A DNA stretch of 63,991 nucleotides, the filler included, from Choristocarpus tenellus KU-1152 (lineage: Eukaryota; Protista; Phaeophyceae), in assembly GCA_964200185.2 (NCBI GenBank). It is 12 parts of 12 records of this genome, joined end to end, with 100 filler letters (N's around TTAATTAATTAA, not from the genome) between each part and the next. Parts side by side here need not be neighbours in the genome. Positions count along the whole stretch, not along the records: positions 1 to 7,832 come from CAXNAD020005514.1; 11 more parts are not named here. The stretch is one strand, 5' to 3'. Made by a program: the position numbers and the translations under genes. Below are positions 1-63,991 of this stretch, one piece after another. The notes beneath the pieces are model-generated. The model did no database searches. It saw only the letters and a list, made by a program, of their open reading frames with translations, and was not told where the DNA came from. Numbering within the stretch: position 1 is the stretch's first letter; each line of letters begins with the position of its first letter.

Positions 1-286
1 TTTTTTGCAACCGGCGGGATTTACAGAACCTCAAACCAGGTAATTTCAACACCCCACCCCAACCCCACTCCCCCCCCCCCCCCCCCCCCCCTCTACACTT
101 TGTACATGAAGTGTGGCACTGGGTCCCTTCAAGTTGGAAGGAATTAGCCCCTCCTACCCCCCCCTCCCACACACACGAAAAATAATACAAATTTACATGT
201 TGAAGTAATAACACTCCATAAAAACCCAAGATTAATGCCCAATCTGGCGACAAATCTTTACCACACCCCATGCCTCACAACCACTG

Positions 287-2485
287 TTATTGCATCAAGC
301 TCCCTGCAAACCACAAGACCTGTGCAAATGTCCCCACCATAACAAGAATAGTTGACAGTAACGAAATCCTACCCCTTCCCCCTTCAGCCGAGTTCCCAGT
401 TTCCCTTTCGCCAGCCCACCGCTGAGTCTCTCCCCCCCCCCGCCGTACACCTTGCATCAAGTTTCGCAAGTGGGCTGCGGAGCGTTCATAACCTTTGGAC
501 CCTTCCCCATCTGACCAATCACCCCAATTGCATAGGTCTGCAGAACAACAGCTCAATGCAATGCCATCTGGGCGGCATGCCTCAGCTGCACATACACGGT
601 CCACCACTATCGGTGCCAGGGAGGGCAAATCCAGGTCTTGATCGGCCTCCTCTGGGAGAGTAGACTCCCGTGGTATCTTGATTTGACAGGAGAGGATAAA
701 ATGATAGACATAATATGTTTATCGATACAAACTAGGACTACATTTTGTTTACCGTGTAATCACCCATGATAACTACTGTCTTCAACCTTATCCTGTCACA
801 GCTCAGGACAAATCTGGGCACTCCTGCCCACATACTACCAAGTGTACTATGGTAGATTGTAGGGTTAGTAGTAGTAATGCTCATCATTGTATATTTCAAA
901 CAATAACCCTCAAGTACGGACAAAATAGCACATTCTATAAAAATTCTATAATATTGCAACAGACTGCAGTGGAGCCCTGGTCCCTGTACAGCACATGAAA
1001 CTGCAACATCACCTGTTACAAGCATACTAAAACGGATAATTTTTGATTTAACAGTGCAATATGGCCGTCTGCACAAGAAACTGTTAAGGGGAGTATGGGT
1101 ACACCATACACCATCACAATGTCCTTCCCACAAGCACAATTTAAATGAAGTAAGTGTACATTTCACCAGTGGGCAGCGGCCAGGAGATCACCATTTCATG
1201 TGTTGCCTGCAAATGCATGGTTCCCTCGTGTATGAATGCAGGGGCGAATGAAAAGCTAAGGTCTGTTCCCTACAATAAAAACAGAAATTTTCATGCTATC
1301 ATTTTGATTAACACTTCCTCAAAAAAATAAAAATAATCACAAAGATGCTAATGTAAAACTCCTCTAAAGTACTGATACTAGCTCCAAAGAGATGTATCTT
1401 TACAAAACATCCTGTATCGCACAATGATAGAAAACTGAAAAACACCATAGGCGACAAAAGCAACCACAACCCTCCAAATACATCCTGAGTAATGAAAGTC
1501 TGCTGCATCTCGCATCTAGATGTTGGTGATAACATTAAAACTGTGACAAGTGTAAGTGTCACGAAGTACGCTCCCAGCAGGCCATTCCCAACATTTAGGA
1601 ATCATGTTGATAGATGGCACTAGGGCAGTCAAATCAAGCCTAACCGTGCCATAAGTAGTTCGGAAAAAATCGTGAGCACAACGCCATTTTTGATTAGTGA
1701 CATCCTATGCATGATACCAGGAACCAGCTATTTGATATGTTTTACATCATAAATTGTTTTGCAGATAAATTGGAAACAAACCTTCAAGTCATTCCAATGT
1801 TCTTTCAGTTGTAAATCATTGTACCTATCTGCGGTTCTCGGTATTGAACCAATACCACTAGTTCAAGATAGGTTGGGACCAAGGGTTGATCTCCACCCCA
1901 GAATCAAGACCATGCTGTCACAAATATTGGATGGAGCTAGGATTATTAAAAATATTGTTCTACTCACCACAGCGCAAAAGCGCTCCTCCCTGCCACACTC
2001 CTCCACCTTAGCTGACCTCACGTCACTCTCTCCCCCACAATCAGAGCAGGTATAACAGCGCAGTCCCTCCGCTAAGAAGAGTGCAACACGCGAGAGGAGA
2101 TTGCTTATAGTGAGGGGGTCAATTAACAAAATGTTCTTGTCCACAACCTCTTAGTATTCCACCTCCATCTCAGGAAACCACCCAATCTCGGCACACCAAG
2201 AAATCCTGCCAGCACCCTTTCCACACAGCACAATTGTGCTACCATGAACTTACATGGTTGGATTCCAAAGTACATCTGGCAATATATTGGTCACAGCGGG
2301 GAATCACCGACGTGTTACCAATAAGAAACTATGTTGGGGATGATGAACATGACAAACATGTCTATATGCACACAAAACTAGCTGTACTCACAATACCGAA
2401 GCAAGCACAACGCTATTAGAAGAAAAATATTTGCTCCCCATCTTCCCGTCCTCAAAACCAGTCCATGTTGCGGTCTCAGTTCCAT
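287..2485 (-). CDS. Ly6/uPAR (LU, three-finger)-like secreted protein with predicted GPI anchor; exons 2485-2392, 2071-1968, 676-287 (~195 aa)
   Basis: Spliced on GT-AG sites in compatible phases. Signal peptide MELRPQ...IFLLIALCLLRYSEG, then LRCYTCSDC..EEC..RFCAV | IPRE...DRVCAAEAC..LSCCSADLCN. This gives 10 Cys with the LxCYxC start and CCxxDLCN end. A G/R-rich linker and a hydrophobic C-terminal tail (LLSTILVMVGTFAQVLWFAG) follow. Confidence 0.75.
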
Positions 2486-2831
2486 ATTCCCGATCAAGAA
2501 ATATCTACTCTCAAGTCGGAACAAGGTCAGCGAGGTAATGCAACTTCTCAACCAGAGATGGAGCTCTCCAGACACGGAGCTTGTAGGTTTTCCACTCTTA
2601 GATCAACCCCCTCTGTTTGACCTCGACAAGCTCGGACTCGTCCCTTACCAAACAAGGAGAGGGTGGATGGATTGTACAACACCACAATATTTATAGGAGT
2701 CTGTTATTTATAGGATAGAGAGAGGAACAAGGGTTTCAATGTTTATTATTATTTTCTAGAAATGGAAAGGGAAAGGCATAGTATTGACTGGATCAATCAA
2801 TACATATTAGTGATCTGTGAACCTAGGTGAT

Positions 2832-4897
2832 ATGAAGCGCGTATTCGGGAAGAAAAAGGAGCAAGTCCCAGCCCCTTCGCTGGAGGAGGCTGGAGGAAGA
2901 GTCGATGAACGAGTGTCGAAGATTGACGCGAAGGTGACTGGGTGTGCATAAACTTCCTGTTCGTTCAGTAGTGAACCATGCCAACATGGATGTGGATGAA
3001 TTTTCGACCATTCTAAAGCTTCCATATCTTACTGGCGAGTGTTCTGCCAGCGTCCTACTTCCTATTAGGGATGTTGTAGTGCGTAGTGGAAAGTATTGCT
3101 CTTCTAACACTGCTCCATGTTCACATGTCAAATATTATCCTGGCTTGCACTCCCCTGTATTATTGTTGGACATTCACTCTCACCACGAATCATACTGATT
3201 AGATCAAGGGGTTAGACCAAGAGCTTGTAAAGTATCGCACAGCGCTAGCTAAGGCCAAGGGTCCAGCGGCTGCAAATATCAAGCGGCGGGCACTGGAGAC
3301 GCTGAAGCGGAAGAAAATGTACGAGCAGCAACGGGACCAGATGGCGGGACAACAGTTCAACATTGAACAAACCAGCTTCGCAATCGATTCCATCAAGGAT
3401 ACGGCGACAACGGTATGTCCGTTCCCCGATCATATCCCTTATCGTGCATTCAATTCTATGGAGTGACTCTATCGACTGTGACTAACTACTGTAGGCTACA
3501 ATGTGATCAATGGAACAGGACTACCTGTCAGCATTAAACTTTCCCATCTTCTACAGAGTCTTTAGACAATGTATGATATCTCCACATTTGCGACATCTGT
3601 GCTGATGCATCGTAGGTGTCGGCAATGAAGGCTGCGGGGAAGAGCCTGAAGACCGAGGTGAAAAAGATGGACCTGAATGAGATCGAGGACTTGACAGACA
3701 ACATGGCGGACATGATGGAAGACATGAACGAGATAAATGATATAATGGGCCGATCATACAAGTAAGGTTTTCCCTCGTACACTAAAGTTGGTGAACCCAC
3801 CGTGATCTTTATGTTGATAATATCTGGCCAACATCATCGCAATAATCCACAATACAGAAATAAATCCTCTCCAAATATGGTGACGTTTTTCTTTTGAAAG
3901 GCGAGGGTACAGTAGCAAGCTTGTAGCACATGGATACGGTTGTGTATCACTGGCCTCGTCTTTCTGCTACCTGGTTCAACCTGAACCTCATTTTCTCACC
4001 ACCACCTCTGCCTCGATCATCCAGTGTTCCAGACGAGCTGGATGAGGATGACCTGGAGGCTGAGCTCGCTTGCCTTGATGATGAACTTGAGGTAAAGAAA
4101 GTGGTATGCTTACTCCTTTATTCCAGAGCAATATAACCTCGTCCTTACCTCTCGACAAGAGGAAGGTAAATTCATGATACATACTTGGAAATATTTCTGG
4201 GTTAGCATAGGGTTGGGATTAGCTACGAGAGAGTTTTGGCACTATCAAGTGTGTAGCAAGTTCTAATTATAGTTAGAAGAAAATCCAATCTTAATGTGTC
4301 AGTCAATGGTTCTTATTCCTGAACTGCAGCACTGACCTCCTTTCCCCCCTCCCTTTCCCTTCACTGATGGCACTGAAAGTATCAGTAAGGTAGAGGAGGT
4401 TGCATGGCAAACAAGTCTTACTGACTCAATGTTCCATAGACACTATTCTATCGGTGCAACTGTTTCTCTCTTGTGTGACATATTGTACCCCTTGATCTTG
4501 GTATGATCTCCCCCCTCCCCCTGACATAATTTCTACCTTTGATCCAAACAAAATTAGAAACACCAAGATTACTCCTCATATTCAGAAGAGAGAGGCATGG
4601 TTTGATTTTATCTAGCACATTGTACCTCTTGCAAAACATTATTCCATCTTCTTGACACCCCCGTCTAATTGAACAATGGTTTCCTACTGATCGGTCGATG
4701 TTGACGTTTTACTGTACTTGAAGGGCCTGGAAGACATTGAGGCAGATGAAACTTCAGCGTACACCCAACCGGCAAGCCTGCCATATGAGCCCACTGCATT
4801 ACCAGAGGCTTCTGGACCATCAAGAGTGGATGAGTATGGTCTACCTGTGGCTCCATCTGTAGCACAACCTTCATCCCAAAACGAGATCAAGTTGTGA
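2832..4897 (+). CDS. CHMP5: Charged multivesicular body protein 5 (Vps60, ESCRT-III Snf7 family); exons 2832-2933, 3203-3412, 3616-3761, 4025-4091, 4724-4897
   Basis: Spliced translation MKRVFGKKKEQVPAPSL...KRRALETLKRKKMYEQQRDQMAGQQFNIEQ...DELDEDDLEAEL...VDEYGLP. All introns are GT-AG with matching phases. Confidence 0.95.
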
Positions 4898-7596
4898 CAT
4901 GTTGTGAAGGGGGTGGGAGGTTGTGTGGAGGGCACAGATGGTGGCTTGGGAGCACTAGGCTCTGTACAGCTATGCTGGGTGTGGAGGAATATGGGTGCAG
5001 CCTGACTTGGAGCTGGGACATCTGCTGAAATGATCTGTTCAAGTATAGGCCAATCCCTGCCCCTCTGGATTTCTCATGGAATGAAAATTGATTTCAAAAA
5101 AGTTGTTTGTATTGTGTAGATAGTAAGTAGGATCTCTTGTGTTGCTGGTATCATCATCAAGTCCATTTTCTGGACTCCCACAAGTGCCTAGTTATGTGTG
5201 CTTTGGGGGTTTCAGTTCAAGGTCGTAGTATAGTTCCAACTATTGTTTTACCCTTCAACGAGTGAGAGTTAAGGCTTTGTGTTTGTTGGGAAATATTCTT
5301 TAAGGGATGTGGGTGATTTAACATGGTTGGATTTGTTCCAGTGGTAGCGAGCTATCCTTTGTACACTGATTGATTGGCAACCTTGAAAAATATCTCTTAG
5401 GTCTTCATCACTGGCTGTTCAGTGAGCAATATATTGATTGAGAAAACCACACCTTCCTTACCAGTGTTACGTTGAAAGTTGAAGGTATCCTATTCCTTCC
5501 TCTATATTTTTCATCTTATTTGGCTTTCATGCAGAAGAATTCAGAAGGTCCAATACTAGATTGTATGATGGGGTAAGGAGTGTGTGGAGACTCCAACTTG
5601 TTTTATAGGCCACTACTCCATGATCATGTAGTCCTTTTGTAGGAGCATATGTTCGAGGGGGAAAAGAGTAATGGTACTAGATTTTTGTCCAGAGTAGTTG
5701 AGGATGCCCTCTAATATTGCCATACACTTGGAAGTTCACAAAGTTCCAAAAGGTTTGAGAGCTCCAAGGTTGGCCATGGTATGTGCAGATTTGTCCTTCT
5801 GCAGTCCTTGATATGCTCTAGCCACATTGGTTATTGGATAGATATCTATTATTGCTTGGCTTCTACGCATCTGTGTGCTTGGAGCTAGCTCACCCTTAAC
5901 TGAGTGAAGGAGGGTGTGACTCTTCCATCCTGGTCTATCCCCTCCCTGAATATAGCAGTAGAACATACCAGTAGTGCAAGGGTTGAGCTTGTTTCATTGT
6001 GTTAAATATTGAAGTAAAGTATCACAGTAGTACTGGTTTTATGAGAAAGACGTGGGTATAATGTACATCTTGAATTGAATCCCTTGCAGGTATATTAAGG
6101 TTGCAAGGCAATGCACCCAACCAACTTCTCTTAACCAAAATAATGTTTTCAGGACTCTGTGTAACACTTTGTTCAACCTTATTCGTGTTGGGGTTCAACG
6201 CTCCACAAAAGCAAAAACACGTTGTCACTCACTACTCTACTCGATGTCAACTATCCTATTAACTCATGCACATGCCAATCTTCAAACATATCACAACAAT
6301 GCTCGGACTCATTCAGTATGCGCTTCTGGTCTTCATGGATGTAGATGTCAGACCCTGCTAAACTGAAGAGGTTGCCTCTTTCATTCTGCAATCTGGATGG
6401 TAGTTGTGGAGTGGATTGTTGAAGACTTTTTTCGTCTATTTGTTATGTTGCCGTACCTGGATAGAACAATTTAAGACCTTACACCAATATCATCTGGCCA
6501 GGACTTGACACGGAACCCAATGTATGACTCTTGAGGACTCTTGTCATACGGATTGTGGTTCTTCAACTAGCCTAGGCAACCATGACCAAAGAACAGGGGA
6601 GACACTGCCATCAGAGTTGTAGTTAAGTACCATAGTTTACTTGTATTTTTATTTTTTATCAGCTCCTTTCCCAGTTGGAGTAACTCACCTGTTTCTGCTT
6701 GTTCCTACGATCTCTGCAGTGAATGATGTCAAAGAGCTCTGCACTGGAGCATATGGCAACTCCTCTAAACTACATGCAGCCAGTGCAATTGAATTGACCT
6801 GATTTTTCATTCAATTGTGTCACACAAGTAGTGTGTATTTCAAAGCATTATACTTCACATGTCCAGCAACAAGTGCAAGGCTAAACCACAATACTTGAGG
6901 AGTAGCAACACTTGGATGTGTTTGAGGTATATATTATAACCATCCTTGTAGAAGCTGTAGCCAAACAGGAGACTACTGGGAGCTTCTACACTTTTGTTGT
7001 ATATGTTCTTCTCATCTGCCCATACAATAGTAGGCACTCTTATCTAATGGTGTACACTATCAAGCTGTGCTCTCATAATCACATAGGGACACGGTGATGC
7101 AACCAATGTTTTCCCACCAAATCCCAACCAGAATCTAGAGCATCACCCTATCAAACACAAGTCAATCGTGCAATTGAAATCCTCCACAAATAGCACAGCC
7201 GACCATGATTTGCTGTAAGTAGATGTGGAAAATCATTCTGCATGCAGTTGCCTTGACATGTACCAAGCCAACACAACCAGAAACACACTTGAATGGTGTT
7301 GACCTACTTGATAACTTGTCTCTCCACCTTATACTCCCACTGCCCCAGTCTCAACAGTCCTATGCAGCCCTACCTTGTATCAGTGGACAACAGTACCACT
7401 TAATCGATTCTGCTATCCGATCATACCTTTTGCCTGTGCTCTATTGCCCTATGCAGTAGTGCGTCCTGCAGTTGTTGTGCTCCTCCATGATTGTCCTGTC
7501 CAAACATGTTTCACGTCCTATCTTGGTTTTGTTGTTTGGATCAGCCATAGCTTAAAGCGCTGCTAGACATTGCTTGAGCTTCTGTGCTCCACCTGA

Positions 7597-7773
7597 TTAA
7601 TACGTGGGGGCTGACATGTGACCCCAACATCCAGGCACACCACAACGGCACCTTGGTGCAAGCCTACCACGGTCACTTCCTAGTGGTGGGGGATACAGGT
7701 GGAACAACTCCTCGTCCGCCTCCAACTCTCGAAGGGCAAACAGGAATATGCGCATTTTCCCTCCAATATGGAT
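7597..7773 (-). CDS. Terminal exon of a SET-domain lysine methyltransferase with post-SET motif (5' part beyond the contig end)
   Basis: After the acceptor ttctctttgacag it reads IHIGGKMRIFLFALRELEADEELFHLYPPPLGSDRGRLAPRCRCGVPGCWGHMSAPTY*. This matches the SET C-terminal 'RI.lFA.R.i...EEL...Y' and the post-SET CxCx4C motif. Confidence 0.8.
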   Translation of the reverse strand: MHIGGKMRIFLFALRELEADEELFHLYPPPLGSDRGRLAPRCRCGVPGCWGHMSAPTY

Positions 7774-7832
7774 CTGTCAAAGAGAAAACAGCAACAAGTC
7801 ATGACCCAAAGTATCTGGGGGGGGGGGGGGGG

Positions 7833-7932
7833 NNNNNNNNNNNNNNNNNNNNNNNNNNNNNNNNNNNNNNNNNNNNTTAATTAATTAANNNNNNNNNNNN
7901 NNNNNNNNNNNNNNNNNNNNNNNNNNNNNNNN
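7833..7932. other. Artificial contig linker N44-TTAATTAATTAA-N44; also at 11452-11551, 20735-20834, 24799-24898, 27791-27890, 34802-34901, 39100-39199, 45439-45538, 48322-48421, 54053-54152, 61367-61466
   Basis: Identical 100-bp spacer with stops in all six frames, seen 11 times. Confidence 0.99.
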
Positions 7933-8003
7933 TTTGTTAGGTCTTGGTGGAGTGGGTGTGGGTTAAGTGTTGGGTTAGGTTTTGGTTGGGGGGGGGGGGG
8001 GGT

Positions 8004-8036
<33 letters not shown>

Positions 8037-8666
8037 GCTCATGTGCTTGAAGCACTGGAGACATTTTTTGGTGCTTGCGTGTACATACATCCAAGGTTGG
8101 TCTTTGCATGGAACAGCAGTGGCATGGTGTTTTATCCCCGTTGTGGACTGTCTCTTTCCTGGGTCGAATCATGAAGAGAGGATTGGAGGGGATGGTTTGG
8201 TGGTTGCATTATTTTGTTTCATGTCACTGCGCTGCTGCTGCTTTATTTCCTTTTTTGTTTAGAGTAGCTAATTATGAAGCAAGATTCCCTCTGTAATGAG
8301 CTCCAGGACCCCCCTCCCTTCCCCTCCTACCTCCCATTCCGTTCGTAATGATGAGTTGTTTTACGTGTTTTTGTTTGTCTTGAGATGGTGTGATATGCCG
8401 GGGTGGGTGGGTGGGGGTGTCATCTATCTTGCATCCCTCTGGTGTTGCATTTTGATAGGCTTAGATGTGACGGTGAGAGGGCAGTACAGTGTATGACCAC
8501 TACCCAAAAGGTCGCATTCTGAAATGTTGTGGTCTTTCTCTGAAGTCTTCACACTTTGGTCAGGCTTCTTGTAAGGAGTGGGAAAAACTGCATTGTTATG
8601 ATTGACTGTACTGGTGGGTTCTAGTGGGAGAGGGAGGGAAATTGACATGATTGTGCTAAGCTATAG

Positions 8667-9091
8667 GTTTGCAGACTTGACTGCTGTTGAGCAGTCTGCT
8701 TTGACAACAGTTAGGGTCAAGTTCCGTTATTATTTTCCTTATAATTCCTCCCTCCTTGAGGGCTTCCACCTTGCTGCTCCATAACCAGCTTGCGATCATG
8801 TTTGCTGTGGTATGTCCTGTATGGTGGGAGTGCCTGCGTTGTCTGCCTTCGTGTGTGAGCATGTGTTGGTTGGTTGAGTAAAGGGAGCGGTGTGTTTGGC
8901 TTTGTCTTGTTGTTAGGACAAGTTTTTGTGTTGGAAAAACTGGGGTACAGGAATGTAACATTTGTTTGACTGCTGGGAACTTTGAGTGTTGTTTTTGTTG
9001 CTTATTAACTTTCTTTTACTTTCAGATATCTTCCATTGCCTTGGGGATCGCTGGCCAGATATCAGAGACAATCTGTGCCGGTGGAGGCTGA
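8667..9091 (+). CDS. Possible last two exons of an unknown gene (FADLTAVEQSALTTVR / ISSIALGIAGQISETICAGGG*)
   Basis: Acceptors ctatag and ttttactttcag, donor agg|gtcaag, phases compatible. No recognisable domain. Confidence 0.25.
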
Positions 9092-11386
9092 GGCGGGTGG
9101 GGGGGGGTTAAAGGTGGTATGGGGGGCTTGGGGTAAGGAAGTACTTGAGTGTGTGGAAGTGTCTACTATCTTGGGTAGTGAAGGAGGATGATTTACCCTA
9201 TCTGCTCAAAGCAGTGCTAGAGAGGCGAAGGGATATGGATGGCTATGTGCACCTCTCCCCTCGTGAGCTTACAATCCATCTCCTCTACTGGTGGTGGATG
9301 TCCTGCCGTTCATCAGTGTGCTCTCTCTGAATTATTCAGCATTCAATGACTTGCAGCTTGCTTGCGTTTTGGGAGAGTATGTATAAAGTAGTTGGGGAGA
9401 GTCACTTCCTTTCGATTTCACTCCCTCTTAGCCCTCATCACATTCCATGTGGATACAGAGCTATTTTACCTACATGGCGGTAAATGGGCACCCCTGCTTG
9501 CCCACGCATGCAACCCTCTTCCGAGTCTGTTGTGTTAGTGATTGGCAGTACAAGCAAGTGTCTTCCATGAAGTTTAGGTTTAAAAATTTGTATCCGGTTC
9601 CGTTTGAGGCACATATATATTGTCAGAACAAAAAGTATGACTGGGTGGGTGAGGTTTAAGGAGAGACGTTGGATGGGTATCATATCTGTTGTTCTTCAGA
9701 GTAGTTGTTAAAGGTAGCACATGATGGGATGGTAAGGGCCAGGGGGGGCAACAGTGTTGAATTTCGTTTTTTTATTTCCCAATGATAGTATGTTTGTTGC
9801 TGGGTAGGTTGACGAGGTAGCTGGTTGTAGCTATGGTGGAGTTTGAGGTTGATGGAGTGTGTATTTTGTGCCATTCAAAAAGGCAGGATAAGGATGAAGG
9901 TAGTTATGCCAACGTTGTACCATGGATAAAACGTACAGAAAGAGGTAGCATGAAGAATGTATGTAAGTATGTGTTTTCTGTGCGCCAGTGGGTGCTTTGT
10001 GTGCTCTTCGTTAGCAATGCTACAGACACGCTCATCGGCATCATGATGAGCAGCATGAATAATGATAGCAGGAGCAGAAGAATAGTTTTTTTTCTCCTTC
10101 CTTCAGATTATAAGACTTGTACGATAGGTATCCTCAGTCAGCTATTGTTAAACGATAGCTTAGCTATGATTAGCCACATGAAACAAGGGTTAGTGTTTTT
10201 TTTGTTTTGTGCCGTTGGACATTGCCCCCCCTACTACTGTTGTGCTTTTAGCACAAGTTGCAGTTAGTTGTTAGTTTGATTTTTGGCCATAATACTCAGC
10301 TATTACCTTCCTTGTTCATGGTTACACATGGTAATATGAGGTACGAGGAATGGCTGAGTCTTAGTTTGCTAGCGAAAGAGGTAGGTAGGATGATAACAAT
10401 ACAGACACACTCTACTTGCGTCCTTTCCTGCTATATTTTGACTCCGATGGTGGTGGATCATGGGGGAGAGGGCGATTTTCTTCAGCAGGAAATAGTCCTG
10501 TGTGTGGAATGCATAACAAAGAAAGAGGAGGTAGGTTGCGGTTTATTTTATTTTCATGATGGCCACTGTGCTTGGTGCCTGATACGCAGTTGAAAAGGAA
10601 GCGTTTGTAACTAAGAACTGAAGTGGGCAAATACACTAGAAGAGCGCAGAGACCTGATGCAGTGCCGCTCATTAACCCTGAAGCAGTTGACAAAAAAGCA
10701 AAGGTGTCCAGCAAGCTGTCACCAACAAATCACTATTCTATTTGTTATTAGCATATTTCTATTAATATATCGGTAGATGCGAACACTATGTGGATATTGT
10801 GTAAAACGCATACAATTTTAGAAAATTATGTGTCATTCAACCCAGGCTAAATGTCCAAGAAATTGAAGATTCTACGCCATTCAGTTTTTTGGGAGGGATT
10901 TTTTTTTTCTTATGGTGTTAGTTTGTCCATAGTGAGGATGAAATGACGCCCAATCTGGAGCTGTGTTGACGCGTACGCGCTCTGTTCGCATTTCAAGGTG
11001 TGTACCTACCTCACTCGATGATGATTGATGCCTGTTATATTTTGTAGGTGAATGTGTGTTGCTTTGTGTACTACAGTTGTTGCTACTGCTACCGCTACTG
11101 CTACATTAAGTGACAGGTATATGTATATTATTATTAATATTAGCTAACTCTTTTTTCTCCTCCACGCCTTCTAGTGTCGTTGTGGTTGTCAACAGCAACA
11201 TTCCTAACTATTCATAGGACAATGATCAATATTGTGTAGAACTATATACAGAAGAAATACTTGAAAACACAAACTGAGGAAGACAACATTGGGGGTACTG
11301 CCCATAACAAAAATAGCATGGATGTATGACAGAATACACAGGAAAACGGTAAAACAAGCATAAACGTGTGCAGGATGCCGTCACAA

Positions 11387-11451
11387 AACAGTCTCTCTGC
11401 AAAATTGAGGATGGAGCATACTATGGAGGATGGGTTTGACCCAAAATGGTG
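11387..11451 (+). mobile_element. End of an AACAG...AAAATTGAGGATG DNA-transposon/MITE family, truncated by the contig end (also 34729-34801, 38955-39099)
   Basis: Same terminal motif as the complete palindromic element at 40732-40890. Confidence 0.65.
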
Positions 11452-12063
11452 NNNNNNNNNNNNNNNNNNNNNNNNNNNNNNNNNNNNNNNNNNNNTTAAT
11501 TAATTAANNNNNNNNNNNNNNNNNNNNNNNNNNNNNNNNNNNNNNNNNNNNATCTATCTGTAAAAAGGGGTTGTCAGTAGGGCTAAGGCATGTATAGACT
11601 TGGTGCGAGGAAAGGGGAGGAGCAGAAGGAGTGAAATGTGTGAACAGGAGGTTGTTGTAATTGAGTTGCTGGGGGAGAGGAGACTACACCAAAGGAGCCC
11701 AAAGACTGCAATGAATGGACAAAACTAGTAGGCAATAGCATTTATTTATTTTGCCAACCTCTCCTTCAGGGGGAATTGTGCAGAGTTTCTTGGGATGGAA
11801 ATGTATCTATCTGTAAAAAGGGGTTGTCAGTAGGGCTAAGGCATGTATAGACTTGGTGCGAGGAAAGGGGAGGAGGGAGGGAGGGGGCGGCGGCGGGGGG
11901 GGGATAAGGCAATAGAGCTGTTCTGTAGGTGATGAGCAAAAGGGTTGTATTAGATTTCATTGGGTTTTTTTACTGTGAAAAGAGGTGGTTGTTCACACTC
12001 CTGCTTTGTGCCATCAGAAAGCAGCAAAGACAAACACTTTGCCGGGGGGAGAAACTCATTTGG

Positions 12064-12196
12064 CATTGTACATGCCAAAGCTCCTAACACTCCTAACACT
12101 CCTAACACTCCTAACATTGTACATGCCAAAGCTCCTAAAGCTCCTAACACTCCTAACACTCCTAACACTCCTAACGCTCCTAACACTCCTAACATT
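12064..12196 (+). repeat. Minisatellite of CTCCTAACA 9-mers within a duplicated ~51-bp unit
   Basis: Directly visible: cattgtacatgccaaag(ctcctaaca)n occurs twice. Confidence 0.9.
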
Positions 12197-12297
12197 GCAT
12201 TGCATTGTCCGTAGCCCACACTATGTCCTTGCTCAAGCCCGGTCTTGTTTTCTACTCAATGCAACGCACTCCCTAACCCTTGAATTAATTCCAGTCT

Positions 12298-12535
12298 GAC
12301 CCGTTTGGCTTGTCCATTTGGGGCTTGGCTTCCCACGTTTTTTCTTATGCCTTTTTTCGGTTTTCTGTTTGAACAGAGTTACCTAAAATGTATACAACTG
12401 TGGAAGGCGTGTCCGGAGCAAGGATATTGACAATTTCCTAACAAGCACGATAGCCAAAATTCATCAAAATTGCAACAACATTGGATTTATGGCCCCAAAT
12501 AGACGCGCTCCTACCCTATTAAATGCTTTGGGTCT
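12298..12535. mobile_element. Partial copy of the ~250-290 bp GAGTCAAAGTATCT-ended MITE family
   Basis: Shares tgtccatttggggcttggcttccc...gtgtccggagcaaggatattgaca...acattggattt...ctaccct..aaatgctttgggtc with the copies at 55897 and 63539. Confidence 0.75.
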
Positions 12536-12831
12536 CTGTTATCCTCCCCTGACCCTAACCCTAACCCTAACCCCCCATCATCATGCCCATAACCTTGTAC
12601 TCAACCTCCGTGAAAATATCAAAACAGCTCTTTGATGCAAGAGTCTACATGGTCTACACTGCAACGCAGAAACAGTGTACCCTTCATACTTCCCCCCCTT
12701 CTTAAACGTCCCCCATTACCTTCACCCTTACCCTAGCTTGCAATCCTTCTGACCTCGCCCCACTCTATACCACCCTCATTCACTCCTGACTACACAACTG
12801 TGTTGTTGCATCTTTGTTTGTTTGTACCCAG

Positions 12832-15184
12832 GCTGGTGTGAAGAACATGCGCACCACTGAGTTTTTCCAGGGCAACATAACCCGCTGGGGGGTGGCCTGG
12901 TCCTTCTCCAGGGAGGGCATGGTGGGTGACAAGGTATGAAATGCTGTAGTTTGTGGTACGCCTGTTTGGCAACCAACACCTCTACCTTTCTTGGCCAGGC
13001 TTGCAACCAGGCTGATCAACCGCCATTGCTCCAATCCATCTCATTGGTGTATGCATGGCGTTTGCCTTGTTCTCGTTCACTCTCTAACATTCTACCGCAT
13101 AATATATATTTTTTCATATGCTTGCGTTATTTGTTGTTGGGGGGAGGGGGAGGGGGAGGGGGAGGGGGGGCTGTTTTTTGTTCATGGAATTTGTAGCAGT
13201 GTTGCAGTACTTTGAGTGTACTCTTGACTTCTTTCAACAGTCTGTACAACAACTCATTCCTGCTTACGTATCCATGTGCGCATGTGTGTGTGTGTGTGTG
13301 TTATTTGAGTGTGTTATTTGAGTGTGTTATTTAACTATTTTAAATATTAACTACTTAAATGCTTTGTGTACCTACCTACATTTGCCAGGTGCCAGATGAC
13401 CCCAACATCAAGGTGCTTTCCAAGCGTAAGGTAATGCAACGGACCCAACAGCTGCAGAGCCCAATCAGCTTTGTCGTACCCCTCAGAGCTACGAAAGGAA
13501 ATGCCGCAGGGGTGGGTAGTGGAACAGAAAGTGAACAAGGGCGCCTGGAGGGCAGCAAGAGCAATGGAGGAGGAAAACCCGAATGTGCTACTATTGTTGC
13601 ACCTGGTAACCTTCCCAAGGATGGCAGTGAGGTGCTAAGGAGGATGAGAGAGTCGTTTGCTTCACATAAACATGTGAGGAGGGTCTTGTGGATGTGGGGA
13701 GTTGTGAGATGGGGGTCGTGTGGACACAGGGAGTCTCTCCGTTGTGTTGAGCAAGTAGAGGAGCTCGAAATAGAAACAGTAAGGTTGTGTGCTGTTCAAT
13801 CTTGTGTCCCTGCCAAGCAAAGGTGCCAGTAACCCATGCCTCCATGTATTGTGAAAAATCATTAGGACTGAATGTGTGGATCGTTGCGATGTCCTTCCTT
13901 CTGAAGCACCTCTTTGGTGTTTTTCTTGTGTGTTGTACTAATTTTCTCAGGGACTCCTCTGTTTGTTCCAGCGATAATATGTATCACGGTATGTGTGTGT
14001 CTGTGCAGGTGTGGAGTATTTTTCAATGCATACTCTCTAAAACCTGAGTACATTCATTTTTTGTTGTTGTGATATTTGTCAAGGCCACTCTCTGGCTGTT
14101 TGTTCGACTTATAGGGTTAGGGTAAGGAAGTGGGACAATATCCCTGAGTCTGAATTATTTCCAACATCATTGTAGTGCATTTCTTAGTGAGAGGTACACC
14201 ATCAAGCTCTTGGGCCCTCTTAGGTTTATACACAAGAGCATAATCTTTACTCTAAAAAAATAAGCTGTTGTTGAGTCTCCAGTGCGTTGAACCTTCCCAT
14301 TGTTTTTAGTAAGGCTTGCACTGCCCAATGAATGAGTTGTATTTTGTCCTGAATTACATCTCTTGAATTATTTCTGCTGATCGTTATTATGTTGGTGATG
14401 CTGGGTCTGTCCCATTTGGGACCAAGCATTTCCCCGTGGATTGTCCAATTACACCCTTATACCATGAGGCTATCGTAGGTCAAAAGTCTTTCCTTGAGGC
14501 ACAGTAAGCACTTGTTCCTGCCATGATATCATCCTTCCTGTATCAGATGGCATCTCCTCACAGCCTGCCTCAATCACACAATACTTACCGCAACAAATGA
14601 AATAACCTCATCAACCCCTCCCCCCCCCCCCCCCCCCCCCCCCAACCCCCCCAGACGCGACAACTCGCACCCCCCCCCCCCCCCCCACCTCCCCCCTCCC
14701 GAAATCCCAGGTCGAGATCAAGCTGGAACCCTCCATCTGCCCAGGCTACAACAACCCAGGTAAACTGGCTACGGATAGGGAGGACATCAGAGAAGAGGAA
14801 GAATTGCAATCTGGCCAAGGGACACCTGCACAGTTTCATGCAACTGCCACCCCTGTAGGAGCTGGGCATGGGAAATTGGATAAGTTTAGCTTTGAGATCG
14901 AGTTGTGTGATGGGCCATTAGTATGTCCACTAGAATCAAAACAGGATAAGGGGGGTAGTGTAGGGGGAACCCAAGAGGTGCAGAGGGCAAAAGGGCCAAA
15001 GGTGGTGAAAGTTTCGGCACTGTTTGGGGAGGGGGGAGACAAAGCTGGCTTCCATCGTGTGTGGGATGTGTTGCAGTTGGATTTGCTCCGACAGAATCGA
15101 AAATGGAGGAGGGCAATGGTCACAAGAGATGAAAGCCGGTGTGCAGTAGAAGGGTCTGGAAAGGGGTTAAAACTGGGTGTCTGA
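12832..15184 (+). CDS. METTL16: 3' part of METTL16-family RNA N6-adenosine methyltransferase; exons 12832-12933, 13389-13673, 14711-15184
   Basis: Exon AGVKNMRTTEFFQGNITRWGVAWSF matches the METTL16 'TEFxQGxTxRWxxAWSF' motif. Phase-0 GT-AG junctions lead to a final exon ending ...LQLDLLRQNRKWRR...LGV*. Confidence 0.8.
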
Positions 15185-16286
15185 GGAGGGGGGTCTGCAC
15201 AGGATTGATAAAATTGAGGAGTGTTTGTTGGATGTATTGGTGCCATCTTGTCAATAGTTGTGTGGATAATGTTCGTTGTTTTATACTGTGACCAAAAGAG
15301 GACTTGCCAGAGAGGGCAGTGGATCGTCCAGTAAATAGGATTGCCCAGCAGGCACCTGCTCTTGCATGGACATACCGCACCTCGCACACCTGCATGTAAG
15401 TGTGTCAGGGACTCTCTCCTGTAGCCTGTTTTCTTCCAAATAACGTGTGCCATCAAAACTGGGACTTCAGAACCATCTTATCTTGCATGGTAATACTTTC
15501 TTATTCTTTAGCTCAAGTCAATACGATAAGTAAATTGTGGAGGGGAACAAAACCCAACCCCCAAAGCTACGTAACTCACACACACTAGGAGGGACCCCCG
15601 ACATAAGTCCTTGAACCTTTTAAGGGTAGTAACATTATTGATACTCCTTTTGTCTCATCTTTGCGTACCTATAGTCCAGTGTCCACAGATGGATACAATC
15701 AAGGAATATATGTGTGTATGTGTATGTATATATTTATTTTTTTCCAAATAAGAAAAATGAGTCTGCTCTCAAGAACTGGATGGGGCAACCCATAATGTAG
15801 ATCCATCATGTCTCCCCAACCCCATCCGTTGTAATAAGAGGACAAAACAAGGGTGAAGCATAGAGGAGGGGAGAGGAATGAAAAAAAAGGACCAAAACTT
15901 CAAGATCTGGATACATGAAGCTGCTGGAGAGCTCAAAATACACGATGCCTTCATACGCAATTCCACACTTATGTGCAATCTTGTGTACTAATCTTATTTT
16001 TGACACACACCATTGTTGTGTGTAGTAAATACCCGTCCTTCAATTTCTACACACCCCTCAATTCAATCATTACAATAACTCACAATATATTCCATTTTGA
16101 AGAGTTTGAAGGTAATGCATGGCACACCACTAAAAACACCAATGTTCCCCACCAAACACCTGCCCCAAATTCCATGGTCTGCGTTACACATTACACCCTA
16201 CAAAGTGTTGAAGATGGAACCATTTCAACTCCAGAGAAACCTAACCCTAACCCCAACCCCAACCTAAACTCTCACGCCAACCCCTT

Positions 16287-19200
16287 TTAAACTTCCTCTT
16301 CCCACTCTCCCCAACCTCCAGACTTCTCCCCTTCCCCACCACTTCCACGGACGTCATCCAACTTCCGTTCTCCCAAGTCTGTGGCATCCCTCAGCCTTCC
16401 CCTGTCCTCCCCCTCTCCCTGCTTAATATTACTGTGTCGTATTCCTCTATCCTGTATCCCAGCAAGCCCTCTCCTGGCTTCAAAGTCTCCCTTCTTGCGT
16501 GGAACAGAAGATGCTTTCTCCTCAAGGTACCCCATCACCCCCAAGAGTCCCTCCCTTGGCTCATCTCCTCTCCACCAGGATGCAGACGGGGAACTGAGTG
16601 GAGCAGGACCCTGACTATCCCATCGAAGGCGGCAAGGAGGGGAGGAGCCACGCCTATTGCTTGACCACTCCCTATTCTCTGTCCTCATACTCCTATCTTG
16701 TCTAGTTGTCCGCCACCCATGCCCTTGTCCCTTCCCTCGCCCTTCTTGTCCCCCTCGCTTCCGATCAGCATCATTTCGGACAGGTTTGGGGGAATGAGGA
16801 TGGGCCCACGCCCTTCCTTTGCTTTGCCCCTCCTGTCTCCCTTGCTTCCGATTTGCATGATTTCGGACAGGTGGAGGGGAGCGAGGATGGGATTGTGGGA
16901 TAGGGGCCCGCCCCGCCCTATCTTTGTCACCCTTCCTCTCATTCTTTGGTTCTTCTTCTGACTTCCACCGCCCCTCTCCCCCACCATCATTTTCTATAGC
17001 CAGGATGCGGTCCATGACGTCTTGCCTGACAGGAACATCCCACGAGGCCATGAGCAAGCGAACCTGGGCAGGGGTGGTCATTCCAGCAGAGGGCAGAACA
17101 GGGCACAAGAGGGCACAAGAGGGTGAAGTTTGTAGACAAAAAAAAAGTAAAGCGAGGCTGGACAGGGAGGACAAAACCTTCCAGAAGGTTGTACTGTTGA
17201 CCAAAGGCTGAAGTAAATTGGCGCAATGGTAGTGATGCTGTGGATGTGTGAGTCCAGAAGAAGCACCCATTGGTGGGATGTGAAAAAGCACCAAAGATCC
17301 TAGTTAGCTCTCTCTCTACAGGACTGTATGAATCTTTGAAACACATATGATGACCTTTATGGAGAGACTTGACACAAATCCTGTCGTCAGAAAGGTTAAA
17401 TTTCAGACAGAATACTTAACTCGCCAAGCAGGAGATTCTGCCACTTGAGCTAGCATGCAAACCATTCAAGTTAATGTCTTAACACCTCAGCATTGATGTA
17501 CATAACTTTTCACTACAGAGGTGCATCAAATATATACTTCACACCTGGTGAAATTCACACACCCCTTTCCACCTGCATCCTTGGAGTCTCACACAATCAC
17601 AAGATTGCAACGGTGATGGTGTAACTCTCACATCAAGGCAAGGCAAGGCAAGGCAGTGGCAGTTATATGCCCCTGGCACAATGCATGCATTAGGTCGGAT
17701 GTCGCAAACAACATGGCCAACAATACACCCACTGGTGTAGCCCTGTTGGCATGCCCTACCTAGCCGTGTCGACTGTGTCCTCCAAGCAGATTTCAAAATC
17801 CACACACCCTCCCCTTTGCCTGCAGTAACAGGACCCCCCTATGTATTCTGTGTTGTTCCAGATTCCACCTCACTTTCTCCTAAAACATAGTACACACAAA
17901 GAACAGGCTTCTACCGTCTCCACCAGGGACCTCGCCAAGGATACATCCACATACATCAAAAAGTGAACCCTAGCACTTGATGCTTGCTGCTTGCATGTCC
18001 TTGCTCTAGGAAGGACACTCTTTTTTCCGTACCAAGGGCAAAAAAGAGCTGTCGCCATCAGAAACAGACGCAGCAAGCTGTAAGGTGCGATGTGTAGGTA
18101 TCGAACACTATCTATCGCCTTCGCTGTGAAGGTAACTCCCCTCCCCCTCCCCCTGGGCAACATATCCGGCCAAAGAAGTAGAGGCTTGTCAAATTTGTAT
18201 AGAAAAGTATGGAGTACTAAAAAGAGAGGGTAGATCCTGTGACGCCACAGGAAGGCGTGCTCCTACGGGCAAAGGGAAGGACAATCGGACCTGTAAAGTC
18301 TGCATTAAAGATACAGAAAACATACCATACCTAGCTTTGGCGAACCAACAGGGCTACCGCAGTGAGAGCATCGTTGGCCACAGCATCGCTTTCCCCCAAC
18401 CTCATGTCTGCATGGTACCAGCTGCATTTAATTACCAGCCAGTAGTTTTTGAGGCCACTACCACTGCAATCTCACCAACTGCATGAAGAGTCCAAGGGTA
18501 CTGACAGAGAGGTGTCAGCAAACAAACCTCACCCACAATAAAATAATAATAATCCCAACGACAGACGTCCTCTGCAGACAAAGGTGAAGTAGTACCTAGT
18601 ACCTAATTAATGTTTGGGAGTACAACAAACTGCTCACTCGGTGGTCCACAACTCCAAAATCTGATACGCCCACAAAAAATATGGAACAGCCAAGTTCTAG
18701 GGCTTTCAAACCACACTGTGGTTCTTTACGCATCTGACTTGTCCTGAAAAATGGTGATTTTTTTTTCTTTGTGGACTTGTTCATGTGGTGGTAGGTGGGA
18801 AATGGTTGAGAGGGTTTAAGGGAAGCAGGGAGAGGAGGGACCGACAATGACGGCTTGTGGCAGAATGCCACTCAAGGAGGGATGGGATGTCAGGTAACAA
18901 ACCCATCTACTCTAAATCACACAAAATTTGTAAACTTAGCTGATGACAACGCTATTGTTCAACTCCCCTCATGCAGTGATGTTTACCTTCCCTCCCAACC
19001 ATCCTTTCCTTGTCCCCTGAAGAAACATCTCCAAACCACATGCTGTAAAAGTTGAACAACAGTCATTACAACAGTGATTTGGTTGAAATATATGCATTGA
19101 AGCAATTGGGAAGAGGCCCGGCGCTCTAGATCCTGCCATAGGATCGGTCCTCCTCACCATCCTCATCTTCCCCCCTCCCCTTCACCACCCTCACCTTCTT

Positions 19201-19356
19201 CAGGCTATCCCACAAGCGACAAGCAGCAGCCGCTTCAAGCGCCAGGTGCGCTAGTTCTTCACCAGTCTCCTTTCCCACATGATGTCCCAGGCCCCACATG
19301 AGGCACTTGTATGTTTCCTTCCCCATGTTCATCTCCAGACATGCTTTGGCCACAAC
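16287..19356 (-). CDS. Unknown multi-exon gene, 3' part; clearest exons ~19356-19195 and 17063-16287
   Basis: Helical exon VVAKACLEMNMGKETYKCLMWGLG...LWDSLKK|gtgagg. Long terminal exon after cccag: VRLLMASWDVPVRQDVMDRIL... followed by an R/G/E-rich disordered tail. Intervening exons unresolved. Confidence 0.4.
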
Positions 19357-20855
19357 CTCCGTAACAGGGGAGGGACGCAGTTTGGGGTGAGTTTGGGTTG
19401 GGGGGAGTTGAGGCAATGATCAAATCAATGCTTTTTGTACCAGCCACGAGATCTTGATAAGCAAGTTTGCTAAGTGCATTATATCAATTCAGGACAAAAA
19501 TAAAGATCCCCCTCTGACCTCAATCCATAGGTTCCACTTGCACTGTCTCTCTCCCCCACTGCCACGAGAAATGCATAATGTAATCATGTGAACACCAAGA
19601 CTGTACCCTTAAACTCGAATATATGTAGTGGAGATCACGCGCTATCACTCCACAACACGGATTTAAATTCATGATGTCACCACCACCTCATCCACACCTC
19701 TCTACACCAGTACCATTTAAAAAAAAAAGGATTTGAAAGAAAGGCCAGAAACTTCACACCCGAACCTCAAAAGCACCTCCCCAGCGTACTTCCTCCAAAA
19801 CACGACATTGTGTCTTCACCAGACCATGTACAACAGCACACCAAAGCCACTGTATATACCATAGACCTTCACAGTAACCATCTATCTGTACCAGCACATA
19901 CTAGTATGCATATATAACCAACACTGTTTTTGCTAGAAGCACGCCTCTTGACTACAAAACTTGTACTACGCCTTGTGATATTAATAAAAAAATAGCACAG
20001 TTAACTCTTTTCCAACCACCTCTTCCCCTCTCAGCATTGCCCCAATGCAACCAAAACATGCCATGACTCCCATGCACAATAGCCGCCTATCACAACACAA
20101 CGCTAACCTAATTGTAAATACTATAGCTGCTGAGAATAGTGACAAAGTGCTACAGTACGTACAGCTACTCTTCCAAAATTGAGGTGCTTCTCTCGATCAA
20201 AATCTCAGCATAAAGAAAATATAGTGGGGGGGGGAAGGGGTACACTTTAACTCAAAACAACCACCACCAACGTTCTGCTCAACCCCTCTTATCCCCTGTC
20301 TGCCTAACCCTCAAGAGCTGTAATGACTCTAAAATTTCTGCTTCTAAACAGCTATAGCACACAAACCTCTTTGGAAGGACCAAAGTACAGCAACAAAGGG
20401 TGGTATGACCTCTCAATAGAAAATGGTGATTCTATCCTACACACAAAGAAATTCATTGCATTGGTGACATAACTCATAGGCAACCATAAAAAAAAAAGAA
20501 GAGAGAGATGCATTGCTAAAACCCCGACACTGACTCCAACTACTCCACCGCAATACACCCCTGTGGTATAACACATACCTTCAGCACCAAACACAACTAA
20601 TTCGTAACAAAATATTCTTCCACCCCCCCCCCCACCGCCCCAAAACCCATCCCCTCCCCTCAAACCCAACCCCATCTCCAGGAACATTCCTCTCACCAGA
20701 AGGAGTTCCTCACTAGGCTTAACTTGGGCTGCTCNNNNNNNNNNNNNNNNNNNNNNNNNNNNNNNNNNNNNNNNNNNNTTAATTAATTAANNNNNNNNNN
20801 NNNNNNNNNNNNNNNNNNNNNNNNNNNNNNNNNNAAGATACATTTAACGAAAAGA

Positions 20856-21039
20856 GGGTTAAAAGTGGTGGGGGGGGGGGGGGGTGGCGGCTGTCCATTT
20901 GGCGCCAATTTTTCATGTCTCGATTTTTGGGTGATTTGGTTGTGCATGTCGAATGAATAATGTAAGTGAATTTCCTGGTTATATGGCCCAAATGTACACC
21001 CTGGTATAGACCCCTCCCCCCCCCAAGATACTTTGGGTC
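20856..21039. mobile_element. Short (~185 bp) G/C-run MITE sub-family with AAAGTATCT-type TIRs (also 7803-7832, 24699-24798, 45539-45595, 47457-47645)
   Basis: Shared ggggtggcggctgtccattt...gatttttgggtgatttggttgc...ccccagatactttg sequence with inverted ends. Confidence 0.7.
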
Positions 21040-21511
21040 AGATGTACCAATCAATGTTGTTGCATCATCTTTCGAAGACCAATTTATCAACAGAGCAGTG
21101 AACACAGACTCCCCCTTACAACTATGATCGTTGTCTTTTCGTGAGCACCTGTTGATCGACTTGCATTGCGAACCAGATACACCTTTCGTTCATGTCGAAA
21201 CGTTGTGGCTTTGTGGTACTGAGCTGAGTTGTTCTCCATGTTCGCTTTGTTGCGAATTAATTTTGAGGATGCTGAATCATATCAAAAGGCGATACTTCTA
21301 TTGATTTCTTCATACTTGAACACATATAACTAGGATGAAGAAAAATACTCAGATTGTTGGGAGATCTTACAGGTCCAACATGAAACGTGAATCCTACTCT
21401 CTTGCTTCAGCCCTAGGGTTATTAGTCATAGTACTGAATATTTTATATAGTAGAAGTGCGAGTTTCAGAATTCCTTCTCTTCAAGTCAGTGAAAGATGTT
21501 GATCCTGCTCG

Positions 21512-24204
21512 ATGAACACAACTTACTATGGTAATACGACACGACACTTGGTACCCACAGTCCTTGCCGCAGAACGATGCAAATCACAAGCTCGAAAGAG
21601 AAAGCTAAGGGAATGCCATATTGGCATCCTCAGGGAGGGAGATGCCTACGTTGAAGACTCATTGAAAACTACCTCATGCCTGCATACTAGGCAGCAAAAG
21701 TCTTCCCTGTCCTCCTCATCCACAAAGCAAATAATCAAGTCCCTCACAGACTCGGTCTATGATCAGATTGAGCCCTTCAGAAAGGCACACAAATTGCTCA
21801 TAAGGGTAAGTGATTCGATTATCTTATTTGATGAGGATATAGATTGATAGACTCTACCCCCTGGATCATACTGATGCGCACATGTTTGTGAGATACCTTG
21901 CCTATCCATCGTACCAGAACCGAATCAAAATGAAGAACCATCATGTTGGGGCTGAGCGCCTCCGAAGCAAGATTAGGGAAAAAAACACATCACAGGGTGA
22001 GCCGAGCACCTCGGAAACAAGATTGGGAAATATCAAATCCTCCACGTCCAGTTTAAGTCGCATCAAGGGACAGCCCCCCGTTGAAAGACCAAAGGTGACC
22101 TCTCAGCATTCAAAGGGAGATGTTTCCATTCGCGGTATGTATGTCCTAACTTCCAGATCAACCTTTGAACACGGGGATTCAAACACCCGGGGATTCAAAC
22201 ACCCCAATACCATGAAGGGATGCAGTCTGTAGCTCTTAGTAACATATTGCTCGGCTTTGCAAGCACATCAGCATATGTGATCCCCTCCTTAGCTAAAGTG
22301 GCGCCACTGGCAGCAACCATCGAGGGATAAGGCATGTCATAGGGTTATGGATGAATCATGGAAGCAATCAATTCAGAGAGACCTGCAGTGAGAATTGTTA
22401 TTGTTAGATTGTCCTTACCCCTGGAATTTCCATGAAGTATGCACGTGTTCTGATCTTCTGTAACAAATTCCACCTAAACATTGGGCCCATCACAGATAGA
22501 TCGATTCATGTTCTAGGGGGGTATAATTTACATAACTTGTAAATTGTGCATACCATACTGAAAAGGGGAAGGGTAGGGAATAAGACATAGAGTGCAATCT
22601 CCCTGGAAGACTTGTGATCAAGATGCCCTCAAGGGTGCATCAACAACATCCTTCGTCTGTGGCAAGGTTTGAATGGTGCACGGACAAACCTTCATCCCTT
22701 CAAAGAAGACTCGAAGTATTGAATAAATTACTACTCATAACTCTAAGCTGAAGACTTTTGCCTGTACCTGTGTCCTGGCTACGTAAAGAAGGTGTTCTTA
22801 GCAGGGCATTCAACTTGCAAGTCAGAACAAGCATGTCAACACACGAGCCACAGCTGTGAGCAGCATAAGCATACTGGACCAAATGAGGTCTTGTTGTCCC
22901 TCTCTACCAATGGGAAAGACCTTGATGAGGCGTTAACAGTACTTGGTAAAGCGGCACTCGCTCAGCATGAGGGCCGGTGAGCTCTGCTTTTGATCTGACT
23001 GTGTCCACAGCAGAGTGTACTGGCTGGTTGCTGAGTTGATGTTTTTTTGTCTTCCACAGCAACAGTGGTCAGAGGCTTGGAAAAGTGTATCCACTAATTT
23101 CGGCCTTGGAGTCACACTGGGATGTGTATAGTATGTGACACTCTGCACAGAACCCACCACATATTTGTCCCTACGGAGAACAGAGGTATCAACAGAACAT
23201 GTGCCTCTCACCAGTAACGAGGATATAGCATAAGGGCTCTCTAGCCACAAAGCAGGATGGCACCTATAGATACTCTTACGAGTATGTGCATGGGGTCTCA
23301 ACCACCAGCCACTGTTTGCTGCGGACTAGTGAACTTTAGAGCGAAAGTAAACAAGAGATACCGAGGTTTTGACCTTTTTGCATTTTAAGTCTGTTTTTCA
23401 ATATTTTTCTATTCATCCATAATCCTATGAATGAAGCCTAACTTTGACTCGAGAGTGTATGCTTCTCTATTATTTTTAACGTTTCCGATACAGGTCAGAA
23501 ATTATCCTACACACTTTCGTAAGAAAAGTCGAATTTTGTAAAAAAATGTCAGCATCCTTAAAATGCAGCTCTGGGTACCTCTGACTCTTGTGCTGCACGG
23601 CACATTCTGCATATTTGTTGAGATTCTTGAAAAGGATGGCATACATGCCCCTAAAGTCAACAAGGAACAATACCCAATGAGTGAATAGCCTATTCTTTAA
23701 TACTGTAGCTCTCACACTGGTGGTTCAAACTCCCCTATACTTCCAGTGTTGGCACCAGGGGTTACCTTTCACCAACCGACCCATCAAGAGAGCACCACAA
23801 TGGAGCGAGTTAGAGCGCTTCAACCTACAAACCTAATTATGTCCCTGTACCTCTAGTAGCAACCCCTACCCCATACCCTCTCACGCTATCTCCAACCACA
23901 TCCTTGAACAAAATGACACAAAAAATAGGCTATCGGTTATTTGAGGTCCAATCAAGTTCCCATACTACAGTTTCACCAGACTGTGGCACTGCTATGTGTC
24001 TACCATTATAGTTACAACGATATCTTATTGTTGAGCCCCTCTGTTGCATGGCAGGCCGTTGAACTGCAGCACGAGCCATGACGAGTTCTCCTCGGAAATG
24101 TCTCCTATTGACTTGAGGGACCAGCTTGGACGATCTTTTGGGGTGCATCTCACAGACCTTCAGCTTTCCTCCTTGTTCCACAAACTGGACAGGGACGACA
24201 GGGG
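21512..24204 (+). CDS. EF-hand-like repeat protein, 5' part; exons 21512-21805, 21918-22134, 22805-22976, 24055-24204
   Basis: Four exons joined by three GT-AG introns with matching phases (0,1,2). Last exons read DLDEALTVLGKAALAQHEGR-PLNC...LRDQLGRSFGVHLTDLQLSSLFHKLDRDDRG, a helix-loop with a DxDxxG EF-hand start. The gene continues past the contig end. Confidence 0.6.
23339..23587. mobile_element. MITE sub-family with GAG(T/C)xAAAGTAAACAAGAGGTACCCAG-type TIRs (other copies 46683-47731 and 63299-63820, which carry nested inserts)
   Basis: Shared aaagtaaacaagag(g)tacc and aaatgca(a/g)ctctgggtacctct...gactc ends. Confidence 0.6.
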
Positions 24205-24898
24205 GTAAGCAAGGAATACTAGCTCAGTGCCATATAATTCGAATGAGTAAACCATGTGATAAAATGATCAGTGACAAGCAATTTTCGTTGCCATAACTGT
24301 ATCATTACAATCAACAGACGGTGCTTCTGACTGGGAAAAGCATGTCCTGTCCTAAAGAGAGGTAGTATTTAATTTCAATTTTTTCTCCTCAGGGGAAGTT
24401 TGCGCATTTCTTCATACACTCTAAGTATTTGGTATAACTAAGTCAAAATTTGTTGACAGTAAATGTGGAATAGCTTACAAAGGGATAAACCCATGTCATC
24501 ATACTACTCCTCCGATCTCCGATTTTTGTACCTGACTTAAGTTGACAGTTTTCTGGATTATTTAACCTACTACATGTGACAATATGTTCAATAAAATAAC
24601 CCCGGCAACAATGCCATAAGATTGTCTCAAAGATAAAGGTGGGGAGGGGGGTTAAAAGTATTTTAGGCAGCCCAGAGGTAACAACAGTGTGCTGACCAGG
24701 CTCAAAGTATCTAGGGGGGGGGGTGGCGGCTGTCTAATTGGGGTCATTTATTTAATGTTCCGATTTTTGGGTGATTTGGTTGCATACATCTGATGGATNN
24801 NNNNNNNNNNNNNNNNNNNNNNNNNNNNNNNNNNNNNNNNNNTTAATTAATTAANNNNNNNNNNNNNNNNNNNNNNNNNNNNNNNNNNNNNNNNNNNN

Positions 24899-27790
24899 CT
24901 GTTTCACAGTGGCGACGACGGCAATCGTTTTGAAGTGGGAGAGTACTTTTCCAGTACTTTTTGGGGGAAACTCTGAATACATTGCCTGTACTTTAAGCAC
25001 CACCTATCTATGCCAAATGATTCTTATTGGCATACCGTTCCATCAAGGAGAAGGAAGACAAAGTACGTTTCACACAACTTCAAACCGATTTCAGGTCTTA
25101 ATGGCGGAAGAGTTCAAGGAAAACGAGCCTGATGAACATCTACTCCCAATATTTCATGACCAGGACCCCTTATCATTCGATGAGGTTATACTGGAAGACG
25201 GGAGGAAACTGTTGGTTCATAAGGCATCTGGAATTTTTGTTAATCCTGATTTTCGAATGGTGGATCAACGGGTGGTACAACAACTTATGTCTGCAGACAA
25301 TAACCCCCTTATTCCATCTACTTTGCCACCGACCCCGCCTGCCTCGCAGTCTGCCCATGTACCTACCACGAGGTCTATCCCAACACCATCAGCACCACGA
25401 TCTACCCAGTCAGGGACGTCGTCTACTGGAGATTTGTGCGTAACTTTGATCAATGACGAATTGAAGGCTGCAGTGGAGGAGAGACGTCCTCCTAACATGG
25501 ACCTAATCCGGAGTTGGACGGAGACAAGAGACATGACTGATGTAAGGCAATCTCCTCCAACTGTCCCCATTACTACTTTACCGAAAATGTCATTAGCGAA
25601 TTTCGTAAAGATATGTGTCTGCCTTCAACTATAACTGATGTACCAACTCTTCTGACAAGTTTTCTTATGCACGTCACACTTCAACTTCACGAATCACAAC
25701 GTGACCAGTCAACTATTGATAGGGCATGTATGGCCTATTTGCCTTTAGTTTTAGATACAAATGCCAATATGTTATACTTGCAGAGTATGGAAGGCAAAGT
25801 TGAATGGCGCTCACCTGCACAATCGCGTACCATTCAAATGCAGAATAACTCCGCCGATCCTATTCCCATTGTAGCCCCTAAAACATGGGATCAATTGTGT
25901 GCGGTTTTTATCAACAAATTCAGTCACGCGAATGCGGTGGGAGATTGGGGCAGACAGTGGGCTAATATTCCCCAAAAATCCGATGAAACCCTTGAAGTAT
26001 ATGCCCTTCGATTTCAACACCTTCTTGGTAGATTTACTACAGCCGTTGACCGTTTATCTCCAGATTCAAGCAATCGTAAATATATCGATCAAATTACAAT
26101 TGCCATTTTCGAAGGTGGACTACAACCCCATCTTCAGCTAAAACAGTTCAGTGAAGATTTCGCTTCCACATTACCTGACGCTTTCACTCGCGCAAAACGT
26201 CATGAAGCAAACAATCTAACGGGAAAAGGACATGCCCACGCTCTTGCCCCTGTCTCTTCAATTCCGTCGACTGTTACGACCGCTGTCTCTGCTGTTTCCG
26301 CCAGTCACGCCGCACAGCCTAAGTTTCCTTCGGCAAAAATTGTGGCACTTCAAGCAACCAATAAGCGGCTCGAGCGAGAAGTTCGAACTTTAAACCGACA
26401 ATTTAGTAGACTTTTAAAAAACATTCACGCCTCTTGAAGCCCCCTTTGACGTTCTCCACTTATGGTCATCAAAAAGGAGCAAAACGTCGACACGAAGACT
26501 GCACGCCAAATCGGTTTACCTGCGATAACCCCCATTGCCAAAAACCATGAATGGGCATGATGTAGGGACTATGTTGACATGCCGGGAGCGCCGCCCCGAG
26601 TTACCGAAGAGGAGAACAGAAAAAGATAGAGAAAGCTAGAGCTCGAAAGTACAGTAGGAATTGATTGGGCCCAGAAGACATTAACCCCTGTAGTTCTTTT
26701 GGGTCGGAAGTCGGCTCTAGTACAAGAGTCGATAGGGTTGTAAAACGAGCGAAACAAGATTCGTCTAGTGTAGCATTAGCTCCACAAGCACAGTTTATTC
26801 CTCAACGTTTTCAGGATAAACATGCTTCGCATCCAATTTTTCCGTTAGGTCCAGAGCAGAGTCTTAATAATAAAAATAGTTCATGGTACTCCAGTGCATT
26901 ATCACAATACACGTCTCTTCCTTTGTGTATAAAGTCATCATCAAAACGTATACGTGTGCAGGGAAAAATTAATTCTGAACTAGCTACCTTGCCTTGGACA
27001 CTGCAAGTGATATACCATGTATTGCTCACAAATTTATAGTTTCCCATCCTTCGCTCCAGAATTTCTATATTGAACCAATTCCAGCAGGTGCAATTAACCT
27101 TTGTTCTGCAGATGGCAGTGCTTTGACCATCATGGGTTTTATCGGGTTCTCTCTTCAATTAGGTGATACTACATTCCCAGTTGAAGCTTTAGTGTTGCCC
27201 ACTTTTGGACCTGATGATGTTCTGCTTGGTAACAGTATTCTTGATGCTTTTGGGGCGACATATGACTGGAAACCTCAAAGGTTATCATTCCAAAAAAGTA
27301 CAACTGCCATACCTGCCATTCATCGTACTACCCCTTCTTTTTATATGTCGTCCCCTGTTCAAATAGCAGCTATACAAGTAAAAGTTCCACCTACACCATT
27401 TCGTTTGAAGGAGAAAATATCCATTCCACCAGAATCTGAAGCGCTTGTATCTGCTGTAAGTGAAGAAAACCCCTCTGTAACTTGTGATGCTGTTGTAGAA
27501 CCACGTGTCTGTTCATTTCATGATATTAATTCAATAAATATGAATGATCCTTGGCAATTTATTGTTGTTGCTCGGACAGTTACAACATGGGATGATGATG
27601 ATGATGCGTCAGGGGTAGTACAAATTGTTAATATGTCCTTACAAACAGTTCATTTACCCAAGAATATTTTACTTACTTGGTCGCATCTACCCTGCAAACA
27701 TAATCAACACCAAACAATCTCACAGAAGAAGGTTGCCTATCTTGAACATCATGTAGAAGGTATACCCTGAAGGTGACCTATCTTGAACAT
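24899..27790 (+). mobile_element. Decayed Ty3/Gypsy LTR retrotransposon, 5' internal part: PBS, gag, zinc knuckle, aspartic protease
   Basis: LTR end ...TTTCACA followed by PBS TGGCGACGACGGCA (24910-24923). Intronless gag with TWDQLCAVFINKF...QKSDETLEVYALRF. Protease LDTASDIPCI...DVLLGNSILDAFGA. Frameshifts or stops near 25630, 26437 and 26990. Confidence 0.85.
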
Positions 27791-27968
27791 NNNNNNNNNN
27801 NNNNNNNNNNNNNNNNNNNNNNNNNNNNNNNNNNTTAATTAATTAANNNNNNNNNNNNNNNNNNNNNNNNNNNNNNNNNNNNNNNNNNNNCCCCCCAGCC
27901 CCACCCCACCCCATTCTAGGATAACACGACTCCAACACCAGGCACACAGATCCCTCCCTCCCTCACAC

Positions 27969-28795
27969 CTTATGACCCATATTCTTCATGGCTTGGCGCG
28001 TCTCTTCCATCAGCTCTGCGGCCTCCTCCGCCTCCTGAGCAGAACGAAATCGGCGAGAGCGCTGCTGGTTCATTTTGGCACGTGGGGCCACCCCATCGAT
28101 GGCCATGTAGAGCAGTCTCCTTGGTCGAACCGCCGAGAACAACCTTTTTTAAAATGTGTGCGTGCGTGTGTGTGTGTGTGTGTTTGTGTGTGTATGTGTG
28201 TGTGTGTGTTTTTGCGCGCGCACGTCACTTTAATAATAAAATAATAAAATAATAAAATAATAACATAGAAAGACACAAATAAGAGGAAAGAGACAAGACA
28301 ACTTTGTCACCAGATCAAATTCACACTCTCTAGTGGTTACTGGTATCTCTACAAGAAGGGGGATCATATCGGGCTCTCTGTCCATCAATGCACAGCCCCC
28401 CATGCTGGTCAATAGTGGAGCATGAAACTGCAAGGTGACATACTGCAGTAGTACAGCTGTCGCAGCACCTGTCCACATAGTCCATTATGTTCTTGTACAT
28501 CTCCTCCTCTGACTCGGGTGGAGGTTTGTCCTCTGGATGAGAGCAGGGGTGGATGATGCCGTTCATGTCTATGTACAGGTTGTCAAACTGGATCAATCCC
28601 ATTGTCACCAATTAAAATGATGCGTGTTAAGGTATGTATGTATGTATGTATGTATGTATGTATGTATGTATGTATACATACATACATACATACGTATGCA
28701 CATATGTTTGAACAAGTGTGTGTACATACATACATACATACACACAAACAAAATAGGGGGGGTGAAAGGGGAAAAGTTTAGTAGATGGACATAGA

Positions 28796-28835
<40 letters not shown>

Positions 28836-30266
28836 TGTTAGACGCTGCATCGACATATATGCCAATAGTACACGTGAGGAGTTTAGTGTAACATCTACAT
28901 ACATATATGGATATACAAATATATATGTATACATGAAATATATGTAAAACATGTACCATATTACAAGACAAAAAAAATGATAAATATACACCATATTACA
29001 AGACAAAAAAAATGTATGCGCATACAAATAACGGAATACATATAGGGGAAAACTACGGAAAATTTTGAATATTTTATACATACGGATATATACATGTACA
29101 AACACAGGCGTAACAAAAAAAATAGTTAAGAATTGAATCGATGTTTTAACCTATGGCGTCGAATGGGAAACTAGGGATGGGAAGATGGAACTGATGACAA
29201 AAAGCAAGATGCATAAGGCAGATAATCAGCCCACAGTCAAGTGGAGGGCTTGAGATCACCATAGTGCCCATTGAGTCATGCAGACAGTTGGTGAATGGGT
29301 GGGACCAAAGAGTGACGCTGTTACGAGTTCAACTTTGGTACAAAGATGGACTGTTCTAGTACGTACATACTCGCAAAAAAAGGTACTCGACAAGACACTT
29401 GCACGCTAAGGCAGTTGCAGGATCGAATTATTTCAACGCAGGAACAGGGATTTGGATTAACTGACGCAAGGGATGAGAGAATGTATTGGTGGTGTCATTG
29501 ATTTGAACTGTGCTGATTGCAAAGAGGGTGGGTCCCCCCGAGGTTGTTTGTTGTCCCAAGGGGAATGCCTTTCACTATGTTACACCCTTTTACTAAATAT
29601 ACACAGATTGAAACTACCTACGACTGCAGACAATACAACTTTACTTACCAAAGGTTCTACTGCTACTGCTCGGCACATTAGAGAGAGAAAAAGAAACAAG
29701 ATGCAACTCTGAAAGACACACTAGATCAGGCATGGGGGGAAGGGTAACGGAGAGTCCACGGACAACGACCAACTGCAATTTAATGGTTGAAAGGGTCAAG
29801 ATCCCCAGCAGATGACACACTGATTGGAAAATAAAATCGATGCATGGTAACCAGTGTTAGTCTGGTGTGACGAGTGTCTGGAAACCAACACCATTTTGAT
29901 ATATGCCAAAAGTACATGTGATGAGTGCAAGACAGAGAGGAAGAGAGAAAAGAATACTAAACATATGGTGGAATGCCACGATAGGGCCTTATAGATTGCA
30001 AGAGGCGGTGTTGTTGTGTCTGGATAGCGCTGCTCAGGTGACCTGTTACCCCCTCTACTTGATTGCCAATCAAAGTTCCAGTCCAACCTAGTCGTACAGG
30101 GTCTACTTCCACGTCCATTTCCCACCTCCATGCCGTTAGGATTGGGCTGCTCTAGGTCTAACGGGATCTCCGTTCCTCCTGCCCGGACAGGCTTGTCCTC
30201 CAGCACGTCTACAACGATCTTGGGGTACTTCTCGCTGAGCCATCGGTAAAAGGCAGGGACACCCAT
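27969..30266 (-). CDS. XRN2: 5'-3' exoribonuclease 2 (Rat1), first three exons 30266-30126, 28587-28469, 28143-27969; continues beyond the contig
   Basis: [17 protein letters not shown]...PNPNGME|[24 protein letters not shown]...|[37 protein letters not shown]. The insert before FDNLY is of XRN2 rather than XRN1 type. Confidence 0.93.
28155..28832. repeat. Intronic microsatellites: (GT)n 28155-28208, (TATG)n/(CATA)n 28633-28740, (TA)n 28799-28832
   Basis: Directly visible. Confidence 0.95.
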
Positions 30267-30900
30267 AGCAGAGCTTCCTCTCGTTCAAGGGCCAATGCAA
30301 AGGATGGGAGCGAAGGAACAACGACGCCTAGCTTAGGAGTAGATTATTATCCTCAAAGTTAATCGTACCGACCCAAACAGGTGTCTCTCCTCACAACTCC
30401 TCTCTACCACCGTCCTTACGCCAATGCACCCACAAGTGATCCGCTCGGGATGGAGAAGAAAATCAACTTAACGGAAACATGTGACCAAGCAACACACGCA
30501 CACCCCTGTAGATGAGATCACAGCAACCACGGTCCTACAGCGTACCGTTGGTGTCTGTGTAAGAGTTGTGTTGACTGGAGGGTTTCCAAATCCCAGGGAG
30601 GCGAGGATTGAAACTGGAAGGATGTCATCTATGTTCAAGCATTCCATAAACTGTTTGTTCTCTACTGTAGAAAAGTATTAGTGTTGTGCATCAAGTGCGT
30701 ATCTCAGGGCTTGCCGGTACATACACACATATACATACTAAGCAGAGATGCAAAGATCTCCTCAGAGCTCCATAGAGATAACGTGGAGTGTTACAGACAA
30801 AATTGCACCAGAACCAGTACGGTTACAATTTTATCTCTAGGTTACAAAACCTGAGAGACTCAACGACCTCGATTGCAGTACACTTCATACTCGACACCTC

Positions 30901-33900
30901 ATGATGAAGTTGTCAGATGAAGGAGGCCATAATTTCATGCCTGAATATCTCTGTTGCCCTGTGTGTGAGCAGGAGTTCGAGCTGCCGCAGAGGTAAAGAA
31001 TTTGAAAAGACTTGCTAATACAACTCGACATCATCCGCAGATGCTCACCTCCTCAAATCGGCGGTTCTACGGCTAACAATTGTGGCCAAAAATCTCTCTC
31101 CCGGAGTTCATCAATTTTCTTTACTTTCCTACGCTCATAAACTTTAACTTTGACTGACAGAAATGGTGGCGACCTATCCTTCTCTCGCATACCAAAGCTG
31201 CTATCAGGCTGTCTGCATACGTGCTGCCAGGTGACTCACGAAGAGATCGATATGCAACCAGCATTTTCAAGTGCCTACCTTGTAGACGATTCAAGATAGA
31301 AGCAATTGTACCCTAAGTTATGCGTCGCCCTGTCGACTTTGATGCCTCATTCGCCATGATCACAGTCGTGCATGGAAGAATCCCTCCAAAGATACAGGGG
31401 AGTTGCCGAGGCGCCTTGCCCTATCTGTGGGATCATCACCGAGACTGCAGACACAAATGACCTTGTCAACAACTACGTGGTACTGCGAGGGGTCCGAGCA
31501 CGGTGCGTTCAACTATATTTGATGAAGAGGGGGGGGGTTTCCGTGTCTGACTCCAAGATTGAACAAGATCATTTTATTGTTGCATGTTTTACAGGGATTG
31601 GTTCCTTCCGGATCAGCTTTGTGACTCCTGTGATGATGCTGTGATGGCTTGTCACCGCTGTATTGATTGTGGACTTGCCTTATGCGCCTTCCACTTGAAG
31701 GACCACCGACGCTCCCGTGGAACAAAGTCCCATAAGGTGGGATAGATAGTACTTTCTGTCCAGAAGGGTTCAAAAAATGTTCTGAGCATAACAATGTTAA
31801 TTTCACATTGCAACAAACACAAGTAAAAATCTACACTTCAGTTTTCACTCACGTTGGGCTCTGGGCAAAAACGAGTGGATGCTTAGTTGCCATGTACTTG
31901 TTCAGGTGATCAAGTTGAAAGAGGTGGGGGAACGTGGTATTCAAAGCGTATTGCCAAGCCACATGCCCCTGTACTGCCCTCAACATCAACATGAGCGGGC
32001 AAAGCTCTTCTGCTCCTCGCCCTGCGCAAAACTAATTTGCCATGACTGCAGCATTCTCAGTCACAAAGGGCATGAGTTCACACTATTGCCACAAGCAGAG
32101 GAAAAACATAGAGGTCTACTCCGCAAGCATGTGGCAAGGTCACAAGAAAGGTAAGATGGATATGTATCCTCTATTATTACCATATGCCCCAAGATATACA
32201 AATGTTGTGTGTGTACTGTGACCTATCTGTAACAATGCTCTGAACTGCTGTTCTTCAAACGAAAAACGACCAGGCTGGCAGTCATTCAGGAATCACTGCA
32301 GTCAATGAAGGAAACAGAAGATAGCGTCAAGTCCAACTGTCAAAATACAGAGAGGATGGTCTTGAGGACCTTCTCCAACCTTCGCCAAGCAATTGACCTG
32401 CGTGAAAAGACCCTCGTCAAGGTTCCCAAGTGCATATCATGTACTTCCAAACACCATAGGCTCTGATAATTTATCCATCCATCCACTCATTCAACCATCA
32501 ATACTCCTTAAAAAAAGGAATGTAATGGTTATGTTGCTCGGTGTCTAGAGTATATAAAAATTACTCCCTCCAGGATATGGAAAGGTTGTGCAATACTTCA
32601 CCTCCCTTTTATTGTATTTGAGACAAGAATTGAACCCTTTCTCCATCCAACGATCAGTACTTTCATCCATACGAGCTGTATAAGAAATGATTGCATTTTT
32701 TTGTTCTGTGTTTATTCTGTGTATATTGCTCTTTTTTTGTATAATTCAAAAAAAGTATATACATGGACAAGCCCCTGCCGCTACTGACCTTATCACATGC
32801 AAGGTTTTATTTTTTAACACATTCAATCATATTGAAGATAACTTCCTGCAAACAACATACCATTTTTGAAGTATAAGTATTCTAGAAGGCAAATCACGAA
32901 TTATAGTGAATGATATTGAAGCGGGCAATTTTAGATCATTTGTGAAGCCGCTGTTATTAGGTAGGTGTCCCCGTTTCGGGAACGATACATTTTGCCCCGG
33001 AAGTGCTACTACCATCACAAAAACAGAGGCTGGGAAGTGTGCAGCATCAATATCCAATGCTGATACAATGCTTCCTACTTATTCCAGGCGTTGAAGAGGA
33101 TAGAAGAGGTTAAGGTTCGCGCCCTATCGAGGCAAATAAAGGCTCTTGAGAAGGTCGTTGCGGCATACGATACTGCCCTGGATACTGCTGGTCTATGCCT
33201 GGATCAACTACATTGCGATGAGTTCATGGCCACAGGGCCGTGCATTGAGCAACGTATGGATGTAAGCACCGACGTATTTACTTCTGTAGGAGATCTCCCT
33301 CCCAAAAAGCAAAGATCGTAGTCCTTTGTTGGAAAGGATGACTCCAATCCTGTGATTTCTTCGACACCGATGTGATCATGCACTTGCCCACTCAGGCTCT
33401 ACAGCAGCAAGCCCAATCTCTGCAACTTGAGCCATGTGTGGACGATCACATCAGCTTCAGCTGTGACAAGGGAATTCTGGACTGTGCTCGGCACCAGATT
33501 TCGAAGTTGGGATCAGTCAACAGCATCTCTGCGGTTAAAGAGGCAGGGTCCAAGGTACAAGAACAGGAACAGGTTGAGGGTACCAAGCTTCACTTCAACC
33601 TAGAGGCTAGTGTTGGGGTACATCCTAGGCATGTGGGGTTTGCTGTGCCGACAGACAAGGTTGTAGTTGAGGTCCGAGGTGGAAGCGAGGCAGAGGTTCT
33701 TTCAGGTGGAAAGGAAGGTCCACTTATTGGCAGGGTTATTTTGGTGACACAGCTCGAGGGGGCAGGTCAAACGTCTTTCCAGTCCGAACAGCTTTTTGAA
33801 TCCCTCTCACAAGCTTCAAACATGGGTTCCAGCAGTAGTGCGAGCAATGTGTCAACAAGTATTCCCACTGTCAGGTTCACCAAGGTCCTCAGGGTGGCAA

Positions 33901-33908
33901 AAGGATGA
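30901..33908 (+). CDS. TRIM-like RING/B-box1/B-box2/coiled-coil E3 ubiquitin ligase; exons 30901-30992, 31161-31230, 31366-31502, 31595-31736, 31906-32150, 32274-32421, 33088-33261, 33396-33908
   Basis: RING CPVC...GCLHTCCQSC...CPIC. B-box1 CDSC...CIDCGLALCAFHLKDH..SH. B-box2 CPQH...LFCSSPCAKLICHDCSILSHKGH. Coiled coil ..FSNLRQAIDLREKTLV.. All junctions are GT-AG and in phase. Confidence 0.88.
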
Positions 33909-35102
33909 TCATGGAGCTTTTTGTGTCACCTGCTCCACCAACCCATGAGTAAGATTGAACCCCAAAAACGCTCACTATGAAGAATCAGTGGTGTTGTATA
34001 TATTTGCAAGTGGGATGAGTCTTTGTACTCTGTTAAAGCATTTGTCTACATACTGAAATGTTTATCCCTTCCTGCTTTTTTTTTGATAAATCGGAATGGA
34101 AAGATATCATAAACCCATTGTTCTCGAAATGGCCATGGTTAGTCTTAGATTTTAGATTTATTCTAAGTTATTTGTAAAACCATAAAATTTAAAATGTTAG
34201 TTATTAAAATACAGTACCACCCTCACCGCCCAATCACAATCATCAATCGTTCCAAATTGTTCTGGTATTTTGAATTTCTTCTGATGTCAATTTTTTTGCT
34301 AACAACCAATTTACGTACCATAGAGTACTTTTTGATACCAAGACAGATCTTTAGTAAGGAGATCAGGTCCTGTTAGACATAATCTGATCCATGTCTCACC
34401 AATTTCTCCAGGCCTATCACGAACCAAATCATATAGTAAGCTGCGCAAACACCCTATTACTGGGAGAGCCCGATTTCTATTGTAGCAAAAAAGAGCATGT
34501 CCAAGACATGATATGTCGTGTCGAACGCAATAGTATTGTGCAGTTGAGGGAGAGGATCATTGCACACACCAAATATGATCAAAAGATCAGGTAAAGGTCC
34601 AGTACCCATTGTGTAAAGTAGCAGCACTATCCACTTTTCAGCGACGATACTCACCAAAAATCTAACGCCTATTGTTGGGAGATGTGCAAGTGAGTTGGGT
34701 GTAGCAAATTTGACTAGACTCTTCAGTTAACAGCCTCTCGGCAAAATTGAGGATGGAGCATACCATGGAGGATGAGTTTGACCCAAAATGGTGCACAGGA
34801 ANNNNNNNNNNNNNNNNNNNNNNNNNNNNNNNNNNNNNNNNNNNNTTAATTAATTAANNNNNNNNNNNNNNNNNNNNNNNNNNNNNNNNNNNNNNNNNNN
34901 NCCCCCTCTCTCTGTCCCTACCTACCTACCTACGTAACACCAATAGAAACACCAAAACAACCAACAGACTGAGCTCAAAAAGCAATACAGCAGAAGTGAA
35001 ACCTGCTTTTCATATCTCCACTGAAATATCAACAAAAACCCCAAACAAAAACAAAAATAAGGAAAAAACAAACTCAGGACACAGGCACCAATCGAAACAT
35101 GC

Positions 35103-36084
35103 CTGGTGAAGCTTGTTGATGGTATAGATGTCCACGTAGTCCTCTCCATATAATTTTTTCCCTTCATGGATTGTCACCGTCCATAGTACCTTCATGGCAT
35201 CCAGTAGCTACAAGCATGGGGTAAAAAAAAAGACAAATCACACGGAGGACATTGAAAGGTTAGGGCCAACAAAACACACAGTTCAGGAGTTAGTGTTAGT
35301 GTTAGGGTTAGGCAGGCATGACGTTGGGGCTACAGGTCTGAACCGGAGATAGAAGTATTACAGGGGTATGAACACACTGGCTGTTTTCTCTGTACCCACA
35401 TAGGTTATTGAGATTGATATATTCGATCCTCTAACATGTGGCAGTAACTCCAAGGGCAACAACCCATTAACTCCAGTCCTGGACAGTAAGACCTTTCACA
35501 AATGCAGGATCAATGATTCCCGCGGATTTTCCTTCCCAACCAAAGCAACTAGAGAACAAATGTTAAAAACGTGATGTTCAAGACAGCAGGATATGTACCT
35601 TAGATAATCAACGCCATCCCCTGTTGTATGTGAACGGGCAGTTCCATAATAAAGTACCTCTTTTAAGGGCAAAAAACACAACACCGATCTTGAAACTACT
35701 CTTAGGCCCTTCAATAGATTCAGACACGATCAGTTCAGGAACGACGAACGCTACTTGTTTAAATGTCGATAAAACCAGTCCAAACAAAAATAAAAAGAGA
35801 GCACGGCGTGGAGTTGCCCCGAGTTCAAACCTTGAGTATTAGGGCCTTCTTTGTCAGATCACAAATCTCTTACACACAAGCATGCAATATGTCACCATAC
35901 TCACTTCACTTCACTTCACTTCACTTCACCTCACCTCACCATGCAGTAGAAACTCTGAAAGAAAAATGCACCGAGGGCAACCGAAGGCAAAAGCTATTCC
36001 CACCAACCACCCTTTGAACGCAACGAGTCACGACTACCAATACTAAAAAAAAAAAAAAAAAGGGAATTTAGCAAAGCAGGTACG

Positions 36085-36125
<41 letters not shown>

Positions 36126-36204
36126 GATATATTATCTCATAANNNNNNNNNNGAAACAGAAGGAAAAAGCTATCCCCCCCAACCACCCTTTGAAAGCAAA
36201 AAGA

Positions 36205-36240
<36 letters not shown>

Positions 36241-38632
36241 GTATTTAGCAAAGCAGGTACGTCTGCAAAAAAGAAAAAAGAAAAAAGAAAAAAGAAAAAA
36301 GAAAAGAGGTTTTTATTCTTTCATAACTGTAACTCACTGCACACAACATGCACAGATCAAGTCACTCGTGAGAAGGATACCAGTGAGAAGTATTTCATTC
36401 TTGGACAACAACAAAGAAAGACTGCATAGAGGTCATCCTCTCGCCGAAACATACAGGAGGTGCAAATGTGTGAAATGAAGTCGTGCCTCATCTCTTTTCC
36501 CCTCCGTACAGAACGGTACAGCCATGTGCCATTGCCTCCACAAGGTTTGGACATACCTCCCCCAGAGATAAGCCTCAAGTGTACAAAAAAAAACTGAAGC
36601 ACATGGACAACATCGCTATTAAGATCAACTGCTCACATCCATCACAGCCCCTAGAACAGGTTTTTAATACCCCATACAATGATAGTAAGGTTTTCTCCCT
36701 GACCCAATTGTTTGAGTACCGGAGTCAAGAACTAAATGACAATAAAATCAAAAGAACGGATCTTCAACTGACGCCTTTGCTGCTCAACTGATACCTTTGT
36801 GGACAACACACCAGAACCCCATCCCACCCCTGTCATTATCTCCGTAGTCAAACACAAGTTACAATAGACTTCAAACACAAATGATTTCTAGCAGACTGGA
36901 ACACCCCACCTGGGAACAACAGCCAATAAAAAAAATACACACCGTAATCACCAGCACTGACCTCCTGAGTGTCCTTTTCAGTGAGCTTCCTTATTTCCCT
37001 CCTCACATACTTGCAGATAACCCTCTGCTCTGTAGATCGTATGATCTCGCCATGAGCATTCACCTGTTCAGAAACAGTCAGATGAATGTGTATCAGGCCT
37101 GGTAAATGATGTGGAAGATATCCTGTCAATACAAAGAGAATTCCCCAACATAATATCCACACCATTTAAGGTCCCTATGATTTCATTGTTATCATGCCAG
37201 CCCCCTATTCATCACCTGTCTCCCATCATACCATGCCTGCAAAAAAAACTCCATTGTTTTCCAGAGGTAATTCTTGGAGTAAGTCCTTTGTCATTTACCA
37301 CAGACAAACAAATCCACTCATTTGGTCCAACATACCTCGTCGACCTTCACCGTGTGCCACTCCAAGGACTTGAAGACGACCAATGCACTGCTGCCCTCCA
37401 CCGAGAAGTCTTCTCCTTCGTCAGCCTGTATCAGCCAGTTGTAAGACATCCCTTCAACGGGCTGATTTACTGTACATTCAAGAACAAAAAAAACAGAAGA
37501 GAGGGCATTCCATGCCAAAACGTTGCGAAATCACCATGGGCAGTATTAGGCGGCGGAACTTCATGATGTACGAAACGAATATGTGAGTGCTGACTGGATG
37601 AGGTAATCGCCATTGAATTATTATGAATTAGAAAAGAAACATGACAAATGACCAAATGCCTGTTGTTGGCTTGTTCCATTCTACAATAGTTGAACGGGGC
37701 TATTTCTACGGTGCCTGGACTCACGCAGCCCTGACTTAGTCTGTCGCCACCCGAATATACTGCAAATAGCCCCGTACAAGAATCACTAGAAGCTCACTCA
37801 GTGATATTGTAAACCATCATGAAGATTGGAGGAATTCTCTCAGCAAAGAGAGTGCTTGTGCACACAGATGGGAAGCCTTCTGAACCCCTAACACTCACCA
37901 CTCCTTCACGACCATCAATGTATGCTACACAGAAATGAAACATGTTTGGCAAAATAACAAAAGCACAGAAAGTGCTTACACGAGTGCCACAAAGTTTTTC
38001 TCCCTCGCCTACACCTAAACACGCCAGATGGCTCACCAAAAAGCGTTGTATCTTGGTAGGGCTCCACGAGGATAACACCACTGAGCCAGGGGTACTCCAT
38101 TCCCGGTTTTCCATCTCTTGTCTGGTAAAAGTTTGTTGCATTGAAAAACAACTCTGGACTTTCCACCCTATCTTTCTCTCTGCCCATGAATCCTGGTTGC
38201 GATACAAGTATCGGCTCCTTGTCTCCTTCAGGCTGGGGAGATAATTTCGTGGGTGTAGTCACAAAATCATTAACAGTCCCCCTATATCCAGTTGTGGGCG
38301 AGGACCACGGTGCAAAACCATTGACGCCCAGAACTATCAATGTGATCACACCACCAGCAGTCAGTACCTATGATTCCATTGCATGGAGTAGGTGATTGTA
38401 GAGTGGTCAGTGGAGCAGATGGCTGTTGGCCGGTAACAATCCAATTTCGACGAGGCAAGCGAAAAATGACATAGCAATAGAGAAGGTCATCGACCATTAC
38501 CTTGGCAATTCGTCCACCTGAAGGTGGTGAAGAGTTGGATTTGGACAAACATTCCTGGTTTGGGTTTGACTGAACAAGAGAATTTGCCGTGCCCACAGAC
38601 AGGCTCCCATACGATCCAACTGAGTGCTCCAT
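35103..38632 (-). CDS. Tyrosinase-family (type-3 copper) protein with N-terminal membrane anchor, 5' part; exons 38632-38501, 38367-38037, 37469-37336, 37063-36962, 35207-35103
   Basis: Spliced: ...VLTAGGVITLIVLGV (TM)...VEPYQDTTLFV..YNW..VVFKSLEWHTVKVDEVNAHG..ICKYVRREIRKLTEKDTQELLDAMKVLW...INKLHQ. 'VRREIRxLT...LDAM' is the typical tyrosinase N-terminus. Most copper-site exons lie beyond the contig. Confidence 0.75.
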
Positions 38633-40731
38633 CACCCAAAGGAGGCTCTCCAGAGGTTCCTCACAAGTAGTTGAGTCGTTGTCAGACTTCCTTTGGGGAG
38701 TTATCGGGAAAAATACCGATTATGCCTGACATGTAACAAGATCCAATAATCAAGGATCCTCAGTCGAGTGAAGCCTCTTCTTCGACACACAAAGGTGGAG
38801 AAAGTCTTTCCCACTCAAGCCTCTGCCATCCTCTACAAAAAAATGTGCTCCCCCAAACCGAATATCTACTAATCAAAACTGATGTAGTGAGTGTGAACAG
38901 AAATGATATAGAGTAGTGAATTGAGTCGTATGCACAAAATCCCTCCCCTCAAGTAACAGTGGATTCTCAAAATTGAGGATGGAGCGGGACTATGAGGATG
39001 GTTGTTTTGCGAAAACGGTCTTAAAAAAGTACCGAAAGGTTTTTTTATGTGAACTTGGAAGGGCCCCCTTTATGACCTTTTTTGGAAATGTTTCGGCACN
39101 NNNNNNNNNNNNNNNNNNNNNNNNNNNNNNNNNNNNNNNNNNNTTAATTAATTAANNNNNNNNNNNNNNNNNNNNNNNNNNNNNNNNNNNNNNNNNNNNG
39201 GGGAAAGTGTACTTATCGCTACTTTATCCTCCACACCCCTCTTGGGCGAGATCTAAATCTCTAACCCCAGTGTGGGTTAGGTCAATACCTCCAGCCTCAT
39301 CCTGTGGGGAATCGACTCATTTAACCCCTTCCTGGGCTAGGTTATCAGATGCCACAACATCCTCCTCTGATGTTGCGTTTGCTCCAGTCGATCACTCCAG
39401 ATCAACATCCATTCTAGCCACCTTTGAGGTAGGCCTCTCCTCCTCAACAGTTCCCCCTGGGTCGATGGCATCACCTGAAACTCCCTCAAGGGTATTCACT
39501 CCTGTCACTGCAACATTCTCCTCTGACATTGCAGTCTCCTCAGATTGTCCACCTGTGACGGTATCTCCTCCAGCCCTTGTTAGGGTGAATGCATCTGTTC
39601 CTGGCTCCCCCTCGCCTAGAACTAGTCCTTACACAATCCTCTCTGTCATGTCAGGAATCGTCAAGAACCTTCTTCGATTAGCTTTCAATGTAAACAATCC
39701 ATAATTCTTCCTACTTGTCTTCACAAATTCCAATCCAGGTCCTCCAGAAGAAAGGGTTAATCGCAGAGAAATTTCCCCTTTCCAATATAATTCTCTCCTG
39801 ATTGTTCCCCCGCTTGTCTCATTGAGAAGAGATTAAATTTTAACCCAGGAACAAATGACACATTGTGCAAGATGAAGTTTGAAAATTCCCCATTCTGTAC
39901 ACAAGATCGTGATAAATTACCTATGGCTGAAACTTGTAGAACCTTTCCATCACCAACAGTCGCCGATGACCCTACCACAGGTTTTGGATCTATCAGAGCA
40001 GTAGGATTATTTGTCATATGAACCGAACAGCCACTGTCAAAGAACCAAAGTTCATCCCTTCCCACTATACTCCCATCATTGCTCACCGATGCGAATCCTC
40101 CAAGCTGAACTGGTGTGCCACTTCCTTTCTGCTCACCAGCTTCACCAGTGTTGCTTGCATTGCCACTCCCCTTCCATTTACCATTCTTCTTCTTCCGTAG
40201 GGGAGCTTGACCTGACGATCATTGACCCGATTCTCCCAGACCACCAGCGCGTTTGGGACAACTGTAAGCCTTGTGTCCTTTCTCTCCACAGACTTAACAA
40301 GAACCTGTATAAGATCCAGAACAGAACGAAACAACGGTGGGACAAGAAGATTGAAACTGTGGTCCTCCACACTGCCAGCACTCCACACGTCTTCACTGCT
40401 CTTGGCTACCGATCCTTCACAAAACCAGCATTTCTGTTTCTCGATCGGGGACCTCCAACCATCAATTCACCTCCATTATTGCTCATCCTTCGTTCACGTT
40501 GTCGTTTGCGAAGTTGATACGTTTCGCAAACTCGTTTTTGGAGATACATCCGTGCTGCCCGACCGCAACCTGCGACCTGGCGAATCTCAATGAAGTATTC
40601 GTCAGTCAAACAATTGTGCATCGCGCTTTATTGTTCTTCTTCGCCAGGTTCATCATCCAGGGATCGCATTTTCTTGACTATGTTATCCAATTCCAAAATG
40701 ACTGTAGCCGGATCTTCACCAGCAGGTAAAT

Positions 40732-40890
40732 AACAGCCGATTTCGAAAATTGAGGATGAGCTTAAACCCAAATTGACTGGGATAAAGTGACGATATGTTT
40801 TTTTTTGTATTGTCATTAAAAAAACATATCGTCACTTTATCCCAGTCAATTTGGGGTCAAGCCCATCCTCAATTTTTGAGGTCGGCTGTT
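40732..40890. mobile_element. 159-bp near-perfect palindromic MITE inserted in Copia gag, 4-bp TSD AAAT
   Basis: Arms AACAGCCG...GATAAAGTGACGATATGTTTTT and AAAAACATATCGTCACTTTATC...CGGCTGTT. AAAT at 40728-40731 and 40891-40894. Confidence 0.9.
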
Positions 40891-41430
40891 AAATGTAGAT
40901 AATTAAGTCTTGATCTCATTGTAGCCCTTTCTGTCATACCACTTCTCCTGAAGTGGTTTCGTAAAACTTCATAAGCTTTCCGAAGGACTATCATGATTGC
41001 TTGCCACCTTTTCAGCAAACCCGTCCAAAGCCATCGCCAGAGCAGCCATCGCGATACTCGCCTTGTCTACTTCTTGTTCTGACCATCTTGACGCGTCAAA
41101 GTATATCACTGCGGACTCTGATGTGATCATCAGAGAACAGCGTGTCCTTCCAGCCCCCCATGGCAGCACACGAACGAAATTTTCGCTCTAACACAGCAAA
41201 TCCATCACAGTCATCATCACCACTGTAGACCTTGAACGTCATTGGCAACGGAATCAGTCGTTTTAATCTTCGACCCGATGGTGCCCCCTGTTGTGCGGTT
41301 CTGCTATCCACCCCTCTATCATCTTCATCAGACTCGACCACCTCTCCACCTTCTTCAACAGGTGTTGTAAGTGTCGTATCTCCATACTCCGCTCCTCTCA
41401 AAGTATGTCTTCGATGACCGACGGCTAGCA

Positions 41431-41738
41431 TGTTAAAGAAATTGGTGTTCCCCAGACTTGTGTATGTAAATAACTCGATTAATTCCTTATTATGTAGAGC
41501 AGGTTGTACATGAAGTAAGGAAGGTGAAAGGAAAGAGAGAGTGAGCTTCAAATCCCAAAGGGGGGTGTCATTGCCACNNNNNNNNCACAATGCTTTCTAT
41601 TCCTGAACTCTTACATATTTTAGTTCTTGAAACCCAACCTTATCTTCTTATTCTTCAGAATACAAACACCGTCTCTTCACTCTTAGATTCTTCTACAGAG
41701 TCTTCTTTTACTCATGAATAAAAAACATATTCTTAACA
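41431..41738 (-). repeat. Copia long terminal repeat (~308 bp, includes an 8-N gap)
   Basis: Bounded by TGTTAA...TTAACA and directly upstream of the minus-strand gag. Confidence 0.75.
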
Positions 41739-44700
41739 TGTTCCTACCAAGAAAAAGCAGTATGGTTGAGAGCGACCCAGGAAACAAGGTGTATGTATAT
41801 ATATAGCAACATCTGTGCTGTAAGGTATACATGCACCACTACTACTAATAAATTAAATATGAACAGAGCATGTAGTCAGTGTATGCATACACTATCGATG
41901 AAGTGTAAGCTATTCTGAGGTCAAGCGTGAAGGGCATGAGTGCATGGGTGATTCTCTAGGTATCCACAAACATTTTTTTTTCCACAAAAAGGGATATATA
42001 TTTTTTAATGTATCATCCCACTGCGAGTAATACCTCAATCGCATCACAAAACTTAGACCTCCAACCTAACCCCACCCCCCTGACAACCCTGACCCAACTT
42101 TTTCTTCTTCTCCTATTACTGCAAAAGCTATTTGTGTATCAAGATACAACCCCGCTCTGACAGCAAACACAACAACCAGGTGAAAAAAACAAACATTATG
42201 AAGATACACAAAAAAGCAGTGTCATTCCCCCCACTGCTGCAACGCCTTCACCGTGAAAAGGCACGATGGTAGCCTATCACAATTGATCGAGATGACAGGC
42301 AGCAACAATCCACCAATCAAATCAAATCAAATCAAATCAGGGCAAGGCAACAACAACAAGAACAAACCACACAGACAAACTTGCACCAATAACTCGACAA
42401 TAAACGCATGTGGGTGACTGTTTGACAGTCCAACAGCAAAAAAAAAAGATCGTTGGAGGAACACACACATGGTATCAAGAAATAAGAAACATTTCTCATT
42501 ACCGAACGCTTTCCCAGTAGCCACACTGCACTCAATGAACACTAAACCATTGCACATCATTAAGTAAGGACCACTACCCATCACACTATAAACAACAGTC
42601 AAAGATTCAAGCGCAAAAAAATCCACATGATGATACACCCCTCCCCGCCCAACGAACTTGGGTCTTGTTCCCTCCCCCTCCCCCTCCCCCTCAAGCAACA
42701 AAGCTCAGGTAGAGGAGGCGCATGGTGTCACCCTGACAGAATGGCTATGTGCCTGTGAAGGGACCATAGTTCACTCTTTCCCCCTCTACACTAGTCTTTC
42801 CAGAGATGTTTGTGTCATGCCGATGATCTGGTGCGTCCCCGGAAGGTGTGATTGCTTTCATTGATTAATTGATTGACGGTTTCATTGCTGGGGAGTGGTT
42901 AACCAACACAAGCAATAATAATTGGATATATATATATATATATATATTGTCCAACCAGTGGTCAGAGGAAAAACAAAGGAATATTCAGAAAAAAATCAGC
43001 AGTACATCAACATTGAATAAGTTTATGTACGGCAGTATTAAAAAAAAATTGTCATCGCCGATACAGAGTCAAAGAATTGGCTGTTGAGGCAGTATCACCC
43101 ACACTGCAACAGTGTTGACTCTTAAGTATCTACCTACACATTCCACATAAATATATATATATATATATTTTGAAGTGGTGCACGAAGGCAAGCATGGGCA
43201 GTCAGTATCCAATAAAAGGGAGACACTACTTCAAGGCAAAAGAGGTATAGCACAAGCAATATTTATATCGATCTTATTGTTGCACATAAATTCATACATA
43301 TATACAGGGGCAGGGGAGGGGAGGTTTGGGGTTAGGCTTAGGGCCGCAAATGCAAGTTAAGAAATAGGATAGGCAATATTTTCTTATTGGCTAGAAGGGA
43401 TTAATCTATGCATTCACACCAAACTATCATATTATTTGTCTATACACAAAAAAAGCTGAGGCACATAGACACTTTAGAAAATATGCTACATTTCCTCCAT
43501 TTCCTCTTGAGTCCTCCCTCATGTTATCTGCACACCACTGCTGTATGAATAGCACCAACTGTAAATAAACACCCACCCACACTGTATGCAACAAATTGAG
43601 GGTTTTAATCCTTATCCTGCTGCCCTTTCTGTCTCTTCTGCTCTCTCTCCATACTGCCCACCACCACCCCATCCCTACAAGGACTGAAGTCCTGCCATAA
43701 AAACAAAGTCTACTCCTTCAAAAAATACGAGAGATGGCCTAATACCCTGACACACTACATATGCAATGAAGATGTGAAAGTCTATTATAGGGCTAGGCCT
43801 AGGAATGCTAATCACACACACAGACATATAAATATAGCCATGAACCAAAATGATTTATAGTGAGGTCTGCGTCAATGATACTACCACTGTAGGGTATTTC
43901 CAATGGTTGCAGAACCAAACTGTGTTACAAGAAGAGCACGGCTATCATAAAACAAACCCAAGGCTTTCAAGGACAGAGCTGGTATATGCTCCCCAAGGGG
44001 GGTTTGTACGGTCTCTGCCTTCACAGGTTCTTTTATTATGTTGGTTGGGATTATTGTGAATGCCCGGATAAATGGTTCAAACACCCCCCCCCCACACACA
44101 CACATTTCTCCAAGGTTTAAAAATCAATCAACCTAAAAATTTAGGAGAGAACAAATCCAATCGATTTACCAAAAATTATAGCAAAGTAACACACTGGCTC
44201 CAGTTGACGTGTTCTAGTGCAAAAAAATAGAACGCTGTAATGATGATGTACTCTGATCGCTTCCCAACAAAGCAAACAAGAGCCACAACAAGCACAAAAA
44301 ATTAAAGATAATTAAAGTGCACTATAGGCATGGGCATAAAAAAAAAAATCACACACGGTTATGGAAAAACAAAAATGAAAAGTGAAGAAAAGCTAAAAAA
44401 CTCCTCAAGGATATCGTACAAAATAACATTATGCTTTCGGTGCAACACGCAGCCGAACCATTAAAAAAAAACAAGAAAAAACTTTCAAAATCACGCTCTA
44501 TACCTGCAGGTGTCAAAGGTACTGGACACAAGTGCAAAAAACCCCAACATGATGCACCAGCATGCAGTGGTGTTGATACATATTACTTTTTAGAAAAAAC
44601 AATAAATTTCGAACTGCTACAGACATCAAAAACACCAGACGTAGTAGTAATGAATAAAATACTACTACACAACCACAAATAAAAGGCAGTGCTGAGGAGT

Positions 44701-44752
44701 AATATCATGACAAAAAAGAGGTACATGTACCTAGAAGGAAGGAAGGTCTCAC

Positions 44753-44905
44753 CTCCTTGCTGCCAAGGTGAACAGAGGTGCTTTGCGTGGTGGTGGAGTA
44801 GGGCAACCCAACCAGCATGGAACCGGTGTATAACACCAACTGGTTATCCACCTGAGTTATCTCCTTGGGAAATGCCTTCAGATAATCCGTGTATATGGCA
44901 GTAAT
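44753..44905 (-). CDS. RPN1: Ribophorin I (oligosaccharyltransferase subunit 1) exon
   Basis: ttcag|ITAIYTDYLKAFPKEITQVDNQLVLYTGSMLVGLPYSTTTQSTSVHLGSKE|gtgaga matches the ribophorin I 'PFPxEITQxxxQLVxYxG...PYxTxxQxT' segment. Confidence 0.75.
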
Positions 44906-46259
44906 CTGAACAAATTGGATAAAAAAAAAAGCATCATGCATATACACACAGACATATTTATGGATAAAATATCCACAGCAATAACCTCAACGGTTGACAA
45001 TCACTCTTACAACGCCTTCTTCCTGCCTTCAAAACTACAACCCCAGTAAAACCACCTTGAAACACGCTCTTGCCCCTTGAGAGCATTTTAGATTAGCTGA
45101 TTCTCATCCCATTCAGAGCATAAATATCCTATTTTTTTATTCTAACTGAGAAAACTCGCTTCTTTCCTCAGAAGGTTCCCAAATGCCTTCACATCCCCCA
45201 AATCGAGTCGAGCAACAGACAGTAGAGCATCCCAATCAAAAAAGGTGATTCCGCTGACTGACTATTAATCAAGCAACCTGTATGCACAGGTCACAGAAAA
45301 AAAAACTCATCAAGTTTCTTCAGGCAACACATGTCTGGAAGGAAGTTACCACCTTTCCGAAGGGTTTGCTCAAGTTCCCCTCTCCCTCCCCCCCCCCCCC
45401 CCCCCCCCCACAAAACACAAACCAAATCAAAAAAAAAANNNNNNNNNNNNNNNNNNNNNNNNNNNNNNNNNNNNNNNNNNNNTTAATTAATTAANNNNNN
45501 NNNNNNNNNNNNNNNNNNNNNNNNNNNNNNNNNNNNNNCATGAAAAAATTGACCCCAAATGGACAGCCGCCACCCCCTCCCAGATACTTTGAGCCATGCC
45601 AAACTGTTTCGAAGTAGGTAAAATGTATACCTTATGAAAAGGTGTGTCCGGAACAAGGATATTGGCATCTCCTAACAACATGGTAGCCAAAATTGCATCA
45701 AAATTGCAACACTGGATTTTGGCCCCCAAATAGACGCGGCTCTACCCTCTAAGATACTTTGACTCACACACACACAAACCTCGAGCGCGTATGCACAGTT
45801 CAGGACATTTCTTATTAGTCTCAAGGTCAGTTTCAGGTAATAGCTACTTGGAGCGCACAGTAGACCAACTTCATTTCAAGAGGTTGACAATTGTGGGGCG
45901 ACCAGGCCCATAGCATCCTAGAGGGAGGGGCCTGCGTAAACCTGCAGTGATTTTCATGTCATTTGAGTTAATGTGTCAGGTGTAAGAAGGTAAATTTCTT
46001 TCACCTGGATGCACCTTCCATTTTCCATCCCTAACCCTAGCCCTAATCCTAACCCTGAACCAAATCTGAAAGGAAAATCGCCCTTAAAATGGGCATAAAA
46101 CTGGTGTACCTTACAAAACACCCCCTATCAAGCCCCAAATGGACAACTTCGTCCAGGCAACCCATCGTCCAAGACAATACAGGGTACATATGCTTTATGT
46201 AGATACATTACCCCGCTTCTCTCTTTTTTGTTCGGCTGCTGCCAGCACGCTCACTCATT

Positions 46260-46542
46260 GAGTCAAAGTATCTCTCTTAGAGGGTAGAGCCCCCCCCCCA
46301 TCTGTTAGGGGTCATAAAATCCAATGTTGCGATTTTTTTCATGTAATTTTGGCTATTGTGTTTGTTAGGAAGTGTCAATACACTTGTTCCGGACACACCT
46401 TTTCACAGTTGTATAATTTTTACCTACTCTAAAACGATTTCAGAGCAGGTAGAATGTCATTTAAAAAAAAAACAATATGGGAAGCTGAGCCCCAAACGGA
46501 AAAACAGGACAAAATTCGTTACCCTTTAATATACTTTCACTC
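46260..46542. mobile_element. GAGTCAAAGTATCT-ended MITE copy
   Basis: Starts gagtcaaagtatctctcttagagggtag and ends accctttaatatactttcactc. Internal sequence is shared with other copies. Confidence 0.8.
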
Positions 46543-46733
46543 TGAAGACGAGATCCATTGAAAGAAACTTCTATCTACAAGATTGATTCCCAGTTAAATT
46601 TCGATTCGGTTGAAGGGTTAGGGAAGGCTACACGTGAAATGTACCTTGACAATTCAATTCAAAAGTACAGTAGATCTCTCGTGAGTTGAAGCATAGCAGA
46701 GACACTAATATTTTTTTGCCTTTTTTTGCATTT

Positions 46734-47303
46734 AAGTGAAAGTATCTTAGAGGGTAGCGAGTTCTGCCCTGTTTGTCCGTGTGGGGCTTGGCTTCCCACG
46801 TTTAAAAATAAATAAATTAATTTTTTTCCTACTCTGAACTAGTTTTGGAGTAGGTAAAATGTATACGACTGAGAAAAGGTGTGTCTGGAACAGGGATATT
46901 GACACTCCCTAACAAACAAGATAGCCCAAGTCCGACACTGTTGTGGAGTAGGTAAAATGTATATGCTATGAAATGGTATGTCCGGAACAAGGATATTGAC
47001 ACTCCCTAACAAACAGGATAGCCCAAGTCCGAAACTGGTTTGGAGTATGTAAAATGTATACGCTATATGAAATGGTATGTCCGGAACAGGGATATCGACA
47101 CTCTGTAGCAAACACGATAGCCCAAGTCCGAAATTGTTTTGGAGTAGGTGAAATGTATACGCTATGATATGGTGTGTCCGGAACAAGGATATTGACACTT
47201 CCTAACAAACAAGGTAGCCCGAAATTTTCTTCAAAATCCCAACGTTGGATTTTGATCCCCAAATGGACAAGGGGGCTCTACCCTCTAAGAGGTACTTTGA
47301 CTC
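46734..47303. mobile_element. GAGTCAAAGT-family MITE carrying 4 tandem ~98-bp internal repeats (46847-47222)
   Basis: TIRs aagtgaaagtatcttagagggtag and ctaccctctaagaggtactttgactc. Units start ggagta at 46847, 46945, 47042 and 47141. Confidence 0.85.
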
Positions 47304-47817
47304 AATTTACAAAGTCTGTTTTTTAATATTTTCCACTTCACTCATCTTTGAATGTACGCGTGGAGTTCTGAGTTCTCGAATCTACCTTTGAGAGAGTTTA
47401 CTTCTCCATTGTTTGAGCTTTTTCTTGACGCAATTCAGAAGATATCTCCCCCACTTGCTCGAAGTATCTGGGGGGAGGCGGGGGGGGTGGCGGCTGTCCA
47501 TTCGGGGTTCATTTTTCCATGTAGCGATTTTTGGGTGAAGTTGGTTGCATGCGTCGGATGGATAATATAAGTGCACTTCTCCTGATCAGGGCCCGAATGG
47601 AAACTCTGGTGTAAACCCCCCCCCTCCCCCCAGATACTTCAAGCCTACACGTTTAAAAGAAAAGGACAAAAAACTTAGCACAAGGTTTTAAAATGCAACT
47701 CTGGGTACCTCTCCCTAGGTTGCTTTGACTCTGCATGTGAACGTCTCTTTTTGTGACTGTATGTCAACAATTGTTACCCTTGGCATGACTCCAAGAGTTT
47801 GCCGAACCGCGTTTATA

Positions 47818-48127
47818 GACCTAAAGGGATTCGTTCAAGAGGGCACAGGAGTTTTTTCCCTGTTTGTCTGTTCGGGGCTTGGCTTCCCAGAGGCTTTCTT
47901 ATGCCCCCGTTCTTTTCTGTTTTCTGCGTGAACACTAACCCTAACCCTAACCCTAACCCTAACCCAAAAAATGTATTTGACTATGAAAGGTGTGTCCGGA
48001 GCAAGGATATTGACACTTCCTATCGAACGCGATAGCCAAACAAACTCATCAAAATCAAAACATTGGATATTTATTTACAACCCCGAACGGACGCGGCGGC
48101 CCTACCCCTCTTAAGACGCTTTGGATC
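47818..48127. mobile_element. Diverged GAGTCAAAGT-family MITE with internal (CCCTAA)n
   Basis: Family internal sequence, flanks tata/tgta, telomere-like hexamers at ~47935-47965. Confidence 0.7.
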
Positions 48128-50849
48128 TGTATATCCAATGCGATCTCGGAGCATACCAATGAGACACTTCTAGTCATCGGTGTCAATTGAACCAACGAGA
48201 GACAGCGTTGCCGAAGGAGGGATATTCTTCAATCGGATTGGTGTACCACCCAACAATAAATCCAATCCTCGTATGGCCTGGTGGTCGCTGAGGGGAGGAG
48301 ATGAAGTTCATGCAGGGGGGGNNNNNNNNNNNNNNNNNNNNNNNNNNNNNNNNNNNNNNNNNNNNTTAATTAATTAANNNNNNNNNNNNNNNNNNNNNNN
48401 NNNNNNNNNNNNNNNNNNNNNATGTTATGTATAGGTGTGATTGTGCTGCAAAGCACCGATGTATTTATTCTGTTGCAGCTGAGGTGATTGATCTCTCAGT
48501 CAAGAATGATGAGATGTGAATTCAGTATTCTTGGTTGCTCAACCCAGAATGATGTGATGTAAATTCAGTGTTCTTTCATGTGATACTCAACGAAAGAAGG
48601 TCCATGCTCTGTGGAGAGGTTTGTTACCTTGGCTGGCAAGGGTTTCCACGGATGGTTTTAACTCTGATTATATTACATCCATATGTGTGGTTGATACACG
48701 TTTGCAGAGTGGCATTGGTGCAATTTGAGGCATCAATGGCAGTCACGAAAGAAATAATAAAGAACCATAAATGTACACCTGTCATTTTCTGCTGGTAAGA
48801 AGAAAGAGTGAAAAGAAAAACAAACAACAGAACAACAGAACAACAGAACAAAAATAGAAACAATATCTGATGCAACTCAAGTGACGTACACTATACTATA
48901 CTATTTGTGTGTAATGCAGAGCGATTGTTCTGTGCTAAGGTGTTCGTTCTGATTTTAGTTGGTGTGGTGATGACGAACTAGTGAAAGTAGCACCCAGAAT
49001 GTAGCAGACCAATCAACAGTCAGTGTTGACTGGTGGAACTGTATCGTATCAAGGAACAAACAGATTAGTAGCCTATGTTTTAACACATATCCTTTGCGCC
49101 AAACTGTCACATCCTTATATGCCGGCAAGTTTGATATACATCCAAAACTAGGCGTGCGTCTGTCAACAGGTTGTTTCCCTAATGGTTTCACAATTTTTAC
49201 ATAATGGGTTTCGCCGTAGTGTCATCGGTCAAGGAATCGGTAACATTATGCCCAACCCTAAGTAATAAATGATTTAATGGCACTAAATGGTGACTCCCTA
49301 TTTCCCATACTTCCCAAGCCCACAGACATGTGCATACAACCAGGCACATGTGAGGCATTGTCGATGCTACCCTTGCCATCAAATCGACCTACATCCGTGA
49401 CATAACCACCCCTCACCCACATGGATAGTCAGGCGTCAACCCAACCCACTAACCACAACACTACCCTCATGTGGACATACTCCCAAGTAATCAGAATACA
49501 GCCCCTCAACAAACCTTTTCCTAACCCTTTCCCCACTTCCAGCACATCACTCACTAACCCCAACAAAAAACTCTGAATACCAGACTACCGACCAACGCCT
49601 ATGTGAAGAACGTTTTGATGCCATACCCAACCATATTTACATCGATTACACAATTTGGTCGCTCGATTTTAAAAGTCCAATCAAGGAATTACAACAATAT
49701 TCATTACCGTACACCAAAAAATAAAACTACTTGTTTAATTCGAAATAATCCACTAATTCGAAACCCTATTAGCGATGCTTCTTCACTATGGGTGTAGTCA
49801 TTTGTTCACCTCACAAAGCACAAACCACCAGTTAACCCTAACGAATGACAATTTTTTTCAATACTTCATGAACAAAAGCACGCGAAAATGGGCACTTCAC
49901 CATATACCTAACCAATCCCCAACCATTCTTTTCATTAATTCAAGTCCAAATTAAAAAATCCTCAAAGCAGCGACAGCCTATTTTGCTGGACTTAACCTGA
50001 GTCATCCATATAACTAAGTATAATCCACACACATATCTACGAAAAACACCTTCAATCCCCCGCATATAAAAGCAAGTTACCCAAACATCGCGATATGGTA
50101 AAATAGACCCCAAATGGACACCTGCCCTCGCCCTCTAGATACTTTGACCCAAACATTTCTGGGTAGGTAAATTGTCATTAAAAAACCGTGGGAAGTCAAG
50201 CCTCAAACGGACAAACAGGGCAAAACTCGTACCCTCTAATATATACTTTCACTCTGCTGGTAGGAGGTTTTGTCCCCGATTATATCTTCGTGGAGGCGTA
50301 ATCCACACTCGACGGAAACAACATCAGTATTTCTAACAGTTTCAATATGAACATATATGGTGTGTGATGTAGTACAGTGTACCTACGTCGATGATGAACG
50401 TCTGTGTAAGGAGGGGTGGATATATAGCGATAGCGTTCGAGACAAATGTGGATAATTTTGGATTGATGCACATGTACATTTATCTTTTGGAATTAATTAT
50501 ACCCATCATATTGAGGCGAAACAATGTGTATGAAAAAGATCGTTGCCGGTCGTGAAAGAGCTGTGCAGTAAAGTATGGTATGGGATCAGAGCTCAATAGG
50601 AAGGTGTGACTCTTGTACGTGTCTGTATGGGTGGTTGCATCTCGACTGATATAGGGAAGGAGAGGGGAGGGCAGCACATGTGCTTGCCGGCTTCAACAGA
50701 ACATGAAGGAAGCACTCACAAAATAAATCCAATAGTGGGAGGAAAATTGTGTCCTCGTGCGTGGCTGGCCATGTTCAATTCTAGGGCATCTAGGTGTTTG
50801 TGGGGCTGAAGTGGTGGGCGAATTCCAACAGTTCTTGTAATAAACATGG

Positions 50850-52300
50850 TATTAAGGAGTGTGGTGAGCAAGAATCCGACCTAGAGTTTGGCGGAGTGTG
50901 AGTATGTGCGTGCGTGCGTGTGTGTGCGCGCGCGAATGGGTGTTCCTCGTAAGGCATTTATTCAATGGTACTTCTGTGTGTATCTTGTTTAGGTGGGACT
51001 GAAATGTCCACCTGTGTAAAGGGATAACAACAACCGAAATCTACGGTGATGGGTGGATTTGAGGTTGTGTGTAGTGCGGGATGATATTCAGATGTTGAGG
51101 AGAGGGTGGATCGTTGTTTTGATTCCAAGACTAGGATGTAGGGCCTTACGACGACGGCCTAGGGATGTGGGAGGAAGTCCTTGAGGAATGCAATGTTGTC
51201 TGAGTCCATTATGGGTGTTTACAAGTGGGTTAGTGTTAGACAAGAGCGAGAAAGCACGAAGGATAGGGGTGTGGGACGTGGTCACTTATTGTGTGGTGAG
51301 TACATGCATACACACGCTGACACAGATCATGTCCAGTGTCTACGTTCATGAGAAATCTCAAAGGTGCACCAATTTTATACGGCAGATCGGAGAGTTGAAT
51401 ATTTCAGATATCATGTGTGTGTCAGGATACAGGGTTGATGCGATTTGGGGTTGGCCGAGGTAAACTGCACAGGTCGTCGAATGTCGACAGAGGGGAACTC
51501 TATGATGAGACGTGCATTGGTCAATAAGCAGTGTAGAAAGGTGTTTAAAATGGTCATGCTTTCGACAATGTTCCTGCAGAGTAACTTACGACTGGTTTGA
51601 GAGCTGGGCGCATTGAAAGAACAGGACCAAAAAGGTTTTACATCATAAAGGGATGCTATATGGGGAGGAGTCGGTGTAGAGAGTTTGAGCTAGGACAAGC
51701 GCTATGATAAAGGTTAGGTGGAGGGCCGTGGCTGCCGGGTTATACACTGCTCGGGTACATGATGGCACGCACGTGTTCGTACAAGCTATGCAAGGGGGAT
51801 TGATCACGCAATTTTCGTCGTGGGTGGTGTCCCCCCAGAGTGGTTACTGGATTCATTTTGTATGCATGCTCAAGAACAATCTGGACCGACATGTACATTT
51901 CTTCTGTGAAACTCACCTCCTGCTTCTCTATAAAGGCATTGTGGCAATCAGTGGTTAGCCAACGCCTCTCCTTGAATGGCGTGATGACTGGGTGGGGTGG
52001 GCACTTTGCAACCTGGACAGGGGAAACCGATAGAAGGAGAGAGAACACACGTTTTGTATTTCGGGTTAGGTCCAGAGGGCAGGGATACAGTGGTAGGCGG
52101 GTTCAGTCGTTCTTGAAGGGTACGCACCTGGTGTCCCTTCACGAAGGAAGTCCAGCGGAGTTGATTTCTTCTCCTACAGTTCTGATAGCACATTGTATAG
52201 GGTATACAATGAAACAAGAATCCTCACAAATTCATCCATCTCATATGAATAAGAGACCACGATGTTGCACAGTGGTTCCTGAATCGAATGCATCGTATAT
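50850..52300 (-). mobile_element. Highly decayed non-LTR retrotransposon, probably RLE-endonuclease type
   Basis: Minus-strand remnants VRPYILVLE...PITVDFGCCYP (RPD..D-like), SAC..MYSPHN (knuckle/RHN-like) and LYTDSS. No splice structure, many stops. Confidence 0.35.
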
Positions 52301-52902
52301 GTAAGCAAAATGTGTTACAGGCGCCCCTTAGAGCTCACCTCCACAGGATGTATAGCTCCAATCTACGGCCTTATAGATGATACTGATGTACGTATAGGAC
52401 TCCTGATGGACAAGACGTCAAGTATGCTGGACCTCTCACTTGGATTATCGTCAAAATATCATCGTAGAAGAAAGGAACTGGTCTACGATGTCTTACCACA
52501 ATCGGGGACCATAATACCAAATAATAAATAAATGGTCAAGAAGTACAAATATATCAAATCTAGAACTTTATTGTCATAATGGTGTTTATGAAACCGCCGT
52601 CAAGACATATCGCCTGTGACATGCCCCCCTAGCATGAAGCATAAATGCTTCAATGCGATAAACAGGCGATTGAACAAGGAAATATAATGTCAACCATCTT
52701 ATCATGAACGCAGCAGAAATGAAATGAATGTCACTTCCAGGTCCTAACATATCAATAGGCAGCGTTGGGGATCCAGCGGAGGAGGAAACCTGAAGGAAAA
52801 CCCCCCTTCCAACGTTTGCCCTCACAGAAGATTATGTTAGCGCGAAACTTGCACCTCACGGCACTCACTCTGCATTTGACTCAGCGTTCAAAAGAAAAAA
52901 TC

Positions 52903-54052
52903 CTACACCAGAGTCTCATGCACACGTCAAAAGTAGAGTACTGTCTAAAAAGACTCCACCCCTTCCAAGATAAACAAACATAAATGCTGGCACAAAACCA
53001 TAGTAGCACTGAACTTAGGTATTGCCATGCTAGAAAAGCTTCTACACCAGAGTCTCATATACACGTCAAAAGTAGGGTACTGTCTAAAAAGACTCCACCC
53101 CTTTCCAAGATAAACAAACACAAATACAGACACAAAATCATAGTAAAACTCCTACACAGAGTCTCATATATACGTCAAAAGTAGGGTACTGTCTAAAAAG
53201 ACTCCACAAGATAAACAAACACAAATACAGACACAAAATCATAGTAAAACTCCTGCACAGTCTCATATACACGTAAAAAGCAGGGTTCTGTCTAAAAAGA
53301 CTCCACCTCTTCCAAGATAAACAAACACAAATACAGACACAAAATCATAGTAAAACTCCTACACCAGAGTCTCATACACACGTCAAAAGTAGGGTACTGT
53401 CTAAAAAGACTCCACCCCTTCCAAGATAAACAAACACAAATACAGACACAAAACCATGGTAGCACTGAACTTGGGTATTGCCATGGACTCTCCCCTTTCA
53501 GAACTAAAACACAGAAACGACAAGACACTAAGACCATGACTCACAATCACAAAAGAGATTGGGTGCTGTCATGGAAAGGCTTACCCTTGCTAGGAACTAT
53601 GAATATATACCAAAAAATTCAAACATCTTACAATAAAAAATAACAATAGAGAGCATTTCAGCAAGTCTCTCCCTCTTCACAACTATCAGCAAAAATGAAT
53701 ACAGGCACAACTAGCACTGAAATAGGGTACTGCTTAGACTGTCCCCCTTCACAGCTATAAACACAAATTATTGGACCCCAAGATGTCAAAACAAGGTCCT
53801 GCCATATAAAGGCTTGCTCAACCCATAAACAAAGAACATACAAACAAAAAACTCAGAAAAATAGGGAGTGTCATAGTAAGATTCTCCCCCCTCACAAATA
53901 TCAACACAAATGAATATAGATGCAAAATTACAATAGCACTGAAATAGGATGTTGTCATAGACTCTCCCCCTTCAGAACTAAACACAAACAACTATAGGAC
54001 ACCAACACAATTGCCTCACAGTCGCATAGAGGTAGGGTGCTGCCATGGAAAG
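52903..54052 (+). repeat. Tandem satellite: five 101-139 bp units (starts 52903, 53042, 53152, 53253, 53359) grading into diverged shorter units
   Basis: Repeated gagtctcatatacacgtcaaaagtagggtactgtctaaaaagactccacccttccaagataaacaaacacaaatacagacacaaaa. Confidence 0.9.
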
Positions 54053-54157
54053 NNNNNNNNNNNNNNNNNNNNNNNNNNNNNNNNNNNNNNNNNNNNTTAA
54101 TTAATTAANNNNNNNNNNNNNNNNNNNNNNNNNNNNNNNNNNNNNNNNNNNNGGTGT

Positions 54158-54370
54158 CTGGAAATCAGGGGCGAAGGGGGTTCACACTGGTTGGTCATCA
54201 AATGTGGGGGGGATGACTGGAAACCAGTGACGAAGGGCAATCGCACTGGTTGGCCATCAGAGGTGGGGGGTGACTGGAAATCAGGGGCGAATAGGTCGCA
54301 CTGGTTGGTCACCTCATGGGGGAGTAAACAGGAAACCAGTGGCAAAGGGGTCGCAATGGGCTGGTCAGAA
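54158..54370 (+). repeat. Imperfect ~57-bp tandem repeat (about 4 units)
   Basis: Recurring ctggaaa(t/c)cag...cactggttgg(t/c)ca...gggg. Confidence 0.75.
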
Positions 54371-55896
54371 GAAGGAGTACATGGGAAAGGACAGGAATGG
54401 AGAATAGGGGAATGGCAAACAAGGAATAAGCTAAGAATAATAATCCAGAATTCGTGAGAAAAACAAACTGTAGCCGTATCGCCAAACCGACCTTCAATCG
54501 AAACTACAACCGAACATGTAAACGTATTGTAAATATTATGATGTATTTTTTTTTATTATATTAATGACATTTTGGAGATGTGTCACAGGAAAACCAATAA
54601 AACGATTCTATAATGTATTGTAGATATGTTTTTGCAATATTGTACCGTACCCCTCCATACAAACCCCCTCCTCAACGTCTCTTATCTTGGCAAAAACATG
54701 TAGTGATAAGCAACCGTAAATCAAAGTGTATCAGTGTAGATCTATAAGAAAACAGATACGAGCTAAAATAAACTACAAAAAAAAGCCCCCCTCACCCCCC
54801 CTCTTGATCAACAGGGTGGGTAGGAGAAAAATTAACTCAATGGTGACTTGCAATGTACCCTCTCCTTAGATGTACACCAGGCTGCCCCCCTCTCATAGTA
54901 TCTTGTGCATGCTATGATTAGGTCATTCCATGTCTTCCTGCTCCAAAATCGCTACCAAACTCCCTTTCTAACGTGAAATCACTGTTTTCCCTACCATTGC
55001 ATTTTTTTTTGTTCTTCGACACCTTCCCCTTTTACCAGACTGGCCCAGTCAAGATGGATTGGACTGGCCATCAAATCAGGATACGTCCCAAGTAGTCCCA
55101 ACTACACACACACGTTCTCCGGTATACTATGCCTTCAATCAACCACTAACTTTCTGATGCTACAAGTACACTCTATATATAAAGTTCTCGCACTCTATAT
55201 GTTTTTACATTGACATAGGTCTGCCGATGCATGGGGTGAGAGGATAGGTCTCCCAACATGTATTACCGTTGTGAGAAGCATTGGGGATTCAAAATATAGG
55301 GAGAGAGAAAAGGACGTACCCAGAAACGAGGATGGGGAACAATGTACCATTGGTATCGTGGTTCTGTCTGTAAGTAGGTGTGGTGGTGCATGAGACGAGA
55401 AAGAGGGGGATTAGTTGGCGTTGTTGGAGTACTTGATCAAGGTGGTTTGGAGGAAGATTCTTTAGAACCCGAGCACATATGATTGTATAGGGGGCATCTT
55501 GGTGGAGGAGGGAAACGTCCAAACTAACCTTGAACAATTCCTGTCTGTGTGTGGTATGGGAGGAGGAGAGTCCAGGGGGCTTGAAAGGGAGAAAATTTAT
55601 TTGGGCATCTTGTGACTGCATGGACATACGAAATAGGATCGATTCACTATTGCTGAGAACTAAGTCTAGAGGAGGTCGGACTCAGAGGGAATGGTACCAT
55701 ATATGGAATGGGAATGACTTCCTATAGCCAATATATGACAGAGTAGAAATGGTGAAAGAGCTGTGTGTGGTTTTATGCTCTACCTTTGTTACTATAAGGG
55801 GGAAAAAAATATAAAGGAAAGGTTTGAGGTGTTCAATATTCCAAGCTTTTTATCTTTTTATGTGTACAAATATATATTCATACAGACAGAGAAAGA

Positions 55897-56164
55897 GAGC
55901 CAAAGTATCTAAGAGGGTAGGCCCGTGTCTGTTCGGGGTCATAAATCCAATGTTGCGATTATTGATGGATTTTGGCTATTGTGTTAGCAAGTGTCAACAT
56001 CCTTGCTCCGGACACACACCTTTCATAGTCGTATAGATTTTACCTACTCCAAAATGTTTCTGTGTTCACACAGAAAACCGAAAAAGGGAATCAAAACCCG
56101 TGGGAAGCCAAGCCCCGAACGGACAAACAGGGCAAAACTCCTACCCTCTTAAATGCTTTGGGTC
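55897..56164. mobile_element. GAGTCAAAGT-family MITE copy
   Basis: gagccaaagtatctaagagggtag ... ctaccctcttaaatgctttgggtc, with flanks aaga/agga. Confidence 0.8.
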
Positions 56165-58299
56165 AGGATTGGTATCATCATAACATTTTTCAAGTATATA
56201 TATATATATATATATCAACTGTGTTGGCCAAAGTCACAGGGAACCATCCAGAAATTGATAGAGGGATAGCTTGGTTGAACTGATGAAGTTGAGTGTGCCT
56301 TTCATCTCAGGGAGGATATGCGAAGGGAAACCAATGGGAATGCACAGCAAGTATTCAAATACAGCAGGACTTCCCGCTAGTCCAAGGAAATGCAAACGGA
56401 TCAGGCCACAGGCCAGATTGTTTACAATATTTCGTGAAATTATGTCTAGACCAGGGCTGTCAGACTCGGTACCTTTCCTTTTAGTGCTCCTGAAGCATTT
56501 TGGCCTGCTATCCAGGTCAAGGAAGGTAAGACACGGGAGATATCAACAGGATTATCGGTCAACAGGATTGTCGCACAGGTCGGTGAAATTGTGTAGACAG
56601 CTTGTCGTTCTGCAAACGAAGCAAAAAAAAATCTTTGCGACTTGAACTACAGGCTTGAGATTGAGTTGTGGATCAAGCAGAAGAAGACGGTGTTGCATGG
56701 GATATCCAGGAGAGAAAAGGAAGAGCATCTCAACGACAAGTTCATCTGCGGAAAAGATATAACTGTATCAACACAAACGAAGGGCAGACTACACTCCCAT
56801 CAGCAACGTTCCCACGCGTAGAAGGTCCGAATAAGAGAAGTCCTTGCCTCCACCCGCGCGCCAAACCACGAACGACATCCTCACGTTGTCCATTTCGAAA
56901 TGCAGGAAGTAGGTTGGTACTAAATTGTTGTCGCTAGGAGTTACGGAAAGATGCTTATCTGAGAGCAAAAAATGAATGTGAAGAGATCGTCATACAGTGA
57001 CAAGATTGGTAACAGACATTGGTGGTCTGCCTAGTTCCTACCTTCCAGTGGAGGCCAAACCAAGACGAATACCCCTAAACGATGTATCTGGGTACCACTT
57101 TTGAAAATTGTAAATTTAAGACATCCTTGACTTGGTACAGTAACGATAGAAGGCATCTTTGATCTCCTATTTTATCGTATCAGCATATCCACTCAGCCCC
57201 TGAGGCACATGCGTACCTGAAGATGAAGAATTATTTTTGAAGGCTTATTGTAAACACATGAAAAAGCAACCGAACACAAAAAAGCAGGTTCACTTAAAAA
57301 AACATGTTCTGACATATATGATATGTTGAACCCCCAACCCCCAAGAAAAAGTGGAATTACCTGTAGTGTAATAGTAGCTTGTATTATAGAAATAATAGTG
57401 AAGTGCACTACCATGTGACGACATGTCAAAGGTTACATATGGTGAAGATTGTAGAGAAGTTTTCTAGACTAAATAGTAACCCAAAAAATAATATGATGGT
57501 AATAAAAATTTGTAATATTAATTCTTGAATTGTGAATTATGTATGTTACTACACAAAAAGTAGATCACCGTTACCTATACCACCGGTAATAATTCGAAGG
57601 TGGTGCAAGATTCTTTTCCACTTAGAAGTTAGAAGTTCTATATATCATACTTGCGACTTCAAACCTCCCGCCTATTCCATCACCACTAGTCTATTTCTAT
57701 ATACTCGTTAAGTTCATTGGAGTGGAGATAGGGGTTCCAAGTTTGTTTCCAATTTTCTTTGATCAAAAGATCACCCACAATATTATAACTCCGAAAAATA
57801 ATGATCACCAACCGCCAACACCATCTCAAGGAAATGGAAATCGGTTGGTTCTCACGTTTGTCAGAATCTATTTTCATCATACAAATCGAACAATATCAAC
57901 AACTTGGAGCCAGCTCGATCTGGTTACCTAATCAACCACTTCCATTTCTGTGACGATCAAGTCGTTATTATTGTACTCCTCAACTCCAAAGTTGCATACT
58001 TCTTGTTCTGAACCAGGAACTGGTTCCAAGTTCTAAGGGGCTTGCTTCCTGCTTCCTGCATTGATTTGTGATCCGATCAAATCACAAGTTAACTTTAAAC
58101 GGGGGAGAGTAGGTCTACAGATCTTGTCTCTTCTTCAACACAGCACGTCGGAAACATCATCTCCAATCAAATTTCTCTTTACAAGAGGACGCATCCCACT
58201 TGTAGACTTTTTTGTGACAAGCCCAAGTACCATTTCGTAGAAGGACTTCTACAGGATGATCAACCTGTCTTCTTATTGAATAGTGACAAATTTTCTCCT

Positions 58300-60340
58300 A
58301 TGTCACCAGAAGAGGAAGGAAGTTTGTGTCCTAGTGACGAAGACAACCATCGTCAAGACGAGCAAACTGAGGAAAGCAGAACGCAACAGCACATAGATTC
58401 GACCTGTTTCCCCCCAACTAATGAGGGAGGGAGCTGCACGCCCAAATCGAAGGTGTGTTTGGCACCATCCAGCTTACCCTTTCCTTAAACCCTTACCATG
58501 ACTGAACCGCACAACTGTTCACAATCGCAGATGAAATGAAATGTGAAAATTATGGCAATAGGGTCTCAAGATTGGGTCTTTGTCTAATGCTGTTGGATCT
58601 CGCCGAGAGGGGATCTAGTTAGAGAACCAATATCCTGCTCGACTCGTCTAACGGTAAAATATCCTGATTTGCTCAGACGATCGTCAATACTACCTACTGT
58701 TTATTGCACCTCCGTTCTTTAAGGGTTTAGTATTGGCTGTGCCCACGCCTTGCCCGTACTGTGTTTGATGTCTCCAGTTAATTCGTATTGAGTCGTTCTA
58801 CCCGTCTGTTATTAGGGAGCATCTGGTACACACGATTTTGACTGAATGTGAGTTTCAACTCTATTCGTTGCATAGACATAGACTCTCTTGGCCGTTCAGT
58901 TACTTAGGGGGTAGGGAGAGAGAGGGTGTGTGCCATGGCTAATGCAGTTACTTAAGGGGTAGGGAGAGAGAGAGTGTGTGTGTGCCATGCTAATGCTTAC
59001 AAATACGCCCTCATGATGCTATCTTAGGAATCGCCACAGGTCCTTGCTCCTTCCCATACGCATATCAGCGAAGTCCCCAAGCATTGGGCAGAGGATAGTA
59101 CAGCCCCAGAGGAGAGTTGTGAAGGGTCGCTGGACGTTAAGACGGGATTCAGTGGAGCGGGGAATACAAAGGCAGGCAAACGTAGGAGTGCCAAGGTGTG
59201 TAAGGGTACTAAGTCCAGCGGTGAGGGGATCGGCAAACTCAAGGTGGTCAAGGCCCGAAGCTCCTACAATTTTTACCTCTGGACAAGAATGGCGGAGGTG
59301 TGTCGGTCAGAGAGGGCGAAGAAGAGCGTGTAGAGTATTGGGGGTGGATCAAAGAGCAGAGATGGGGCACAGTTTCGCATTGTTTCGTAACAATATTATA
59401 TCAGTCCCACCGCATGTCTTTAACAACCCTTGCTACCATTTTGGAAATCGTTCCTTCCTGTCTCCTTCCATGTCCTGAGTATCAGGACTTCATCCCTCTA
59501 TGCTGGGGGTATGAGAATGAAGCTTTTGGCTGTTCCCCTTCCTGGGTTTTGCACTCACATTGCAGTTCTTTGTATGAAGTAGTATTATGGTAAGTGGGTA
59601 GATGCATGCTGACCGCACACTTTTTCATCTCCGGGCCACAGCCAAACAGACATCAGTGGGCATGAACTTGCTATTCTCGCTTGAGTGCACCTCTGTCAGG
59701 ACTGACAAACAATTGCGCACCTCTCATCCATACTCTCAATGTGTGTTTACCGCTGCGGGTACCTCCCACCCCCCCCGGGCCCTCCCATCCCCCTCCCTCC
59801 CTCGTGTGCAATGATCGGTGACCAGCTGAAAGCAGAGAATACAGTTGAGAGGCACAGGGACAGGTTTGGGATGGCAGCAGGGGAGTGGAAAACCATGAGT
59901 GTTGAAGAGCGTCAGCCATACGAGAAGATGGCAAATGAAGATAAGAACCGGTTCAGGAAGGATGTGCTCATTGCTGGTGTCACTAGTGACCCATCCTTGG
60001 CAAAGACACTTCGGGAGAGTGGTGAGATATTAGACCTTCAAATTTATATGACATCCTATTTTGGCCTCTTCCCATTCTTTTTTTTTGGGGTTGGGGGGGG
60101 GTGGTGAGGAGCTGAGAAACTGTAAGCATTTTAGCAGGGTTAATAACGCTGTGCCCCTTAAGGAGGGGAGACTCAATGCCCTTTCTCTGCAGTGGACTTC
60201 TGCAAGTGAAGCAAGTTCGAACACTCTCAAGTAGTCCTGTATCTGTCAAGGTCAACAGTGATGGCCATTCCTGTGCAGGTCTCAAGAGAGAAGAAGCAGC
60301 CAGCAGATTTGTCCTCTGGTTCCCCTATCTTCAAGTATGA
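58300..60340 (+). CDS. Single HMG-box protein (HMGB-like); exons 58300-58452, 59028-59297, 59826-60021, 60279-60340 (last exon less certain)
   Basis: Spliced HMG box KARSSYNFYLWTRMAE|LKAENTVERHRDRFGMAAGEWKTMSVEERQPYEKMANEDKNRF, preceded by an acidic then basic disordered N-terminus. GT-AG phases match. Confidence 0.82.
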
Positions 60341-61466
60341 AGCAGTGACTGGATATGTACTAGCAAGAGCACGAACATCAACCCAATATTTTTTTAAGAA
60401 TGTGGTGGTAATGGTGCTTCTGTCTACCAGATATTTATGACTCCTCTTTTTGCATTATGATGAGACAGTGAGTCAAACCCTTGCCCCATGAGGTGGTGAA
60501 GGCACACCTGCAACATACCTTGTCAGTCACAGTGCAATTGTGTCACATGTTTTTGAGTTTTAAAGTTGGAAAACTCAAGGCCTGTGAGTCGTGCAGGGTG
60601 TGACAGACTTCTGGATTTCCTCGCCCATTCTTATACTGCCTTGATACTGTTAGTATGGAAGGATACATGAGATGTAGCGGTTGTTGGAAATGCGTATCTA
60701 TTGCACAGGGAAGTTGAAGTTTGTTGGCAATACAAGAGGATATGTTTTTTGGGTTACATGGGTTGGATGTGATTGATCATAATTGCGAGAATCTTGAAAA
60801 TAGTTACATGTTTTGCACATGGGGTAAAATATGTGAACCTGCCCTTTGATATATACAGTTTTTATCTTGCGAAAATGCCTTGGTGTGGACAATGGGTGTT
60901 GTTTCTGTGTCAACCATTTTTTTTGGTCTGTCTTTACAAGGGGTTTTGAATCAGGATGAGAGATAACACCCCTGGACCATAATTTTTGGTAGGCCTTCTC
61001 ACATATTGTTTTTTCCAGCTTGATTGCACTCTATTTTGCACTGTTTATACAACACAAACAATACATCGGTCAGTCAATGGTCCAACCACGTATGATCCTA
61101 ACCGGCAAACCTTGTCTGTTTGTAACTCAAATCGATTTTGAAATGGACGTCATGGAATGTGAAGGGGAGGGGGTGGGGTGAAAAGAGGAAGGAAAAGATT
61201 TCGTAACAAAATGCAAAATGTAATGCTAGATTGATTCTATAAAGGAAGCCAAGCCACAAGAAAAGAAGAATTGAACAGATTAATAAAACCCCATTCAGGA
61301 TTGCAACTTTAGAGGGTTTTTTTTATCTTTCAAATGTAGAGTGGTGGCTTCAGTCACCTCCCCCCCNNNNNNNNNNNNNNNNNNNNNNNNNNNNNNNNNN
61401 NNNNNNNNNNTTAATTAATTAANNNNNNNNNNNNNNNNNNNNNNNNNNNNNNNNNNNNNNNNNNNN

Positions 61467-61545
61467 CAGGAAGCATTCTGCTTGCTTGCCGAGGCGCCCA
61501 AAACTTTCCACCGCAAAGGTGTTGAGGTTATAACTACGCATATCA
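61467..61545 (-). mobile_element. C-terminal fragment of an RLE-type non-LTR retrotransposon
   Basis: Minus strand reads RSYNLNTFAVESFGRLGKQAECFL, the 'AVESFGRLG' motif at the end of CRE/NeSL-like RLE domains. Confidence 0.55.
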
Positions 61546-62647
61546 TCGCTCTTGTTCTGAAACAATGGTGTTACTTATGACATCACTCAATCATTATGGC
61601 GTTACCAGCGTAATCAATTAACACTAAGAATGTTGGCATCACTCACCTATAATCACGTCAACAGTCAGTATAACATCAATGTAATTTGAAAAAAAGAAAA
61701 ATATAGGCAGAATTTAAGTACCCTTATTTTGTATAGAATGTATGCCTGAAGACTCTGTAGGAAATTGATTTTATTTTGGAGGATTCGACTTTTTAATTGG
61801 GAGTCATCAGGTATATATTTTTATAATTATGCCTCCTGACATTTTTCAGATGTGTCAGCGGAAAAACCAATGAAAACTATTCCCATGTCAGAAAAATCCC
61901 TAAAAAGGTAACAGTTGTAAAATGTGAAAGACATCAATTTATTCGCTATTTTACTACCAGCTATGCTATACCGCTTCCTTCCTGTGCCTCTAACCTGGCT
62001 TAGTCCTGCACCCCAGGGTGAGGAGCTAGGGAACCATCCCAGGAATATAACAAGCTCCTCCTTGCCCATCTCCCTGGCGTGTCTCCAGCTTAAAACACGT
62101 AACACGTCGAGATAGTGCTACTTGCGTTGTGACTGAAAAGTTTGGCATTGACGGGATTTGACATATATATATTCCTTAACGAAAAGGCAACCGGCATGTC
62201 TAGCCCTAATACCACTGACAACCATAACCCAGAGAATCTACCTCCAAACTTGTTGGGTGGCAGCATTGTTTCTCCCAAGTATTCAGTATCATCCTGTGTC
62301 TTGGGTCCGGCCTAGTAATAACAATATCTTTTGTTCAGTGCAAGTAAGAGAAATTTGCAGATATAAGCAGCACATATCTTGCGCCTATATAATCATATAA
62401 AGTTGCTCCTGCATTCCGCCAACAAGATAGCTGTGGTGCTAAAAAGGAGCAAGATGACATCATTGTGTGACTTTTTGACAAGAAAACTCTGGCTCATTAA
62501 ACGTGCCAAACTGATATCCTCTCTTATCATTACTTTGAACTAAAATCACATAAAAAAGACAAGGGATATAGTGCAGATACAAACGCATTTCGTGATATCA
62601 GTATCAGCAACATATTGCATTACTTATACTTTGAAGTGACGTTGGAG

Positions 62648-62720
62648 GTATGTATGTATGTATGTATGTATGTATGTATGTATGTATGTATGTATGTATG
62701 CATGCATGTATGTATGCATG
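62648..62720. repeat. (TATG)n microsatellite
   Basis: Directly visible. Confidence 0.95.
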
Positions 62721-62837
62721 CACTGCTATGGCGTAAAGACTGAGACGGCGATTGTTTAAAGTGAAAGTCAAACAGAGGAGATCAGGTATGAAATAGTAGT
62801 AATGATGCCTTGTGTGTCGATGGGGTCTTCATGTGTC

Positions 62838-63087
62838 GAGTAAGAGTATCTAAGAGGGTACGAGTTTTGCCCTGTTTGTCCATTTGAGGCTTGGCTTCCT
62901 TCCCATGTGTTCTTTATGACATTTCCTACTCCAAAATGTTTAGGAGTAGGCAAAGTGTATATGTTATGAAAAGGTGTGTCTGGAACATGGATATTGACAC
63001 TTCCTAACAAACACAACAGCCAAAATTACAACATTGGATTTTGTCCCCCAAATGGACGAAGTGCTACCCTCTAAGATAATTTGGCTC
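62838..63087. mobile_element. GAGTCAAAGT-family MITE copy
   Basis: gagtaagagtatctaagagggta ... taccctctaagataatttggctc, with flanks tgtc/tgtt. Confidence 0.85.
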
Positions 63088-63538
63088 TGTTCAGTCAAAT
63101 CATACTACAAAAGAGTGCTTGGGAGTGAATGCCTTCAGTTCAAGGAGAGTTTTTGATTAAATGGGCACCCTAACTCTCGAATAGCCAGTATTCCCAAGAT
63201 TATAAAGGGATGATGAGGTTGCAGGGCAGAAGTCATCTTCCTGGTTCAATGTGACCTACTTTGAAGTATATGACAACCCAATTTACTCTCACATTCAAAA
63301 AACAAAGTAAACAAGAGGTACCCAGGTTTGGGCAGTTTTGCATTGTAAGCCAAGTGTTCAATTGTTTGCAATTACCCACGTTTCTACAGATGAAGTGCTA
63401 AGTTTGACTTAAGAGCATTGGTTTCTCTAATGTTTGATTTTTTAATGGCTGAATTCAGCTAAGGTCCTTCCTACACACATTTGTGAGAAAAAAATGAATT
63501 TTGCATATATTTGTCGGCTTCCTTAAAATGCAACTCCG

Positions 63539-63792
63539 GAGTGAAAGAATCAAGGGTATGAGTTTTGCCCTGTTTGTCCATTTGGGGTTTGGCTTCCCGT
63601 GGTTTTTTAATGATATTTTCCTACTCCAAAAAGTTTCGGAGTAGGTAACATGTATACGTTATGAAGGGCGTGTACGGAACAAGGATAATGACATCTCCTA
63701 ACAAACGTGATAGCCAAAATTACATCAAAATTGTAACATTGGATTTTGCCCCACAAATGGACGCGACTCTATCCTCTAAGATACTTTGACTC
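63539..63792. mobile_element. GAGTCAAAGT-family MITE nested in the TIR of a related MITE (63299-63820)
   Basis: gagtgaaag...ctctaagatactttgactc with flanks tccg/tctg. The empty site aaatgca(a/g)c-tctg-ggtacct is seen at 23561 and 47691. Confidence 0.88.
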
Positions 63793-63991
63793 TCTGGGTA
63801 CCTCTCGTTCACTTTGACTCACTGGGTGGAAAATTTTCGATGTTAAACGTTTTTTACCCCATAACAGCACTTACTTTATCTACTACTTTACTTACCTTGA
63901 TATGTGAAGTATATAACAAACATAATGTGGAAAGCATGTTTGTCTGTTATTATACCGTTATTGCCGTATGCCATATACCGTTATACCGTGG

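Follow-up and report, generated by a model that had tools for sequence, protein, structure and literature searches.

We report that Choristocarpus tenellus probably carries a conserved brown-algal gene for a GPI-type Ly6/uPAR (LU) surface protein. LU, or three-finger, proteins include CD59, Lynx, uPAR, Bouncer, snake toxins and the ectodomains of TGF-beta receptors and are regarded as having arisen in animals; in brown algae, complex multicellularity has an independent evolutionary origin. The gene lies in a window (the whole stretch of DNA that was analysed) of 63,991 nucleotides. It is probably functional, single-copy and nuclear in C. tenellus, and belongs to a family conserved across Phaeophyceae. 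A 2026 survey found LU proteins in every animal phylum, reported them as absent from the plants, fungi and choanoflagellates examined, and linked the origin of the family with that of multicellular animals (PMC13719153). The present host and eight further brown-algal taxa fall outside that metazoan-only distribution. Literature searches on Ly6, uPAR, three-finger or PF00021 in stramenopiles, Ectocarpus, Phaeophyceae and algae returned nothing relevant, and no publication describing a brown-algal LU family was found in the literature searched.

Results

Gene structure

The initial annotation of this DNA had proposed that three short pieces splice in phase into a signal peptide, a ten-cysteine LU domain and a hydrophobic tail, and the splice sites, the phases and the orthologue models all agree with it (Table 1). 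The three exons form a real gene for a predicted secreted, membrane-tethered LU-type protein, and they would be spliced as modelled. The start codon is flanked by A at –3 and G at +4. Exon 1 comprises 31 codons and one further base, from a Ser codon that the intron splits in phase 1, encoding a basic n-region and a hydrophobic core with a 9-residue Kyte-Doolittle mean of 3.48 at best. Its donor reads T followed by GTGAGT, and the 3' end of intron 1 is a pyrimidine-rich tract and then TTAG before C. This junction stands in phase 1, three codons upstream of the mature Leu, and the same is found in the orthologues, so that the phase-1 intron described earlier just before the signal cleavage site is upheld. 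The product of exon 2, (S)EGLRCYTCSDC...C...FCAV, has cysteines at residues 5, 8, 11, 25 and 32; its donor is GTG followed by GTGAGT. Intron 2 is placed 2–3 residues past Cys5 and ends in CCTCTCCTGTCAAATCAAG before ATA. Exon 3 adds cysteines at residues 29, 34, 43, 44 and 49, the last three within CCSADLCN. The LU consensus has eight to ten cysteines; the ten of the window stand in its order, from an N-terminal L-x-C-x-x-C to the closing CCSADLCN. A stalk of ~45 residues follows the LU domain in the Choristocarpus gene, and the C-terminal tail (mean Kyte-Doolittle value 1.58) directly abuts the TAA stop (289-287).

In six-frame translation of the same genome, a clean CC-x4-CN motif turns up ~1–2 times per 440,000 positions; the two background cases are low-complexity or stop-containing. 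The three-exon arrangement in Choristocarpus is not a product of chance, because it is conserved across species. A word search of the annotated proteins with exon 3 gave no match, not even to itself, and therefore no annotated Choristocarpus protein of 71–226 aa contains this exon. Exons 2 and 3, used to look for paralogues in the genome, recovered the locus itself alone. In brown-algal annotations, the gene appears as 'unnamed protein product' or is missed entirely, as in Choristocarpus.

Table 1. Coordinates of the LU gene, its neighbour and the spacer, in positions of the window.
Feature	Position	Strand	Description
Exon 1	2392..2485	-	ATG at 2485-2483; signal-peptide n- and h-regions
Intron 1	2072..2391	-	320 nt, GTGAGT...TTAG, phase 1
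Exon 2	1968..2071	-	signal-peptide end S-E-G and N-terminal LU half, Cys1-Cys5
Intron 2	677..1967	-	1291 nt, GTGAGT...CAAG, phase 0
Exon 3, whole	287..676	-	Cys6-Cys10, stalk, G-N-S-A, hydrophobic end, TAA stop
Exon 3, first part	527..676	-	loop 2 and Cys6-Cys10, C-terminal LU half, ends CCSADLCN
Stalk motif GYERSAAHLRNLMQG	449..493	-	conserved family motif G-Y-R-R-S-x-E-H-x-R-x-L-M-E-G (alignments)
N-S-A	386..394	-	candidate GPI omega, omega+1, omega+2; kept in nearly all family members
C-terminal hydrophobic tail	290..367	-	26 residues; putative GPI signal or membrane anchor
CHMP5/Vps60 (Snf7 family)	2832..4897	+	~233 aa; Pfam Snf7 on single exons
CHMP5 exons	2832-2933, 3203-3412, 3616-3761, 4025-4091, 4724-4897	+	splice sites read
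Spacer between divergent LU and CHMP5 start codons	2486..2831	.	346 bp

Conservation in brown algae

Exon 3 alone retrieved 12 relatives among 1.84 billion proteins (best 6.5e-16), those named being from Discosporangium and Sphacelaria, and a profile search added Hapterophycus, Scytosiphon, three Ectocarpus and Undaria. All named matches of the profile search were brown algae; no animal LU protein appeared in it at E<=10, and no relative was found in the viral contigs searched. The family thus goes beyond what the initial annotation had described and spans at least nine brown-algal taxa, Choristocarpus included. For two members, the protein collection already lists a precomputed PF00021 tag.

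Across the family, the alignments show all ten cysteines to be conserved, as well as the stalk motif, N-S-A and the tail, and exon 2 is 68% identical to the Discosporangium protein P0016. Intron positions and phases are identical in the annotated models of three species (phase-1 first, phase-0 second), the same exon pieces are present at loci L049 and L050, and the exon structure and the head-to-head CHMP5 are kept wherever the locus is readable. The gene is under purifying selection (pN 0.20–0.31 vs pS 0.76–0.98), its synonymous sites being nearly saturated and its protein sequence conserved. N-S-A is replaced by N-A-A in Undaria and by N-S-S in P0041, and the stalk ranges from 45 to 110 residues. 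Choristocarpus and Discosporangium have a compact loop 3; in most orders this loop is enlarged by low-complexity inserts that reach ~100 residues.

LU-clan membership and fold

By sequence, the family belongs to the Ly6/uPAR LU clan (CL0117). The window exons were scored singly against Pfam, and full-length public orthologues served as proxies for the spliced protein; the gathering cut-offs are 24.8 bits for UPAR_LY6 (PF00021) and 21.2 bits for Toxin_TOLIP (PF00087). The Pfam assignment suggested at the outset held for the Sphacelaria orthologue P0028, which lies above both (25.0 bits for UPAR_LY6, 24.8 bits for Toxin_TOLIP), but not for the window exons, exon 2 matching UPAR_LY6 positions 2–31 of 82 at E=0.0087 and 16.9 bits and exon 3 matching nothing. 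P0016 reached 20.6 bits against the 21.2 cut-off and P0032 20.5 bits. UPAR_LY6 was matched by 9 of the 26 alignment rows (best E 3.3e-7), C-terminal family fragments gave weak Activin_recp matches (E ~0.015), and the full-length orthologues matched LU-clan Pfam families only. Against the PDB, the family profile placed human SLURP-1 first, over the whole domain (E=0.0026), followed by neurotoxins and the BMPR2 and ActR1B ectodomains, and the top 17 matches of exon 3 alone were three-finger neurotoxins aligned at their C-terminal ends. The earlier description of an LU/Ly6-type protein thus stands, only LU-clan families and three-finger structures having been recovered; exon 2 alone against the PDB gave zinc-ribbon-like CxxC noise only. 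Two other weak PF00021 matches in the genome were judged chance or decayed: C18370 is interrupted by an in-frame stop and lacks the C-terminal motif, and C11628 is a fragment duplicated in tandem, with a stop in one of its copies.

Structure models gave mixed results on the three-finger fold. An ESM Atlas model of P0016 residues 104–188, with a mean pLDDT of only 0.53, matched LU clusters at TM 0.69–0.79 in 9 of 10 rows, SLURP1 being its top feature match. However, AlphaFold2 on P0016 and P0032 returned low-confidence LU regions (mean pLDDT 52 and 57), and a Foldseek search with one low-confidence AlphaFold2 orthologue model found no match. The stalk motif is predicted as a helix in both AlphaFold2 orthologue models, and the tail is a helix in the Undaria model (pLDDT about 90).

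Host genome and neighbouring gene

The host is a brown alga and the LU contig is not an animal contaminant, which agrees with the non-animal stramenopile host proposed initially. The psbA protein of the assembly is letter-for-letter that of Choristocarpus tenellus, and rbcS is found on its plastid contig. A diatom host was ruled out, the silicon transporter not being found in the assembly, and so was an animal host, given 63 light-harvesting-protein matches on nuclear contigs and the absence from the assembly of the nuclear-receptor zinc finger that was sought. The LU contig (GC 0.442, CpG o/e 0.41) falls within the nuclear cloud and adjoins the light-harvesting contigs in a tetranucleotide PCA. 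Whole-window DNA compared with the genome shared homopolymer G/C runs only, with no interspersed repeat linking the contig to others. Several divergent, partial copies of 18S occur in the assembly, which is fragmented. CHMP5 is single-copy, its sole exon match in the assembly being on the LU gene contig, and the head-to-head order also occurs at three other loci (L047, L049, L050). The spacer between the two genes may act as a shared bidirectional promoter.

Discussion

In the model that we propose, the N-terminal signal peptide would take the product into the ER, and cleavage after S-E-G would leave a mature Leu-x-Cys-x-x-Cys end, as in animal Ly6 proteins. The mature protein would fold into one ten-cysteine LU three-finger domain, with disulfides 1-5, 2-3, 4-6, 7-8 and 9-10 predicted by homology, borne on a stalk with a conserved helical motif, and a C-terminal signal would hold it on the outer side of the membrane. 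By analogy with animal Ly6, CD59, Lynx and SLURP, it may serve at the cell surface as a small module that binds another protein, either extracellular or in the membrane.

GPI transamidase would most likely attach an anchor at the conserved Asn of N-S-A. The signal peptide, the small omega+1 and omega+2 residues, the short polar spacer and the terminal hydrophobic stretch are all present and conserved as sequence features, and the genome encodes the transamidase subunit Gpi16/PIG-T (94.6 bits); the probable GPI-type C-terminus with a candidate omega site in G-N-S-A, as first annotated, gains from both. It is unlikely, if far from negligible, that the family is as described and the conserved C-terminal helix is instead retained, which would make the product a type I membrane protein that lacks GPI and extends hardly at all into the cytosol. 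Of all segments of the protein, the tail is conserved best (identity 0.54–0.71, pN 0.15–0.24), ahead of the LU domain (tail pN about 0.15), at near-saturated synonymous sites; a GPI signal that is cleaved off is not usually so conserved, and this speaks for a retained membrane helix, as does the helical tail of the Undaria model. However, the stop codon comes within one residue of the hydrophobic stretch, the near-invariant N-S-A sits 6–11 residues ahead of the tail across the family, after a variable linker, which is the classical layout of a GPI signal, and PIG-T is encoded in the genome.

Several observations weigh against the conserved GPI-type LU gene as the best overall explanation: the window exons fall singly below the Pfam cut-off, the AlphaFold2 LU regions are of low confidence, the Foldseek search was empty, the Atlas mean pLDDT is 0.53, the tail is conserved more than the LU domain, the stalk and the loop-3 inserts are without typical animal Ly6 counterpart, and the internal intron is not at the loop 2 tip. 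Brown algae could have invented a convergent cysteine-rich fold that mimics the LU cysteine pattern without shared ancestry with animal LU, a history that we regard as quite improbable. The borderline scores of most members (17–25 bits), the lack of a confident AlphaFold2 fold, the profile search in which no relatives outside brown algae were seen and an internal intron position unlike that described for animal genes would fit it, but the likeness goes beyond the cysteines, to L-x-C-[YF]-x-C, P-E-E-x-F-C, [DT]-R-x-C-[AS]-S-S and C-C-x-x-D-L-C-N with its hallmark Asn. It also extends in register over the full SLURP-1 domain, three different methods recover LU-clan families exclusively, and the algal and animal families have in common the architecture of signal peptide, LU domain and C-terminal anchor signal, and a three-exon gene whose first intron is in phase 1. 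That the contig is contamination from an animal or another foreign source, or the three pieces a chance arrangement of ORFs, is scarcely credible. LU domains are regarded as metazoan (PMC13719153), the assembly is fragmented with divergent 18S copies, and the exon 2 Pfam match alone is not genome-wide significant; yet this origin is already refuted by orthologues in at least eight other brown-algal taxa, in independent assemblies and beside the same neighbour gene, by a contig composition that fits the host, by the presence of the assembly's sole CHMP5 on that contig and by purifying selection on the LU protein.

We lean moderately towards a genuine homologous LU family in brown algae, the first outside animals, which would date from the base of Phaeophyceae or before, would have remained a single gene beside CHMP5 since, and would have come by ancient transfer from an animal or by older eukaryotic descent, serving as a surface recognition or receptor-modulating module. 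If so, an LU surface module exists in a second lineage that became complex and multicellular independently of animals, and a conserved, selected, single-copy brown-algal LU gene challenges the animal-only picture. Ectocarpus genetics would offer a tractable test case for a lone LU module at the algal cell surface, with gamete or cell-cell recognition, wall sensing and pathogen interaction as candidate roles to ask about, as well as arrival by horizontal transfer.

Three known systems bear comparison with the algal protein. Snake three-finger toxins (PF00087, PF21947) are the top PDB matches of exon 3, in register at the C-terminal disulfide knot, but they are secreted without a membrane signal, have mostly 8 cysteines and are products of squamate venom glands, and nothing suggests a toxic role for the algal protein. 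The ectodomains of TGF-beta, activin and BMP receptors (PF01064, Activin_recp) have the three-finger fold and share the C-C-x4-C-N ending, and account for the weak Activin_recp matches and for BMPR2 and ActR1B in the profile search; unlike these type I receptors with a cytoplasmic kinase, the algal protein ends at its tail, and its N-terminal half is a better fit to UPAR_LY6 and Toxin_TOLIP. Animal Ly6 genes have three exons, with a phase-1 intron where the signal peptide ends, a GPI signal in the last exon and an internal intron at the loop 2 tip (PMC6600238). The algal gene differs from them in belonging to a brown-algal family and not to Metazoa, in being single-copy and syntenic with CHMP5 where theirs are clustered, in the long stalk with a helical motif between domain and omega site, in the low-complexity inserts of loop 3 in most orders, in its unusually conserved tail, and in its internal intron just past Cys5, in phase 0. 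It resembles them in its signal-peptide exon, ended by a phase-1 intron, and in its two LU exons, the last of which carries a candidate omega site and a hydrophobic signal. As in CD59, Lynx1, Ly6E, LYPD and SLURP-1 (PF00021, PF00087), cleavage is predicted just before L-x-C-x-x-C, and the ten-cysteine 'plesiotypic' pattern ending in C-C-x4-C-N is that of animal single-domain Ly6 proteins, among which SLURP-1 is the family's best match both in solved structures and in Atlas features.

Gene structure and relatives in brown algae

The initial annotation had read a Ly6/uPAR-type (LU, three-finger) gene from the minus strand of contig C5514 (CAXNAD020005514.1), and on re-reading the sequence we found each of its listed elements at the coordinates tabulated below, so that this observation is confirmed. 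The three coding pieces join in phase at every junction. The hydrophobic core of exon 1 reaches a best 9-residue Kyte-Doolittle mean of 3.48, and the exon ends one base into a codon (phase 1) at a GTGAGT donor; a second GTGAGT donor closes exon 2 in phase 0. Downstream of its last cysteines exon 3 encodes a stalk of ~45 residues followed by G-N-S-A; a short spacer of Gly and Arg then leads into 26 hydrophobic residues that reach the stop codon. A word search found no annotated Choristocarpus protein of 71-226 aa containing exon 3, and the self-match was absent as well.

Coordinates of the LU gene and its neighbour in the window
Feature	Position or length	Strand	Content
LU exon 1	2485-2392	-	ATG in good context, basic stretch, then strongly hydrophobic core
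LU intron 1	320 nt	-	pyrimidine-rich tract and AG at end
LU exon 2	2071-1968	-	Ser codon completed, then E-G-L-R-C-Y-T-C-S-D-C ... C ... F-C-A-V; 5 cysteines
LU intron 2	1291 nt	-	
LU exon 3	676-287	-	5 cysteines, the last within C-C-S-A-D-L-C-N
CHMP5	2832-4897	+	five exons

The LU gene is a member of a family spanning brown algae, not an oddity of one contig. An exhaustive search of 1.84 billion representative proteins with exon 3 returned 12 proteins (best E 6.5e-16), two of which were named by exact look-up: CAN0014199.1 of Discosporangium mesarthrocarpum (P0016) and CAM9715780.1 of Sphacelaria rigidula (P0028). As an independent gene model, P0016 combines a signal peptide with the N-terminal half (L-R-C-Y-T-C-S-D-C-G-G) and the C-terminal half seen in the window (68% identity in exon 2 and 61% across the matched part of exon 3). 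A family profile search added Hapterophycus canaliculatus, Scytosiphon promiscuus, three Ectocarpus species and Undaria pinnatifida, together with members from run assemblies; all its named matches were brown algae, and no animal LU protein appeared at E<=10. Family alignments conserve all ten cysteines, the stalk motif G-Y-R-R-S-x-E-H-x-R-x-L-M-E-G, the N-S-A triplet and a C-terminal tail reading approximately A-T-V-L-V-I-V-G-T-F-[AS]-Q-x-L-W-L. Loop 3, from Cys7 to the Cys-Cys pair, is compact and canonical in both Discosporangiales; in most orders it is enlarged by inserted low-complexity sequence, 20 to about 100 residues long.

The loop-3 inserts of Sphacelaria and the Scytosiphonaceae (P0028, P0030, P0031 and P0033) are 65-100 residues long, rich in Ser, Thr and Pro, and possibly O-glycosylated. 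In P0036, from Ectocarpus sp. CCAP 1310/34, Tyr replaces Cys1 (L-Q-Y-F-S-C); Cys5 would then have no partner, and the substitution may be an error of the sequence or of the gene model. Two weak UPAR_LY6-like stretches elsewhere in the Choristocarpus assembly may be either remnants of decayed LU sequence or chance matches: C18370:1759-1932 has an in-frame TGA, and C11628:650-985 is a tandemly duplicated ~170-bp unit (Y-R-C-Y-N-C-T-S...) with a stop in one copy.

Intron positions, synteny and selection

Annotated Discosporangium, Sphacelaria and Hapterophycus proteins were mapped onto their own contigs. All three genes share with the window a phase-1 intron 3-4 codons upstream of the mature Leu and a phase-0 intron 2-3 residues past Cys5, and the same exon pieces were found in two further loci. 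In the window, Discosporangium and two other assemblies the LU gene stands head-to-head with the Snf7-family gene CHMP5, the two start codons lying 346 bp apart in the window; this conserved divergent pairing suggests that the genes may share a promoter region. Synonymous differences between the window and four orthologues are saturated (pS 0.76-0.98) and non-synonymous differences are 0.20-0.31, which indicates purifying selection on the protein. A chance arrangement of ORFs, a pseudogene and contamination are excluded by the shared intron layout, the synteny with CHMP5 and this selection.

On the far side of CHMP5, two other brown-algal loci carry DNA polymerase alpha subunit B, so synteny is lost on that side; in window positions 5000-7500 we recognised neither a gene nor an RNA family nor a repeat. 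A minus-strand ORF at the contig edge (7597-7755; R-I-F-L-F-A-L-R-E-L-E-A-D-E-E-L ... C-x-C-G-x-x-x-C-x-G) resembles the closing part of a SET and post-SET domain, has no Pfam match and probably represents the final exon of a gene extending past the contig.

Origin of the contig

C5514 belongs to an assembly of 164 Mb in 27,310 contigs, the longest of which is the plastid genome. Its two 16S copies in opposite orientation, together with rbcS, indicate a red-type plastid, and the psbA protein adjoining rbcS is letter-for-letter identical to Choristocarpus tenellus CAM9099716.1, CAM9377295.1, YP_011005532.1 and WAM62395.1. The nuclear contigs gave at least 63 light-harvesting-protein (LHC) matches but neither a nuclear-receptor zinc finger nor a diatom silicon transporter. 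The window falls within the range of 20 sampled contigs in both GC (0.442; range 0.40-0.455) and CpG observed/expected ratio (0.41; range 0.33-0.63), and tetranucleotide PCA places it among the sampled and LHC-bearing contigs. The assembly contains no second copy of the neighbouring CHMP5 exon. From plastid type, psbA identity, LHC matches, composition and the sole CHMP5 copy it follows that C5514 is part of a brown-algal genome; its source is an early-branching brown alga of the order Discosporangiales. An animal or human origin is ruled out by psbA identity, LHC genes, composition and the single CHMP5 copy, and the earlier view that the contig is no animal contaminant is borne out by these markers and by conservation in other brown algae.

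Long G/C homopolymer runs lie at both contig ends (window 43-99 and 7800-7832). Nothing else in the window matches other contigs of the assembly, and the matches often lie at those contigs' ends; the assembly seems to break at such runs, which may be genomic or a sequencing artefact. CpG is strongly depleted throughout the nuclear sample (window included), more mildly near LHC genes (0.49-0.78), with ratios near 1 at plastid rRNA loci and about 0.9 at the mitochondrial rRNA locus, a pattern that suggests CpG methylation in Choristocarpus. If true this would be notable given the contrast with Ectocarpus, which is reported to lack it. Several partial nuclear-type 18S copies with very different scores (L003 on C9714, L005 and L006), of which L003 is about 550 bases longer than the model positions covered, could reflect insertions, degenerate rDNA or minor co-cultured eukaryotes.

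Relationship to the LU superfamily

Window exons were compared singly with Pfam, PDB sequences and language-model features; whole-domain scores come from full-length orthologues. Exon 2 alone matched the N-terminal 30 positions of UPAR_LY6 below the cut-off (E=0.0087, 16.9 bits). Among 177,635 PDB sequences the 17 best matches to the LU part of exon 3 were all three-finger snake neurotoxins (E 0.04-0.9), aligned in register at their C-terminal ends, and language-model features of exon 3 pointed weakly to LYPD6B, LYPD1 and Ly6E clusters (0.81-0.85). No single-exon match suffices alone, and all are to the same clan. P0028 exceeds the cut-offs of UPAR_LY6 (25.0 bits; cut-off 24.8) and Toxin_TOLIP (24.8 bits; cut-off 21.2); P0016 lies just below both (Toxin_TOLIP whole model, 20.6 bits; UPAR_LY6 positions 2-80, 17.3 bits). 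Of the 26 rows of the family alignment, which include many fragments, 9 matched UPAR_LY6 (best E 3.3e-7) and 7 Toxin_TOLIP; the remaining families matched were cobra-type toxin and CD59 only, both of the same clan. Two family members already bear a precomputed PF00021 tag in the protein collection. The best match of the family profile among solved structures was human SLURP-1 (E=0.0026, whole domain), with shared non-cysteine features including P-E-[ED]-x-x-C, [DT]-R-x-C-[AS]-S-S and C-C-x-x-D-L-C-N, followed by a long neurotoxin, a three-finger toxin and the BMPR2 and ActR1B ectodomains.

Prediction of the three-finger fold was successful only in part. In two AlphaFold2 orthologue runs the LU region had pLDDT values of 40-75 (alignments brown-algal only, of 13 and 26 rows), and Foldseek with one of these models returned no matches. 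In an ESM Atlas model of P0016, of low overall confidence, residues 104-188 matched LU-family clusters in 9 of 10 rows (TM 0.69-0.79), comprising arthropod and cnidarian uPAR/Ly6, uPAR, PLA2-inhibitor/Ly6 type and LYPD6B; the best feature match was the SLURP1 cluster (score 0.87, 170 shared features). We consider homology of the algal family with the LU superfamily likely, and convergence the main alternative. The Ly6 reading of the initial annotation is supported by the orthologue Pfam scores, the primacy of SLURP-1 and the restriction of matched families to the LU clan; on the other side stand the sub-cut-off scores of exon 2 and P0016 and the incomplete structural result.

Predicted secretion and anchoring

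The signal peptide would target the LU protein to the ER, and every family member has small residues at positions -3 and -1 relative to L-[RQ]-C, which would place the mature N-terminus as in animal Ly6 proteins. A nearly invariant Asn, Ser-Ala (or Ala-Ala, Ser-Ser) at +1/+2, 6-11 polar residues as spacer and a terminal hydrophobic stretch make up the classical layout of a GPI signal, and the genome encodes the PIG-T/Gpi16 transamidase subunit. Both argue against a retained membrane helix. The tail, on the other hand, is more conserved than any other segment (pN about 0.15) and is modelled as a confident helix; this counts against a simple cleaved signal, so that a retained helix is a plausible, though less likely, alternative. 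With GPI anchor or membrane helix alike, the stalk would present the LU domain at the outside of the cell as a putative binding module.

Comparison with animal LU genes

Three-finger proteins occur in all animal phyla and were found in none of the examined fungi, plants and two choanoflagellates, one olive-tree match being dismissed as contamination (PMC13719153). Our searches of the literature turned up no account of LU proteins from brown algae or any other stramenopile, and the Phaeoexplorer preprint is silent on them. We interpret the algal protein as an LU/three-finger surface protein occurring outside animals; its stalk is long and conserved, its loop-3 inserts vary and its anchor segment is unusually conserved. 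The interpretation first offered for one contig can be extended to a family across brown algae. Transfer, deep ancestry and convergence are the candidate origins. Phase-1 introns at signal-peptide boundaries are common among secreted proteins, so a shared gene layout is suggestive of common ancestry and not proof of it. The archetypal LU gene has three exons, one for the signal peptide and two for the domain, with phase-1 introns flanking the domain exons, an internal intron at the tip of loop 2 and the GPI signal in the last exon (PMC6600238). The algal gene resembles this archetype in exon count, phase-1 first intron and placement of the GPI signal, but its internal intron lies nearer Cys5.
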